Assembly (NCBI GenBank): GCA_030167865.1
Contig: JALAGF010000066.1
Location: 1 to 64,000, forward strand
Length of the DNA stretch: 64,000 nucleotides
Direction: 5' to 3'
Origin: Craspedostauros australis
Lineage: Eukaryota
The notes under the pieces were generated by a model that saw nothing but the letters and a program-made list of their open reading frames with translations, was not told the DNA's origin and made no database searches. The translations under genes and the position numbers were made by a program. Positions 1 through 64,000 of the stretch are shown one piece after another (within the stretch, counting starts at the first letter, position 1; every line of letters begins with the position of its first letter).

Positions 1-1
1 A

Positions 2-184
2 ATTAACGGCAGGTTGAAGCAGTGGGGCTGTTTGGGGCAGAAGTGGCGTCACCACGTGGACAAGCATCACACAGCCTTTCATGCAGTGGTGGTCATCACC
101 CAAATCGAGCTCTCTAACGGCTACCCAGCGTTCGACGCCGACAAGGCGCTGGCCACAGCTCGGCAGCGAATGGGTCACGACTAG
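2..184 (+). mobile_element. 3' end of a probable DDE transposase (PIF/Harbinger/ISL2EU-like, DDE_Tnp_4 type), cut by the window start
   Basis: Frame 2 is open from base 2 to TAG at 182-184: INGRLKQWGCLGQKWRHHVDKHHTAFHAVVVITQIELSNGYPAF. This resembles the C-terminal 'E-x-x-N-x-RLKxW/F-x-x-L-x-x-x-[FW]RH...' region of DDE_Tnp_4-family transposases. Only 60 codons are visible. Confidence 0.55.
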
Positions 185-1670
185 ACTGCATGTTTCATTT
201 AAAGTAGACACACGTTTCGTATTGAAGGCGTTGCTCTAACAATTAAACGTCTCTGCCATCGTGTCCGCGATTGATACGCCGCAGGGCCAAACGAATGTGA
301 CCGACGAGTGTACTACTATTAGCCTGATCGATGAAGTTGCATCTCGACCACCAGTGTTGTGTGATGGTAACAGGCAAAACTTCATTAACACACAACCAGT
401 ACACGTAAGTGGGTTGTTTGCGCGTGTTGGCATCAAATTTGGGGCGTAACAACAATTTCCCGGAGGCACGATCAACGGAGGAAACAACAGGTGCTGAGAA
501 GGCACGAACATTGTTGGACTGTTGCGTTGGCTGTGTCTCTGTTGCGCTTTCGTGTAATGGAAGCGATGGAGCGCGAAGGAAGATCGGCCACGCAGACTCC
601 GTCAATGGGAGGACGGCAACAACAGAAACACGGACGAATCGCTGTGCGATCGTGCAGAGTGGAAAGGCCAAGGTCGATGAACGGGAGCACAGACGAAACA
701 GCTGCAGGAATGACGACGAAAAACCACGGCACACCAGCCCCCGTCTTGTGCTTCCGCGCAGTCCAGCACACCAGCGCACGTCTTGTGCCTCCGCACAGGC
801 GACAACGAGGCGACAACGAGGCGAAGTCCAACAGCAACAACAACTGTACTGTGGAGGAGTGGTGGTGTGTTGCTTTATCACCAAGCCACAATGGTGATGT
901 GTCAGTGTTAGTACAGACCGGAGAGGCCAAAGGCAGCAGATGCCGCAGACGACCATTCCAACGTCAATGGCGGAGAGACAAGGAACGACGCAGGCAGAAG
1001 CGCACCCTGTGATGTCGTGGGCAAAACACAAAAAATTGTGAGCGAGACAATCACCGAAGCGTCGGCACATCAGCGACGATCGCATCGCAAAACTTGGCGT
1101 GTCCGAAAGCATCCGGAATTGTGATTTAAATTTTTTAGAAAAAAGGTGAAGGACACCGTTTTGTGACGAAAAATGCCCTTTGTAATGCACCACTCAAATG
1201 GATTACCGCGCCTCCCTGTGACAACAACAACATTAGTTCAGTCTGCCTCGAAGATTTTCTTTTGCGTCCGACAACGAAGCCCATGGCGCAAAGATCTTCA
1301 CACTTGCATCCACCTCGGACTCCTCTTCTTGCAGAGCATCACGCCATACTCGTACTCTGACTATCCAGCAAACACACGTGGCAAGAGATTACCTTCCACC
1401 CTGCGGAGTGAAGTGATTGCAGCATCATGGCGAACAACAATGGCGACATGGATAAGCTCCAAACGGTGAGCGACGGCGACTTTCACTCATACTTGGACAT
1501 TGCAGCATTGAGATGCATAACGTCATCACAGATGCCTTGCAGCTCTCTCGCAGTGCCTTGTTCCGTTGGTTGTTGATCATGTGCAGATCTCACACTCGGC
1601 TCGTATCTATCCCACCCTCCTAAAATGCTTGCTTTGATCTCCGCCCGCTCATCCAACATGTACTTGTCAC

Positions 1671-3439
1671 ATGCAACAGGCTTTCTCGGAGCTCGCCAGG
1701 ATGTTTGGCTCCGTCGATGAATTGCTGGAAACCTTTGGATTGGCGCACATGCCAACGGCGCAACGCTACGGCATTCTGGTTGGATTCGTCGTCTTCATCT
1801 GCACCGTCACGGCAGTCATCACGCTTTTGGTCATGGGCGGATCGATCCAACGCATTGCCGAACAGGCCGAGACGGGCAGCTCTACAGTGCAGGAAGGCTA
1901 CAAGGCCCGCATGGGACGTGCCTTGCTGTTCGAGCGGTTGCTGGAGGCACGCCAGCGGATGCTCAAGGATAACTATGCGAAGAGCGAGCAGCCGAAGGAT
2001 GTACCGGAGCTCACCAACCTCACCCGCATGCTGCTCAACGTGGTGCCACCCTCCAAGTCCAAGAAGAAGAAGACCGATTCATCGGCGGCGGCGGCCTATC
2101 AGCAAAACTATGCGTCAGCCTACAGAAAGTGCCAAGATAAACCAGGAGGTACGCACTGCATGTTGCATGTCATCGTTTATGCAGAAAACATGATCGTGGG
2201 TGCACAGATCGTGGGTGCACAGATCGTGGATTGGTGGATGAGCGAAGCAGAACAGATAATCTTGGATGCGATTGCATCGTCACAGAGCAGATCGGATCTC
2301 GACCATGCCTGTATTTGTATGTTGTGTCAGTTGTGCTGTAGAAGTGGGACATTGTTTTAGCATCATCCTCTCACACACACCATGTCCTGTTCACTTTCAC
2401 GCCCATTTGCATCTCCATGAACCTGAACACAACCGTGCCCGTGCCCATGCATGTACGCCCATTTCCATCTCCATGAACAACAACATGCAACACGACTCCA
2501 CAACATGCCGACCTGATCAATCCGTAACCGTCGTGCACTTATCCTCGTACAACCGTAGGAGCTATTCTGACAGGCCGTCCCGAGGCCCGGTTCGAGGCAT
2601 ACTCGCGCGCCTTTGCCGGATGCGGCGATGCGACAGATGCCAGCTACCGAAGATCGTACGCGCGCGTGTACGAATCCTTGGCATGCGATTCGCACAAGAC
2701 GGATGATATGTTCAATAAGATGTTCGAAAGCACGCCAGAGGCAATCGTTGGGAAGTCCGTCCGTCTCGAGGGGCTCAATGTCAAGGATCATCTGCAAGAC
2801 ATCTTCACGGCTACTAGCGGAGGCGTCTTCCATGAGACCAAATCGTACGACGCACACAAGGTATGGGGTTTCATGGAGGATGGGCCATTCAAAAGCGCGG
2901 AGGCGATGGCGAAGTCCAGACTCTTCCAACGTTTGTCGAACGAAGCGGCCTTCTGCATTCGGCAGAATCTGACCAACCGGGTCATCGGCGCCGTCGTCCT
3001 CAAACACGACAGTCCAAGCAACCTGTCCATCCAAATGGAAGCGCCGATGTTGCATCCAAACTTTTGGGAATCGAAGGAACAGTTCGAGACATGCTTCCTG
3101 CTGCTCGACCGGTTGTTCGCACATGGGTACCGGCGCATCCAGATGTCTGTAGATGTCAATGATACTGACGGCGCCAAGCTGGCCGGACGGCTCGGCTTCA
3201 CGTTCGAAGGATGCCTCATCAAGCACATGATCGTGAAGGATTCCAGCCGTGACAGCAACGTGCATGGCATGCTCAACAATGATTGGAAGAATGGTGCGAG
3301 GCTCGCCATGTACAAGAAGCTGTACGGTGCTTCAGCTGCACGCGCGGATGTCAACAACAACAACAAGGAGGAGGAAATTGATGGGCAGACCCAAGGTCTG
3401 GCCGAGCAGAAGGCCGAGGAAGCAAAAAAGAAGCAGTAG
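1671..3439 (+). CDS. GNAT N-acetyltransferase (RimJ/RimL-like, Acetyltransf_3) with an N-terminal transmembrane helix; 2 exons (1671-2148, 2559-3439), ~452 aa
   Basis: Donor G|gtacgc at 2149 and acceptor cgtag|GA at 2558 join the two ORFs in frame. C-terminal GNAT motif LFAHGYRRIQMSVDVND...AGRLGFTFEG...HMIVKDSSRD. Hydrophobic segment ILVGFVVFICTVTAVITLLVM. Confidence 0.85.
2192..2229. repeat. 15-bp tandem repeat (GATCGTGGGTGCACA, ~2.5 copies) inside the GNAT intron
   Basis: Read directly from the sequence. Confidence 0.9.
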
Positions 3440-4544
3440 AGTATGGCATCATAAGTACGAGTACGCGTCGCTACCATTGTACCATACTGGTACGTGCGTT
3501 ATGACAGATGCATTCGTGTTGGTACTATTCTATATAACTGCCTTGTGATTCAGTCCCTCGCTCCTGATGGTCGTGCTGATTCTGTACTTGCTGCTTGGGG
3601 AGGGGTTTCCGTCAACTCCTCTTGGTCTTGCCCACGTTAGCTGGACTTCCTTTTTGTTTGGTCGTCATGGACGACAGACCGGCAACCGCCGCCTGGGCTA
3701 CCATGCCCTGCCAGCGCTTGCCAGTCCTGTTGGGCAACGCATCTACGGTGGTACAACACGCATCTACGTAATTGATATCTATTTTCTAATTAATCTTTTT
3801 TCTTTCACTTGTTCTTGGTTTCTGGCTAGCGATCATGCTTGACGAAGTAAGTTGGTTAGGTTTGCACTGGCTGCGGCGGCGAATGGACGTTCGCTCCTGC
3901 GTAAATCGTCAACCATCTGCATGGTCTCATTTTTTGCATGGTGCACAACAGTTGGTCCGCACACCGACGTTCTCGGCGCGATCATTCAATCGTCGATGAT
4001 CGCGCACGAAGCACGGGCAAACCCATGGAATCCTTCTCTCGTTTTTCTGCTTGGACGTGGACAACATCGAACACGAAGGACCTGGCCTTAACCTGATCAC
4101 CCGACATGTTTTGATTTTTCTTTGACCCTCCCTGCGGAAGGTCTGACAATAACGTATGGTATATCGACATGGAGACAAATGTAGCTTTCAAGCAATGCGT
4201 TGGTTCTTCTTCTCCTCACTCCGTTCTTTCCCCTCGCTCACATTTTAGGGTTTCCTCTGTTCTCCCTTTTCTTACTTGCATGTGTGTGTTTTCATTGATG
4301 CAACTGACATGAGCTTGTCGGTCTGCATGACATAATAAATATAGAGTATGCCCTCCTGCGATTGAGTGGGCGTTTTGTTTTCTTCTGTTCTGCATCTTCA
4401 TGCATTGATTCATTGTTTCTCTTTTCTTGTTTGACATAAAGGTTGGGCGTGACATGGGCAGCAGCAGCATCATCCGCAACGGCCACGACGACATACAAGT
4501 CGTGTAGCTTCGCGATGCGCGACGCTCACCCAACTCCTTTTTTG

Positions 4545-7500
4545 TTAGAAAAGAGACGGAGTGGCAGCGCCGTATGGGGTCGCGGGTTGCGTGCTGGATT
4601 CTTCGTATTCGAGCTTCTCGGCTGCGCCCGATAGCTTCAGGATGGACCCGAGGCTGTTTGCGATGCTTTCATCCAGTTCTGGAGACCGGAGGGACGATCC
4701 TCGGCTCTTCGAGAGGTCGGCCCAGACGGAAGTCGCCACGGTTTCGGAAACGCTCTCCATGCTGCTGACGCGGGAGAACATTGGGTTCCCCATCTGCCCG
4801 TTGGAACCGTTGAGGCCGAGAGCAAGGTTGTTCGGGCTTGCAACGGCACGGTTGGGGCCCTCTCGTCCCTGATCGTATGTATCAACGCCTCGGAACACAG
4901 ATGAGGAGCCACCCACGATTGGCGAACTATCCCTCATCGAATCGTGTGCGAAGCCTGCAGCGAATGGATTCGGTGCTTGGGTGCTCCTCCCGACGATCAT
5001 CTCGCTCTCGTGACCACCCAGATCGGGATAGAGCGATTGAGATCGTGGCGCGTGGCCAAGGGAGAGATCGTCTCCGTTGCTGTTGGACGTGGACAGGATC
5101 GATGTGGCCGACAAAGATCGCTCTCGGTTGGCACCAATCACGCTGGGGCTTGTCGGGCCTCCGATGTCTCCCCAGAGGCCGCCTCCTGGTGCAGGCAGGT
5201 TGTTGCCGTGCATGGGAGGAGTTGCATGGCGAGTAGCAGCACTAGCAGCAGCAACGCCGCCACCGCCGTACTTTGTCTGTTGCAGTCCTGGAGGTGGTCC
5301 GCGGAAATGGGTGTCGAATCCGAGGGACGCGAGGTCCTTGCTTTGCTTGTTGCTTGCGTGAGGAGACAGCGTTTGTGCTCGTCGTCGATTGGGGCCGATG
5401 GCCGTGTCGAACATCATGCCGGCGTTGGCGCTGACGTTGCCTGGCGAGGAGCTGAAGGCGCGGGGCTGGTTTTCCATTGGAAACCCGACGTTGCCTGGTG
5501 CTGTGTTGGAGCGGTTACGAAGATGCGGTGACGAGGACACATCATCCGAAGCACTTTGCGAGACGAAACCGCTGTACTCAGATATGTTGGAGGCAACGCT
5601 CGTGGTCTCCCAGGTCTCAACTCTATGTTGCTGCTGCTGCTGCTGCTGCTGTGGTTGTTGCTGGTGTGGCCATGTGATGTATGGATCCTGGTTGCGGTCA
5701 GCCGTGAACATGGAGCTGGTTGTGCTACTCCCACCGCCTCCATTGTAGGGACCGTTGTTGCCCATGTGACCTATAGCGCCGGTCTTCATGGAGGGATGAT
5801 GGTGATGATGATGTGCGTGGTACCCGGTTTGCAGAGGCACTGGCGCCTGGACAGGCGAAGGCTGTTCCCGTGAGCTCGATGACACTTGCACAGAGGCGGG
5901 GATGTCGGAGGCGGGATCGGAGAAGCTGCGGGATGCGATGTTCACCTGCTGCTGGTTGAGCATGTCACTTGCGCCGAAGTCATCACGGCGACCTTCGTTG
6001 CCGAATCTGGACCCATCGAGAGCGATGGGCGAGAATTGGCGGGCCTGCTGTTGCAAGCTTTGATCGCGGGAGTTCGTGGAGCCGTCGGATCGTTCGACTG
6101 CGGCTTCTGCTTGCAACCGTGCCTTCGTCATCTGCTTGAGCTCCTGGACTGTGAGACCGTGTGGCAGTTTGGACTTTTTGCTGTTGACGCTGGCTCCGGA
6201 GCCGGTGCTGGGGTTTGCGCTGCCAGCCATGGCGTGGCCATCTCCCGCTGTTGCTGTTGCTGCCACCCCTGCGGCCATCACCCCTGCGCTGAGCTCGTTG
6301 GGGAACTGCTGCTTTGGTAGGGCGCGGCAATTGAACTGGTTGTTGCTCGCTCCCCCACCGCCGAACACTTGTGCTTGTGGCGAAGACCGGACCTGCGATC
6401 AACGGCAGCGTTTGTTGTCATCGTATTGGTTTGATTGCGACCAGGATGACCCGATGTGAAGAAAGGGAGAAAAGGAAGACCAGCATCCGATTCATCGCAT
6501 AAGTACGGGTATGCATGACATGTGAGTTTGTGGTGGCGGTGGCGCAATACTGACACAGTACTAATGCAATATTGACGCATCCACGATGCGACAGATGCTG
6601 CAAGCATGATTCTCAACCCAACCCCACTCAGACCAAGTCTTCGCCACAAACCACGGTTGGACAAGAACCAACCGCGCAGATCATAGACCCCTTTGTTGCA
6701 ATGCAACGTGGGACCGCGGAGACACAGAGAGACTCCATCGAGATCATCGCATAGTTCACATGGTTCTTTGTCGAACTCACCCCATGTCTTGCATTCGGTT
6801 GCGTGCTTTGGGCTGGAACGGTTCTCTCCCTCGATGTCCAATGGTGATGATTTTTGCTACCGCTGCCGTTGGGGTTGCTGGTCACTGGAACACCGGTAGC
6901 AGCGGGATTCCCGAAGGCTGCACCGCGATAATGACCATTCGCTTGAGCGCTGCCGATCCTGTGGCCGCTGACACTAACATTATGAGACTGTCCATGGCGT
7001 TGCTGCTGTTGCTGTTGTTGATGCTGCTGTTGGCTCTGCTTGCCGCGGCCGGACGCACTTGGCGCATCTTTTCCCCCATCGCGAGAGCGGTTCTTCGATT
7101 GGCTGTGATGGTGGCTGTTGCCCTTGCCACCACCGCCAAATCCAGAACGGAACGTAGCCCCGAATCCCTTCCCATGGTTCTGCTCTTGCGCCAATCGTCG
7201 GGCGGTCTGCTTCTTCAGATCCTGCGATCCCCCAGTAACACCATCGTCATCGTGGAGATTGCCATCGTGAAGATCACCGTCGATACCGTCAACACCACAA
7301 ACAGCGCGAGGAGGCACAACACAGGAACACAAGGAAGGGGAACAAAGGAAAGAAAAAAGAGCGAAAAACCAACGGTCAGAAATGTTCAGTGAGAAAGACA
7401 GAAAGGACGATCGGAGACACGGATTTTGAATTAATCAGGCTATATTTTCCGAGTTTTCTGACGTCAGCACTTAAGGACGAAAAAAACGATCAAATGACCA

Positions 7501-7842
7501 TGTACGTAGAGTTTGTACTGATTCCACCTTATTTCCACGAGGATCCTGGTGGCGTTTTCGTCCGAGAAAACAAAAAACGAAACCCAGGATCTTCTCTCGT
7601 TTCCCACTTGTTACGCCGTTGTGTCGTGTTGTGCCGTGTTGTTTCTGTGTCGTGTCGTGACTGCGGATACGGCTGTGGTCCGCCGGTTCGTGCTGCGCTT
7701 GTGGCGATGTTCGTACCTCGATTGTGATCCCCTTGGGCTGCGCTCTCGATCGTCCCGATAATGGCTTCTGTCCTGGTCGTTGCTTGGGCTGCTTCTTGGC
7801 CTTGGGCTGTGGCATGGCGCCCACCTTGGAGAGGAACGGCAT
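4545..7842 (-). CDS. Low-complexity (Q/S/G/N/H-rich) protein of unknown function; 3 exons (7842-7717, 7221-6781, 6392-4545), ~804 aa
   Basis: Donors GAG|gtacga (7716) and GGG|gtgagt (6780). Both acceptors read gatcgcag|G (7222, 6393). All junctions are phase 0. Splicing creates GITIEDLKKQTARRL, a repeat of the downstream motif GLTVQELKQMTKARL. PolyQ and polyH tracts. Confidence 0.7.
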
Positions 7843-10395
7843 GGTGACGATGTTGACGATGCTGATGATGGTGGTTGCCAGGGGCTTGACACCCCGTTTT
7901 GGGGCGAAATTATGTGAGGCCTGTGTGGAGAAATTGTGATTTCTCTGGTGGGCTGCAGAATTTTGGTGGTTTGTTTGTCGCAGTGTTGTGTGCATCGCGT
8001 CGAAGCGTGCGAGTTGCGCGCAACGGATCATTCCAAGCGTCTTCCGCTCCACCAATCATGTGGATCGTGGAAATCCGAACGGTCGCCACGCATCCGTGTG
8101 GGTGATTTCGGCGGCACTCTTCGAGGAGCTCTAACTTCGCTTTCCGTAATTGTCGCTGATGCCGTCGTGGAGGCGTGTGGAAGCACACGAAGAGATGCGC
8201 AATGTCACGGGACCCTCCACGATCAACAACACGTCCCGAATACAGTTCCTCATTCGTGTTCGTGTCACGCACATGCTGCCGTGCACCGTCACATCATGGA
8301 TGTAATACTATTATTCATGGTGTACGCACAGTGCTCCATGTAATAGTAACAATAACAATAACAACAACAATAACGCTGCTCGACTCTCTCTCTCTCTCTT
8401 TCTACCGACAAAGCCAAAGCTTCAATGGTACAAGATGATTCCTGGGATGATGATGCAAATAGCGAGGGAGACAGACAGAGATGGTGCAGAGCATAGTCGT
8501 AGTATAATAGAGAACAAAAACAACAACAAACGATTACAGTTCTGTTTCTCTCCATTCCTTCGCTCTCGCCGACGAGCCCAAGCTGTAGTCGTGCAAGAGA
8601 TCTCACGAGAACATCAAGGCTTCGCTTGTGGTAAGGAGCCAATTGGCGGTACATTATCGTCATACTATAGTCCAGTACTATACTCTGTACTCCATACTCG
8701 TCTTGAGATGGAGAGTGACGAAGAGATTCGGCTGTTGCGTGTCAGAAGAGTCATGGTGTCCGTTCCGTGTCCACTCACACCAACATACTCGTACTGATCG
8801 ACACCAATGTCTATCTGCAAGAGCACAAACACGAGGGCTCCGACCATCAATCTGCGCATGACAAGATCAGAGCTGCTCGTACGAATGCCTTGGGTCATCA
8901 TCGCCACAAGCTAATGAGACGCATTGGATGAGGTTAACCCGCAAAGTACGGATTTGAAACGCAACATGCCACGGCGGCATCGCAGCTGCGGGGAGCGGGA
9001 TAAAATACACGGAGCATAGCAGTGTGCGCATTTGTGAACTTTGTGCATGACTTGTACGGCAAATTAATTCGGTTCTTGGGAAGAAGAGGCTCTATCGATA
9101 CGGAGCGTGCGTGTCAGCGTGTGCATTTACGAACGGGTGGTGGCTTTGCTCATCACAATCAACCAATTCCCACGCTTCGCAAACAGCGTGATCGATCCGA
9201 GAAGGAACAAAACCACGCGATGACCACACGCCGGCCAAACGCAAGTTCATAATTGGTGGGAGTGTGGCGTTGGTGGCGATGCTGGTGTTGGACGGAGTCC
9301 GCGAAAAGCGATGACCGTGTCGCAGCGATGGAAACATCTAAATTCCGATTGACGACGGTTAGTTTGACGGTTCCTTGGTTGGGCTCGTGATGTCGAACAA
9401 CGACTGGCAGGCTCGCCGGCTCGATGTCACACATGTTTTATGCATCATTTTGAACGTTCTTCTGTTGTGTTCTGGTTCTTGGCTTCGCGATGTTTCTTTT
9501 CAACTCCACACAGACACGAATCACCAAGCGTGAATCGAGATGAAACGACATCGGCCAGTCGATTCAATTGACCACAAAGATTCGGACAAACGAATAGTGG
9601 TTCGTTGTATTGTAGTCGGATTATTCCGAAATAAAGAACAACAGAACATCAGAATCTTGACACCCCTTCACCAATCAGGAAGCGCAAGGAGACACGCTCA
9701 GTTCGACCAAGTTTGTCTGTGGCAGAACGAACGAGAGGAGACCCACGCGATGATGCCACCCAAACACAAAGTTCCGAGAACAAGGATCGCAGAGAGAGGC
9801 GAAGACAAACACGGGAGAGACAAGATCGACAACATTCTTCGGCTGTCAACTCCTCGCTCAAGGAGGGGGAACAAAAAGGAGCAAAAAGAAGGCACCACAC
9901 AGAGACAGGAAGGAACCTTCGCAGGCAGAGAGAAGCAAAAGAAGACTCGGTGCACACAAAGACGGCGACGTCAACATCAACAAACAAACCGACAACGACA
10001 TCAACTTCACCATCGTCATCGTCACCGTCATTGACATCAGCATCAGCATCAACATCAACATCAACATCAGGCACCATCCCTGGGAGAGGACAGGACAGGC
10101 CACGGAATCAACGCTACTCCCATCAACGTGAGTTTACTCATAGCGACAGCCGCAGGCGATCAAAGCAATCACCCACAGCGGCGAAAAGACGGACACCCAA
10201 GCACGAGCAGGGCGAACCGGGCACAGCAAGTCCTCCACTCCACCACAACCCCATTCTACCCCATTCCACGAGCACTCGTACAGCATCTGTCATTGAAGAA
10301 AGCCGAACCGCAATACGCCACACTAGATTACTCTGCGCTGCGCTATTCCACAGAGTACACGATACTGCACTCTCAGCAGAGCATTGGAATTGAAC

Positions 10396-13134
10396 ATGAT
10401 CAGGAATATCTCCATCAAGGCAGCCGCTTCGCTGTGCGGTCGGCATCAGAGCAAGCACGTGGTCTCGCAACTCGCGCAGGCTGGCTCAATCCCGGCTGCG
10501 GGGTCGGCAGGCCTGGCCACTTCTTTCATCCCGGCTTCGTTCTCAACCACAGCAGGTCTGGGCTTTGGTGCCAGGGATGGCTTTGCGGATGCCCCTCTCG
10601 CTGAGCCACTTCCTGCCGTAGCCTACGACTACATTGACTTTGACGATGATGCTGGCGATGTTGACACCGATGGTTCTGGTAGTAGAACCAACCACGCAAT
10701 CAATGCGCAACACACACACCATTCGGACGACGTCAATTCGAGGTTCGGGTTTTCAACAACGTCGCAGGCGTCATCGCTCAGAACCGGAATCCCTGGGCAA
10801 TCCTCACAAACCAAACACGCATTCGAGGCATGCGTTGGTGGCAGTGGTAGTGGTCCACGCGGGGTGTCTGGACCAACCCATGCCTCTGCCACCTTCTCTT
10901 CGTCGTCCGACAACATCCCATTCCGCAAATCCGGAGGTGGAGGATCTGGGCGGCACAAATGTCCCAAATGCGGAACCAGCGTCACCTTCCGCCATGGCGA
11001 TTTCGAGGAAAACACCTTCTACTGCGCCACATGCTCTGGCTGGTTCATGGCGAAGACGAGCGAGCCGCTGGAGCGAGGTGCAGGGACCGGTCGTCCTGTC
11101 CAAGAGAGTCAGTTCATGTCCAAGGATCCATCTCACGATCACTCGCAACATCCGCAACGCGCTTTCATGCAGAATGTAAGTTGCCATCACGGCATTTCCG
11201 ACAAGCGCCTGTTCGAAGAATTATTCCGAGACAACAAACTGCCTCCCAACTCCAAGGTTTTCCCATTCTATTTCCATCGTCTTGATGGTGCATGTGATGC
11301 GATCGCAGAATGGATGAGTGTCTGATTAGGCAAACGGATGCCGACCAAATTGGGCATGAAGCGATTTCCACCTGCTGATGTCAGCGATGGTTGAGCTGTT
11401 GTCACCACCAACCCTCAACAACGATTGTGAACAAGCTTGCAATTGCTGACACCTTGCTGCAAACAATCTCTCATGAATTATTCTATTCTGCTGCTCTGCT
11501 ACCACCAATAATTGCATATGCCTCAATTGGGCAATTTGTCGCCACCTTGCCAATATTTTATGAATGACTGGGCTCACTACTCTACTCATCTCTACTCATG
11601 GTTACTCATATCTGATTGATAGATCCCTCCCCATCCAACCGACGATGGGCTGGGGCAGAACGAGACGTTGTCATCGCAAGGGATTCCGGATGATCAAAAT
11701 GCAGGCTTCGGTGGCAACGCCAGGAGTCAAGAGGCACCGACGAAAAGCATGCCAACCCCACAGGAGATCCGCCGCGGATTGGATGAGTACGTCATCGGAC
11801 AGGGCAACGTCAAGGTCGCCCTGTCCGTGGGTGTTTACAACCACTACAAGAGGATCTTCGTCGCAGAATCGCAAGCAGCGACCGAACCAAGACGGTCACC
11901 CGAGGGGCAGCCACAGCCAGAGACCAGCGCCCCGCCCACCGGCGACGTCGGTGGAATCCATGACCTCAATCTGGACCAATTCGGCTCGACACGAAATGCC
12001 AGCACAACCAAGGGCTACGCCGCAGATCGCATCGACCTTTCCACTGACACCAACAGCATACGCAGCAACATCATATCCGATATCGAGGACTGCGAGATTG
12101 ACAAGAGCAACATCATGCTGTTGGGACCAACCGGAAGCGGCAAGACGCATCTCGTTAAGACACTGGCCAAGCTGATAGACGTCCCGCTCGTCATTACGGA
12201 TGCAACATGCCTCACGCAGGCTGGTTACGTCGGTGAGGATGTGGAGAGCATCCTGTTCAAGCTCTACCTGGAGAGCGGGCAGGACATCGCGCGCTGCCAA
12301 CGCGGGATCGTGTATATTGACGAAACCGACAAGATCCGGAAATCAGGCGGCAATGTCAGCATCAGCCGCGACGTCAGCGGAGAGGGCGTCCAGCACGCCC
12401 TCCTCAAGATCGTCGAGGGCAACATCGTGAACGTCCCCAAGGAGCCCGGCCGAAAGAACCCAAGAGGCGAATTCCTGCAGATCGACACCTCCAACATATT
12501 ATTCATCTGCGGAGGCGCCTACGCTGGTTTGGAGCGCATCGTGAACCGCAGAATCGACGTCGCCTCCATCGGCTTCGGTGCCGAGATGAAGAAGGAAATC
12601 GAGGATCCCAAGGTTCAGGGCCGTTACTTCGACAGCGTCATCCCCAAGGATCTCGTGGACTTCGGAATGATCCCTGAGTTTGTCGGGCGCTTCCCGGTCA
12701 TCGTCTCGACCAAGGGGCTCGATCTTGAGAACCTGATGAACATCTTGACAAAGCCAAAGAACTCCATCATGAAGCAGTACAAACGCCTCTTCGCCATCGA
12801 TGACGTCGAATTCTACATCACGGATTGCGGCTTGAAGGAGATCGCCAAGGAGGCGTTCGTACGTGGCACCGGCGCACGCGGACTGCGTTCCATCACCGAT
12901 CGCGTGCTGATGGAGACCCAGTACATCGTCCCATCGCTCGAGGATGTGCACACAGTCTACCTTGATGCCGCTGCCGTGCGCGGGGAGCGCAAGCCGGTGC
13001 TTTTGAAGGATCCTGAGATGACCGTCGAGAAGTACGAACAGCTCATGAGCGAAGGTAGGGATCATGTGGATGGTGCCATGGTGGTCAGCATCGACGAGGA
13101 GGATTCGGACGCGGATCGCTACGAGGTGGCTTGA
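10396..13134 (+). CDS. clpX: ATP-dependent Clp protease ATP-binding subunit ClpX, probably mitochondrial; 2 exons (10396-11175, 11623-13134), ~763 aa
   Basis: Walker [19 protein letters not shown] pore loop, Walker [28 protein letters not shown] loop (SIGFGAE), N-terminal C4 zinc finger CPKC...CATC and a basic presequence. Phase-0 intron AAT|gtaagt...gatag|ATC. Confidence 0.95.
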
Positions 13135-14027
13135 GTCTGACACACGATAGCTTGCGGCAATGCACTGGTACGGCGCGTTGCGTCGTGCTGGATCAGTCCC
13201 ATTGCGCTCTGCCATCATGCCGCGGCATGGCATGTGGCAGCCACGAGAGTGGTGCAAGCATGGCCGTGGTGACAGGCGAGAACACGATACTCTTTACGAA
13301 TGGCGCACTGATGGATGCCATTGTCTAGAAATACACATAAGGACGCACACATGCCGCATGAGGCAGTAGCAAACACAACAACAGGAAGAGAGACAAAGGA
13401 GGTCATTTACATCAACAACTATCATGCATCAATACCATACAAACAATAAAAAGCAAAACATTTTTCCAGCAATCTCAGTGGACAAGTTCACACGGTGATG
13501 TCAGTGCGATGGCGAGTCCGCTTGGTGAGCTGGGGGAATGTCGGCGCTCCGTCACGATGTGATGGTCACGCAGACGCAGGAAACATTTCCGGAATTCCCT
13601 CTGTGTCTTTCAGCGATTTCTGTTCGCAGCGTGTTTGACACCAAAAAGGCCGAAGGGTCAAGACTCCACACAAAAAGGAAGGCACGACCGCGAGAGTCAC
13701 AAGGGAAGGAGAGAGAGAGAGAGTGAAACCAAGCAGTGCACCACAGCACGCAGACAGTCTCACACTCCAACGATCGCACAATCAAACATCCGCAACCATC
13801 ACACAACCAACATCAACATCGGCAACAACTGTCACACAGTCCCACCGCTATCTTGCGTGGTAACCTTGCCCACAGGCGTATTTGCATATTGACAATCCCG
13901 TCTCCAGCATCCACCAAAGTATTATTCTATAATAATAGGCACAATCTCGCAACTCCTCCTCCGGCGTGACCACAATTCCAGAGTCCCTCCACCATCATCG
14001 CATCCATCATCGTCTCAACCATACACG

Positions 14028-14071
14028 TACATACTCACAGCCATACATACTCACAGCCATACATACTCACA
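14028..14071. repeat. 16-bp tandem repeat (TACATACTCACAGCCA, ~2.7 copies) just upstream of the 14095 ATG
   Basis: Read directly from the sequence. Confidence 0.9.
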
Positions 14072-14094
14072 ACTCTACGTGAACAGCAAACGCC

Positions 14095-16185
14095 ATGAGC
14101 CAACAACAACAGCAGCAGCAGCAGCAGCAGCAGCAACGGAAGCAACTAGCGCCGTTCCAGGCATCGTCAGAGAGACGCGCCAGGCAGCTCGAAGTGGTCT
14201 CCCAGCTGTTCGTTGCTGCCAAGGACAGCGGGCATATCAACATCGCAAGCAGCGCCAAGAGCCTTCGGCCTCTGCTGCAGTCGGAGATCCGCACCCTGCA
14301 GCATGACTGCGGCTGCAGCTCGGCCTCGTGGGGTGCAGTTCGCTTGTTGGTGGACAACCAGCCGGGCACCACGATCACAGACTGCTCGGATCAGCTCCGC
14401 AGCCTCATTTCGAAGACCACGTTCGGCGGGACGGTCGTTCTCGTCATCTCATCGCCAAGGAATGACGATGCTGCAACCCGCATCGCCTCGAACGACGAGG
14501 ACCTCAATCTTCTCCCGCGCGGCATCCATTCCAACTTCATGGTCCACAACTGCGTCTTCCACCTCTCGACCTGCTGCGTCCTTGGCAACACCCTCGTGTC
14601 CAACACCTTCGTCGGCTCTGGTGCGGCCATCGTCTCGTGCGGCAAGCTCACCACCGACAGCTCCATTCACAACATACGGAAGCATGGAATCGAGATCAGC
14701 GTTGGACCGGAGAGCGGTGGTGGGCGTTCTCTTCTTTTGGGACCCGAATTCACGATGATCGATGTCTGCGCTCAGCTCGAAAGCGGTCCGTGGTCCACCA
14801 TCGATCTGCTGTCGCTTGCGGGCAACGCCAACCACATGAATGTCGTTTCGGCTGGCTGCGTCATCCGTGACACGCCGACCGTGCGCAATGTCTGCATGTC
14901 CACTCACTGCACCATCGTGGCGGGATCCAACATCAGCAACGTCGTCATGTTGCCAGAGGCATCCATCACGGATGGCTGTCAGGTCTCCAACGTCCTCATG
15001 CAATGGAATTCGGCCATCTCGGAGAACTCGCACATCTCCGACGTCCTGCTCATGGAGCGCAGCCATTGCGGTCCGCACAGCTTCGTGGCGTCCACCGTCA
15101 TCGGCCCCGATGTGCACGTGTCGGCTGGCGAGATCCACGCCTCGGTCATCGGACCCAACACAAACGCGCATCACCAGTCCTTGGCCATCGGCGTGCTGTG
15201 GCCGCTCGGACGCGGCAACGTCGGGTACGGAGCCAACGTCGGTTCCAACCACACGGGCCGCCTGCCGGATCAGGAGAGCACGGCTGGCGAAGGCACCTTC
15301 TTCGGCCTCAGCAACGTCGTCAAGATGCCGGTCGACTTGACGCACTCGCCCTATTCCATCGTCGCGGCCGGCTCCAACCTTCCTCCGCAACGCATTTGCA
15401 TGCCGTTCTGTCTCATCCTCACGTCCAACGACAACGCCGCGACGAACGACATCATCCCGGGCTGGGTCCTGCAGTACTCGCCGTACACCATCGCGCGGTC
15501 CGAAACCAAATTCCAGCAAAGGCGCAAGGCCAAGCGACATGCCTTCTACACGGGATGGAGGATCATCCGTCCCGGCATCATCGACATGTGCCGATGGGCG
15601 CGCGAACAGCTGCGCAAGGACGACATCGCGCAGATGGCTGGGCTGGGTTCCAACACGCTGTCCGCCAAGGGCAAATCCATCGGAATCCGGGCCTACACGG
15701 CATGCATCCAACGCTACGCCTTGCACGGACTGCTGGATTGGTTCCTCCACGCGAGTCACGACGCCAATATCCACCAAGCTCTGCAACGTGAGTTCGTGGC
15801 ATCGTCCGACACGACGCTGCTGGTCAATCCCGACAAGGTCGCATGGCCCATCCTGCCGTGGCAGGAACCCACGCAGATCTGGCAACACCAAAAGGCGATC
15901 CTCCTCGACGAATTCCCCAGCATCACGAATGGCGCGGTCTCGTGGTGCACCGATCTGCTGCACAAGCTCATGGCATTGGAGCAGGATTACAGCAAGCGCA
16001 TTCGCGTTTGCAAGCATCGCGACGAGACGCGCGGTAAAACCGTCATTCCGGGATACGAACAATCGCATGCCAAGGCGGATGACGATGTGGTCGTGCTGCA
16101 GGCCGCGAAGGACCTCGCCGATGTCCAGGCCAAGGTGCAGGCCATCACGCAACGGCTATCCAACCCAAACTACAGCAAGCTTTGA
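14095..16185 (+). CDS. DUF4954-like left-handed beta-helix (hexapeptide-repeat) protein, intronless, 696 aa, with N-terminal polyQ and C-terminal SKL
   Basis: N-terminal LRPLLQSEIRTLQHDCGCSSASWGAVR...RGIHSNFMVHNC...EISVGPESGGGRS resembles DUF4954 N-termini. Hexapeptide-like I/V/N/G periodicity. GRGNVGYGANVGSNHTGRLPDQE...GEGTFFGL motif. Ends YSKL*. Confidence 0.7.
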   Translation: MSQQQQQQQQQQQQRKQLAPFQASSERRARQLEVVSQLFVAAKDSGHINIASSAKSLRPLLQSEIRTLQHDCGCSSASWGAVRLLVDNQPGTTITDCSDQLRSLISKTTFGGTVVLVISSPRNDDAATRIASNDEDLNLLPRGIHSNFMVHNCVFHLSTCCVLGNTLVSNTFVGSGAAIVSCGKLTTDSSIHNIRKHGIEISVGPESGGGRSLLLGPEFTMIDVCAQLESGPWSTIDLLSLAGNANHMNVVSAGCVIRDTPTVRNVCMSTHCTIVAGSNISNVVMLPEASITDGCQVSNVLMQWNSAISENSHISDVLLMERSHCGPHSFVASTVIGPDVHVSAGEIHASVIGPNTNAHHQSLAIGVLWPLGRGNVGYGANVGSNHTGRLPDQESTAGEGTFFGLSNVVKMPVDLTHSPYSIVAAGSNLPPQRICMPFCLILTSNDNAATNDIIPGWVLQYSPYTIARSETKFQQRRKAKRHAFYTGWRIIRPGIIDMCRWAREQLRKDDIAQMAGLGSNTLSAKGKSIGIRAYTACIQRYALHGLLDWFLHASHDANIHQALQREFVASSDTTLLVNPDKVAWPILPWQEPTQIWQHQKAILLDEFPSITNGAVSWCTDLLHKLMALEQDYSKRIRVCKHRDETRGKTVIPGYEQSHAKADDDVVVLQAAKDLADVQAKVQAITQRLSNPNYSKL

Positions 16186-16383
16186 TGAATGTATATATGA
16201 ATATGACGGTGTGATCGTGACGATCCTAATATTAGAGTGACGCACGTACTATGTATACTCGTACCTACAAATAGTTCTACTATTCTACTCGAACTCTTCT
16301 CAATCGATCAATGGCTCGTGATGAGAAGAACATACCAACGGGATCAAATCAAAATGAACTCTACAGTAAGTAATGGGCGCACT

Positions 16384-17780
16384 TCAGTACTCCTCCTGCT
16401 CCGCCAGCAGATCGTCCACAGGCTCATCGTCGCCGCCCAGATGTTCATCGAGAGCGTCATCCAAATGATCATCCAGCAATGGCTCTTCCGAAGGTGGTGG
16501 TCCATTCGGATCCACGATGCCACCGTCCTCGTCAACGCCAATGTCATCTTCCGCCGTCGCGTACAGGATCTTGAATATGTCACCGACCAGACTGCTCACG
16601 TTGGCACCGTCCAGCCCCTTGTCCTGGCGTATTTGCAGCATGAACTCCACATCGCGAAGCTTCTTGAAGTAGAAATCACGCTCCTTCTCCAGTTCCACGA
16701 TGCTGGTCTCCAGCTCCAGCGCCTTCTGCGCCAGCTCTTCGTTGTCTTTCGTGAGTGTTGCGTTCGCGGCCACCTGTTCCTGCAATGCCTTCGTCGATGC
16801 TGCGCTTTGTGTGTTGGTGGCCCGCGATGCTGGTTTGCTCGCCGCCGCACCCGCAACACGTGGCAATCCTCCGGTGCGTGAAGTCGCTGAGGCAGCCGGT
16901 CGGCTGGCAGTTGGTTTCTTCATGGGCGATTGACCAGGGCGACGACCAGGGGGCAATGCTTTGGAACCGTGCTTTCGAGCCGTCTTGTTGAGGAAGTTGT
17001 TGTACTGCTTGCCGCCTTTCCCCCGCGAACGCACAGCCACAGCATCATAATCCTCCCGGTACGCACCCGACTGGTCGTAGAATGCCTTCAACCACTGGCA
17101 GAATTCCAAATTGTCCTGGTACTTGGCCCGAATGAGCTTGTTGACGTCGACGTATCGCTTGATGTTGTGCTTGTTGAATGCCGCCTGCAAGAGTTTGTAG
17201 TTGCCAACGAATTCGTAATCAGATCTGCCAGTTGCCCAGTGTTAGTAGAGTAGAGTAGAGTAGAGTATTCGCGCGAGTATCAGATGATCGTCAGTGTACG
17301 TTGGTATGCGAGTACGGGGAATCGTCGTTTTGCCAGTGGGATATTGCATGTGTTGTGAATCAGATTGTATTCACCAGCAACAATAGAAGGGAAGTGAAGA
17401 GAAAAATGTGGTGAGACGCAAATGCGCAACGATTGCTTTGGAGCTTCCGACATCCTCGAGCGTGGTGATACATCAAAGTGATGATCTTGAATGGAGCAGA
17501 GTCGAGTGTTCAAGGTATAATTCCAATCTTTGTAAAGATTGGCAATAAGACATAGACGCGCAAACCATAAGAGAGTGTAGTGGACTCACTTTGCTTCCCA
17601 ATTGACCCTCGACATTGGGATGCTGCCGGGGTAGATGTACTCCGTCATCTGACACGCAACAGCCCCAGACGCTGTTTGCTCTATCTTGCTGAGCTGCAGG
17701 CCCAGCAGCTCGTTGAAAAAGTCCAGCAGTTCGCCTCTTCCCACGAAGTAGGCATTGTCCATCATTCCTGTTCGAGTCAT
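16384..17780 (-). CDS. EB1: Microtubule plus-end binding protein EB1 (CH domain plus EBH coiled coil); 2 exons (17780-17590, 17224-16384), ~343 aa
   Basis: YFVGRGELLDFFN...KIEQTASGAVACQ, YQDNLEFCQWLK, LEKERDFYFKKLRDVE, ILYAT and an acidic tail ending EEY. Phase-2 intron AA|gtgagt...gcag|A. Confidence 0.95.
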
Positions 17781-17819
17781 GTCAAGTCAAGTGAAGTCAA
17801 GTGAAGTCAAGTGAAGTCA
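17781..17819. repeat. 10-bp tandem repeat (GTCAAGTGAA) directly abutting the EB1 start codon
   Basis: Read directly from the sequence. Confidence 0.85.
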
Positions 17820-19047
17820 TTGGGGGATAGTTGCAGCACAAGTCATAGGGAAGCAGAGCGAAACGAGATATCGTTGTTAGATGAAGAGAGCGGATTGAGA
17901 TGAATCATGAACGCACAGATGTTGCAGATTGCGCTCACAACCTGCAAGGCGCCTTTGAAGCACAATCCATGTGGCTCCCATTTCGTATAATCACAAGCAG
18001 CAGCATGCCTGTCAGGATGCACACAGCTTCAGTCATGACCTCCACCGCATGTTGAGCACGGAACGTACCGACGGCGGCATCTGCGCCTCGACTCATGATT
18101 GCTTGTCTCGTTGCGTGCTTTGCTGTCTGCTCTGGACCGTTCGGTGTTGGGATCAACTTGATCGGTGGTTTCTGATCGCACCAATGGCGCTCGCGGTATC
18201 CGATGGGATAATCTTGGCTGAGCCTCTTTGGCCTTCTTGGTTGCTTCTTTGATCAGAGTGTGTGTTGCTCAGTCCTTCGACAACACTCGTCAGAGAATGC
18301 AGACCGCTGCGATGCTGATGCTGATGCTGATGCTGATGTATGCAATGCCGATGTGTTAGCATGCAGTGTGGATGTGTGCAATGTCAGCTATGCTCATGCC
18401 ATGAAGGGTCGCTCTCCTCTTGCCCCGGAGGTCCAGAGATGGCAGCGTCCCCATCGGTCGCGCAAGAGCAACGCCCCTCTTGATGATGTCGTTGCTGTTG
18501 TCATTTCGCGGTTGTCTGGGCTGCCAAAATCGTGTTTGCCAAGATTTTCGATCGGCGCAGGGATATTTTGAAAATAACCGCAATTGACCAGATCGACCGC
18601 TTCACGTACTACCGTTAAGCTCACGTTATGCGAGAAAGATGTTCAAATGTTCATTGAAGGTACTTGGCCACGAAGGAATTCAATGTTAGCGAACAAGAAG
18701 ATTGTTTCTCGGAGGGCCGCATGTCAGTCATCTCACAAAACGGAAAAGGAGGTGTCCGTGGAAAAACACACATGATAGATTCCCAAGAATCCCCAACGTG
18801 CTCGACGCGATGTGCCCTCACAAACCGACACTGTCGCAGAATGGCGAGATCCCTCACTGTTCGCAGACCTACGCGACCACCGTCCACATCAAACATGTCT
18901 GTCGCTCACAACCCACATCAACCAAGAAACAATCATTCACAGCAAGAAAAAGAGTCATAAAATCAAATCGAGTCGCCACCACAGTCGCAATAATAGTAGC
19001 AACAAGACCAAGAACAGTACAGAGCTACAACCACACCTACAAAAACT

Positions 19048-21071
19048 ATGACGATGATGTTCCGAATTGCAACCTTGCTCAGCACAGCCGCTGCCATCAG
19101 CAGCATGATGCCGGTCGGCGTCGCAGCACAGAACTGCGGTGGACGCGGACAGCCACCGTGTGAGAAAGATGTTGTCGCTCCACCATCTACGATCCAGACA
19201 GAGCCACCAACGATCTCCACAGGTATGTCTTCAGCGCAGCGGACGCAATTGCGAAAGCAGCATCGTGCGTTCCAGTATAGTGTGGTGCACCCGCAATGTG
19301 ATTGCATTGTGTTGTGACGGAGTGTGGAAGACGGTCGAATGGACTTGAATCGACGGAGCCTTGATCTGCAATGGATGAACGCACCCCTCACCCTGTGTCC
19401 TGCGGTCCTGATCGTTACTTTCGCGCTGGGATGACTGGCGTCGCATGCTCCAACGCAACAGAAAGCCCGGCCACTTCTCCAACTCCCGCTCCATCTGCAA
19501 CGGCTTCTGTGGTGCCAACCGGCAACCCAACCCTGAGCCCGACTGCGAAGTCATCGTTCAATCCAACAGACACACCAACTAACAAACCCTCTGACAAACC
19601 AACTAACACGCCCACGCCCAAACCAACCGATTTGCCAACTGCAACACCTACGACGAAACCAACTGACAAACCAACTGACAAACTCACTAACAAACCCACT
19701 GGCACGCCTACGCACAAACCAACCGATATACCAACTGCTACGCCGACGACGAAACCAACTAATGTGCCGATTGTAGCCTCCCCAACAACGGCCATGCCAA
19801 CAAGCGCTCCAACCACTGCACCAGTTACCGCGGCACCAACCGCCATGCCAACAGCAAAGCCAACCACGGTCCCAACTGCAGCACCAACCACAGCACCAAC
19901 CACGACGCCAACAAGCAAGCCATCAACAACCGGATCGGATGTCCCCACGGTGCCTCCGACAGCAGGACCAACCATGTTGCCATCAGTTCAGCCAACCGCC
20001 GTTCCTACAACCAGCCCAACTGTCAGCCCAACCGAGACCGCCGTGACAGCCGCCCCAACCACTAGTCCAACCAATACCTCCGTGACAACTCTAGACAATA
20101 CCGCAGCACCAACCGCCATGCCAACCACTGGAGGAGCTCCCAGCGATGCTACTGACGCCCCAACGGCAGACACTGCGTGCGAGTCGTCCAACGGCGTCTT
20201 CGGCACCATTGGTGATACGACCGAGAGTATTGTGGTCGAGTTCGGGTACGAACTGGAGACCACTTCCAACGAAACCGAGGCCTCCAGTCTCATCCTCCCA
20301 ATTCTCGAAGAAGGCATCATCGATAGCATCTTGGCCGACACCATCCCATCCCTGTGCGGCGGAAGGAGGCTTCGTGCCACCCGCCGTCTCGAAGTTGTCG
20401 GCGTCAGCAAGAACCCAACTGACGAATTCGTCACTGATGGTAAGTTGTGGAGACGCCTGCGATGGCGAATGCCTCCGAATGGCACTTTTGGCACGATCAT
20501 AAGACACTGTACTCACGCTCAATTGTTGCTTCGCCGCTTCTCACTGCTCTCTTGATTTACCAACCCGTGCACCAACTCTTTGCCTGCAGTCACCTGCGAT
20601 GCAGACACCATGGTCGATCCAGCCAACAGCTGCTTCGTCGTCAGCGGCGCCCTGACTTTGCACACTGATGGCGAGAACACAGACCAGCACGTCAGCGATC
20701 TGAAGCAGACGCTTGAGACTCAGATGGCCTCCGGAGCATTCACCGACCTTGATGGAGTCGTTCGCGTGTCCTACGTCGAGCTTGACCCAACATCCACAGG
20801 CTCCAGCGGTAACAGAGGAACTGGGGACGAAGACACAGGCCCCTCATCGTCCAACAACTCCAATGGTGTCACGTTTGGCATGGTCGGAGCCGTGGCCGGT
20901 GCCTGGGCTCTCCTCATCGGTGGCGTCTTCTACGCAAGAAAGAAAAGGGCTGCTGCCGATTCGGATGCCGAAACGGACTTTGCCGCCTCCAATGGCCCTG
21001 CCAACGTCGCGCAGTATGCTGTAGATTCTGCCGACTCCATGGAAGCCCGAGGCGACGGCCCAATGGTCTAA
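19048..21071 (+). CDS. Mucin-like type-I membrane protein: signal peptide, long P/T-rich repeat region, Cys-containing domain with RRL motifs, TM helix; 3 exons (19048-19222, 19462-20439, 20590-21071), ~544 aa
   Basis: Signal peptide MFRIATLLSTAAAISSMMPVGVAAQ. PTxxPT repeats. CGGRRLRATRRL. TM GMVGAVAGAWALLIGGVFYA followed by RKKR. Both introns are phase-1 GT-AG and keep the frame. Confidence 0.8.
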
Positions 21072-21357
21072 AGAACATTCTGAGGTGATGCGCCGCTACT
21101 CCAATAGGACCGACAGGCAGCAGACAAACAACAAGCAAGAAGGCAAAAACACCTCCACGTGAACATCTCTGCGACATCCAATGAACCACCGCCTCCGTGT
21201 CCAAAGACGACGATGAGCAATATCGGTCGCCTCCCAGTTTGGTCTGGTTCAGGATTCAACCACAAGTCGCAAATAAGCATTAATGGAAAACGTGTACATA
21301 TACTAGTACAATCCTATCTCTCGTATGCCCCGCTCTATTGTCTTCTCTCGCATGAGG

Positions 21358-22537
21358 TCAGATCAATCCCTCTGACTGCTTCTGCATGAACAGATCATCG
21401 TCTACTTTGTGCACGCCATCTGGCTCTTCGTCGTGTCCATGTTGTGACGGCTTCTCGCCGAAGTTCTCACGCCTACGCGATGAGCTGTCTCCGCTGGCCA
21501 CCTCGTAGCGGCTGCTTCCCTCGAATTGACTTGGCGACGAGTCATCGGAGAGAGAATCGCCGCTATCTCGGTACCCGCCGGTATTGCTGGATGTATCCGA
21601 CATCTGATGCTGCAGCTTCGTGGAACGCGTGACCCTCTTTCTGCGGATCGCAAAGTAGACGCAGCTTAACAGCAGAACAAAGACGCCACCCACCATCATG
21701 CCGATGACGGTCACGTCCATGGGTGCTCGGATTCCGCGCTTCTCCTCCGCTGCGTCGTCGATATCGAACATACTATTGACGGTCGCGATCTGAATGATAT
21801 CGCCGCTTTGCTTGCTGGCCTCGCCGTTCAAGGATTCGTTCAACAATGTCAGCGTTTCGATCGGATTGGCATCGACACCGAAGATCTTCATGGTGCCCTT
21901 GAAGACGCCGCAGAAGTTCATTTCATCTCGGCCTGGTGCGCACGCCTCTGTGGAGTGTTGTGGGAAGAGAATAGATCATGTTGCGGGGTGTGAGCCAATT
22001 TCAGTCGGGAACGGTACCATCCTCTTTGAACACCACACTTGGTTGAACAATCGAACACTTACCATCGATTTGCGACACACCGCCAAACCAAAATCCAGAT
22101 ATCGACAACCGACGTTCGTTGCGGCGTTTGCTGAAACCGCACACCGATGGAAAGACATGGATCAGCACTTCGTCCATCAGGTATTCGTGCACCACGTCCA
22201 TCAACCCATCGATGTCTGCCAACGGCTTGGCCTCCATCAAGAAACCGAATTCCACCTGCGTCGGTGTGCCCGATGTCGAGCCAAAGAACCCGTCCTTCTC
22301 AGGCCGACACGGCGAATGCATGAAGCGAGATGCGCTGCTATCGTACGTGTCCTTGGCTTCCACGTCGATCTCCTGCGGCTGCTCATCGCTGAAATGGCGA
22401 ATCTTCTTGGCCTTGGAGAGATCCCCCGAGGATGTTGCTGCGGTTGTTGTCATGCTGCATGTCATTAGCACCAGCAGCAGCGCCATTGCCATTCGGGGCA
22501 TGGAGCTGGACTGCCGATGATTGCTGGTTGTTGTCAT
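21358..22537 (-). CDS. Type-I membrane protein with signal peptide, RRL-containing Cys domain and TM helix; 2 exons (22537-22063, 21947-21358), ~354 aa
   Basis: Signal MAMALLLVLMTCSMTTTAA. VEFGFLME...VFPSVCG...ERRL. Intron GATG|gtaagt...cacag|AG restores the frame. TM VTVIGMMVGGVFVLLLSCVYFAI followed by RRKR. Confidence 0.8.
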
Positions 22538-23585
22538 GATGCACTCTGCGCGGATGCTTAGAAGACCTGTGCTTGTGTATGGTACGATTGTATGCTACGG
22601 CGCTCTCTTGATGTAGGAATAAAACAGTGCTCGTACTGTTCAGACAATGCAGCAACTGCGGTCCTTTTTGTTTGGTGTTGGTTGAGAATGAATGTTGGCT
22701 GATGCTGCTCTTTCCGATATTTGATGCGTTCAGTTCAGTCTCTTTGCGGCTCTCTGTCTTGGTTGCGTGTTCTATTGCTTCTGCTGGTGTTGTTGTTGCT
22801 GCTTTCTCGGAAATGGATGCCTCAGTTGCGCAAACCCTGCGTTGTCTCTGCTTGGAAAGCAATGAACCAAGCATTCACCAATCCAGAAATAGTAGTTGCT
22901 ATGCCGTGCTCTATTGGTGTGCCATTGCTTGCAGCGCATCTACGTGATCACGCTCTGCTCTGCTCTACTGCCGACATCCGATCCCACCAAAAAGACCCAA
23001 GCGTGAGATTGACTCTTGCATTCACAGGAAGAGTTGTTTTGTCTCTTGGGTTTTTGTCGGTGCGGTCTTGTGAACGATCTTGGAAAAATGTGAGGCAACG
23101 CATGTCATCGTTGATCGAAATTGAAGGATGTCTCATTTTCCTCTGCTCCCTCCTACGTCACACCCCCAATGGGATGGTGGATGACTGGTACGACTAGTCG
23201 TTTGGTCCACGAGAGCCATCCACCCAGCAGCTGCCCCTACTTCTCTAGATCGTAGCTATTGCAGGTTGATAACACTCTCTATGGACACCATGCACTTCTC
23301 AGAGCTTTAAGAGATAGAGGCATCGTTCCTCAGGTACGTAACGTCACGGAACGGGACGACAACGTAGTCTCTGCAGAAATCGATTAAGTATCTTGTTCAA
23401 CCCACTGCTTGATTCCCCCCATTACACCACACCACACTATATCATTCACGTTCACTACCCACAATCAAATTCCATAAGATGGTGCCAGCACCATCGTCTG
23501 ACCTCTTTCTTGCCGCTGCTGCGTCGTTCCTTCCGTCCGTTTCATTGACATCCGCAGCACGCATGCACAGACTGTGCCCCCTTGT

Positions 23586-25469
23586 CTATCGCAGCAGATT
23601 CATCACGGATTGACCAAGCGGCGAATCGCAATCCAACCGCTTGAAGTAAATACTGATGCGATCCTTTGCGTCAAGAATGTCCTCCACGAAGGATGCATCC
23701 ACGATGCCGCCTGCTTTCTTGCCATTGACGGACAGGGTTTGGTCTCCGACCTTGACCTTGGTGTCGTGGAATAGCCCGGCCTCCGAAATGGCAGACACGA
23801 AGAGATCACCCTTGTACTCCAGGAATCGAATGCCAGGTTGCTTGTTGCGGGTCTTGCGGACGCTGACGAGGAACTTTTCGTTGGGGGCGTATTGGGAATC
23901 ATTACCATCCGACGATGAATCATCGTTGTCACTGTCGCTGTCCGAAGACGACGACGATTCGCTGTCATTGATGTCGCTATCGTCGACATCGTCATCACCG
24001 CTATCGGATTCGCTGTCGGAATGGAATTCTGCCAAGTCGTACTTGCCCTGGATCGCTTGTTCCTTGGTCTTGCGCTTGGAGCGCGTGGCCGAATCGTAGC
24101 CGCTCCTACCTCTGTTGCTGACCGGCTTGGTGGCCTCGCTCGCCGCGACGCTGTTCTCTGTTTGCGTGGGAGCGGGCGGTATGCTCCTGGACCTTCCAGC
24201 GCGCATGCTGGTGCTCTTGATGGCGTTGCCTGCCGCGTCGACCTTGATGAGCTCGCCGCAGCAGGGGCAGTCGAATTTGCGCGCTTTTGGGTCGTCGAAG
24301 TTGACGAGGATGAAGGCACCTCCCACCGTCTGATCGATCATCTTTTCCGCGAGGTCGCTCGTCATTATCTGGCGCGATTTGGTCTGGTTGATCGCCAGAA
24401 TCTCATCCCCGATGGTGAACCGACGTTCGCTCTCTGGCAAGGACTTGATGAAGAGCTTGCCGCCGCGTCGGATGAAACGGATGCCGGTCGGGCCCCTGTG
24501 ACGCGGACCCAATCTGACGCGCAAGAAGTCATGCCGGATGTCATCCAACCGCAGCACATCATTCGCAGTGCCATTGTTATCGCCCCCGTTGTCGTCGTCC
24601 GATTGTTCGTTATCCGATTCCTTCCCCTTCCCCTTGAGAATGCGGAGCTTGCGGCTGAAGGATGAGTTCATGTCCCTCTGCTGCTGTTCCTCGACCTCCA
24701 GATCCTGCAGCGACGACATGCTCTCCTCGAAGTCGTTGCTCCCCTTCTCCACGACGAACTCGATCTCCTCCTTGGCGCGCGACATGATCTTCTCGGCGTA
24801 GGCCTTGGTGGCGTAATCCCTGAAGTTCATCTCGTTGACCTGGATGATGCGATCGCCGACGTCCAACTTGGTGTCGCGGAAGATGCTGTCGGGCGCGATG
24901 GAGGAGACGTATATCTTGCCGTCCGTCTCGCGGAACCGGATGCCCGCCGCCTGCTTGGCAAATAGCTTGGTGGCGAAGATGGTGACCTCCTCCACCTGTA
25001 CCTCTTCCTTCGCCCAGGCCTGGTCGTTGGGGTTGTAGAGCTTGAGGCTGCCGTCCGCATTCTGTCGGCGCAGACCCTTGTAGTTGCGCTTGAGGTCGTT
25101 TTGGCGTCGCAGCTGGCGCTGCTTCGACGGCGACAGGGAACGGATGCCGCGACGCGCCTTGCGATCGGCCTTCTTGATGACCATGGTGAAGGTGGCTCTG
25201 TTCTTGGCGATCGCCTTGACGATCTCCGCCGGCGCCTGCCCCTTCCGAATGCGCTTGCCGTTCAACGACAGCACGATGTCGCCGACGCCGACCTCCGTGC
25301 CGTGGAAGAGCCCATCCTCCGCGATCTTGGTGACGAGGATCGCTCCCTTGCGCTCCACCAGCGAGATGCCGGCCTTCTTGTGCCGATTCGTCTCATCGAT
25401 GCGCACCGACACGCTCACCAGATCGTCGGCCGTGTGCGTCGTCTTGCGTCGCCCTTCCCTGCTGCTCAT
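23586..25469 (-). CDS. Multi-PDZ-domain protein (about four PDZ-like repeats) with an acidic Ser/Asp linker
   Basis: Repeated 'GI-x-[LF]...G-x-[IL]-x-[VI]...I...[LI]F-x-x-T-x-[VL]-x-VGD-x-[IV]-x-x-[VL]N' units in one long ORF. First ATG at 25469. Confidence 0.8.
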   Translation of the reverse strand: MSSREGRRKTTHTADDLVSVSVRIDETNRHKKAGISLVERKGAILVTKIAEDGLFHGTEVGVGDIVLSLNGKRIRKGQAPAEIVKAIAKNRATFTMVIKKADRKARRGIRSLSPSKQRQLRRQNDLKRNYKGLRRQNADGSLKLYNPNDQAWAKEEVQVEEVTIFATKLFAKQAAGIRFRETDGKIYVSSIAPDSIFRDTKLDVGDRIIQVNEMNFRDYATKAYAEKIMSRAKEEIEFVVEKGSNDFEESMSSLQDLEVEEQQQRDMNSSFSRKLRILKGKGKESDNEQSDDDNGGDNNGTANDVLRLDDIRHDFLRVRLGPRHRGPTGIRFIRRGGKLFIKSLPESERRFTIGDEILAINQTKSRQIMTSDLAEKMIDQTVGGAFILVNFDDPKARKFDCPCCGELIKVDAAGNAIKSTSMRAGRSRSIPPAPTQTENSVAASEATKPVSNRGRSGYDSATRSKRKTKEQAIQGKYDLAEFHSDSESDSGDDDVDDSDINDSESSSSSDSDSDNDDSSSDGNDSQYAPNEKFLVSVRKTRNKQPGIRFLEYKGDLFVSAISEAGLFHDTKVKVGDQTLSVNGKKAGGIVDASFVEDILDAKDRISIYFKRLDCDSPLGQSVMNLLR

Positions 25470-26052
25470 CTTGCCTTCGTTTGCAGTTGCTTCCACTTGC
25501 TTCCAGTGGCTCTCCTTGGTTGCTATGTGTGTGAATAGTAGTACGGGTATGAGTGTGAATGCGAGGATGGGTTGCGTTCAATCAGTTGTTTGTGCCCACA
25601 AGTGATCATCAAATGGAGACTCTCGGAAGCTTCGCTTCGTGTTCCTTGTTGCGACGCACTAAGGGTGCGCGTTGTGCCACCGAAAGGACAAAGTGATGAC
25701 ACGAAAAGACCTCGAAATATCAATGGGCAATCGTGTGACTCACGAGGATGACTACTTCGACCGAACTTGTCCGCAAATTGAAGTGATTTGACGGAGTCAG
25801 AAGATGGGGGAGTTCTTGATGACAAGATACGACTGATCGTTGTATGAATTCTGTTTGTGTGTGCGTGCGTGTTTTGATGCATCATCATGACAACAAGGAT
25901 CTGTGTCGTGGTGTCAACAGCTCATCCACAGCTCATCCACAACTCATCCACAACGTGCTCCTATCACATCACATCTCATCCCATCACACAAATACAACCA
26001 CCAAGCACCCACATTCACAACACCAAGAAGAAAGACAATAATAACCGCAACC

Positions 26053-26632
26053 ATGGCTTTCCGATCACCAATGCTCCTCCTCTCCACCCTCGTGGTCATC
26101 CTCGCCATGAGCATGGGCATGACGGCTGCGTTTGCACCACCCGCATCATCACTTAAGACCGCCCCCGTTGTTGGCGTCGCACCAGCCTCCACTCTCTTCG
26201 TCTTCGGAAACAAGAAGAAAGAGGAGGATCTGTCAGATATCGAATCCAGAGACATGACCCGTGAGGAGATGATCGCATTGAACAAGAAGGTGCGTGCAAC
26301 CGATGCTCCCCACAAGCCACCACCGCTATGGGACGCCGTGCTGTCCTGTTGATTCGCTTTCGCTGCTTGCAACTCATGTCCATGTGCGATGAAGGGATGG
26401 ATGTTGCAATGGAATGCTTAGATCAAACCGAATCTCACCACACTCTTGACACTCTGCCTCGTCTCTCTCTTTCAACGTGATCACGTATTCGGCAACGCAA
26501 CGATTCCATCGACACACTTATTGGCAGAATGAGGAAATCATGAACATGGAACTCTCCATGATGACGGCATTCTCGCTGGTGATCAGTCTGCCCATCCTTT
26601 ACCTCTGCTGGGTGGCCTTCTTCTCCGATTAA
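26053..26632 (+). CDS. Small plastid-targeted single-TM protein of unknown function; 2 exons (26053-26289, 26528-26632), 113 aa
   Basis: Signal peptide ending TAA|FAP (ASAFAP-type), then a transit peptide. Phase-0 intron AAG|gtgcgt...ggcag|AAT. Exon 2 encodes NEEIMNMELSMMTAFSLVISLPILYLCWVAFFSD*. Confidence 0.8.
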
Positions 26633-27558
26633 ACGTGCCACTCTATACCTACGTATGCTACAGCATGAATCTCGACGAGTATCGCTATGCACTGCTAATC
26701 TGCATTGAAATACTCATGTAGCACGAAGAAGAGAAGAAACGTAGTGGGAGGAGATGGAGATATTGCCATTGATGAGAGATGGTGGGATGGGCTGAATTGG
26801 ATTACAACGTGCTGCAACTATGCTATGCGCAACATTTGACATACTCGTACCAATCACTTCAGCCGGAAGAGGCATGGCCCGCAGCGCGGCAGCGATCAGC
26901 CGCACGGCACCGGGAAGCGAGATGTCGATGGACCAGCAGCAAGCGATCGGACGACGCAAGAAATTACACAATATGGCGAAGAAGCATTCAATTCTTGCGT
27001 TGGGTTCGTTCCAGCGTGCATGACCGAGTCCTTGCCCTTCTTGAATTCATCCTGAAGGCTCTTTAATGATGCATGCTACTGCAGATACAGCACACAAATA
27101 GAACAAGTCGATCTGTTGAATACCATTCATGTACTCCTCAATCATTTGTATGGACGCTTCATCTGCGAACAACTTCCAACAGCACTTGAGTACTTGCATG
27201 GAAGGCACTTGCATTCTGCACGAAGAGATAGAGAGAAGTATGGCAAACATGCATGTTCCGCTGCATCCAATGGTAGTCGTCGAAGCGAATCAAGAAATGG
27301 CGAGACAACGGTCGACGACAGACGTTTGGGACAAAAACGAGAACAACATGATCGTTTTGCAGCGCCCACTAAAACGCAGAACCGTCTCACAACACTCTCC
27401 TCCAACACGCACCATCGCTGCAAAGCAGATCGCCATTATGTCCACTGGGCACATGTGATCGTACCATACCAACACTCCTCCTCCTCCTGATAACACCACC
27501 ACACTCAACGATCGAACGATTGAACCACAACAAAAGCGAGAAGTCTCTATTGTATTCC

Positions 27559-28932
27559 ATGACGGAAGGAAAGAAGAAACGCAGCATCAAGGGAGCAGAG
27601 GGTCAGGCAACCACCAAGGTCCGCCAAGCCCTGGACCTTTCCAGCCTTGCGCGGTGGATGGCGCAGGATGTGCAGCTGAAGCAGTCGTTATCACAGGTGG
27701 AGCCACTGCGGCGCTTGCTGGCTGATCCAGCTGCCTTGGAGGAGGCTCTCGAACTGTCTCAATTTGGTTTCGGACAGTCCAACCCAACCTACCTTCTCAA
27801 GATCCACCATAATCACCGCCGCCATGCTGACGCAGCGACAGCCTCAAACGAAGCAACGGCGGCAGCAGAATCGCACACCGCGATGGTCCTGCGAAGAAAG
27901 CCCAGCAAGGTGGCGCATGCCTCTGCGCACGCCTTGCATCGCGAGTACAAAGTCCTGACCTGCCTGCTACGGCACAACCGACAGCAGACCGATCGCACGG
28001 TCCCGATCCCAGCGCCCTACGCCTACTGCACTGACAAATCAGTCGTCGGCGCAGAATTCTACCTCATGGAGTTCGTGCCGGGTCGCATCTTCACGAACTC
28101 GGCCTTGCCCAGTATGAGCAACGCTGAGAAGAAGTTGGCGTACGCCGATGTCATCCGGACGCTGTCCAACCTGCATGCCGTGCCGTATCGGGACATCGGG
28201 TTGGACAAGTTCGGTTCGCAAAAGAACTACGTGCAACGGCAACTCAAAAGGCTCATCCAGGTCAGCCAGAAGCAGAATGAATTCATCGCATCCAAAAGCA
28301 GCAGCAGCAGCAGCTATGCAAAATTGCAGCACCAGATCGAATCGTTGGCGACGGATTTGCAGCAGCATGTGCAAACCACGACGATGACGACCACACCAAC
28401 GGCTAACGGCTCCATCCCCCAACACAACATCGCCTTGATCCATGGCGACTTCAAAATGGACAACGTCGTCTTCCACCCCACCCAACCCAAGGTCATCGCC
28501 TTGCTGGATTGGGAATTGTGCACCCTGGGCGATCCCTCCTGCGATCTGGCAAATCTCTGCATGATGTACTACGCGTCGCATCACAATACGGTGGGGATCA
28601 CCGGCGTCGGTGGATTGGATTTGCGACGGCACGGTATCCCTACGCGCAAGGACGTATACGAACAGTACTGCGCCTACAGCAGCATTCCAGCGCACACGGA
28701 TGCCATTTGGAAACGCAGCGGCTTTTACTTGGCATTCCTCTTCTTCAAGAACTGCGTCATCGTGCAAGGTGTCGCGATGCGATCCTCGGCCGGTGTCGCA
28801 AGCAGCGCCGCTGCAGAGAAAGTGGCGGCCTTGCTACCAACCCTTCTGGCAATCGCACGGTCCATCCTGGAGAACTTCAAGCAGCATTGCGATAACGACG
28901 ATGCCAGCGTCGCAGTTGCCAGCAGGCTATGA
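27559..28932 (+). CDS. Aminoglycoside-phosphotransferase-like kinase (stand-alone ACAD10/ACAD11 N-terminal-type APH domain) with C-terminal SRL (PTS1)
   Basis: [19 protein letters not shown]...[46 protein letters not shown]. Ends ASRL*. Confidence 0.9.
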
Positions 28933-29126
28933 GCGCGAGCGGCAGGAAAATTATGTTTGGGTATGGGACTCTTTGAACAGGAATTCGGTGTGCATCTATT
29001 TCATTATACATCAGAGCGGGGACTCAATAGAACTGCCGAACCATCGTGTTCTACAGTGGTAACACTCTGGGCATTACGTACGAGTGTGCGTGAGATGGAT
29101 ACTCACAGTTAGATTATCGCGTCTTT

Positions 29127-30923
29127 TTACTCGTTGCTCGTGTCATGCAGGAGAGGCGCCACCACCGATTCGGGGTCGATGTCATCCTCGCTGCCTGGTT
29201 GCTCGCCAGGAGCGCCATTCTCGTCCTCCACCTCCACCACATTGTCGTCTTCGTGGTCGCGGCTCCCTTCCTTGCGCGGAACGAGAGGCAAGAGCGTTGC
29301 GAACACCACCATCGCTGCCAACTGCAGCAACGCTGTGATGAGGAAGGTGTAGGTGTAGTCGTACTTGTCCGCCAACCAACCACCGTAGGCAGCGCTACCG
29401 CACCAGCCAAACGTAGCGACTGATTCCAAAGACTTCCATCGCGCGCGCTCTTCCTTGGCGACGAAGTCCATCAGGATGCTCTCCTGCAATGGGTACGCCG
29501 AATTCACCAGGCTCGTGTGGATGATAAAGACGGGGACCAAGACGAAGGGATGGGTATCGAGGTAGGATTTGAAGAAGACCATGGAGAATAGACAACCGAT
29601 GCCAGATGTGGTGAACGCCAATGTGGCTTGTACTCTTCCAATGTACTTGGCGGCCTCCGAGCAGGCACCGGAGGCGATGATCATGATGAACGGGACGCAG
29701 GCATAGATGATCTGAACATGCGATGGTGACATGCCGACCTCGTCCTTGAAGAACAGCGGGAAGAACTTGACGGTCATGCCTGACCCGATGGCCATGACAA
29801 GGGACTGGGCGAAGATGATGTACGGAATCCATCTCTGCCATTTCCTCAATGCAGAGGTTGTCTCGGACCTTGGAACATCTGCATTATCTGCATCTGCATC
29901 CTCATCGACGGTGGCCGAAGTTGCCTCGCTCGCACATGCTCGTCCATCGGCAGATTCTCGCGAAGTCTGTGTGGAGGCGCCCCCATCAGCATCAACATTA
30001 GTAGCATTTGCAGTAGCAGGATTTGCATCCGCTTCTGCGGTTTCATCGAGCGCCTTCTTGTCATCGAGCATCAGCATGAGTGGAACTGTGAGGAGGCCGA
30101 TCCCCAAACCGACGTATAAAATCACCCGGAGCTCGTACAGTCCCCACGTATCACCCAAGGATTGAAAGAGGAAGATGGAAACGATGGGCCCGACGGATGT
30201 TGCGCCGATGTAGGATGCGAAGAGGTACGTATAGTACACGCTGCGTTCACCCGTGGCAGTGGAATCGGCATACAGTGCCTGTACTGGTCCGTTGAAGACA
30301 CCGTCGCAGACGCCCCACATCGCCATGACGACGCCGTACAGCCAGAGTGGCAAAGTGCGATTTTCGGGACTCGCGGCAGATATACCCAAGAAATCATTAT
30401 CTTCGTCTTCGATTTCTTCCGTCCCAATCCACATGAGGAGGACTATATGGAAGACGGTGGCGGCGAGCACTAGCCAACCTCCGAAGGCTATGATGTAAGA
30501 CCGACCGGCCTTGTCCGCCAAGTAGCCAACCGGCAAGGCGGTGAGGAGAGACGACAGGCCAGAGACAGCTTCGATGTTCCCCAGCGGACCGTTGCGATTG
30601 TGTCCAAGCTTCTTGAGATACGCGGCGTTGGCAGTGCCGTTCCACAGACTCTCTGACACACCGTACACCGCACAAATGGCGAGAGTCAGGAACACGTTGT
30701 GATTCATGGCGATGGAATGCCCGCAGCAAAGCCATGCTGGCAGCGATATGTCCTTCTTGGTGGTGCTTACCGCGCTGGTTGGCCGATCCACGTTTGGAAC
30801 TTCGTCGCGATCGTCAACGGCGGAGTACGATTCACTGGTGGTGGCAAGCAGCGGTTTTGCGCGACCGTTGCTCTCTGCTCGACCTGTCGACATGTTGCTG
30901 TTGATGCTGCTGTTCCTGCTCAT
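29127..30923 (-). CDS. Major facilitator superfamily transporter, 598 aa
   Basis: About 12 hydrophobic segments in two halves separated by an acidic loop. MFS motif A GYLADKAGRS and second-half GGWLADKYDY. Confidence 0.9.
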   Translation of the reverse strand: MSRNSSINSNMSTGRAESNGRAKPLLATTSESYSAVDDRDEVPNVDRPTSAVSTTKKDISLPAWLCCGHSIAMNHNVFLTLAICAVYGVSESLWNGTANAAYLKKLGHNRNGPLGNIEAVSGLSSLLTALPVGYLADKAGRSYIIAFGGWLVLAATVFHIVLLMWIGTEEIEDEDNDFLGISAASPENRTLPLWLYGVVMAMWGVCDGVFNGPVQALYADSTATGERSVYYTYLFASYIGATSVGPIVSIFLFQSLGDTWGLYELRVILYVGLGIGLLTVPLMLMLDDKKALDETAEADANPATANATNVDADGGASTQTSRESADGRACASEATSATVDEDADADNADVPRSETTSALRKWQRWIPYIIFAQSLVMAIGSGMTVKFFPLFFKDEVGMSPSHVQIIYACVPFIMIIASGACSEAAKYIGRVQATLAFTTSGIGCLFSMVFFKSYLDTHPFVLVPVFIIHTSLVNSAYPLQESILMDFVAKEERARWKSLESVATFGWCGSAAYGGWLADKYDYTYTFLITALLQLAAMVVFATLLPLVPRKEGSRDHEDDNVVEVEDENGAPGEQPGSEDDIDPESVVAPLLHDTSNE

Positions 30924-31964
30924 GAGAGTCTGGTGAAAATGAACCTCCAGTTGCGATGCTTCGCCGCCAGGATTGTGAGCGATGGTTGGAGCGCCCCTCT
31001 TGGGTCAAATAGGATTCCAAACGGTGGCACGAGTAACGTACGATGAGAACTGTCATAGACCGCACGCACGCAGATGGTAGAGCAACTAAAGATGCTCACC
31101 TCCAGTTCCGGTGATGATTGCCAGAGCACGCAATGCACGTGGGAAGGACGGTGACAGCGTGGAACACGCGCTCATCGGAGTTAGAAACGCTTCTTGGTGT
31201 TGGTACGCATGGCAACAGCAGGGACAGTGCTGCGTTTGTGATCTCTTGGTGTGTTCGCATCACAGTCGTGCCATCCTGTAACTCGTCTTCCAACGTCATC
31301 ACAGGAGGCGTTTTGGTTGACGTTCGTCGTTTGTTGTTTGTTGTTTGTTTGAAGACAAGCACACGGCTGTGCCAACACCGTGGCTGGCACGTTCCAAAAT
31401 GGAGATACTGCATTGTTGTGTTCCAGTGTGTGCAACAAGAACACTTCAGTCATTTTGTTTCGGGCCTTCTACAAAACATATAATACGTCTGTCTGTCCTC
31501 TCCCATAAAACCAGATTCAGAATTACTTCATAAATACAAAATTATCCATGACTTCCACAGGTTCTTTCAAGAGTTTCGATGTTGTTCGCTTCGACGCGAA
31601 AACGTCAATTGTGGAGCAAAGTGTTGGCGGCACCAAGTCCGCCACAATTTCGGCTGTGTCCTCGGGCTTTCCGAACAGTGGAGATGCTTGCCGCCTCCTT
31701 GGAGCCTCTGTGGTGACTGCATTTGACGCAAACCCATGAAGACGGTTACGATAGTTGCATGGTTACCAACGCCGCCTCTTTTTGAAACCTGGCGGATCAC
31801 TGCAGCCAAGCAACCTGTGAAGATGGATACTACCGTCTCCTTTTGAAATCTGGAGGATCGCTGCAATCATCCAAACTCCTCTCATAATCGGAAACCACCG
31901 CCGCCATCACAAACAAATGTTTCGCTCCCTCCCGCGCTGTTGCAAAACAGCACAGCAATTCGCC

Positions 31965-32837
31965 ATGAGCCTCCCAACCGAACCGCACGAACTCACATAC
32001 TTTGGCTTCTACGGGGGCCATGCTGAGCCAATCTGCATCGCCTTCAAGGCCATCGGGTTGGATTTCAAGGATGTCCGTCTCACGCAAGAGGACTACAGCA
32101 CCAAGAAGAAGGCAGGCTTGTACCCCACAGGAATCCCAATCTTGAAGGTTGGCAACACCGAATACACCCAATCGATGGCCATCTTGCGCTATGCTGGCAA
32201 GCTTGCACAATCGGCCGACGGAGCTGCGCCTAAGCTGTACCCCCAATGACGTCAAGCTCTGTCTGAGCATCGATCAGGCCTTGGACTTTGCTCAAGACCT
32301 GTGGTCTACCTTTCCCAGAGACAAGGAAGAGGACGCAAAGAAGAAGAACCAACCCGAGTACATGGCTGGAAAGGGAAAGGTCTTCTTCGGGAAGCTGGAT
32401 GAGATCTTGAAGCAGACCGATGGCCCCTTCATCGGTGGAAATGATCTGTCCATCGCCGATCTCAGCATTGCGCTTGCAACTGTCAGGGCATACGAAACTG
32501 GCTTCTTTGACTACATTCCCAGGGTAAGTGGACATGCTGCCAATACGCAAACCAAGAAAATGAATGGGCTGTCTCCTCAGATAACAACAAGCCTCACCCA
32601 TTTCATTGCTGCATTCCTTCTAGCACCTTTTGGTTTGACATGCGATGATGGTTTCTTCTGGTGCTATCCATCGCAATTGGATGGGCATGCCTATCATCCC
32701 CTGCACAATGCGACATGATATAGCACACTACAATGCTGCAGACGTGGGTCCAAGACAACTTTCCAGCTCTCTCGGCTTTGCTCAAGGCTGTTGAAGCACA
32801 CCCAATCGTGACCAAGTACTACAAGGGCATCGCATGA
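31965..32837 (+). pseudogene. Glutathione S-transferase (sigma-like), frameshifted; exons 31965-32523 and 32742-32837
   Basis: ELTYF...AEPI, IPIL, TQSMAILRYAGKL, LSIADL. One extra C in the C5 run at 32240-32244 gives LYPQ* instead of LYPND. Intron AGG|gtaagt...tgcag|ACG. A homopolymer assembly error cannot be excluded. Confidence 0.75.
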
Positions 32838-33200
32838 GTGAGTCACAATACACAGCCACGATGATTTGACGATGGCGAGTAGGCAGTGGTGTGGACACAA
32901 GCGAAGAGCATGGAAGTAGAGTAGGAATATTGCCCACCTTCCCACTATTCTTCTGTTTTGACGATATGCAGGGATGCAAGTATCGTACACTGCCTGTCGA
33001 AGATTTGCCTGCCCAACAAGTCTTAGGCTTGCCAGATGGGTTTCATTCGAAGCGTCGAACCACCTCCTGTCCACATCAGTACTCAAGTATGCTGCGTCAC
33101 TCTATCCGCTTCTTGTCTCAAGCCACCTTCTTGATCCATCGTTCGTGGCACGAATGATACTCAACGAACCTGCTCTTCCTCACTTCTTCACTCACTTGAG

Positions 33201-33219
33201 TAGCGCAGAGTCTAGCTCA
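33201..33219 (+). repeat. Left target-site duplication (TAGCGCAGAGTCTAGCTCA, 19 bp)
   Basis: Identical to 41721-41739 and directly adjacent to the (TA)6 tail. Confidence 0.95.
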
Positions 33220-33476
33220 TATATATATATAACTCATGGATTAAACTACTTATGCTGCAGTTTGCGCCGTAGGCGCTTTATTGCCGCCCGCTTTAATCTC
33301 GTGTTGGGCACGAGGCAGCACGGCATGATCGGTTCAATATGTATATGCGCTAACTGGTTTCCAGGTCACCACTCAGGATCCTCCCTGTCATCCCCGCATC
33401 TGATGTTCGTGTATGTCTTCATGTATGGGTCCATGCTCGTCGTCTGTGTGGGCACAGCACTCCTGCTTTCGGTACG

Positions 33477-34424
33477 CTATCTCCAGCATCGCAGCCAACG
33501 CTGCACTTCATCCGGCGCGTGGCTCGCTGGTATCCCTCGCACCCTTTGCACTTGCCCTATCCAGACGGCGACTGTCCCTATGTCGGTGGCGTGTTCACCC
33601 TCCATCTGTAGTCGTTCCCACGCAGCGCCTCCGCTCTCTCGCGTAAGTTCGGCCTCCTGTAGCCTCCCGGCGTACTCTCTCACCGCTTGCCGCAGCTCTG
33701 CTTCTGGTCCGTCCTCGCCGTCGTGCATGGCTCGGTTTCGCTGGTGCCAGTGCTCCCACGCTATCTTCCAGAGCTTTCTCACTACCTGCGCCGCCCACTT
33801 CTCGGCTGACCTCCGTTTCCCGATATCAATATAGAATCGCGCCTGTAGGTCCGTCCACGATTGGGCTATCACTCCTTTCAGAAGCTTGTCCCACCCAATG
33901 GCGTCTTGGCCGTCCATTAGTTCCGCTTCCAGCCTGTTCGCCCGTATGCGGCCCACCGGCCCCAGAGCTCTGGACGCCTGCTTCACGTTGCTCACCAACA
34001 CTTTCGTGATCGCCGGATGGGTATGGGCCCGCCGCAGCGTCCTCCGAAGCCGGTGGCGTTGTTTCTTCCACAGCTCTTGCGCTTCCACGGCAGGGCACAC
34101 CCATAGGTGCTCGTGTGTTTCCTTCTCTCCACACCGAGGACACGCATCCATCCGTCTTTCTTTCCACTGAACCATTCGCGTTCCGACGGCTGCTTCACGC
34201 AACACTAGCTTCATCGTAAGAACTCGTTGCGTATCGGAAAGCCCAACTGCTGCTCGTCGCATGGCTTGTGTATCGGCCAGCCCTTGCCCATCGTCTTCCA
34301 GTCCTCTTGCCTGCCTCACTTGTACCATGTCCGCCTCGACTTCTCCGCCGACGAGACTCTCGTAGGTAATCCTTGACCTCTTGACTCCGTGTTTCCACAC
34401 GCTCCACGTGGTTGCCCCCGTGCA
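33477..34424 (-). CDS. LINE ORF2 C-terminal segment with zinc-binding motif; same frame as the RT segment, separated from it by a TAG
   Basis: CPRCGEKETHEHLWVC and LWKIAWEHWHQRN. The reading frame continues directly after TAG at 34427-34425. Confidence 0.85.
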   Translation of the reverse strand, partial: CTGATTWSVWKHGVKRSRITYESLVGGEVEADMVQVRQARGLEDDGQGLADTQAMRRAAVGLSDTQRVLTMKLVLREAAVGTRMVQWKERRMDACPRCGEKETHEHLWVCPAVEAQELWKKQRHRLRRTLRRAHTHPAITKVLVSNVKQASRALGPVGRIRANRLEAELMDGQDAIGWDKLLKGVIAQSWTDLQARFYIDIGKRRSAEKWAAQVVRKLWKIAWEHWHQRNRAMHDGEDGPEAELRQAVREYAGRLQEAELTRESGGAAWERLQMEGEHATDIGTVAVWIGQVQRVRGIPASHAPDEVQRWLRCWR

Positions 34425-37400
34425 CTAATGATGTCGCCACCCCTCAGTACTTTCCAGGAGATTCCACCTCTGCTCAGCCAGCTTGTCTGTGATCACATTC
34501 ATGCGCTCCCACTCATCAAGTTCGTGTAGCTGCTTCCTCTCGTCCTGGTGGCCTTTGACATGCTGCCCGGTGACTCGAGTCTTCAGCTGTCGTCGCAACC
34601 TCATGGTGGCTATCATCATGTCGTAGTCTGGGATCGACGGATCAGGGTCGTGTTCCCACTCCAGCGCCTTGAGTGCCTGGAGATTGTCACAGCTCCACCT
34701 GAGACATCCATCAGACATGCCGTATCGTCGCTCCATCTCTCTCACTGCGAGCAGCGCACTGTATATCCCTGCAAGTTCAGCTCTCTGTGATGACATCGGG
34801 CCTTCACACCGGGGCGCCTCCAGTGTTCCGAAGGCCACCATTTCAAGCGACCCGTCTGTCGCCATCACCCATGCTGCTGTACCTTTGCCGTGCTTAACAG
34901 AACCGTCGCTGCCTCCCACAGCTGTCCTGTCCTTGATGCCCACCGCCATGTCCTGCCAGTCGGTCTCGCACCGGATGTGTCGTATCGCCCACGCTTCCGC
35001 GTCCTCCAGCTCCCTCCACGCATCTGCCATAGCCGTACTCTCTCTTACCATCGGTGCTGCCGCCCACTCTCCTGTCGTCACCAGCCGGAAGCCGTCGCCT
35101 TGCGGATATCCGTCTGCCGGCACACCGGCACCGTTGCCCACTGCGCCCGGGATCCTCCGGAACATCCTGCGGCGCGACCGCATTGGAACCTCCTGCCACA
35201 CTGTCCACTCGTCCTCCCTGACTTGCAACCTTCCAGACTCCTCGTCCCATCTCACCGGCGCAGCGTCGTCGTGTCGCCGCCATCCTCCTAGCCGGTACTG
35301 CTCTAGTAGGCCCCCATCCCTCGTCGTCATCGATTTGAGCTTCGCTCTCCAGGTCGCCCAATAGGCTGCCTTCACTTTCCCTACTCTTGGAACCCGCACC
35401 GCGCAGAACCCCGCTAGCTTCCGCCCGTCTGCTGCTTCAGTGGTGAATCTCTTGCCATCCGCCGACACCAGGTCGGACATCCAGAACGCCTGGAGCGATC
35501 GCCGACATAGATTCATTTGCCGCATCTCTTCCGGATTGCAAGCTGCCTCGATAACTTCCATAATTGGGCCATCGCCCTGCCGTCTCGGACGGAGTATTGT
35601 GTTCTCCATGCTCACCTCCAGGTTCGCCGTCGCTGCTTCCTGAGCTACGCTCGCCCACCACGATTGTGGGACTATCTTGGACCATTTCTCCCCCGTTGCT
35701 TTGAACAGGTCGATGGTCCCCGCGCTTGCTGCAGCGGCTTGGTACGATACTCTCAGCATCTTTCCTGTCAGCGTGTCGCGATGCCAATGACGGAAAATAG
35801 TGGCCACATGCGCCGTCAGTTGCTGCCAATACAGGTGCTTGAGGCCCAGTCCTAGCAGTTCCGTTGGCCCGAAAACGATGGTTCTTGGCACGTTGCGCTG
35901 GACTCCTGCCGCTGGTAACGCCGCTTGGAGCACCGGGCGCATTACGTCTTCGCACTGTCGCTTCGTCATTGTGGTAGCCGGGAGCGGATACTCCAGAGTC
36001 TTCCAAATAGTGTGCTTCAGCGCTCGCCATGTCTCCCGCCGACTAAGCTGGCCCGCTCTCACATTACGTGCCCACTCCTTCCCTTTCCGTTGGAGATCTT
36101 CCACCGCGTGTTTCTGGTTACCGTCTGGGCTCGCTACAATCCCTAACGTGCGCCGAGCTTCCGTGGCCTCCAGCCGCTCGATATCTGTACGCTCTTCGCT
36201 GTCCGGCTTCGTGAGCCGTATCTCCCCGGGCGTGGCTTCCTTTTTCCGATACTCCCACTTGTCGTTTCGCCAGTCGAACGATATGAGATACCAGTGGCTT
36301 TTGGCCGGTTCTATGACGCCTCCTGTAGCTTTGAGCAAGCCGTTCCAGGTTTCCGCCACCGCTTGGGACTCCTCGACCATACGCTCGTCTTCCGTGGTCC
36401 GGAATGTATGAATCAGATCTGTATCGTCGACGAAGGTGAAGCATACGAACTCCACCGTTTCGCCTGTCATGCAACCTGTGTGCTTAAAGCCGTGCGCTCG
36501 TTGCCGCATCACCTCGATGATTGGCGAGCTCACCACCACCCAGCATGCTGGAGCTGCTCCGTGTCCCTGTGTGACTCCTTGAAAGGGGGCTTCCTTGCTT
36601 CCTTTGTATGTCGCTTTGGATGGCCCGAGCATCGTCTGAATCCTGTGCTTCATTCCTTCCACGTTGCGTATCACTGCCTGTATCTGCGTCCATGGCACAC
36701 CCATCGCTCTCAGGCTTGCCGCTAGGATCGGATGGGCAATCCTATCGTAGCACCCTTTCGCGTCGTTAGCACAGATGATGCCTGGTGTGGCGTGTATGCG
36801 CATGACGTCGTTCGAAAGTCGGTTGTTCAGGCTCACCTCTTGCGACCTGTGACGCTTCCGACTGCCGTATTGTTCTGGAGCTATGAGACCGTGCGCCTCA
36901 GCATGCTTCATTATCCGGGCCCCCAGCATCTTGTGATTCATGTTCATGTCGGCCTCAAGCAGGCTGATCGTTCGGAATTTCTCCACGTTGATGTTCCCTT
37001 CCTGCTTTGCCAGCTGCACGTCTGTGCACTGTGCCCACCTTTTGAGGTTGTAGCCTGTTCGGAACGAGATGCTTCGCATGGATGTGTCTATCTTCCGGAG
37101 ATCAGGTTCGTAGTTCTGTGCTTTCCAAAGTCCAAAGTGGAGGCCGGATGGCCCTGACGTAATGCACTCGCGTGCCTTCTTCCACCGCGCTGCGTGTTCA
37201 ATTTCGCCAACCCTGCACATCTGTTCCGCCCACTGTGGACCTTGTCTCTGGTTCAGGCATTGAAGCAGCCAGTTTGTGTATTCATCTGGTCCTCGCGCTG
37301 ATGTGGTGAGGTGCTCGAGCCACTCGCCGTGGCCTTTCCACATACTCTCTGGCAGACCGTATTGGAACACTGGGGCAGCCAGGGCTTTGTGGTATTTCTT

Positions 37401-37727
37401 GCCATTCTCTGCACAAAAGCACTTTGCTATCTGCTCAGGCTCTGTCCACGTTCTTCGCTCAGCCCCTTGTATTGCCCCCGTCACCATGCCGACTCCTGCT
37501 CCTCTTGACTTTCCGGTTGCCCACTGTATCTTCCTCCAGGCCGCTTTCGTTTCCTCGCGCTTCTGTATCTGTTTCCGATGTTGACTCTCCACCGTCTTCC
37601 CCGATGCTGTCTGCTGCTGAACTTCCTCCTCCAGAAAACTCCTTCGGTACCAAATAGCGTCCCCTTTCACCTGTTTCCATTTTGTCCACGCCTGCTGTCG
37701 CTTCTGCTCGATCTCTCGCAGCGTCAT
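34425..37727 (-). CDS. LINE ORF2 reverse transcriptase + RNase H segment (1100 aa)
   Basis: RT motifs SGPSG, FRTISLLE, EQYGSR, NDAKGCYDRIAH, QGVTQG, FVDDTD. RNase H acidic residues in SDGS, RAELAG, CDN, HVKGH...NVITD. Confidence 0.95.
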   Translation of the reverse strand: MTLREIEQKRQQAWTKWKQVKGDAIWYRRSFLEEEVQQQTASGKTVESQHRKQIQKREETKAAWRKIQWATGKSRGAGVGMVTGAIQGAERRTWTEPEQIAKCFCAENGKKYHKALAAPVFQYGLPESMWKGHGEWLEHLTTSARGPDEYTNWLLQCLNQRQGPQWAEQMCRVGEIEHAARWKKARECITSGPSGLHFGLWKAQNYEPDLRKIDTSMRSISFRTGYNLKRWAQCTDVQLAKQEGNINVEKFRTISLLEADMNMNHKMLGARIMKHAEAHGLIAPEQYGSRKRHRSQEVSLNNRLSNDVMRIHATPGIICANDAKGCYDRIAHPILAASLRAMGVPWTQIQAVIRNVEGMKHRIQTMLGPSKATYKGSKEAPFQGVTQGHGAAPACWVVVSSPIIEVMRQRAHGFKHTGCMTGETVEFVCFTFVDDTDLIHTFRTTEDERMVEESQAVAETWNGLLKATGGVIEPAKSHWYLISFDWRNDKWEYRKKEATPGEIRLTKPDSEERTDIERLEATEARRTLGIVASPDGNQKHAVEDLQRKGKEWARNVRAGQLSRRETWRALKHTIWKTLEYPLPATTMTKRQCEDVMRPVLQAALPAAGVQRNVPRTIVFGPTELLGLGLKHLYWQQLTAHVATIFRHWHRDTLTGKMLRVSYQAAAASAGTIDLFKATGEKWSKIVPQSWWASVAQEAATANLEVSMENTILRPRRQGDGPIMEVIEAACNPEEMRQMNLCRRSLQAFWMSDLVSADGKRFTTEAADGRKLAGFCAVRVPRVGKVKAAYWATWRAKLKSMTTRDGGLLEQYRLGGWRRHDDAAPVRWDEESGRLQVREDEWTVWQEVPMRSRRRMFRRIPGAVGNGAGVPADGYPQGDGFRLVTTGEWAAAPMVRESTAMADAWRELEDAEAWAIRHIRCETDWQDMAVGIKDRTAVGGSDGSVKHGKGTAAWVMATDGSLEMVAFGTLEAPRCEGPMSSQRAELAGIYSALLAVREMERRYGMSDGCLRWSCDNLQALKALEWEHDPDPSIPDYDMMIATMRLRRQLKTRVTGQHVKGHQDERKQLHELDEWERMNVITDKLAEQRWNLLESTEGWRHH

Positions 37728-39073
37728 GTACCTGGTATTGACGTCCAGCTTTGCTTCTTCTTCAGCCTGTCCAAATGTCTGGACTTGACGACTTTCCCTT
37801 TTCTTCTCTTTGCTGCGGCGTCCCAGAATTGTTTCGCTTTTCGCGCCTTGTCCACTTGTGGGCTGAACGGTACTTTTCCAACCCTCACTTTCCGGCAGTT
37901 GCGCTCCGCTTTGGACATGATCGCTGTCCTTGCCCTGTCGATGGCTTCGAATTCTGTTCGTTGGGCTTCATTCATGCTGTCTCCGACCTCTCTCTCTAGT
38001 GCATGCACTCGTTCGTCGATGCCCTGTTGTTTCATTTGTCTTCTGATGTCGTCTGTGTATTTCTTCACGGATTGCTTCAGTCCTAGTCTCAGTCGGCGTC
38101 CTGTGAATTTGACATCTCTTTGTTTCCTTCTCCCGAATACCCTCTCCTCCCTGACGTCCGTCCACACAGTTCTGTGATCCCATTCATGGAAGTCCGTCAT
38201 GCCTGCTCGTTCCGTCTTGAGCGACGCCGTCCCCCACAGTCCGTCGATGACCCTGCCCGAATTCCCAGACCGATGCGTGTCCACTGGTTGATCCTTGTGG
38301 CTCGACAGCACCAGCTCGTTGAGTTCCTCTTCTTCCATCATTTTTGCAAACTCCGATCCCTGCACAGTCATGTTGATGTCTCCTCCGACGACTAGCTCTT
38401 CGCCTCTCCCGCGCCATTCTATGATTCGCCTCCGGAGGTCCGTCATCAGCTGCTGGATGGGGTCCTTGTTGGCAGCCTCATCGTCTTGGCTTGCGGCCGC
38501 TAGTTGTTGCACGTACACCGACCTGGGCCCGTTGTTGCTTTTTATGGGCACGTAGACGCTCACCACTCGTACTTTGATGCCGTCTTTCCCTTGCAGGAGA
38601 ATGCTCGCCCATCTCCCAAGGTTGTCGCTGTCTTTTTCCAGTACCCTGCTTGCTGTGTGCCCTGTTATCACAACTGCCGTCCCTCCCCACTGGACCATCC
38701 CTCCAATCGTTTCCGTCTTGTTCCATGCTCGTGCCTCTTTTGCTTTGCTGAACTGGTGTTGCACTCGTGCTTGCCAGCCGTTACGAGCTCCTGTTTTGTC
38801 CCAGTTGATCCCTACTTCCGTCAGCAGGCATACGTCTATCTGGTTTTGCTTGATCCATTGCCACAGTTCTTGTTGTTTGTGTGACATTGGGTCCTTCGGA
38901 AGCCTTCCAACGTTGAGTGTCGCTATCCGAATCGTGTGTTCTCCTTTCCTCCTTTCGTCCTCCCCCCACCTTTGACTTGCTCGTTGCACATCCGTCCCAA
39001 CAGCCGTCCTCATTCCTTGCCGCTCGGTTCGTTCCGGGTTTGGCTGCCCCGGAGCTACCTTGCCCCTTATCAT
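37724..39073 (-). CDS. LINE ORF2 apurinic/apyrimidinic-like endonuclease segment (449 aa)
   Basis: IATLNV, DVCLLTE, VVSVYVP, VVGGDIN, IDGLW and WDHRTVW are the conserved EEP/APE motifs. Confidence 0.9.
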   Translation of the reverse strand: MIRGKVAPGQPNPERTERQGMRTAVGTDVQRASQRWGEDERRKGEHTIRIATLNVGRLPKDPMSHKQQELWQWIKQNQIDVCLLTEVGINWDKTGARNGWQARVQHQFSKAKEARAWNKTETIGGMVQWGGTAVVITGHTASRVLEKDSDNLGRWASILLQGKDGIKVRVVSVYVPIKSNNGPRSVYVQQLAAASQDDEAANKDPIQQLMTDLRRRIIEWRGRGEELVVGGDINMTVQGSEFAKMMEEEELNELVLSSHKDQPVDTHRSGNSGRVIDGLWGTASLKTERAGMTDFHEWDHRTVWTDVREERVFGRRKQRDVKFTGRRLRLGLKQSVKKYTDDIRRQMKQQGIDERVHALEREVGDSMNEAQRTEFEAIDRARTAIMSKAERNCRKVRVGKVPFSPQVDKARKAKQFWDAAAKRRKGKVVKSRHLDRLKKKQSWTSIPGT

Positions 39074-41664
39074 TCTTGCATGTCGGTTTCCCCTTCTCCT
39101 CCTGGTTCTTTCGCCCTCTTCCTGTCTAGTGCCGCCTGTATCTTTGCGATGCGCTTGACGAGAGCGTCTTCCGATTGGTTCTCCAGGGTGTTGGTGGCAA
39201 CGCTGTCAAATGCCGACAACTCCGAGATTCCTGTGTTGACGGACATCTCAGATCCTGCGGACTCACTCGCCTCCGACGCCGTGTCGTCGGTCTTGCGCCG
39301 CTTCATGGACGACTTGATCGGTTGGTCGAGTGCCGTTCCTTTTCGGCTGGTTCTGTTGGTGAACGAAAACGCACTTTTGTCATCCAGTGCGATGGGCCTG
39401 TACAGTGTTCCTTCCATCATGTCGAGTCCTTCCAGCACGATGTTGGGAAATTCGTCTGCCACCATTAGCATGGACTCCACTTGGGGCACCTTGTACTTTC
39501 CTGTTGCTTCATCGTACTGCACTTGGTTGGCTTCCACTTGCTCTGCGAGTGTGAACCACCGCGCTGTGGACTGCCCGATCTCCCGCCTGCATCTCGCTGC
39601 CAAGGTGTTGACGATTACCTCTGCATGTTGCAGGTGTTCCGGGAAGACGTACGCATACGCCACGTCTGTCTCACCGTTCCATGGGACTTCTTGTTTGTCC
39701 ACGTGGATGAAGACTGGTCTCTTCGTGACTGGGTGTACCTGGTTCGCCAGATAAGTTCGCAGCGTCTTGCACGGATGTTCCGTGTCCGGCTCGTCGAGCT
39801 CCTCCACTCCCCTGATCCGCACTTCCTGCATCATGTCCAAGACAGCCTCGTGTTTGCCTTTCAGTCTCTTGGTTGCGAGCACTCCATCTGGTCCGAGTGT
39901 CATTGCCAGCGGATTCGGAACAAATCTGTTTCGGAGCCCTCCGGGTCCCACTTTGAGCATGTCATTGAACATCACACACAGTGCCTTCGTGATAGGAACG
40001 TGATACCTGATGTCGGCCTCCAGTCTCAGGGCTTGCCATGGTTGCACTTTGAAGCTTTTGCCTGCTGCTTTGTGCGCGTCACGCCTCTCCTGGCTCACGA
40101 GTCCGTCAGCTCGGATCCTTCCTCCCACTTCTCCCTTCATTCCATTGGCTTTCAGTCTTTTGTTGATGATGTCGCAGATGGCTTGAGCGTTGGCGAAGTT
40201 GCTGGTGTATGTGAGCATACCGATCTGTTTGGTGTACTCAGCCTCGTCCAGCGGGCGCTTGTAGAGCGTTTGCCCTGATGACTGGTAGTAGAAGTTCATC
40301 TGCGACCCCATTTTGGACACGATGTCTCGCGGGTCGCACGTCATGGCTATGCGGACCTGAGCGGTCACTGTCCTGCCGTTGGCTGTCATCCTCATCCTGC
40401 TCGTGTACACCATGAGCTCTCGCTCTGTCTTTGGGAACTGTTTCTCGTTGCTGATGACTTCCTTTGTGTCTTTCTCCATCCATGCCATCAGGAAAATCGT
40501 GCTGTCATGTTCTTTCATGGCCTTGAGCCATCGTCTGAGGGCTTTCAGGTACCTCTTCAATGTGTGACTTCCTTGCTTGGTTGGCACGGTCAGATCGAAT
40601 CGCTTGGCCACCATGCCTTCTCGCACTGTGTGTTTGGTGGTGCTTTCGACCGTGCTTGTGTCACTGTCGCTGTCGGCTTCCGCTGATTCGTCGCTGCTGG
40701 GTTCGTTGTCGTCTTTGCTGGAATCTTCATCTTTGTCATCCTCGCTTTCGCTGCTTGTGTTGTGTTGGAGCGCCTTTGCAAGCCTAGCCGTTTCTTTTTT
40801 GCGTGCGTCTGTGTTGTTGATGGAGAATTTGATTTTTCGCTGTTTGAGTCTTTTCTTGCTCGTGACCACTTTTGACTGTGCGTGTTGGCTTGCCAGTTCT
40901 GCTGTTGCGGTGTCCTTGGGTGTCTCGGCTACTCCCATGACTACGTCCTCTCCTTGTGGCACCAGTACGACGTCCGGATACCTGGATCCCAGTGCATTCA
41001 CTGCTGCCCTCCATGCGATCGTGATTTCTGTTTTGCGTAGAAGCCCTCCCGAATCAGGTATCATCATGTCTTTGAACACCACGTTGGGGTCTGTCGTGCT
41101 CAGGTCTGCTGCAAGCTGTTTGATTCGCTGTCTGCGTCCGTCTGCTTTTGGGACCTGTGCCACCCCGAATTTCTCCTTGCGTCCGTCAATCGCCATGCTG
41201 ATGAACGCTTGGACGTCTTGGACTGGAATCACTTTGCCGGTCTGTGCTGCTGCCTTGCCTGTCCACTGTGTTCGTAGAGACATCATTCCTTTCACTAGGT
41301 TGTGTACGGACCTTCCTTCTTCTGCCAGGACTTCAGCGTACGCGAACGAGGCTGCCGCCTTGCGTATCTCTCCTGGTAGCGACTTCCACGTGCTCGTCGT
41401 CGTCTTTCGTGCTGTCGACACTCCTTCTTCATTTTCTCCTTCCACGAGGGTCGGCATCTTGCCTGGTTTCTTGCCTCCAGTGCTCTCCGATGTCTGCTTG
41501 TTCTCCCTTGCCTGAGGTTCCTTGCTTCCGCCTATGCCGATGGCTGTCTTCTTCTGGTTTGTGATCACCTTGTTCAGTTTCGTCGCTGCTGTCTCCGTCG
41601 CCATCGTATCTTTTCTACGAGTGACACCCGTTGGCTTCACTACCGTGTCGGTGTTCTGGTTCAT
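39070..41664 (-). CDS. LINE ORF1 (864 aa), presumed nucleic-acid-binding protein
   Basis: Long intronless basic ORF between the 5' end of the element and the endonuclease. Its stop overlaps the next ATG (ATGA at 39073-39070). Confidence 0.85.
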   Translation of the reverse strand: MNQNTDTVVKPTGVTRRKDTMATETAATKLNKVITNQKKTAIGIGGSKEPQARENKQTSESTGGKKPGKMPTLVEGENEEGVSTARKTTTSTWKSLPGEIRKAAASFAYAEVLAEEGRSVHNLVKGMMSLRTQWTGKAAAQTGKVIPVQDVQAFISMAIDGRKEKFGVAQVPKADGRRQRIKQLAADLSTTDPNVVFKDMMIPDSGGLLRKTEITIAWRAAVNALGSRYPDVVLVPQGEDVVMGVAETPKDTATAELASQHAQSKVVTSKKRLKQRKIKFSINNTDARKKETARLAKALQHNTSSESEDDKDEDSSKDDNEPSSDESAEADSDSDTSTVESTTKHTVREGMVAKRFDLTVPTKQGSHTLKRYLKALRRWLKAMKEHDSTIFLMAWMEKDTKEVISNEKQFPKTERELMVYTSRMRMTANGRTVTAQVRIAMTCDPRDIVSKMGSQMNFYYQSSGQTLYKRPLDEAEYTKQIGMLTYTSNFANAQAICDIINKRLKANGMKGEVGGRIRADGLVSQERRDAHKAAGKSFKVQPWQALRLEADIRYHVPITKALCVMFNDMLKVGPGGLRNRFVPNPLAMTLGPDGVLATKRLKGKHEAVLDMMQEVRIRGVEELDEPDTEHPCKTLRTYLANQVHPVTKRPVFIHVDKQEVPWNGETDVAYAYVFPEHLQHAEVIVNTLAARCRREIGQSTARWFTLAEQVEANQVQYDEATGKYKVPQVESMLMVADEFPNIVLEGLDMMEGTLYRPIALDDKSAFSFTNRTSRKGTALDQPIKSSMKRRKTDDTASEASESAGSEMSVNTGISELSAFDSVATNTLENQSEDALVKRIAKIQAALDRKRAKEPGGEGETDMQE

Positions 41665-41720
41665 TTTTGTACTATCTTTACGTGTTTCTACTTGTTTTGT
41701 TTTTCTGGTCCGCGTTTTTA

Positions 41721-41739
41721 TAGCGCAGAGTCTAGCTCA
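41721..41739 (+). repeat. Right target-site duplication (TAGCGCAGAGTCTAGCTCA, 19 bp)
   Basis: Identical to 33201-33219. Confidence 0.95.
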
Positions 41740-44242
41740 CTTCGGGCACCAGGCATGATCTGTGTGCTTATGACGCCAGTCGCTGTCGCCCGGCGCAATG
41801 AAGAGGAACCTCGTTTGCCATCGCTGTTCGGAGTAAGGCTCGCCTATTGGTTCCGGCAATCGTTCAGATCTGTTACTTGTCAATGGTCTCTTGCAAGCCC
41901 AGAGCCAGCAAGCCGGCTCACTGTCAAGCGAGGTGACGATGGGTAAGAGAACGTCTTGGCTGTGCGCGTTTCTGCCAGGTCGACGGCCTTCCCACTGCCG
42001 TTGTTGGAGCAGCACACAACCACTTTCTTCTCGTCTTCCGGGAGGAGATTGGGCTTCTTGATGAAGTTAGCAGTCACATCTTCTTGGAGGTACCTTTGTG
42101 GCGGAATTGAACGTCACCGAGGAAGCAGGCCAGCCCACTGTCATGTTGCTGTTGATACGCCTGTCCTTGAAGACTCGCTCATTTGCGTCTGTTTGTTCCG
42201 AAAGCGTTGTGGCAAGTCAATCTGAGTCTTTGGCCTGTTTACACCATTACCTGATGCATCTTTGCCTTGCACCTTTCAGTGTTGCCATCGTCTTGGCATT
42301 TCGGTGCTTGATCAAGAACTCAGGTTGGTTGAAGAGGTTATCATATCAGATACTAGTTGTTTGGAATCACTTCTGCCTCTGTAGCTCGTAGGCTGCTGCT
42401 GTGGCAGTGGGGCTTCCGCTTTGCTTCTATGGGGTGTTCTCCGTCATTGCACTCATGTGGTACATGAGCGATGGAGGTCAACGAACGAGCAAGGTGCCGT
42501 TGGCGATGCCGTTGCTTGAGCGTCGGAGTCGACCGAGGCATCCAGTATCCGCGACGGGGGACTTGGCAAAAGATACCAATCGTCAAATGGCGTCATCACC
42601 AACTTCGCGCCCAAAGTCGCACCCAATCCATCGTCACACGTCGACTATCATGTCCCTTGAAGCACTGGATGCTCTACGCACGTTGCAACATCATCCAACA
42701 TCGTCATCCTTCTTCAGCCGCCAGATCGGCATCGTCAGAGCCATTGGTCATCCTACTCCGTTCGCCGCTCTACTAAAACCAAGCGAAGCTATCACGCCCA
42801 AACGCACGGGGCATGCAGGGCATCGATCACTCTCGCACTGCAATCGTAAGACAACACTGAAGTAACCATTAATCAGCCTTTTACACTATTACAAGATTGA
42901 GCATGGGCAGCTTTGGTTGTGGGAGGTGTGTCTAGTTTCAGGAGGCGCAATGAGTGTTGCAGCTGTGGTTGAGTTTATGGGCCCAGGGAGGCGTTGAGCG
43001 CATGGCCATGATCATCATCGTGGACACGCTCGTGGGACACGCGATGGAGCACTCGCGAACGCAAAGAGAGGTACATCTTCAAGATCGTGCGTGGTTTGGT
43101 TCGCGGTTGATTCCTGTGCATCCTCTCATCAACTTCTCAAACTAACCCGACTTTGCCGTGGACATCAGCCGCAGCGAAGTTCCCTCGATTGTGGACACAA
43201 GGAGATGAGTTGTGACATACGACTATGGGTTCAAGCCAAAAGATACTAGTGTTATCGCGTACTGCATTGTACATTCTGTGCAGGTCGTACGCGCAAGACT
43301 TTGTCGGCGACGACGCCCAAATCCCCGAACACGACGACTGTCTCGTATAGTTCCATTCAATGGGCAGCTGTCTGGCCGTGTGTACCTACGCATCTTAAAT
43401 GTTGTTGGTCGCTTAACATCATTTGCGTTTTACGAATGCTGAAGAACACAGTTCTATCATCACGTGCGTTCGGAGCACGGTTTGGGTCCATCCTGATCAC
43501 GAACAAATCTACTACATTTATGGGATGCCTTCCTGTGGGAGAGTTGCAACGGTCATTCGCAGATTAAAGTTGAAGAATGGCTTTTCGAGTGGATGATAGT
43601 AGTCGACGGCGAGAAGTCACGTTGGTTCTTCGTGTCGAACAATCGACAACAAACCTGTTAAATGTCTATGGCGCCCAATGCACTTTCTGCACGCGTATTT
43701 CCGAATTTAGCCTCGATTATACGTGATGAATAGCTCGTGCGTGACTGGAACTCGAAGCGATGCCGTCACGGGTCATTCAAAATGACCTTTCTCGTCTCAC
43801 AAATGGCCGGCAACATTTCACAATGCGCAAACCACACAACCAACAAAGAGGTTTCGCACAGGACAAAACATCACAACACAAGAACGCACACACCACCACA
43901 ACAATCGCCGACAACATCGCATGCATGGACGCACAAGAGCGGGCGCTGTCCCGCACAGCGCATTGGTACGGATGCGCGTAGAGACCACCCACAGGAATCG
44001 CCCAGAACGGCTGAGAGCTTTCGTTCTTCCACCGCTTGCGCTGGCGAGCGGGGCGGCGCAGTCCAACGATGGCCTGGTGTTCAACTTCGCACACTCTGAT
44101 TCCGCGACGAGGCAAACCGAGGCGGCTGCGCATTTCAAAGTAGAAGCAAAGACTCGCAACGATCACCAGGTCAAAGGCAACGACGCACGCAAAAGCAAAC
44201 GCACCCAAACATACAGCATAAACTATTGTAACAGAACGTACG

Positions 44243-45211
44243 ATGGCTACCAACTCCACTTTGCTCGCCTCTCTGATCATCGTCGTGGCGGGCGCAATTA
44301 CTGTTGAAGGCTTCGCACCATTCCGTGCAATCGTTGCACGCGGCGCACAAGAGCAAAGATGGCGACAATTCACCAATGCGTCCATAGTCCAGGCCACCAG
44401 CTATCACATCCCTGATCGCAATCAAGACGAGAAGCAACGAGACTTCCAAGATATGGCGAGACAGCATCTCCAGAGGGCGAAGATGCTCCGCCAAGAAGCG
44501 GAGGAGGCATTGGCTGATCTGGAGGCCCAACGCATGCGAAGGAAGATCCAGCGAGATCGCTCCGCAGACGAGCTCATCGAATTCTACTTCTTCGGCGTCG
44601 ACGAGTACACGAGCACGTGCTCCGCGGATGATGCCCTGCTCAACCGGCTGCGGGATAGACGATTGGGCGTGACTAAGTTGCTCCTAATAGTCGATCGTAT
44701 CTTCGAGCGGCTGACTTTCGCCAACAAGAAAGGCGACCGCCGCACGGATCGTGACGTGCAGCTCTTTCGCCATGCGAACATCGACTACGATGACGACGAA
44801 AATCGGCTTGACGGATGCATCGAGGCACTAATTGATCTTCACGAAGTGTTAGGCGAAGAATTCCATCGCAAGCAGCCGTCTCACGAGCAAGCGTCGTCGC
44901 ATGATCGAATCGCGAAGTTGACGGAGGAACGGTACGGATCGGACAAGGTGGCTCGGCAACTCCGAAAGAGAATTCAACAGCTGCGCCAAGAAGGTCAACA
45001 CGACATGTTCGTATTGACAGACACGGAGGGACTGGGAGGTTTGGACCATCGCGACATTCTAAGACGGATGAACGTGTCTGCTCCGGCCGCTTCGGCCGCA
45101 ACCACAACAACAGGACCGTCCTACCATGGAGTAAAGACTTCTGCTCGGCCAGGCAAGTTGAGTCTGCAAACCATCAAAAGTGCGGAGGGCCATGTCTCAG
45201 AGAGATTTTGA
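44243..45211 (+). CDS. Hypothetical coiled-coil protein with a probable bipartite plastid-targeting presequence, 322 aa
   Basis: MATNSTLLASLIIVVAGAITVEG|FAPF resembles a signal peptide plus F-initiated transit peptide. Charged helical body. Confidence 0.6.
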   Translation: MATNSTLLASLIIVVAGAITVEGFAPFRAIVARGAQEQRWRQFTNASIVQATSYHIPDRNQDEKQRDFQDMARQHLQRAKMLRQEAEEALADLEAQRMRRKIQRDRSADELIEFYFFGVDEYTSTCSADDALLNRLRDRRLGVTKLLLIVDRIFERLTFANKKGDRRTDRDVQLFRHANIDYDDDENRLDGCIEALIDLHEVLGEEFHRKQPSHEQASSHDRIAKLTEERYGSDKVARQLRKRIQQLRQEGQHDMFVLTDTEGLGGLDHRDILRRMNVSAPAASAATTTTGPSYHGVKTSARPGKLSLQTIKSAEGHVSERF

Positions 45212-45520
45212 AACGAATACAGTACCCTGCACTATGATGTTACGGCAAGGATATCGTAGTCTCTCCCCTTAGAATAGAATACACAATACTCATGCAACAT
45301 AACATATTATATTTTTCTTGTACTATGGATTTGGCATGGAAGCGTGAGTACGTGTGGGTGGGTGAGCGAAGTGGGGCCTCTGATTGTCTCTCCTGGCCTT
45401 GTTTTTCTTCGTCATCATCATTCTTGTATCGGGCGCGCATTGGCGTTTTCGTCTGCATGTGCTGCGAAATCATTTGCGAGCGCAGAGTAGGGTAAAGTAG
45501 TCCAGGGACGGCCGCAGACT

Positions 45521-46597
45521 TTAGCTCGTTCGAGGGCTTGGCAAGCAGCACGCGAGGACGAGCAGGATCGTGAGGATGATGGATCCGTACGGGACGAAGA
45601 GGAGGACGACGATCATCGCGAGGAACAAGCTGATGGTGTTGCACTTGGATTGCTCCCTTTCGCGCGAACCCGTGTAATGTTGCGGCGGCAGGAGTGGAGG
45701 GGCGTCGTTATCATCGGCGGCGCCCTCGACACGCTCTGGAATCTTGGGCGGCTCCTCCTCCTTCCATCGTCGGATGGACGGGTGCAGGGAGTCGTCGGTC
45801 CTCTGCTTCTCGCTCTCGAGCAATTCCTCGATGGCGTGATTCTCGTAGAGATCCTCCTCTACAAGTGCCGTCCTCGTGAGCGGGGAGGTTTTGTGAATTC
45901 GGACCCAGTTAACGATGGCGGCCTTTTCGTAGGTGTTACCTTCGGGGTCGGTGACGGGCATATGCATGATGTTGAGAGTGATGGAGCAGTAGTAGCTCTG
46001 TGGCAACACGTGGGGGTCGCCCATTGGGATGGCAGATCGTTGCACGAGCTGGTTGAAGCCGTTGCGCATGCTGTGCTCCAGCCTGGTGAGCTTGGCCCTG
46101 AGCGACTGCCCCGTCGTGGAGATCTTGTCCTCCATGACATTCCTGAGAGCGATGTTGGGATAGAGCTTGTCCTCTGTGAACTCCCCCTTCTCCAGGATCG
46201 CGGAGCGCTCGTAGGATGTGCCGTCCGGAGCCAGGACCGGGTCCTTGATGAGCTGCTTCGTGATGGGGCAATAAAACGGGGCGGGGAATTCCCTTCCGTC
46301 GTTTCCGTTTGGATTCAATGTGGCAGCCGCCGAGGTCCTCTCGTTGGCGAGGACGGCCTCGTTCACCACCACCTGCGGCTGCAGAACCTCTTCCTCGTCT
46401 CCATCCGCATCAGCCTCCACCGGTTTCAGGTTCGCCGCGCTGCTTGGTTTCCTGTCCTCCGAGGCTGTCTCGACCGCGCCATCTTCGTCGTTGCCTTCGG
46501 CCGTGGCTGAAGCAGCAGGCGCGTCCGTTTGAGCCGCCTCCATCTGCGCCTCCACATCGTCGTGGGCGTCGCTTGCGTTGTTGTCCTTGGTCGTCAT
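45521..46597 (-). CDS. Tandem U-box E3 ubiquitin ligase-like protein with a C-terminal hydrophobic anchor, 358 aa
   Basis: FYCPITKQLIKDPVLAPDGTSYERSAI...LYPNIAL and YYCSITLNIMHMPVTDPEGNTYEKAAIVNW...SPLTR...LYENHAI. Hydrophobic C-terminus. Confidence 0.9.
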   Translation of the reverse strand: MTTKDNNASDAHDDVEAQMEAAQTDAPAASATAEGNDEDGAVETASEDRKPSSAANLKPVEADADGDEEEVLQPQVVVNEAVLANERTSAAATLNPNGNDGREFPAPFYCPITKQLIKDPVLAPDGTSYERSAILEKGEFTEDKLYPNIALRNVMEDKISTTGQSLRAKLTRLEHSMRNGFNQLVQRSAIPMGDPHVLPQSYYCSITLNIMHMPVTDPEGNTYEKAAIVNWVRIHKTSPLTRTALVEEDLYENHAIEELLESEKQRTDDSLHPSIRRWKEEEPPKIPERVEGAADDNDAPPLLPPQHYTGSREREQSKCNTISLFLAMIVVLLFVPYGSIILTILLVLACCLPSPRTS

Positions 46598-47555
46598 CTT
46601 GGTGTCAGTGTCCGTAAAGGTGGGTGGAGTTGAGAGTGCTAGTTGGTTTGGGTGGTGTTGAGTGGTGTTGAGTGGTGCTGGGTGGTGCTGGGTGGTGTTG
46701 CGTTGGGTCTTTGAAGTCTTGGGTGAACTTGACTGATGTTGACTGATGTTGTTGTTCGCTTGGTTGGATTTGTGTGTGCGAGTTGAAAGGGGTTGGTGGA
46801 GATGGGTTGCTCAATCGCACACGAGACAGGATCAACGGATACGGAACACTGCCCAGGAAGCCGAATTGATCTCGGTCACGTGTTCTTTGAGGTGATGTTG
46901 TGCCTGAGAGATGCTGAGAAGAAAAGATGTTGGCGGATCGTGGGTGTTGTCCCAAAACCGTGTCGCATTTTGCCTGCGTTGTTTTCGATCTTGTCAACGA
47001 CCACCGCGACTAATGTTTGGCAAGACTCAGTAATTTAGTCGATTCAGTCGCGTGAGGGAATGTGTTGACTGATTGGATCGGAACTGAGCCAAACGTAAAA
47101 AGCCCTCTCCGGAAACACCATGCAACACAACACGACGAAACGAGGCACAATCCAGCACAATCATCAGAGAGAGTGACAACAACAACAACTCCCACTACAA
47201 CAACAGGAGCTGCCGGAGAGAGGAATGCACAAGAGAGACACCAACAATCTACCCTCTCTGTTCCATTCCACACATCTCTGCGAAGCAGGAACGGCCGCCT
47301 CATCCCAATTGCCCCCAAGAAGCCTTGTTGTGGTTCCGGCTTGTAGCCTCATCGTGTTATCACCAATCGCGTGCCCCACTCTGTGCGCTGCACCCACTTG
47401 TACCATACATACTCGGACTCGGACTCGGACTCGCACACGCACACGTACGCAGGGATTGGCTCTCCCTCTCTCTCTCTTCGCTCGCAGAGGAGATCGATCA
47501 CAAACGGGAAGCATCGGCACACAGCAGCAAACACCAGGACCACGCGCAGACAATC

Positions 47556-49605
47556 ATGGTCGTCAACCGATGGGATGGGAAAAGGAAATCCCCCGCTCGC
47601 AGATGGCGACGCAGAAAGAACGACAGGAGGCGCAGCGATTCCAGCATGAAGGTCCCTGCGGAGGCCCTTCTCGGTGGACACGACATCGTCCAGACGCCGC
47701 CCAGGGTCAAGCGTCACGCGGAAGTGATGAAGTCCAAGCACCAGAAGAGGCTCGTCAAGGACTACACGCAGCAACGGTTCCACATCTCCAAACGGACGGC
47801 GGCCGCCATCGAGGCGGAGCTGCACGTGCTGCTTCGGCTGGACTCGCAGCGCTGCACGCTCGACGCGTTGGCGCAAACCCTCATCGGTAGCTCCGCCATC
47901 AACAGAACGTTCGATGCTAAGCTGCACAAGTTTCACAACATCCGCACACGCAAAATCATCGCCGGACTCAACGGCCTCCGGTTTTGGCGAAAGAAGGCGA
48001 ATGCGGAGGTGCACGACAAGTACGACTTCATCAATGCCATGAGCTCCCTTTCCAAGTCCGCCAAGTGCAGGGACACGATGGTCTCGACGGTGCACGAAGC
48101 CAAGCGGGCGCTCTCTGCCGTGTTGGCATTCCCCGATGACAGCAGCGGCGGTGCCTCCAGCAATGTGCGGCAACTGTTCGGCACGGAGGTTCACGGAAAT
48201 CGTAGAGAATCCAATGCTGACAGCTCCGCCGCCATTACTGGGTCAAGCGCTCCGACCGCAGCAGCGTTCTCGACGAAAGCGTACGCCTCCGCAATCCAAC
48301 GGGCCATCGACAAGCAGAGTGAAGATGCGTCATTGGAATGCAACAGTTGGAAGAAGGTCACGGCGTTCACTATCCCAGCCAAGCTACCTACCCCTGACGA
48401 TGATGACGCTGCTGGTGATAGCGCAACCAACGCCGCCTCCACCGCGGATGGAGAGGGATCGCAATCCGTATCGGGTTTCGTATCCAGCATCGACAGCGCG
48501 GATGTTATGCTGGCCAAGCATACGTCAGCGCAGCTCGATTTGCATTATGAGCGTCAAACGGGCGAATCGGCCAAGGTGGCGAAGGCACGCTTCTTGCAGA
48601 AGGAGCGCGAAGAGGAAGCCAAGAAGAAGGCCAGCTCCTTGATGCGTCCGCTGACGCAGCAGGAGGAAGATATTGCGAACTCCGTCATGTACGGCCGTGG
48701 TCCCGGTGCGGAGATCCTCGCGCAGGCCGGCACGGACTCGATCCAGCGTGACTCGTTGCGCCGGCTACGATGCGGCGAGTGGTTGAATGACGAAGTCATC
48801 CATTACTTCTACGTCATGCTGGCAAAGCGAGATGAGGAGATGCAGGCAAAGGACAGCAGCCGGCGCAGAAGCCACTTCTTCAAGTCCTTCTTCATGACGA
48901 AGCTCCTCAACGAAGGCAACCGATCGAAGGAGGGCGAGTACGAATACCGCAACGTCAAGCGGTGGTCCAAGAAGGTGCCTGGCAAGAACATCTTCAACCT
49001 AGACAAGGTGTTCTTCCCCATCAATCAGGGTGGCATGCATTGGATTTGCGCTGTGGCCTTCATGCAAGACAAGCGCATCGAGATTTTTGATTCCATGGGT
49101 TCCGCGGGTACAGAATATTTGGTCAGCATCTTTGCATACCTCAAAGATGAACACAAGGACAAGCAGAAATCGGAGCTGCCGGATCAAGATAAATGGGAGC
49201 TCGTGCCATGCCGGAACGATACGCCAAGACAACGAAATGGTGAGTTGCAGAAGCAGACAGACGGCGGCAATAGCGGCGCCGACAAACGAGCCGAAAGCGT
49301 TGCTCCTTGGTGCAAAGATATGTTTGATTGTTGTGTGTGATGTGTCATTGCGTGTGTTCTTGTGCATGCCCACCAGTCGCTCACGCCCAACTTTACTCGC
49401 GTGTGCATCTGCATGTGCACCTGCATTGCTGTCTCTCTCTCTTCTACCCCCAAATTGACATGCAGGGTTCGATTGCGGAGTATTCACTTGCATGTTTGCA
49501 GACTTCCTCTCGAAAGATTGCCCGTTGGTGTTCACGCAGGACCACATCACTTTGTGCCGTAAGAGAATTGCAATTTCGATTATGAACGGGAAGGCGATAC
49601 TGTGA
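47556..49605 (+). CDS. SUMO/sentrin-specific protease (Ulp1/SENP, peptidase C48); 2 exons (47556-49239, 49466-49605), ~607 aa
   Basis: WLNDEVIHYF, FFPINQGGMHW, IFDSMG. The spliced junction G|gtgagt...tgcag|GG supplies PRQRNGFDCGVF with the catalytic Cys. Confidence 0.93.
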
Positions 49606-49881
49606 AAAGGAAGGGTGATAGACCTCTCTTTCTCTTTAGCAGCACGTGACAATACTCCACTATACTATTCTATACAACAATTGCTACTCATTCCGCATGT
49701 ACTACACTATTTGCTTCTTGCGATACAAGTCCTCGTGTGGCTCTACCCCACGCGTCCTGTGAAAAGCATGCGTTTCCAAAAAATGATCACAGCTGCTACC
49801 ATGGCTTGGCATCGTACTTGCACCTGTACTTGCGCTTGCACTTGTACTTGCAGCATCTCGAACTCCACCGGCGGCTGCGAA

Positions 49882-51024
49882 TCAACCTTCCCCTTCATCG
49901 ATGGCAAGCGCCAAGCACGTCTTGTCTCGAATGAACTGCCGGATCTGCGACTGCCGCTCCGTCGCCAGTTTGTGGGATTGGTCTAACCGCTCGATCTCCT
50001 CCTGATTCAGCCGCAGCAACTCTTCGATCCGCTGCATCTGCTGTGCCCGTGTCCGGTGCATGCCCGGCACCGCCATGACCTGGTCGTCGATATCGGCGCT
50101 CTTTTGCAACACGGTACCCGCCAATTTGGCAACCAGCTCCGCATCCTTTTCCATCTCAATCTTGGCATGGATGCGGATGTAGTCCTCCCTGCGCATGGGC
50201 GCCTGGCCACCGTTGACCTGATGCACAAGCGCCATCGTTGCGACATCGCCGGCACGGTAGGATTGCCAGAATTCTTCGAAATCAGGCTCGGAGTTTTCGT
50301 TGCGGTTGTTCGCGTTGTTGCCGTCGTTTGCTCCGTTGGTATCCGTGTTGTTGGCATTGGCGTTCATACCACCCAAGTTGCCAGATTCTGGTGCCACCGC
50401 ATCGCGCAGTCCACGCAAGGCCTCGAACATGGCCAGCGACAGTCTGCAGATGTGATGCGTTGCATTGCGTTGTGCAGAGGAATGAGGCAAAAATGAGAAA
50501 GGAAAGATGGCATCGCTGTAAGATGTTTGAAGCTAGACCTGCTGTGTGCGAATGCGTGGAGTGCAAACTATGAGCCATGAGCCGTTGCAGCACGTGCTGC
50601 AAACATTCTGCAACACCCTCGTTTGGAGTTAGTCCAGGAGCATGAAAGTTCAACTATCAACGTACCCGTCTGCAAGGCATGCATGTGCATGCGCATGTTG
50701 TGATAGGCCGGGAAGATGCATCGTGAGATGAAAGTAGAGGCAAAAACGAGGTGAGGAAGATTGAATGCAACGAAAGAAGGCAAATCAAATCAAGTCAGGT
50801 GCGGCGTCGTCTGAAGTGAGATGGATTATGCGTTCCTCCACTCTGTGGATGTTCATGACACCGCCCCATCAGATACTTCCACACTCACCGACAGCATCCT
50901 GCAGCTTCGTAATTGGATCCACCTTCTCCTCCTCCTCTCCTTCTCCCTCCGATACCTGATGCAACGCATCCTGCGCAGGAGTGGGTTCCTGATCCACGTT
51001 CATGTCATCCCCGGATGATCCCAT
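49882..51024 (-). CDS. MED21: Mediator subunit Med21 (Srb7); 3 exons (51024-50889, 50669-50666, 50443-49882), ~233 aa
   Basis: Spliced product reads DPITKLQDAVDGLSLAMFEAL...LAGTVLQKSADIDDQVMAVPG...QMQRIEELLRLN, matching the Med21 pattern. The model requires a 4-nt exon. Confidence 0.8.
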
Positions 51025-51739
51025 GGTGCAATGAATGGATGTCTTTCTCTATCTGGATAGCGCGAGCACGAGCACGAACAGAGTATGCTGATGAATACGG
51101 CTATGATTGTGGTGCTCGGAGGGACTCTGGAAGGATCAATGCAATGGATGTGACAGTGGAGATGACAGAACTCCAGCTTTTGTGCTGAAAGAGACAGCGA
51201 GACACGTCATAATTGGAAGCCGCGGTTATGATCGCATTCTTGCAGCTGTTGTTTTCGAGGCAGTGCCTCAATCGTGCTCACAGCAGTCCATGCCAATCGT
51301 GCATGGCAACATCTTCGTGGACGAGTTATTCGAAGTGATCGCCAATCGGCAACCACTCATGGTTGATCGAATGGGTCGATAGTGGTCTGTGTCATGAGTT
51401 GCGTCACACGACAACTCACTTTTTGACGACTCAGACAAGAGAAAGTCCGTGGAAACAGCGATGGTGCGTGACACACAGAACCAACAAAGCGGAACAGAAC
51501 ACTTCCGGGCGTTCAAGGACAACGAGAACCGCAACGCACATCTGCACACACCAAGGGAGAGGACACAGAGGAATCAAGACACAACATCAGCATCTCAAGC
51601 TTTCGCACATCCAGTCCAAGTTCAAGCAAGTCCGAGAGCAAGTTCGAGAGCGATTCCTTGGCATTCCACCTCTCAATCCATCACACGCCATCACATCAGA
51701 GAAGCGCATATCATATAATAGTTAGAAGAAAGCAGAAGG

Positions 51740-52663
51740 ATGCCAACCATCAGAACAACTCCATCATCGACCAAAGCTGGGGTCATCGCATTCTTCAACC
51801 TCAGCATGGCGACGTTGCTCCTTGCGTCAGGCAGCAAGCGCGTTGCTGCTTTCACATTGCGCGCAGGCAACGTGCTGCGCGTCAGCAGCATGCGATCTCC
51901 ACAGCATTGCATGACCCAAGCACGGCTCAATGTCCTCTCCGCGGACGCTTCCTGGTTGCACACCAGCGCACCCTTCAATGACAAAACCAACAACAGCAAC
52001 AAGGCAGCCGATGCCGCACAATCGAACGACGCGTCGCAAGTCACCGATCTCGTCTTGAATCCTCTCATCGTCTGCGGTCCCTCCGGTGTCGGCAAGGGCA
52101 CCATCATCCAGCGATTCATGCAACACCACGACGACCAATTCGCCTTCTCCGTGTCGCACACCACACGGCAGCCACGCCAAGGTGAAATCCATGGCGTTCA
52201 TTACCATTTCGTGACGCCCGAATACATGCAGACCGCCATCGCGGGTGGGTTGTTCCTGGAGCACGCCCACGTGCATGGAAATTTCTACGGCACGAGCTGG
52301 TCGACGTTGGAGGATGTGCAACGAGGTCAGCGCAAGCGATGTCTGCTGGACATTGACGTGCAGGGTGTCAAGAACATTAAACTGCTGGAAGACGGCGATT
52401 TGGACAACGCCATGCCATTCCGGTTGGCGCCCAAGTACATCTTCATCGCGCCACCGTCGTTGGAGATCCTGCATTCAAGGTTGGTGTCGCGAGGCACCGA
52501 GACCGAGGAGAGCTTGCAGCGGCGGAAGCAGAATGCCGCGGCCGAGATGGAGTACGGCATGCAGGATGGCCACTTCGATCGTATCGTTGTCAACGATGAT
52601 CTGGATCGGGCGGTGCAAGACTTCGCCAAAGCCGTTGAGGACATGTACTCGGCAACCAATTAG
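51740..52663 (+). CDS. gmk: Guanylate kinase with an N-terminal organellar-targeting extension
   Basis: GPSGVGKGT P-loop, FSVSHTTRQPRQGEIHGVHYHF, HGNFYGTS, LDIDVQGV, IFIAPPS, RGTETEES. The start could be 51740 or the later ATG of MATLLLA. Confidence 0.93.
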   Translation: MPTIRTTPSSTKAGVIAFFNLSMATLLLASGSKRVAAFTLRAGNVLRVSSMRSPQHCMTQARLNVLSADASWLHTSAPFNDKTNNSNKAADAAQSNDASQVTDLVLNPLIVCGPSGVGKGTIIQRFMQHHDDQFAFSVSHTTRQPRQGEIHGVHYHFVTPEYMQTAIAGGLFLEHAHVHGNFYGTSWSTLEDVQRGQRKRCLLDIDVQGVKNIKLLEDGDLDNAMPFRLAPKYIFIAPPSLEILHSRLVSRGTETEESLQRRKQNAAAEMEYGMQDGHFDRIVVNDDLDRAVQDFAKAVEDMYSATN

Positions 52664-53012
52664 AAATTGACTGACAGTGCATGTGTACAATACCATAGTA
52701 TACAATATAATATTATATGATTTAGTAAAACTGATGTATTAGTATTGGTATAGTGGTAATGTTTGTGTGGAGCATTTTGAGTGTATTGCGTCGTTAATAT
52801 TGCGGAACATGACAAGTACTGCTTCAACCTATTCAGTCTGTTTTCATGGTCTCTACTCCAGCATCAAGTGTTGCAATAGGTTTCGTTCTGTTTGATCTGA
52901 GCCATAATCGTACAATTGGATTTTGAATCAATTCGACTACCCCATTTAGGCGAAGAATCTCGTTGTTGCTCTTGTTCTTGCTCCCGCTCCTGCTATTAGA
53001 TTGCATGGCATC

Positions 53013-55371
53013 TCATGCTAGGACTGGTTGGATGCGCTTCTTCTTTTTCTTGGGCTGTTGCGCCATGCCTGTGCCAGATCCCAACGACAGCTTTTGGACC
53101 GACGCCCCCACGGAGTCTTCCGATGACTCGACCGCAACAGTTGGTACCGTTGCATTTGTCTTTGTTTGTACTGCAGACGCCGGCGTTGTTGACGCGTTCG
53201 TTTTGAGTGGTCGCTTCGGGCATTTGGGGCGTGCGACCAGCCATGTTTGAATTGCCTCGATCTTGGCTTTCTTCATTGGCGGGGCCTGGATCGTTGCCTT
53301 GCCTGGCTCACACGGAGGCAGCGGTGCCGACTCGGTCGGATTGATTGCAGTGCGTTGGACGAACGGCTCACTTGAGTTGCCACCTTTCGCTTGCCTTGAA
53401 CCCGCATTGGGTGTTCCTGCGGATGAACTTCCTGCTGCGGCTGCGGCTGCTACTCGCGTTTGAGTGCTCTGCTTCGACAGCGCGATTGGCTGGTATGGCT
53501 CTCCCAGTTCACCCTTGTCGAATGAAATGATCGACACGTATCCATCTGTGCTGCAGAGCAACAGCTCGTGCCCGTCCTTGGACCAAACACAGCTCGTGAG
53601 GTTTGTGTAATGCAGTCCGCGGATGATTGACAGCGGCTTCGTGTGATACGTGTCGTAGATGATGACGCTGTCCAATGTGAGGACTGCGAATACTGAACGG
53701 TATGGCAAGCTTCCCGTGTTCGCGGATGTTGCGCGCATGACGTTTGCCTGAGAGGGACAGTTCTCCTTCGACTCCACGGTTTCCGCTGGAGGAAGTTGGA
53801 ACAGGACTGGGTTTGGCCTCACGACGACGGATGGCTGCAACGGATGGAAGCCAAGGTGGAGGGTGCCAAGCCGAGAATTGGATGATGACGCATGATGGCA
53901 AGGGAAAGAGTCAAAGAGTCGCATGGAGTAGAGGAGAAGGAACGAATACGAAGAAGTCAGATGAGTGAGTATGTACGTGTGAGTGAATACGCCGATGATG
54001 ATCGTGTGCGAACCAAGCAAAGGCTGTCGATTCCATCTATGAGTCTCAAATACTTCTGTCCTTGCTGTCAGCAACACTCACCTTCTCCAACCCCGACAGC
54101 ACTCGGTACGGCTCATCAAATCGATGCCGTGCAAACAGAAAGGTTGCGAACGAGGGCGTTGATTGCATGTTGGTAGGATCCTTGTGCCACAGCGCCGCCG
54201 GGGTGACGAGGAATGCACCGTCGGCCGTCCATGACAAGCGTCTGAAGAACGATTCGCAGGTGGACTCATCAGCGAACAAGAGTCTCTTCTTGATCGCGTT
54301 GTGGCCGCTGTTCATCACTGGCACTGTGCTGGGGGATGTGAGTGCGTTTGTTGCAGCATCCTTGATGCTGCATTTCGCAGTCGTGTTCGTGTTGGCCCTC
54401 GCAGCGCTGTTCGAGAAGTCCTCAGTTTCGTGATCGTGAATGCGACGGTACTTGATGCATTTCGATTTGATCCCGATCTCCAGTCGCGTGTCTGTGAGCA
54501 ACTGGCTGACATTGTGAGCATGCTCAGCTGGTGGCAACGGACCCTTTGCTGCATTCGTGGGGCGCAGCACCTTGCGCTTGTTCTTGGGTTGCAACTTGCG
54601 CGAGTATACCCGCACAGTCCGATCGCTCCCCATCGATGCCATGTATATACCCAACGGATCGTACGCGACGCCTTGCACGAACTGCGTGTGATCGACTTCA
54701 TTGCGGTAGACCAGCTTCCATTCCGAATCCACCTTTCCTCCATCGGATGCAGATTGGTTGGTCGCGAAGCTCTTGTCTTCCACGATCAGCACGTTGGAAT
54801 CGATCGTGCCCAGCATGAATCGTTTGGAGTCGGAGCTCCACGAGATGCCGGTGATGCCCTCGCAACGTGTGCTTACGATGCGGACCTTCAGATCGGTCTC
54901 CTGTTTGACGTTGGACCAGTAGTGACGACCATTGCCGTTGCCTCGGAATTGGACAGGGACAGACCAAATGATGATGGCCCCCGCCTCGCCAGCCGTGGCC
55001 AGGTGCAGACCATTGGGAGAGAAGCTTACCGTGTTGACGGCCATCTCATGTCTTGTGAGGCTCATCATGTAGTCGATCTTGTGCATCGACTTGCGCTGCT
55101 TCTGGAAGATGGTTGATTGCGTCTGTGTCTGCGTCTGCCTATCCTGCTGCTGCTGCTGCTGTTTGTAGCTGTGGCTGTCTCTGTTGAAAGTGATGTTCCA
55201 CAGGTTGATGGTGTCGCAGTTCCCAGCCGACACCATGACATTTCCGTACGTGGGAGGGTTGGTGGAGCGGTCAACGATACCGCTCTCCAGGATATCTACG
55301 GAATAGAGCGGAGCATTCTTTCCAGAATCAACCTCCGCATTCCACAGGATTTGGGGTGTCTCGATCTTCAT
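53013..55371 (-). CDS. CHAF1B: Chromatin assembly factor 1 subunit B (p60/Cac2), WD40 protein; 2 exons (55371-54082, 53834-53013), ~703 aa
   Basis: ETPQILW, LTRHEMAVNTVSFSPNG, HTQFVQGVAYDP, FFRRLSWTADGAFLVTPA, LPYRSVFAV, CSTDGY and C-terminal KKRIQP. Phase-0 intron AAG|gtgagt...tgcag|CCA. Confidence 0.92.
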
Positions 55372-56430
55372 GGTTGGATGGGACGGATGCGTATGGCCGA
55401 CAGTATAGTTTGTACGAGTGCGCGTGTACTGGTATGCACGTGCGGTGTTGCGCTGTGCTCCACCTGGTTTCGCTTTGGATCTGTCCCGATGAGTGCTTCA
55501 ATTGGACACGTAGAATAGAGAAGTGCAGTATAGTACTCAATGCCTAATCGTACCCACTCGTACCTAATCGCACCCACTCGGACAACGCAGTATATTCGAT
55601 ACTTCACAAGCGCTTGCACACCATCAGCGATCACGGCTCGACCCCTCTGTGTTGTTTGTCTTCGGAATGGAAGCAGCGCACTTCTGTAATTCTCAGTGTT
55701 TGCGACGGATGATTCAGATGAAAGAAAAGAAGGAATTGTTCGTCTGGTGGTTGTGAGCTAAACCGTGGGCGATTGTTATGTTCGTGTGATTTCTCGCTCT
55801 GCGGCCTGTGTTTGTCCTCGTAGAAAATGTGCGTGTGCGGGTGCGTGTGCGCGTTGTTGTCGTTGTTGTCGGTGTCGATTTGGCTGTTTGAATTGGCGCG
55901 TTGATCTTTTGGCGCGAAATTTTGCGATACAGTCGATCTAGTCGTAGTTCTCGAAACGTGAGGTGGAGTGAAATTTGTCGCATTCTGGTTTGTCCGTGTT
56001 GAGGCGCGCCCGTAGTATGATGAGATGAGACTAGATTATACGATCTGGCTTGATTCCGAAGCTCTTCTCCGTCATGGATCTATCAGCACAAATCACGAAG
56101 ACGTTCGAGTTACATCGTTTGTACTCATAGTACTGTAGCATGACAATAATTGGCGTCTATGTATAATACCATACTCTCAAGTATTCTACTGGTGTGCGTG
56201 GCCAACGTTGTCATCCTTGGGACGCCGACACCAGGGACCTCAACGAAGAGAACACCAACAGCAGATCCGAAAGAATGGATCATTTGTGTTCTGTGCCGCC
56301 CCCTCCCCTCAGCCATCGGCACTCATGACAGCACCAACAATCGACCCGGAGATCTCACAACGTCGCAAGGGGTGATTCGGTGTGACAGACACCGACAAAT
56401 ACCAACAGCTACGAACAGATACGAACATTG

Positions 56431-57535
56431 ATGGGTCTTCCTCATCCTTCAACAAGTGCCTTCGTCCTCATTCTGCTCGCCATCAGTTGCTACCCCCAAG
56501 CAGCCAGATCCAGGCAATTCCCACGAGCTCACCACCGACAGCACCAGCAGCACTATCACAAGGTGATTCCGACACGCCATCTTTCGCAATCCTTCCGTCT
56601 ATCGTCCAAATACAAGGCGGCATTTTCGTGCATCTTCTCCGGCTGGATCGGCAACTCCAAACCAATGAAGCGCGACAGCCCGTCGGCGCAACGCAACAAG
56701 CAGGTTGTGTGGGATGTGATCCAGAGCAAGATCCAACCGGCATCGTCCACAAAGGGACCATACCGAGTGCTGGAGATCGCTGCAGGCTCTGGCGTTCACA
56801 CCAGCTTCTTCGCAACGCAGCTGTCGCAGCAGACGAAGCAACCATTCTTGTGGTTCCCTACGGACGCAGATGCAGATATGATGTCATCACTGGAGGCATA
56901 TCGTCAGGAATTGGAGACGGATTGCGTGCAGCAACCGATGGTGCTGACATTGAACAAGGATGGAATTGTGGAGGCAGAGACAATTGCAACGGTCTTTCCG
57001 GATTCTGCAACTGTGGATCTCATCATTTGCATCAATATGATCCACATTTCTCCATGGGAGGCAACGCAAGGGCTGATGAAGTTGGCTGGCGAACGGTTGT
57101 CGCCGGGTGGCCATCTGTACTGCTATGGGCCATACAAGGTTGGCGGGACGGCTGTGGAGTCCAATTTGTAAGTTTACACCACCATCGAACGGAGATTGTG
57201 ATGTTGCGCACAAACACTACTCTCTTGTGCTACTGTTGAGATGTCTATGCCGATGGCTTTGGGATGCTGTACATGCTCTCACCATGCATCATGCCGTTCT
57301 TCCTTTCCATTTGCTCACCATGCGTACATATCCACTACCCACGTATGTACGGGCGCTGTTTCATTCTTGCAGACGATTTGATGCCAGCTTGAAGTCGCGC
57401 AACGCTGCCTGGGGCGTTAGAGATTTGGAGACGGTGCTGGAGACTGCCGAAAGCAACGGATTGCGGATGGTGGAAAAGGTTGAAATGCCAGCCAACAATC
57501 TAAGCCTCATCTACACGCCAGCGAAGAAGGGATGA
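56431..57535 (+). CDS. METTL26: METTL26/DUF938 SAM-dependent methyltransferase-like protein; 2 exons (56431-57167, 57373-57535)
   Basis: SPSAQRNK, VLEIAAGSGVH, CINMIHISPW, YGPY, SNLRFDASLKSRNAAWGVRD, EMPANN. Phase-2 intron TT|gtaagt...tgcag|A. The start could be the later MKRDSPS. Confidence 0.9.
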
Positions 57536-57716
57536 CGCCCGTTCCATGCAACAAGTACCCGCGCGCACGCACACAAGTCAGTCAGTAAAGCACAGTAGCG
57601 TTCGTGATGTTGGCTTACGGTTACATTTTTGCTTTTGCTCTAATAGTATGCACCTTGCTTCAGATAGCCATTTCGGATAACTGCACTCCTTCGAATCACG
57701 GGTAGCAGCAAACGCT

Positions 57717-60479
57717 TTAGAATGCTCCCATGGCCTTGGCGGCGATGGCAACCGCGGCAACGCCGACAGCGACGTACGGTGCACCGATGCGAGAGAAGTA
57801 GATCAGGACGCTGGTCTCGCCGATGCTGTCGACCATGTAGGCGCATCGCCAGGTTCCACCGTGGAAGCCTCCTGACGAGAAGAGCTGGTTGGGGTTGCTG
57901 AGCTTGTTCTTTGGATTGCCACCGCTCTTTGGATCGCTCAAATCGGCAAACAGAATGGCAGACATGACAGCGTTGGAGGTCTCCGGTGCGAAGATCTCGT
58001 AGGGCTTGAAGTACGGCATACCCTCGTAGGCCCATGCGAATGTGCGGTTTTGGACGACGGACTTGGTGGATGTCGATGGAGCAATGTTGGATGACACGAT
58101 GCATCCCTTGCTGTTGGCGATGATGGCTCTCCAGTGTTGCAGACGCTTGGCGAGGATGTAGTTTGGACCCTGCGCGACGCTGACGCCGTCGACGATGTAG
58201 TACTCTGTGCTCTTGGTCTTGTCGGCGACTGGTTTTCTCATATTCTTGCGCAAAAACTTGCCCTGGCTCAACAGATTCATGAAGATGCCTGTAGATTCGA
58301 GTTTGAGTACAAGAAATTGGTGAAATGGAGGAAATCAAATGCGTCATCGTGACACAGGGTTAGTGGGTGGGTGGCGAGGAGCGTGCAAGAGTTCAGACCC
58401 ATCGTGATCCGACGTGCTGAGCCATGCAATCATTGGGGACGACCAACGCATCCATAGTGACATCGATGGTGATATCGCCACAGTCAACTGCAATCGCAAT
58501 ATCAATATCGCATTCACCCCGATCATGCAATCAATCATCGCAGAAATGGAGCGCATTGAGGAACTTACAGAAGAGACGCTTGGAGTAGTCGCTGTAGTTG
58601 GCGTTGGAGGCATCGTAGGCCTCCTTGGGGACCAGGTGGAGATCGGTGGGTGTGCAGAGGTAGGCGAGGCTGGTGCCTGGTCTCTTTTCGCTCAGGTCGC
58701 GTGTGATGGCATCCATGGCCAAGGAGACCTGGACGTGGAGGGCGCCGTTGAGGTAGGCGTAGCTGCCCACGCAGAAAGACTTGCCGGTGTACAAATCCAT
58801 CAACCAGTCGCGGATCATGGGTGTGTGGGTGAAGAGGTTGCACCCGGCGTTGGCGTAAAGCAGCTCGTCGGTGGTGCATTTGGACTGTTCGATCTTCAGT
58901 GGGAAAGTCATAGTACCGGTAGACTTCTTGGCGAGGGTGATGAGACGTTCCCAGATACCGGAACGGTCCAAATCGATAGCAATGACGTTGGCTCCCATGG
59001 CGAGGAGGACATGGAGAGGTCCCATGGCCGAACCAGCTCCAAGCAGAACGAAGTACTTGTCGGAAAGGTCGCACCACTTGCCGTTGTCGACGCAGCCGGT
59101 GATGGCAGCTCCAGCACTTGGCTCGATGGTTCCGTAATCAACCCATTCCTTGACCTGCTTTTTGAGTGCGTCGCCCTTGAGGATGGATCCCTTGTACGGA
59201 ATCTCCAACTCTGACGTCTTCTTGGTGCCTTCACCCTTGACGATGCCGGTGTGGAACTTGGTGGAACTGCGGGATGCCATGGCCTTCTCCAAACTGACGG
59301 AGGATCCATCCGGTGCAACAAACTCGAACAACTCGTACGCCTTGTCGATTCCGGCCTGCGCGATTTTGAGCGCATCCTCTGGCGAGTTGCACTGCTCCTC
59401 GACCAAACCGATGAGGTGCTTGACGTAGGTGAAACGGTATCCTTTCGCGTTGCGGATCTTGTCGGCCTTGTCTGGGTTGACGGCGCCGACGGCCGCAGCC
59501 AAGATTTCCTTGTTGACTGGTGTGGAGGATCGGGTTCCCTTGGCCTCGTCGTCGATTGGGAAGGAGATTCCTCTAGGTGGCGGGGGTGGTCTGGCGAAAC
59601 GCTTCTTGAAGGCGCTCTTGCGATTGCCGACCATGTTCATGATCATGAATGGCGAACCGAAGAAGTAGACGACAGGCAAGAGGGTGGCGTAGACGAAGGA
59701 GGCAGCAGCTTCGCCGAAGAACTCATGGAAGACTGGGTCCTTGGCGGCTGCGAAGAAGACGGAGAGCTCTCCCGTGATGCCGGTCGGGTAAAGCACGGCG
59801 AAGAGAGAGTAGCGAAGCCAGAAGAGGGCGTACGGTGTCTTCTTCGTGGCATCTCCAGTGACGATGGCGGTGGCGTAGAACATGTAGCGGAAGACCTCGA
59901 CGAGCGCCCAGGAAATGATCATGACCCCAGCTCCCCATTGGTCTGCGAATTGAATGTTTGCGTGTGCGTTTGTGCGAACGGAAAGGGCGAAATGCATGAG
60001 TAGAAGACGGGTTGGGTGAGCGTTTTTTAGTCATGACCATCATTATGATTGACAGAGCAATGCAAACAGCAAGGCAAAGACCATCCAGCACCAGCGAAGA
60101 GAACAGCAATGCATGTGAATACTGCAATCATGGCACTCCAGTTGCAATTGCAACAGACGCCCAACTCACTTTGGGCCATGGGAGACTTGACGATGGCAAT
60201 GAGCGCAACGATGCGCGATCCGACCTGCATGGCAGTGACGAGGACGGGGGATCGGACCAAGCCCACTCCTGCATGGAGGATCTCGAGCAAAGCGATGGAT
60301 TGCGACCATGTGAGCAAGGTATCGACATTGTCAACTTGGTAGACGTTGGCCAATGCATCGATCACGCCGACCTCTGGAACTGCCACTGCCAGCGATTGCA
60401 GGGAGAGCAGGAGGACCGAGGTCCATCCGAGGCAGGCGCCCAGGTTGTAAAGGATGAGGTAGATCTCTTTCGGGCCCAT
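57717..60479 (-). CDS. Very-long-chain 3-hydroxyacyl-CoA dehydratase (HACD/PTPLA/Phs1 family) fused to a ~500-aa uncharacterised Rossmann-like domain; 3 exons (60479-60170, 59942-58569, 58288-57717), ~751 aa
   Basis: YLILYN, LEILHAGVGLVRS, QVGSR, SWALVEVFRYMFY and WLRYSLFAVLYPTGITGE (catalytic Y/E motif). The same exon runs on into FVLLGAGSAMGP...GANVIAIDL. Both introns are phase-1 GT-AG. Confidence 0.88.
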
Positions 60480-61200
60480 GTTGGCTGGTTGTGTTGGAGA
60501 TTGTGTTCCTTTGTGCAAACCAACCGTGTGGATTGTCGCATGCAGATCTCCGGCGATGCCTTGACTTTGTGCGAGTGCCACGAGTATTGTGGTGTTGCCG
60601 GTTGCCTCTTGTGTTCGTACCCTCCAGGTGTTGCTCCCACAATTACATGAGATCATTTGTGACGGAGTTTGAGTTCGCAACGATCGTCACAAGGGGGCAG
60701 TGATGGATCCGAGATGAGTTTTTGGTGAGATGTCGATCAACTTGAACGTGAACGCGTGCGTGTTCGTGTCACGATCGTGACTGGATCCTTTATAGAAGTG
60801 CAATCGCCTAAATGTGATAGTAGATTCAAGTTCGATCAAACGAGAAACACGAGCTCCATCAAGAGGTCTCTTTCACCTTCTCTCATGAAACAACAAGACG
60901 ACAACGAAAGACACACGAAAGTGACGAAGGAGGCATTTCTTCTTTCTTCGCCGTCATCGTGGATTTTGGATTTCGCCATCTTGTTGCGTTGCGTGATGGA
61001 TCTCATCTTGTTTCCACAACACCTCTGTCGCTCACATTGTGGCCTCGACCCTTCTTGATTCATCCCAGCCCATCGCTTGTGCCTCCTGCCTCACATCACG
61101 TCACAACTGCTGGATGGACGACAGCCACAAGACCCAAGGGAAAGAAGAAGCAGAAGAAAGAACGCACCACCACGCGCGCAATCAACTGTCCACGCGCACC

Positions 61201-64000
61201 ATGAGATCGCTGGTCATCTTGCTGGTGCTGGCCGTGACCTCCAGCGTGGGGATGGCGGTGGACCAATCCAAGTTCCGCACCTGCGATCAGACCTCCTTCT
61301 GCCGTCGCCACCGCAACCAGAAGTCGCAGGTGCTCTACGACTACGCGGTGGATGCGGACAGCGTCAAGTTCCACCTCCCGTCGCAGTACGCCGAGCTCAT
61401 GGAGGAGGTGCGCGAGAAGGAGAAGGCGGCCGCCAAAGAGCAGAGCGGCGACAACGGAGGCGGCGTCTGGCAATCCCTGCAGAATCGCATCATGGGCGGA
61501 TCCAAGGATGACGACGAGGACGGTGCCAAAGACCCCTACGTGCAAGGACCGCCGCCGACTCTGACTGCCGTCCTGCGCAATGCGGCGCTGGAGACGTCGA
61601 CCGGATCCAAGCATGAGCATCTCGAGTGGTCGGTGCATGCCATGTCGGATGGATTGGTGCGCATGCGCATCACGGAGCCCTACCGATCGGGCGCCAATCC
61701 CTACCGCAAAGCCCGCGTCACGTACGATGAGCTGGTGCTGTCCACGGACACCATGACGTCTGCCGAGCATGCCAAATGGATGCCACCGGGCGACGATCAG
61801 ATCAAGCACCTCGTCGGTGCTGACAAGGTGGACAACTACATGGCATTGCAGTACGGTGACGAGGAGAATGCTCCAGGGATGCTGCTTCTTGTGCGGCTCA
61901 AGCCCTTCGCTGCCTCCCTGTACAGAGAGGCGGACATGGCGGCAGGACCCATCGTGTCGGTAGGGGAAAAGGAGATGTTCCATTTCGAGATCCGTCGGTT
62001 GAAGGACAGTGATGCCGAGACGAATGACGCCCAGGACAATGAAGCCAACGAAGGTGAGGGCCAGGGCGACAACAAAGATCCCGACACTCCGGAAAAGGAG
62101 ATCGTGGGGTACTGGGAGGATGGTCTTGCCATCTACGCGGATGGTACCAGGGAAGAGCGCAAGGTGGACAAGGAGGAGGATGATCATCGCAAGCTGACGC
62201 AGGACTCCAACCAGCGCGACACGGCGGGCATGTGGGAGGAGTCATTCCAGAGCCACCCCGATTCCAAGCCAAATGGCCCCATGAGCGTGGGCATGGACAT
62301 CGCATTCCCTGGTTCCAAACACCTCTTCGGTCTCCCGGAGCATGCCTCCTCCACCAAGCTCAAGACCACGACCGAGGGAGGCGGGGAGTACGGCGATCCA
62401 TACCGCCTGTACAACCTGGATGTGTTCGAGTACGACCTCGATGTCCCGATGGCGCTTTACGGTGCCGTTCCGCTCATCGTCAGCCAAAGCATGGCGACCG
62501 GCACTGCCGGTGCATTCTGGTTCAATCCGTCCGAAACCTTCGTGGACATCATGGACGACCAAGATATCGACGGGCAGACTTCGCACTGGATCAGCGAGAG
62601 CGGAGTCGTGGACTTGTTCCTCATCCCTGGACCGTCACCGGCCGATGTTTATCGCCAGTACGCGAAGCTCACTGGAACCATGCCGCTGCCACCGATGTTC
62701 AGCCTGGGTTATCACCAGTGCAGATGGAACTACAAGGACGAACCAGATGTGTATCACGTGCATGGGCAGTTCGAGAAGCTGGATTACCCGTACGACGTCT
62801 TGTGGCTGGATATCGAGCACACGGACGGCAAACGGTACTTCACATGGGACAAGAACGTCTTCCCCCACCCGAAGGAGATGCAGGAGAAGCTCTGGTCTCA
62901 GGGCCGTCGCATGGTCACCATCATCGACCCGCACGTCAAGCGCGACAACCACTACTACATTCACAAGGAAGCGACCGCGAAGGGCCTGTACATCAAGGAA
63001 GCAGATGGCACGACCGACTTTGATGGCTGGTGCTGGCCTGGTTCGTCGTCGTACTTGGACTTCACGGCCTCGCACGTTCGTTCCTGGTGGGCCGATCAGT
63101 TTGCGTATGACCGGTACGAGGCATCCACGCCGTCTCTGTTCACATGGAACGACATGAACGAGTTCAGCGTCTTCAACGGACCAGAAGTGACGGCGAAGAA
63201 AGACCTCCGCAACTTGCGCGGCGACGAACACCGCGAGTGGCACAACCTGTACGGCATGCTCTTCCACAGATCAACAGGAGAAGGGCAGATTCGGCGCAGC
63301 GATGACACAGCGCGTCCATTCGTGTTGAGCCGATCCTTCTTCGCCGGCAGCCAAAAGTACGGTGCCATTTGGACCGGCGACAATGCGGCGGAGTGGTCGC
63401 ATCTTGAAATCGCATCGCCAATGCTTCTCAGCCTTAACGTCGGATCGTTGTCCTTCGTCGGGGCCGATGTCGGAGGCTTCTTCGGTAACACCGATGCAGA
63501 GCTCATGACGCGATGGATGCAGGCTGGTGCCTACACACCCTTCTTCCGCGGCCACGCTCACCACGATGCCAAGCGTCGGGAACCGTGGATGTTCGGACAA
63601 GAGACCATGGTCCGACTTCGCAAGGCCGCCATGGCGCGCTACGCCTTGCTCCCGTTCTGGTACACCATCTTCTACGAGGCGGGCGTCACAGGCATGCCGG
63701 TGATGAGAACCATGTGGATGCAATATCCCAAGACGGAGGTGCTGTTCGGCACTGACGATCAATATCTCGTCGGATCAGATTTGCTGGTGAAGCCTGTCAC
63801 TGCACCCAGCGTGGTAGAAACCACCGTCAAGTTCCCCAACGATGACAGATGGTACGACGCGGAAAGCTTTGCGCTGATTGCCTCCGGCAAGGGAAAGAAG
63901 CATGGCGTCACGGAGATCACTGTCCCAAGCGACATCAACACCATTCCGGTCTTCCAGCGCGGAGGTTCCATCATCGCTCGCAAGCTGTGGCTCCGCAGAA
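61201..64000 (+). CDS. GANAB: Glucosidase II alpha subunit (GH31), truncated by the window end
   Basis: Signal peptide MRSLVILLVLAVTSSVGMA, VDQSKFRTCDQTSFCRRHR, PYRLYNLDVFEY, LGYHQCRWNY, WLDIEHTDGKRYFTWD, catalytic WNDMNE, WTGDN, GADVGGF. No stop within the window, so it is absent from the ORF track. Confidence 0.95.
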   Translation, partial: MRSLVILLVLAVTSSVGMAVDQSKFRTCDQTSFCRRHRNQKSQVLYDYAVDADSVKFHLPSQYAELMEEVREKEKAAAKEQSGDNGGGVWQSLQNRIMGGSKDDDEDGAKDPYVQGPPPTLTAVLRNAALETSTGSKHEHLEWSVHAMSDGLVRMRITEPYRSGANPYRKARVTYDELVLSTDTMTSAEHAKWMPPGDDQIKHLVGADKVDNYMALQYGDEENAPGMLLLVRLKPFAASLYREADMAAGPIVSVGEKEMFHFEIRRLKDSDAETNDAQDNEANEGEGQGDNKDPDTPEKEIVGYWEDGLAIYADGTREERKVDKEEDDHRKLTQDSNQRDTAGMWEESFQSHPDSKPNGPMSVGMDIAFPGSKHLFGLPEHASSTKLKTTTEGGGEYGDPYRLYNLDVFEYDLDVPMALYGAVPLIVSQSMATGTAGAFWFNPSETFVDIMDDQDIDGQTSHWISESGVVDLFLIPGPSPADVYRQYAKLTGTMPLPPMFSLGYHQCRWNYKDEPDVYHVHGQFEKLDYPYDVLWLDIEHTDGKRYFTWDKNVFPHPKEMQEKLWSQGRRMVTIIDPHVKRDNHYYIHKEATAKGLYIKEADGTTDFDGWCWPGSSSYLDFTASHVRSWWADQFAYDRYEASTPSLFTWNDMNEFSVFNGPEVTAKKDLRNLRGDEHREWHNLYGMLFHRSTGEGQIRRSDDTARPFVLSRSFFAGSQKYGAIWTGDNAAEWSHLEIASPMLLSLNVGSLSFVGADVGGFFGNTDAELMTRWMQAGAYTPFFRGHAHHDAKRREPWMFGQETMVRLRKAAMARYALLPFWYTIFYEAGVTGMPVMRTMWMQYPKTEVLFGTDDQYLVGSDLLVKPVTAPSVVETTVKFPNDDRWYDAESFALIASGKGKKHGVTEITVPSDINTIPVFQRGGSIIARKLWLRR

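Follow-up and report, generated by a model that had tools for sequence, protein, structure and literature searches.

The ORF2 protein (ORF2p) of human LINE-1 (L1) carries endonuclease (EN), reverse transcriptase (RT), and CCHC zinc knuckle in that order in one polypeptide and lacks RNase H, and disabled full-length copies are the common state of L1. Ambal elements feature two long ORFs, the second of which encodes an APE endonuclease, RT, and RNase H. The study of ORF1/ORF2 coupling in SART1 is reportedly that of Kojima et al. in 2005. Ambal is a Repbase clade of non-LTR retrotransposons (listed in PMC4455052 and PMC5753468), which is given as protist-only (PMC4438587) and is abundant in a diatom (PMC12803021). 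Our literature searches on Ambal returned name listings and nothing on the junction of ORF1 and ORF2. For SART1 of Bombyx mori, translational coupling between ORF1 and ORF2 is described (PMC3894237; PMC5972666; PMC10275272), and the inter-ORF spacer of L1 is given as 63 nt (PMC5972666).

The window analyzed here, a stretch of 64,000 nucleotides at the start of contig JALAGF010000066.1, contains one insertion, full length at 8.5 kb, of an APE-type LINE with two ORFs in the genome of the diatom Craspedostauros australis (Table 1). Like Ambal, the element has a diatom host (the genome holds 92 matches to the silicon transporter family PF03842, best E 1e-247) and two long ORFs with APE, RT, and RNase H in ORF2, where the RNase H motifs are present and the Pfam score is under the cut-off. 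Unlike Ambal, the window copy is disabled, and the likeness rests on host and domain layout. The only solved relative by sequence is human L1 ORF2p, which matches weakly and along a portion of the RT (E 0.02). The EN-RT-CCHC order in one polypeptide is shared with L1, but the ORF2 of the element includes RNase H and is about 600 aa longer, and an AUGA overlap takes the place of the spacer. The element resembles SART1 in its overlapping stop-start, in an ORF2 that lies in the -1 frame, and in a constrained element located downstream rather than upstream; SART1 itself uses UAAUG, in contrast to the AUGA found here, and relatives use AUGA, UAAUG, or AUGnUAG.

Structure and state of the window copy

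Several features place the element among LINEs. The PF03372 endonuclease lies 5′ of the PF00078 non-LTR RT, and both occupy the same frame in the sister ORF2; in addition, the element has a 19-bp target-site duplication (TSD), a (TA)6 tail, and no LTRs, matching only itself within the window. The TSD had been described as perfect in an earlier, sequence-only reading of this DNA, and it is indeed an exact 19-mer on both sides with two occurrences in the window (41739-41721 and 33219-33201), as expected at the decay level of the element (P about 0.9), which is roughly 0.3% (range 0.007-1.6%). Since the sisters begin TATAAAAAC, the final two bases of the 5′ TSD may double as the first two bases of the element. 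It is called full length because its alignment to the sister contigs L013, L014, and L185 begins at the first base. The flanks of the insertion are single-copy, although the 3′ one has two weak paralogous matches, and the genome assembly yielded neither an empty-site allele nor a duplicate of the flanks.

Comparison with the sisters indicates that ORF1 is under purifying selection; it has no family assignment, with no Pfam match and no Atlas match of at least 0.9. ORF2 is divided into an EN piece of 449 aa, an RT-RNase H piece of 1100 aa, and a C-terminal piece of 315 aa measured stop to stop. The sequence-only reading had correctly placed the ATGA at the ORF1/ORF2 junction (39073-39070), a second ATGA at the end of the EN piece (37727-37724), and the in-frame TAG after RNase H (34427-34425). 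No ATG adjoins the TAG, and the first in-frame ATG of the C-terminal piece, at 34328, lies 97 nt past it with no overlap. The same reading had taken the catalytic motifs to be intact. The motifs GGDIN, DHR, QYGSRK, FVDD, SDGS/RAEL/CDN, and CPRC-x7-HLWVC are present in the copy, but it is not otherwise undamaged, as two private missense changes, N714H at 36935 and A920V farther downstream in the RT region at 36317, fall at columns that are at least 90% conserved among 79 homologues.

Table 1. Features of the element and its insertion site, in window coordinates
Feature	Position	Strand	Basis or detail
5′ TSD, 19 bp	41721..41739	(-)	Exact 19-mer match
Short 5′ UTR	41665..41720	(-)	Alignment to L013, L014, and L185 from first base
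ORF1, 864 aa, intact	39070..41664	(-)	ATG at 41664
ORF1 stop/ORF2 start overlap AUGA, candidate termination-reinitiation site	39070..39073	(-)	Identical in three subfamilies
Nucleotide-constrained stretch, candidate cis signal	38941..39043	(-)	Contains second in-frame ATG, 39013-39011
ORF2, EN-linker-RT-RNase H-CCHC, two interruptions	33477..39073	(-)	1865-aa single frame in sister subfamily
APE-type endonuclease domain	38198..38923	(-)	PF03372, E 6e-08
Private 1-nt deletion, ORF2 codon ~440 (break 1)	37754..37755	(-)	One extra base in 3/3 sister matches
Incidental ATGA, conserved internal Met450 + Thr of ORF2	37724..37727	(-)	Out-of-frame TGA closes shifted frame
Reverse transcriptase core	36267..36986	(-)	PF00078, E 5e-13; FVDD at 36434
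RNase H domain	34470..34910	(-)	PF00075, E 0.002, below curated cut-off; motifs SDGS, RAEL, CDN, HVKGHQD
Private nonsense TAG, ORF2 codon 1550, Gln in sisters (break 2)	34425..34427	(-)	CAG or CAA in 7/7 sister matches
CCHC zinc knuckle	34095..34142	(-)	Motif match, CPRC-x7-HLWVC
3′ UTR	33232..33476	(-)	Last ~115 nt kept across many related families
(TA)6 tail	33220..33231	(-)	Read from sequence
3′ TSD	33201..33219	(-)	Exact 19-mer match

Origin of the two breaks in ORF2

The division of ORF2 into three had been proposed to reflect coupling or recoding at the level of the family. This idea fails because other genomic copies carry the extra base and the sense codon: the base missing near ~37755 is present in all three sister matches (two subfamilies), and CAG or CAA stands at 34427 in all seven (three subfamilies), so that the breaks are shared by 0/3 and 0/7 sister matches, respectively. 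The fallback of the same reading, a 1-nt deletion plus a nonsense mutation in an ORF2 of ~1865 aa, is matched exactly by the sister L013, a full-length copy in the same genome that is 82% identical to the window copy and whose ORF2 is one 1865-aa frame starting from the same ATG. The comparison of copies at both breaks, which that reading had itself suggested, thus revealed a continuous ORF2 in other genomic copies. ORF2 looks three-part here only because a base has been lost and a stop mutation gained, neither of which is seen in close relatives. It is therefore highly probable that this is an ordinary, recently damaged LINE copy from a family whose ORF2 is one polypeptide, with both breaks being private mutations. 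We infer the intact state of the exact lineage from 18%-divergent sisters, because the genome assembly showed none closer than 82% overall; likewise, searches with the 5′ end, each of the breaks, and the 3′ end yielded no near-identical copy, the best match being 94% over the first 471 nt and 74-81% elsewhere. Sister contigs at 100% identity were counted as collapsed repeats and not as independent copies.

Continuity extends to more distant relatives. Among informative metagenome loci, 61 of 68 are continuous at break 1 and 58 of 60 at break 2. An exact 26-nt junction pattern has 0 matches in the metagenome contigs. A single alignment spans break 1 in 103 and break 2 in 106 of 120 database homologues. 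Within the genome, 59 of 150 endonuclease matches (a count that includes collapsed duplicates) contain no stop themselves and belong to open frames that reach 1750 aa or more. Decayed copies are also common there, with 37 of 77 examined loci, mostly picked for short frames, broken at scattered positions.

The deletion at ~37755 is the sole coding indel relative to L013. It sits in an AAG repeat within the conserved EN-RT linker, its exact position being ambiguous within the run, and it cuts a gap-free linker motif present in 79/79 long homologues. The ATGA just beyond it, at 37724..37727, is found in the intact sisters as well. When single-base deletions were simulated in an intact sister ORF2, an ATGA was the first stop met in 1232 of 5512 cases (22%), so the second ATGA is not above chance; since about one-fifth of random deletions in ORF2 sequence yield one, little weight attaches to an ATGA overlap that follows a frameshift. 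At break 2, the codon next to the TAG is also changed. The recoding signals sought in cis (slippery heptamer, readthrough context, synonymous constraint, and stimulatory structure) were not found at the breaks. There is no strict slippery heptamer, as the sequence-only reading had observed for canonical ones; no sign that synonymous sites are constrained at the two breaks (6/20 and 5/20 vs 0.32; 7/20 and 6/20 vs 0.28); and no fold with z below -1.3. A hotspot for breaks in the EN-RT linker was hinted at by the metagenome set, in which the bin of aa 400-520 that holds break 1 has 9 broken loci where about 3 would be expected (P 0.004 before and about 0.06 after correction for 15 bins), but the excess was not repeated in the genome of C. 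australis (9 vs 6.7, P 0.23). Near-stop codons and base runs abound in this region. The linker excess in the metagenome set weighs against private damage, as do two features of the window branch: methylation-type (CpG) changes show no excess (77/574 vs 75/571), and private amino-acid changes show only a small one (113 vs 102).

Two other accounts of the breaks were weighed. An assembly or consensus error at one or both breaks would leave the true locus intact and the element possibly active. The fall of the deletion in a short AAG repeat and the scarcity of other decay on the window branch speak for such an error, which we nevertheless regard as quite unlikely: the assembly contains many error-free frames of about 1900 aa, a TAG substitution with a changed next codon and private RT missense changes are not typical indel errors, and the locus is uniquely assembled because its flanks are single-copy. 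In either case, the ORF2 of the family is one polypeptide, whether the breaks are real or assembly errors.

It is far less probable still that the breaks are recently evolved and programmed, such that RT-RNase H would come from reinitiation at AUGA 37727 or from a -1 frameshift, and the C-terminal domain from readthrough of UAG. Every sister is continuous, the second ATGA is at its chance level, and neither break has a heptamer, synonymous constraint, or significant structure. Some leaky reinitiation at Met450 is conceivable, because the second ATGA has the same geometry as the true ORF1/ORF2 junction, and the slight surplus of breaks that the metagenome loci show in the linker would accord with programming. 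So would two other families in this genome, each with one in-frame stop common to three contigs, although these look like collapsed repeats. Against this, break 1 disrupts a linker motif that none of the 79 long homologues lacks, the third piece has no nearby AUG, and other copies are broken at different codons; moreover, the lineage was found once and so gives no sign of moving with its breaks. Shifted ribosomes would have to stop at UGA 37726, reinitiate at the overlapping AUG, and read through UAG 34427. That a lineage seen once and 18% from its sisters makes ORF2 as separate parts, and stays mobile with EN and RT as separate chains, is scarcely credible.

For the reading of private damage, the course of events may be outlined. 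The family would produce ORF2 in one piece, an EN-RT-RNase H-CCHC polypeptide of 1865 aa, as its frame at the DNA level indicates. Judging from conservation, ribosomes would most likely terminate at the UGA of ORF1 and start again at the AUG that overlaps it, probably aided by the constrained sequence just downstream. The window copy appears to have gained the 1-nt deletion (codon ~440), the Gln-to-stop change (codon 1550), and a few missense changes, all private in the comparison, probably during copying or soon after insertion. Its products would be ORF1p and an EN fragment cut short at 449 aa, and it could not move autonomously. By itself, this finding is of small weight because disabled full-length LINE copies are common, and the genome has dozens of them.

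Stop-start overlap between ORF1 and ORF2

The SART1-like reading of the ORF1/ORF2 overlap, proposed from the sequence, is supported by conservation. The AUGA junction is real, being conserved across many families, and it fits termination-reinitiation of the SART1 type, a known mechanism. In 15/15 “-1 frame” loci of the C. australis genome, the ORF1 stop has an in-frame AUG at its -4 or -1 position, and an in-frame AUG overlaps or abuts that stop in 19 of 27 metagenome loci; these loci are related, so the counts are not independent and binomial P values were set aside. The stop-start contexts vary (CCATGA, ATGTTAG, TAATG), and one other family in the genome has an AUG-less junction. In the stretch downstream of the junction, 18 of 20 synonymous codons are invariant against a background of 32% (reached by 0/2000 permutations), and 77 of 82 nt at 39022-38941 are identical in three subfamilies. 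The folding energy of the downstream sequence is not above that of shuffles (z 0.3 and -0.3), and a double change was seen in 3 of 30 pairs with only three sequences compared.

Alternatively, the AUGA could be a by-product of a conserved Gln-Glu-UGA ending, with the true start of ORF2 lying at the second AUG (39013) or relying on some mechanism independent of the overlap. GAA-TGA always includes ATG, nucleotide constraint is strongest around and after the second AUG (77 of 82), and a related family in which ORF1 ends Q-E/D-TAA often lacks any in-frame AUG. This alternative is nonetheless rather unlikely, as an AUG lies at or next to the ORF1 stop in many contexts among the loci counted above, related as they are. 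It concerns the start site alone and is compatible with private mutation as the best explanation of the breaks.

Stop-start coupling of ORF1 and ORF2 seems to be in wide use among the diatom LINEs of this large group, through AUGA, UAAUG, and AUGnUAG, and one family has a variant that lacks the AUG. Such widespread coupling would extend to diatoms a mechanism tested mainly in SART1, and the junctions of diatom LINEs offer a ready set of natural variants for reporter tests.

Architecture and affinities of the element

The window copy is a real, young, full-length diatom LINE with two private lesions, inserted with target-site duplications and a tail.

Features of the LINE and its surroundings in the window
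Feature	Position	Strand	Description
Full LINE element	33220-41720	minus	8.5 kb; flanked by exact 19-bp repeats
Target-site duplications	41739-41721 and 33219-33201	minus	exact 19 bp
ORF1	41664 to TGA 39072-39070	minus	864 aa
ATGA overlaps	39073-39070 and 37727-37724	minus
In-frame TAG	34427-34425	minus
End of 3′ UTR	33232-33350	minus	last ~115 nt
(TA)6 tail	3′ end of element	minus
Glutathione S-transferase gene	31821-32718	plus	~500 bp from element's 3′ end

The features picked out by the sequence-only reading are all present: the 19-mer of the duplication occurs twice in the entire window and no more, both ATGA overlaps and the TAG are in place, and the catalytic motifs are accompanied by a CCHC knuckle and by Pfam matches to APE endonuclease, RVT_1 and, weakly, RNase H. 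The frames 3′ of ORF1 measure 449, 1100 and 315 aa. The element is an APE-type LINE, with human L1 ORF2p as the nearest solved structure to ORF2 (E 0.02). It resembles an Ambal element in host and in domain order, with APE, RT and RNase H in ORF2. The papers found give Ambal by name only (PMC4455052, PMC5753468, PMC4438587, PMC12803021) or, in one case, mention RTE-like elements only (PMC2806351).

The ORF1 protein is conserved and under selection, and Pfam and Atlas searches gave it no assignment. The end of the 3′ UTR is 74-82% conserved among families with far-apart coding regions and is a candidate RT recognition structure. The neighboring glutathione S-transferase gene, which has two paralogous loci elsewhere (L073 and L074), does not appear to have been hit by the insertion. 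A diatom host is supported by 92 silicon-transporter matches in the genome assembly (G000), about nine of them near full length. Model diatoms carry a handful of these transporters, fewer than in G000; gene expansion, alleles and a mixed assembly are candidate sources of the surplus.

Continuity of ORF2 in the family and damage in the window copy

The split of ORF2 had been proposed as a family trait, with a 1-nt deletion and a nonsense mutation in a ~1865-aa ORF2 as the fallback, and it is the fallback that is borne out. The family ORF2 is one frame. The sister L013 (G000:C3910), a full element 82% identical to the window copy, has an ORF2 of exactly 1865 aa starting at the same ATG, and the sole coding indel between the two is 1 nt at about 37755. 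In the own-genome alignments that the sequence-only reading had called for, all 3 other matches at this first break are longer by 1 base, and all 7 at the second carry CAG or CAA in place of TAG; since several of these contigs, at 99-100% identity, have the appearance of collapsed repeats, the honest count is two and three subfamilies, respectively. Among 150 scored endonuclease matches in the same genome, 62 fall within frames with a listed length of ≥1750 aa, and 59 of these have no stop inside the match. A single alignment spans the first break in 103 and the second in 106 of the 120 protein homologues listed, although that search cannot reveal split forms because it admits only proteins of 1025-3264 aa. 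The unbiased DNA check, on 80 metagenome loci, found ±60 aa around the first break continuous in 61/68 informative loci and the region of the second in 58/60. The two internal breaks are found in the window copy only and are no family trait.

Production of ORF2 as separate EN, RT-RNase H and C-terminal parts by coupling or readthrough is therefore very improbable. The second ATGA, on which such coupling would depend, consists of a conserved internal Met450 and the Thr after it, and intact sisters have the same ATGA; this motif is the joint commonest origin of out-of-frame stops in ORF2 (22/96), and in 22% of simulated single-base deletions (1232/5512) it is the first stop encountered. No strict slippery heptamer occurs in the overlap, where the sequence-only reading had seen no canonical one. 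The nearest in-frame ATG 3′ of the TAG is 97 nt distant. Synonymous sites near the two breaks are invariant at background rate (6/20 and 5/20 vs 0.32; in further comparisons, 7/20 and 6/20 vs 0.28, and 5/20 and 4/20 vs 0.27), and none of five folds around the breaks is better than shuffles (z -1.28 to 0.73). The first break also lies off the domain edges, ~140 aa past the EN domain and 250 aa ahead of the RT core, inside a linker motif conserved without gaps in 79/79 long homologues. Because the breaks are not common to family members and no cis signal was found at them, the element belongs to no recoded-ORF2 class.

Some results sit less easily with private lesions. No relative closer than 82% overall was found in the genome searches, so the copy is a singleton whose parent is unseen; the breaks may be an assembly error, and the window branch has no CpG-type excess. 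The metagenome loci, chosen on intact RT motifs, include 9 broken at codons 400-520, where about 3 would be expected; P is 0.004 uncorrected and about 0.06 once all 15 bins are counted. The codons differ between loci, near-stop codons and base runs abound in this region, and the excess is not repeated in the own genome (9 vs 6.7, P 0.23). In two other families an otherwise full ORF2 has one in-frame stop that three contigs have in common, a TAG at aa ~419 in L175-L177 (G000:C2450, C3349, C3350) and a TGA at aa ~290 in L246, L248 and L249 (G000:C3848, C5939, C6441). Each trio is probably a collapsed repeat, since the stretch that its contigs share shows 100% identity and breaks off where contigs end; a stop-bearing copy may have spread in these families, and L175-L177 show at least two different 3′ flanks.

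Private lesions also agree with the age of the copy. Private changes in ORF1 and ORF2 are similar on the window and sister branches (amino-acid, 113 vs 102; synonymous, 250 vs 259), and the lineage was therefore under selection almost until now. Among 157 columns conserved at ≥90%, the window copy alone departs at 3 and the sister at 0; N714H and A920V are clearly private, and the third column varies in the outgroup as well. The neutral divergence equivalent to one nonsense change is ~0.3% (0.007-1.6%); at that level a 19-bp duplication would still be perfect with a probability of about 0.9, so that the earlier description of the copy as young-looking is compatible with its being broken. Decayed relatives are common, with breaks at scattered codons in 37 of 77 own-genome loci, mostly picked for short frames. 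The element would have been placed by target-primed insertion, with the two lesions arising during insertion or soon after; the copy would yield ORF1p and a truncated EN fragment, and would be mobile at most in trans.

The LINE group is very large in G000 (205 endonuclease candidates). It includes a ~5-kb internally deleted derivative of the window family (L252-L255; G000:C5416:19470-24440, C1367, C4658, C6691) in which ORF1 has lost its end and ORF2 its aa 1-1104, and with them the whole of EN and RT. At least 4 decayed copies, 91-95% identical, have common flanks on both sides, and at least 10 3′ ends run into one and the same sequence downstream, a pattern suggestive of amplification as part of a larger repeat. 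Matching 13-14-bp flanks pair L185 with L251/L023 (G000:C3308, C3911), and L015 with L027 (G000:C3932, C2103); the contigs of each pair are opposite ends of one full-length sister insertion. Target sites differ, indicating no obvious target specificity.

The ORF1/ORF2 junction and its variants

The AUGA at the ORF1/ORF2 junction is conserved, with constraint downstream. The junction sequence CAAGAATGATAA is the same in three subfamilies 75-82% alike, the highest synonymous invariance in aligned ORF2 lies just downstream at 39043-38971 (18/20 against a background of 0.32; matched by 0/2000 permutations), and 77/82 bases at 39022-38941 are the same in all three. In the 31 loci compared within the own genome, with EN identities as low as about 27%, ORF2 is in the -1 frame in 15, +1 in 14 and in frame in 1, with no usable ORF1 in the last; in all 15 -1 loci an in-frame AUG overlaps or abuts the ORF1 stop (10 AUGA, 5 AUGnUAG). 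ORF1 is detectable in 46/80 metagenome loci and ORF2 is -1 in 27 of these, 19 of which have AUGA (7), UAAUG (8) or an AUG 5 nt on (4). As the loci are related, these counts measure breadth and are not independent trials.

The likeness to SART1 raised by the sequence-only reading thus gains from the comparison, and the junction fits coupled termination-reinitiation of that type, by which ORF2 would be produced via reinitiation at the ORF1 stop. In SART1 a required element lies downstream (PMC3894237, PMC10275272, PMC5972666), and the constrained stretch of the window LINE is likewise downstream of the stop-start. Folds of this stretch are no better than shuffles (z 0.3 and -0.3), and 3 of 30 pairs have a double change among only three sequences. 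ORF2 may instead start at a second in-frame AUG, at 39013.

A related family with ~43% EN identity (L046, L049, L051, L055, L058, L059, L065, L066, L075, L077; for example L049:2272-2431, minus strand, G000:C3307) has ORF2 in the +1 frame, ORF1 ending in E/D-TAA/TAG, and a conserved indel-free stretch of ~50 nt after that end. Of the 10 loci, 5 have ACG as the next codon, 3 have ACA and 2 have ATG; 4 loci have no in-frame ATG ahead of the endonuclease, and the family includes several intact frames of 1894-1930 aa. Non-AUG reinitiation and a +1 frameshift are both candidates at this junction, and codon-position variability favors neither over the other. What is of lasting value in the window element is its conserved coupling site between ORF1 and ORF2, together with the variants of that site in the rest of the LINE group.

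Follow-up and report, generated by a model that had tools for sequence, protein, structure and literature searches.

In Craspedostauros australis, a single gene joins a complete HACD dehydratase domain to a second domain, here termed X, which by structure prediction is a Rossmann-type NAD(P) oxidoreductase domain of the SDR fold and which constitutes an SDR family without prior description. The product may be a bifunctional membrane enzyme in which X would catalyse the conversion between 3-oxoacyl-CoA and (3R)-3-hydroxyacyl-CoA, a step that adjoins the HACD reaction. This functional assignment is tentative, and we give it slightly less than an even chance.

The gene occupies 60479..57717 on the minus strand of the window, the 64,000-nucleotide stretch of contig JALAGF010000066.1 that was analysed, and consists of three exons. 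Its coding sequence of 2256 nt runs without internal stop from the ATG at 60479 to the TAA at 57719..57717 and encodes 751 amino acids. Exon 1 (60170..60479) carries residues 1–103 and the first base of codon 104, corresponding to the TM1–TM3 region of HACD, and is followed by intron 1 (59943..60169; 227 nt, GTGAGT...CGCAG). Exon 2 (58569..59942) completes HACD and continues through the linker and the helical subdomain at the start of X into the SDR core, of which it encodes the first half. Intron 2 (58289..58568; 280 nt, GTAAGT...CTACAG) lies inside the SDR domain, and exon 3 (57717..58288) supplies the second half of the core, the C-terminal helix and the stop codon. The preliminary description had HACD continuing through the linker into X within exon 2, with neither intron nor stop; this holds for all but the first third of HACD, for the linker and for the first 333 residues of the second domain, whereas intron 2 splits the C-terminal domain. 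Both splice junctions fit the alignment to P0019 (746 aa, Cylindrotheca closterium), an ungapped-looking alignment of 733 columns at 76.5% identity. In addition, a spliced 1814-nt contig from the public run X1, which is presumed, as a guess, to be RNA and covers 57600–58656 only, matches at 100% identity and joins 58287|58568, with precisely intron 2 (280 bases) left out. A search with the portion of the C-terminal domain encoded in exon 2 retrieved 640 homologues, among them fusion proteins of about 750 aa and complete MMETSP transcripts, so the gene is no chance reading frame. Relatives thus carry HACD-X on one transcript, in line with the single transcript that had been expected, and the fusion gene is confirmed as real at these coordinates.

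HACD1–4, yeast Phs1 and plant PAS2 are stand-alone proteins of roughly 220–290 aa. The N-terminal 216 residues of the window protein resemble them over their full length, whereas here the sixth helix runs into an oxidoreductase domain of about 500–530 aa, followed by a seventh hydrophobic helix. The PTPLA model PF04387 (Pfam cut-off 27 bits) is covered over profile positions 1–161 of 162, beginning in exon 1 (profile 1–40, 43.3 bits) and continuing in exon 2 at 59937..59605 (profile 48–161, 81.3 bits). The predicted catalytic Tyr and Glu, Y155 and E162 in the stretch YPTGITGE, are invariant in all 51 fusion proteins compared. The P0019 model shows six long helices between residues 3 and 215, as HACD requires, and has both catalytic residues in the fifth; hydropathy peaks of the window protein itself agree with only some of the six. 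In the available text of a recent structural study, catalytic pairs of TM5 stand seven residues apart in CeHACD (Y142/E149), HsHACD2 (Y176/E183) and Phs1 (Y149/E156), the same spacing and TM5 position as Y155/E162 (PMC13464631). The active-site cavity of the solved HACD opens to the cytosol. Judged from its sequence, the HACD domain is therefore complete, as the preliminary description had it, and keeps its catalytic pair.

Beyond a PPPPP linker (residues 222–226; 59589..59575), domain X extends over about 500 residues and is predicted to comprise a helical N-terminal subdomain (59574..59089) and a classical-type SDR core, whose halves are encoded at 59088..58569 and 58288..57840. Its fold was assessed with P0056 as a structural stand-in, a protein 76.8% identical to the window protein with a model of pLDDT 95.4 and pTM 0.93. 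Among 48,161 chains compared by VIA-align, the top match was the yeast FAS alpha chain 2uv8_A (Z 17.8, 315 residues, model 133–549), no more than 1 Z ahead of ordinary SDRs and with an rmsd of 5.3 A. Dozens of whole classical SDRs aligned at Z 16–17 and rmsd 2.5–3.1 A over 213–242 of their approximately 250 residues (model about 190–510), including the peroxisomal 2,4-dienoyl-CoA reductase 4fc6 (Z 17.0, 242 residues), and the FAS ketoreductase comparison 4v8l_D reached Z 16.7. Foldseek likewise placed fungal FAS alpha chains first (12 chains, E 1e-4 to 7e-4) and SDRs next. When the full-length P0019 model (AlphaFold pTM 0.76, a value compatible with a fixed as well as a flexible arrangement of the two domains) was submitted to Foldseek, no HACD structure matched and nothing reached E <= 0.001; the peroxisomal trans-2-enoyl-CoA reductase 1yxm ranked fourth at E 0.014. 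Since 4fc6 and 1yxm score like ketoreductases, the fold matches fail to discriminate the reaction. The FabV structure 4bkr was matched with a Foldseek probability of only 0.35. X also differs from TECR/Tsc13, an enoyl-CoA reductase of the steroid 5-alpha-reductase type whose TECR form is a polytopic membrane protein of six helices (PMC13464631), in that X is predicted to be an alpha/beta domain of Rossmann type in which a single hydrophobic helix stands at the end. The Rossmann-type NAD(P) domain proposed earlier thus finds support in the model at Z of about 17, and of the folds then considered the SDR likeness stood, whereas likeness to FabV/TER gave way to a classical SDR with Y-x3-K.

At the sequence level, none of 76 X members matched Pfam (adh_short, adh_short_C2, KR or any other model) at E <= 1, and Pfam and NCBIfam searches with pieces of the window returned nothing for X, which bears out the earlier remark that it lies outside characterised families. 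A HMMER search of PDB sequences gave 18 weak matches, 14 of them SDRs aligned on the Gly-rich motif (TGxxxGxG) and strand 2, and the same database searched with the diatom-only profile A1 yielded chance matches only (E >= 0.15). Aligning A2 by hhalign with nine ordinary actinobacterial SDRs likewise paired nothing beyond the Gly-rich motif and strand 2, at a probability of 13%. The kinship of X to SDRs is accordingly visible in predicted structure and motifs only.

Motif conservation was counted over 117 X domain sequences. The Gly-rich motif GAGSAMGP (G405–P412; 59040..59017) has its first Gly in 117/117, and the longer segment VLLGAGSAMGP...GANVIAIDL, already read as a beta-alpha-beta unit in the preliminary description, spans strand 1, the helix after it and strand 2 in the stand-in model. 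An Asp or Glu closes strand 2 in 95/117 (D427 in the window protein; 58974..58972). At the end of strand 5, Thr or Ser is kept in 116/117 (T534; 58653..58651). The Y-x3-K pair (Y605 and K609; 58160..58146, exon 3) has Tyr in every sequence and Lys in 115/117, and it opens the helix before strand 6, residues 398–420 of the stand-in model. After strand 6 follows NxxAP...T.S, in the window protein N629-I-A-P632...T636.S638 within the second half of the core, with Pro in 113/117, Thr in 116/117 (Ser in the remaining one) and Ser in 117/117. In X, the Lys and the Pro are 23 residues apart, whereas this spacing is 26 in A4, an alignment of ordinary SDRs. In classical SDRs, the catalytic Ser stands about 13 residues before the Tyr, whereas T534 stands about 70 residues before it because of an insertion. 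T534, Y605 and K609 are predicted to lie at the SDR active site, as placed by secondary-structure order and motif spacing rather than by superposition of coordinates.

A Y-x3-K pair with an upstream Ser or Thr is the mark of carbonyl and alcohol oxidoreductases. Tyr and Lys are spaced as Y-x6-K in FabI and FabL and still further apart in FabV/TER, a long spacing not found in X, and the DECR/PECR group is without the canonical Tyr. The classical SDR fold together with Y-x3-K speaks for a keto/hydroxy oxidoreductase rather than for an enoyl reductase. The earlier suggestion of an enoyl-CoA or ketoacyl reductase is consequently retained as to an NAD(P) oxidoreductase fold, and its enoyl option has become the less favoured one. 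In classical SDRs, an Asp or Glu at the end of strand 2 predicts NAD(H), while known enoyl-CoA reductases use NADPH. The strand-2 Asp thus suggests NAD(H) as the putative cofactor, which runs against the NADPH-type reductase first envisaged and makes oxidation as plausible a direction as reduction.

The X family comprises 2206 representatives, of which the best 150 include 21 with the order HACD-X and 10 with X-HACD. When representatives longer than 600 aa were put to Pfam, 36/40 gave a PTPLA match, in both domain orders. In one order or the other, six or more protist lineages carry the fusion, covering diatoms, bolidophytes (Triparma), a haptophyte (Prymnesium parvum), a chlorarachniophyte (Amorphochlora), a choanoflagellate (Salpingoeca urceolata) and dinoflagellates (Polarella and another one). 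The diatom-specific framing adopted initially is therefore too narrow, and the link then drawn to PUFA synthesis is a conjecture. Several independent origins of the X-HACD order were considered as well; this claim was dropped because the AU test did not reject a tree in which the ten X-HACD rows form one clade (p-AU 0.585).

Other protists carry X as a stand-alone protein, and its C-terminus is then frequently of the peroxisomal type. The ending [SAPC][KRH][LM] is present in 18 of the 84 stand-alone representatives that are complete, against a rough chance expectation of 0.25, and these forms with PTS1-like ends group with actinobacterial ones. X is common in Actinomycetota, where 577 of 597 matches to a pattern built from a nine-sequence actinobacterial alignment encode a relative. 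Gene neighbourhoods in bacteria give no hint on its function. No conserved neighbour was found among the 54 loci (from 80 kept) that measure 15 kb or more, the largest neighbour cluster being an ordinary SDR at 10/54 loci, and the 23 same-strand neighbours within 200 nt at the 45 loci with a called X gene are of unrelated functions. The exception is a nitronate-monooxygenase/FabK-type gene directly upstream of X in a cluster of five loci, the four Pfam-checked ones being from Janibacter. Full-text literature searches returned no paper on the HACD-X fusion or on the X family. Text matches to "PTPLA" in a 2026 review of stramenopile lipids proved to be the unrelated string PtPLA, and this review names no elongase reductase or dehydratase.

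Based on these features, the N-terminal part of the protein would be a very-long-chain (3R)-3-hydroxyacyl-CoA dehydratase with six helices and, as its sequence suggests, a working catalytic site. After the sixth helix, the Pro-rich linker would lead to a cytosolic X, and behind X the hydrophobic helix of residues 722–751 (57809..57720, exon 3; a tail noted before and recovered by Kyte-Doolittle analysis) would return the chain to the membrane, probably that of the ER. X itself may be an active NAD(P)(H) oxidoreductase on the C3 carbonyl or hydroxyl of presumably the same acyl-CoA intermediates, so that two consecutive steps around 3-hydroxyacyl-CoA would reside on one protein. Run forward, these would be elongation steps 2 and 3; run backward, hydration followed by dehydrogenation, comparable to peroxisomal multifunctional enzyme 2 (MFE-2). 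Substrate, direction, cofactor, cytosolic placement and ER location of the X protein are what we infer here. The C3 keto/hydroxy reading draws on the recurrent fusion with HACD, the fold, the motifs and the paralogues with PTS1-like ends, which would suggest a lipid-catabolic setting. Against it count the absence of any SDR Pfam match (0/76), the short hhalign pairing, fold matches that suit enoyl reductases equally well, the TECR partnership of animal HACD, the uninformative bacterial neighbourhoods, the presence of KCR and TER in a diatom transcriptome, which leaves no pathway gap to fill, and the NAD(H)-type Asp, which is unexpected in a biosynthetic ketoacyl-CoA reductase.

Among known systems, the KR of fungal and mycobacterial type I FAS is the top structural match to X in both searches. 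Both are enlarged SDRs, and the FAS KR reduces a 3-oxoacyl thioester. Nevertheless, identity is 9–12% at an rmsd of 5–6 A, and the FAS KR is part of a megasynthase with an ACP carrier, whereas X is free-standing or fused to HACD and its carrier would be CoA; the match may reflect no more than common membership of the SDR superfamily. Peroxisomal MFE-2, the D-bifunctional protein, combines in one polypeptide a (3R)-hydroxyacyl-CoA-forming hydratase/dehydratase and an NAD-dependent SDR dehydrogenase, and its peroxisomal location has a likeness in the many stand-alone X with PTS1-like ends. The MFE-2 hydratase, however, is a soluble hot-dog fold and not a PTPLA membrane protein, its SDR is an ordinary adh_short, and no sequence relation between MFE-2 and X was found. 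The reaction proposed for X is that of the ER 3-ketoacyl-CoA reductase KAR/HSD17B12/Ifa38, an SDR-type enzyme with Y-x3-K whose ER anchor leaves the catalytic domain on the cytosolic side. Compared with KAR, X is without adh_short or KR Pfam match, twice as long, predicted by its Asp to use NAD(H), and joined to HACD, whereas animal KAR associates with ELOVL according to the available text of PMC13464631.

Next to the C3 keto/hydroxy reading, there is perhaps one chance in a few that X is an SDR acting on another substrate at the membrane surface, such as 3-ketosphinganine, a sterol 3-ketone or a fatty aldehyde or alcohol, with the fusion reflecting co-location in an ER lipid complex rather than consecutive chemistry. 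Fold and motifs show no more than a carbonyl/alcohol oxidoreductase, and a large helical subdomain precedes the SDR core. Moreover, X occurs in Actinomycetota, which have no HACD, and in peroxisome-type stand-alone forms, which argues that its ancestral substrate was independent of HACD. On the other hand, fusion in two orders across these protist lineages is a classic sign of consecutive or coupled steps, and elongation, peroxisomal beta-oxidation and the lipid metabolism of actinobacteria all share acyl-CoA intermediates.

It is somewhat less probable, and on the whole unlikely, that X is a soluble SDR-type trans-2-enoyl-CoA reductase taking the HACD product, which would place elongation steps 3 and 4 in one polypeptide. 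PECR and 2,4-dienoyl-CoA reductase demonstrate that the SDR fold can act on enoyl-CoA under PTS1 targeting, and many stand-alone X members look peroxisomal like PECR; X is about 250 aa longer and keeps Y-x3-K with the upstream Thr/Ser, a carbonyl-reductase pattern. The matches to 4fc6 and 1yxm and the occurrence of the HACD fusion in both orders fit an enoyl reductase, and so does the solved animal complex, which, as far as the available text goes, joins HACD physically to the enoyl reductase TECR; the animal KAR has ELOVL as its partner (PMC13464631). The strand-2 Asp/Glu argues against NADPH and hence against such an enzyme. In addition, TER is listed together with KCR and HACD in the accessible part of a transcriptome paper on the diatom Nitzschia laevis, which to that extent gives no sign of a pathway gap or of the fusion replacing a missing canonical enzyme.

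Less probable again is the version of the C3 keto/hydroxy reading in which the X proteins are (3R)-3-hydroxyacyl-CoA dehydrogenases of a hitherto undescribed family, dependent on NAD and at work in the peroxisomes of many protists and in Actinomycetota. The HACD fusion would then be a membrane-bound analogue of MFE-2, running the middle steps of elongation backward from enoyl-CoA through 3-hydroxyacyl-CoA to 3-oxoacyl-CoA. Extreme sequence divergence from all SDR Pfam models might suggest that X descends from an SDR without being catalytic and serves the elongase as a scaffold or in regulation, but this is very improbable given the near-invariant Tyr, Lys, Thr/Ser and first Gly across eukaryotes and bacteria.

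To our knowledge, the four-enzyme elongation cycle of the ER has been treated as universal and as made of separate proteins. Here, one of its enzymes is covalently joined to an oxidoreductase unknown to family databases, and the same pairing recurs in both orders in stramenopiles, haptophytes, rhizarians, alveolates and choanoflagellates, the makers of most marine long-chain PUFA. The annotation "HACD" on algal proteins of about 750 aa therefore covers just one third of the protein. If X is a ketoacyl-CoA reductase, it would be a second, non-homologous solution for elongation step 2 and a channelled enzyme of use in lipid engineering. If X is oxidative, it would be a new chain-shortening module, and the backward reading would imply shortening or retroconversion of very-long-chain (poly)unsaturated acyl-CoAs at the ER of diatoms, haptophytes, dinoflagellates and choanoflagellates. 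In either direction, a testable function is offered for a family whose members among Actinomycetota and protists, thousands in number, are annotated as "hypothetical proteins".

The region holds a single minus-strand gene (60479..57717) with three exons, as resolved from stop-to-stop frames, the sequence and its translated pieces: exon 1 at 60479..60170, exon 2 at 59942..58569 and exon 3 at 58288..57717. Both introns (227 nt and 280 nt) are of the GT..AG type, and the joined coding sequence of 2256 nt encodes 751 aa plus a stop, free of internal stops. The spliced protein is 76.5% identical over 733 columns to P0019, a 746-aa fusion protein of Cylindrotheca closterium, and homologues agree with both exon junctions in the alignment to P0019. 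Top database matches to the exon-2 part (about 80% identity) come from Bacillariaceae-type diatoms, and both parts of the protein are present in complete MMETSP transcripts, 747-766 aa, of other diatoms. In X1, a public sequencing run presumed to be RNA whose coverage is limited to the 3' end of this gene, a 1814-nt contig identical to the window connects 58287 with 58568, so that exactly intron 2 is removed. The same contig extends 1037 nt past 57600 into the convergent neighbour (56386-57535, plus strand), and the 3' ends of both genes are thus assembled in one contig. This neighbour encodes a DUF938 (PF06080) protein, matched with 122 bits at residues 96-257 of the first ORF piece. On the other side, a divergent gene (61201-63999, plus strand, running off the window end) encodes a large GH31 alpha-glucosidase, glucosidase-II-alpha-like (360 bits), with Gal_mutarotas_2, the Glyco_hydro_31 TIM barrel and a C-terminal domain.

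In the N-terminal half, PTPLA (PF04387) was recognised by Pfam well over the cut-off in each of its coding exons, exon 1 covering profile positions 1-40 and exon 2 positions 48-161. The available portions of a cryo-EM study of the HACD-TECR complex (2026) describe HACD as having six transmembrane helices, a central cavity opening to the cytosol and, in TM5, a catalytic Tyr and Glu spaced by seven residues (CeHACD Y142/E149, HsHACD2 Y176/E183, yeast Phs1 Y149/E156) (PMC13464631). Across 51 aligned full-length fusion proteins, no substitution occurs at the positions of Y155 and E162 ('YPTGITGE' in the window protein), and in the AlphaFold model of P0019 this Tyr/Glu pair falls in the fifth of six long helices located within residues 3-215. 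Given the PTPLA match, the invariant pair and this helix arrangement, the dehydratase half looks catalytically competent, as judged from sequence and model. Because the number of helices is even, both ends of the HACD part lie on the same membrane side; the fused second domain would sit on the cytosolic face, where the HACD cavity opens.

A PPPPP linker (residues 222-226) precedes about 500 residues of this second domain, here termed X. No family was recognised for X by Pfam or NCBIfam in pieces of the window protein, and a meaningful Pfam match to it was obtained in 0 of 76 homologues. For folding, a stand-in was used (P0056, a fragment with the C-domain alone that shares 76.8% identity with the window protein), with the 76-sequence alignment as input. 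The model (pLDDT 95.4, pTM 0.93) consists of a largely helical subdomain on the N-terminal side (about residues 25-190), then an alpha/beta core (about residues 190-510) and a long C-terminal helix (517-548). Against 48,161 PDB representatives, VIA-align superposed the core on whole classical SDR chains (Z 16-17, rmsd 2.5-3.1 A, 213-242 residues). The best and longest match (Z 17.8, 315 residues, model 133-549) was 2uv8_A, the yeast fatty acid synthase (FAS) alpha chain, which includes the ketoreductase; alignments also reached past the core for mycobacterial FAS (Z 16.7), the polyketide ketoreductase 4hxy (model 51-519) and the NRPS ketoreductase 6ulw (model 29-512). Independently, Foldseek placed twelve fungal FAS alpha chains on top (E 1.3e-4 to 7.2e-4), with SDRs next. 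The X family profile, run by hmmsearch against PDB sequences, gave 18 weak matches, 14 of them SDRs, all aligned over the Gly-rich motif and strand 2. The predicted fold places X in the SDR superfamily; with Z scores tied to within 1 unit, it names no subfamily.

Residue conservation was assessed in two sets, of 76 sequences and of 117 domain sequences, with numbering as in the window protein. The first Gly of the Gly-rich motif G405-AGSAM-G411-P412 is kept in 117/117, and the end of strand 2 (D427) is acidic in 95/117 (Asp 94, Glu 1). Y500 is kept in 115/117, D514 in the helix following strand 4 in 114/117, and strand 5 ends in Thr or Ser (T534, 'TPTD') in 116/117. At the start of the helix preceding strand 6, Y605 (117/117) and K609 (115/117) form a Y-x3-K, which is followed after strand 6 by the motif N629-I-A-P632-x3-T636-x-S638 (Pro 113/117; Thr 116/117, the other being Ser; Ser 117/117). 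The order of Y-x3-K helix, strand and Pro motif is that of ordinary SDRs, and the Lys-to-Pro spacing is likewise similar, at 23 residues in X and 26 in A4, an alignment of ordinary SDRs. Ser/Thr-Tyr-x3-Lys is a carbonyl/alcohol oxidoreductase signature, enoyl reductases of FabI, FabL and FabV type have longer Tyr-Lys spacings, and an Asp ending strand 2 predicts NAD(H) over NADP(H). The conserved motif residues of X would be placed at the active site.

Among 1.84 billion 50%-identity cluster representatives, the C-domain profile found 2206 at E <= 1e-3 and 624 at E <= 1e-30. The best 150 of the 2206 include 84 complete stand-alone proteins (about 490-580 aa) and 35 fragments; more than 150 residues lie N-terminal of X in 21 and C-terminal of X in 10. 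Pfam detected PTPLA in 36 of the 40 listed representatives longer than 600 aa, N-terminal to X in diatom-like forms (HACD-X) and C-terminal to it in ten others (X-HACD: P0129, P0142, P0143, P0145, P0150, P0153, P0170, P0184, P0192 and P0204). In the X-HACD proteins, as seen in the sequence of P0129, the C-terminal helix of X leads directly into the first HACD helix, an arrangement compatible with a cytosolic X entering the membrane at its own C-terminus. HACD-X is carried by the diatoms Cylindrotheca, Seminavis, Nitzschia, Ditylum, Odontella, Epithemia and others, and by bolidophytes (Triparma), Prymnesium parvum, Amorphochlora amoebiformis, Salpingoeca urceolata and Polarella glacialis; X-HACD occurs in a dinoflagellate transcriptome. 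The P. glacialis record P0219 (1381 aa) combines a polycystin-channel domain (PF08016), PTPLA and X, and may be a merged gene model.

Stand-alone X was found in Carpediemonas membranifera, Diaphanoeca grandis, Amorphochlora and Artemidia motanka; matches of stand-alone length lacking a Pfam domain, possibly incomplete, came from Vannella, Stereomyxa, Ectocarpus fasciculatus, Tetraparma gracilis (partial) and Quaeritorhiza haematococci. The protein of the last, a chytrid-like fungus (P0498, 538 aa), bears the NCBI name 'PASTICCINO 2' dehydratase; X alone was matched, PTPLA being absent from its precomputed Pfam annotation, and fused relatives are the probable source of the name. A PTS1-like C-terminal tripeptide (SKL, SRL, AKL, ARL and similar) ends 18 of the 84 stand-alone representatives, against about 0.25 by chance on a rough estimate. 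The Amorphochlora amoebiformis genome encodes both an HACD-X fusion (P0147, 788 aa) and a stand-alone X (P0395). For the latter, the C-terminus was read in P0251, its representative at 90% identity, where it is -SRL; this suggests two compartment-specific paralogues.

Actinomycetota are rich in X (577 of 597 pattern matches encode a relative), with carriers in Frankiales, Janibacter, Modestobacter, Geodermatophilus, Actinoplanes, Micromonospora and Dactylosporangium. An actinobacterial-type metagenomic query, P0238, gave 5214 matches, and among the 120 listed all source-given names were 'hypothetical protein'. In a cluster of five bacterial loci, a nitronate monooxygenase/FabK-type (PF03060) gene lies immediately 5' of X on the same strand, with a gap of 11-33 nt; the four checked by Pfam are Janibacter (L017:7036-7968, L029:6679-7968, L054:6680-7969 and L080:6815-7969). 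PF03060 is the family of the fungal FAS FMN enoyl reductase; this adjacency may point to a pair of reductases but is confined to one genus.

In a quick maximum-likelihood tree, the 117 X domains fall on two sides. One side (42 rows) contains 15 of the 18 PTS1 forms and 14 of the 18 actinobacteria-like forms; the other (75 rows) contains all 33 fused forms together with stand-alone forms with hydrophobic tails, and many of its 'stand-alone' metagenomic rows may be partial gene calls. One origin for the X-HACD order was not rejected (p-AU 0.585), so the claim is limited to the existence of two arrangements, without a number of fusion events.

The strongest functional clue is that fusion to HACD recurs, in either order and in lineages far apart, which points to a step sharing the substrate or product of HACD. 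The preliminary description had offered an enoyl-CoA or a ketoacyl reductase. Owing to the motif pattern, we tentatively favour a keto/hydroxy oxidoreductase, at a little short of an even chance: X would interconvert 3-oxo and 3-hydroxy, running the 3-ketoacyl-CoA reductase (KAR, KCR) reaction forward or the (3R)-hydroxyacyl-CoA dehydrogenase reaction in reverse. An oxidative role, like that of peroxisomal multifunctional enzyme 2, is a serious possibility on three grounds: X is predicted to prefer NAD(H), it has paralogues of peroxisome type, and it is distributed in actinobacteria. Four points call for caution. SDR-fold dienoyl-/enoyl-CoA reductases score level with ketoreductases against the X model; animal HACD is known to associate physically with an enoyl reductase, TECR, the sub-complexes being HACD with TECR and KAR with ELOVL (PMC13464631); the available portions of a diatom transcriptome study list KCR, HACD and trans-2-enoyl-CoA reductase (TER); and the gene neighbourhoods of bacterial X genes gave no functional information. 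That X acts on another substrate is doubtful, and an enoyl reductase is somewhat less probable still. A non-catalytic module is very improbable; conservation of the motif residues across eukaryotes and bacteria argues for X being an active enzyme.

No description of the HACD-X fusion or of the X family was found in full-text searches of papers open without subscription, and public records for the ~750-aa proteins are named for the HACD third alone or as hypothetical. Each part is a member of a known superfamily, PTPLA or SDR, and the principle is not new; what is new is a previously unrecognised SDR family and the bifunctional architecture in which it is joined to HACD.
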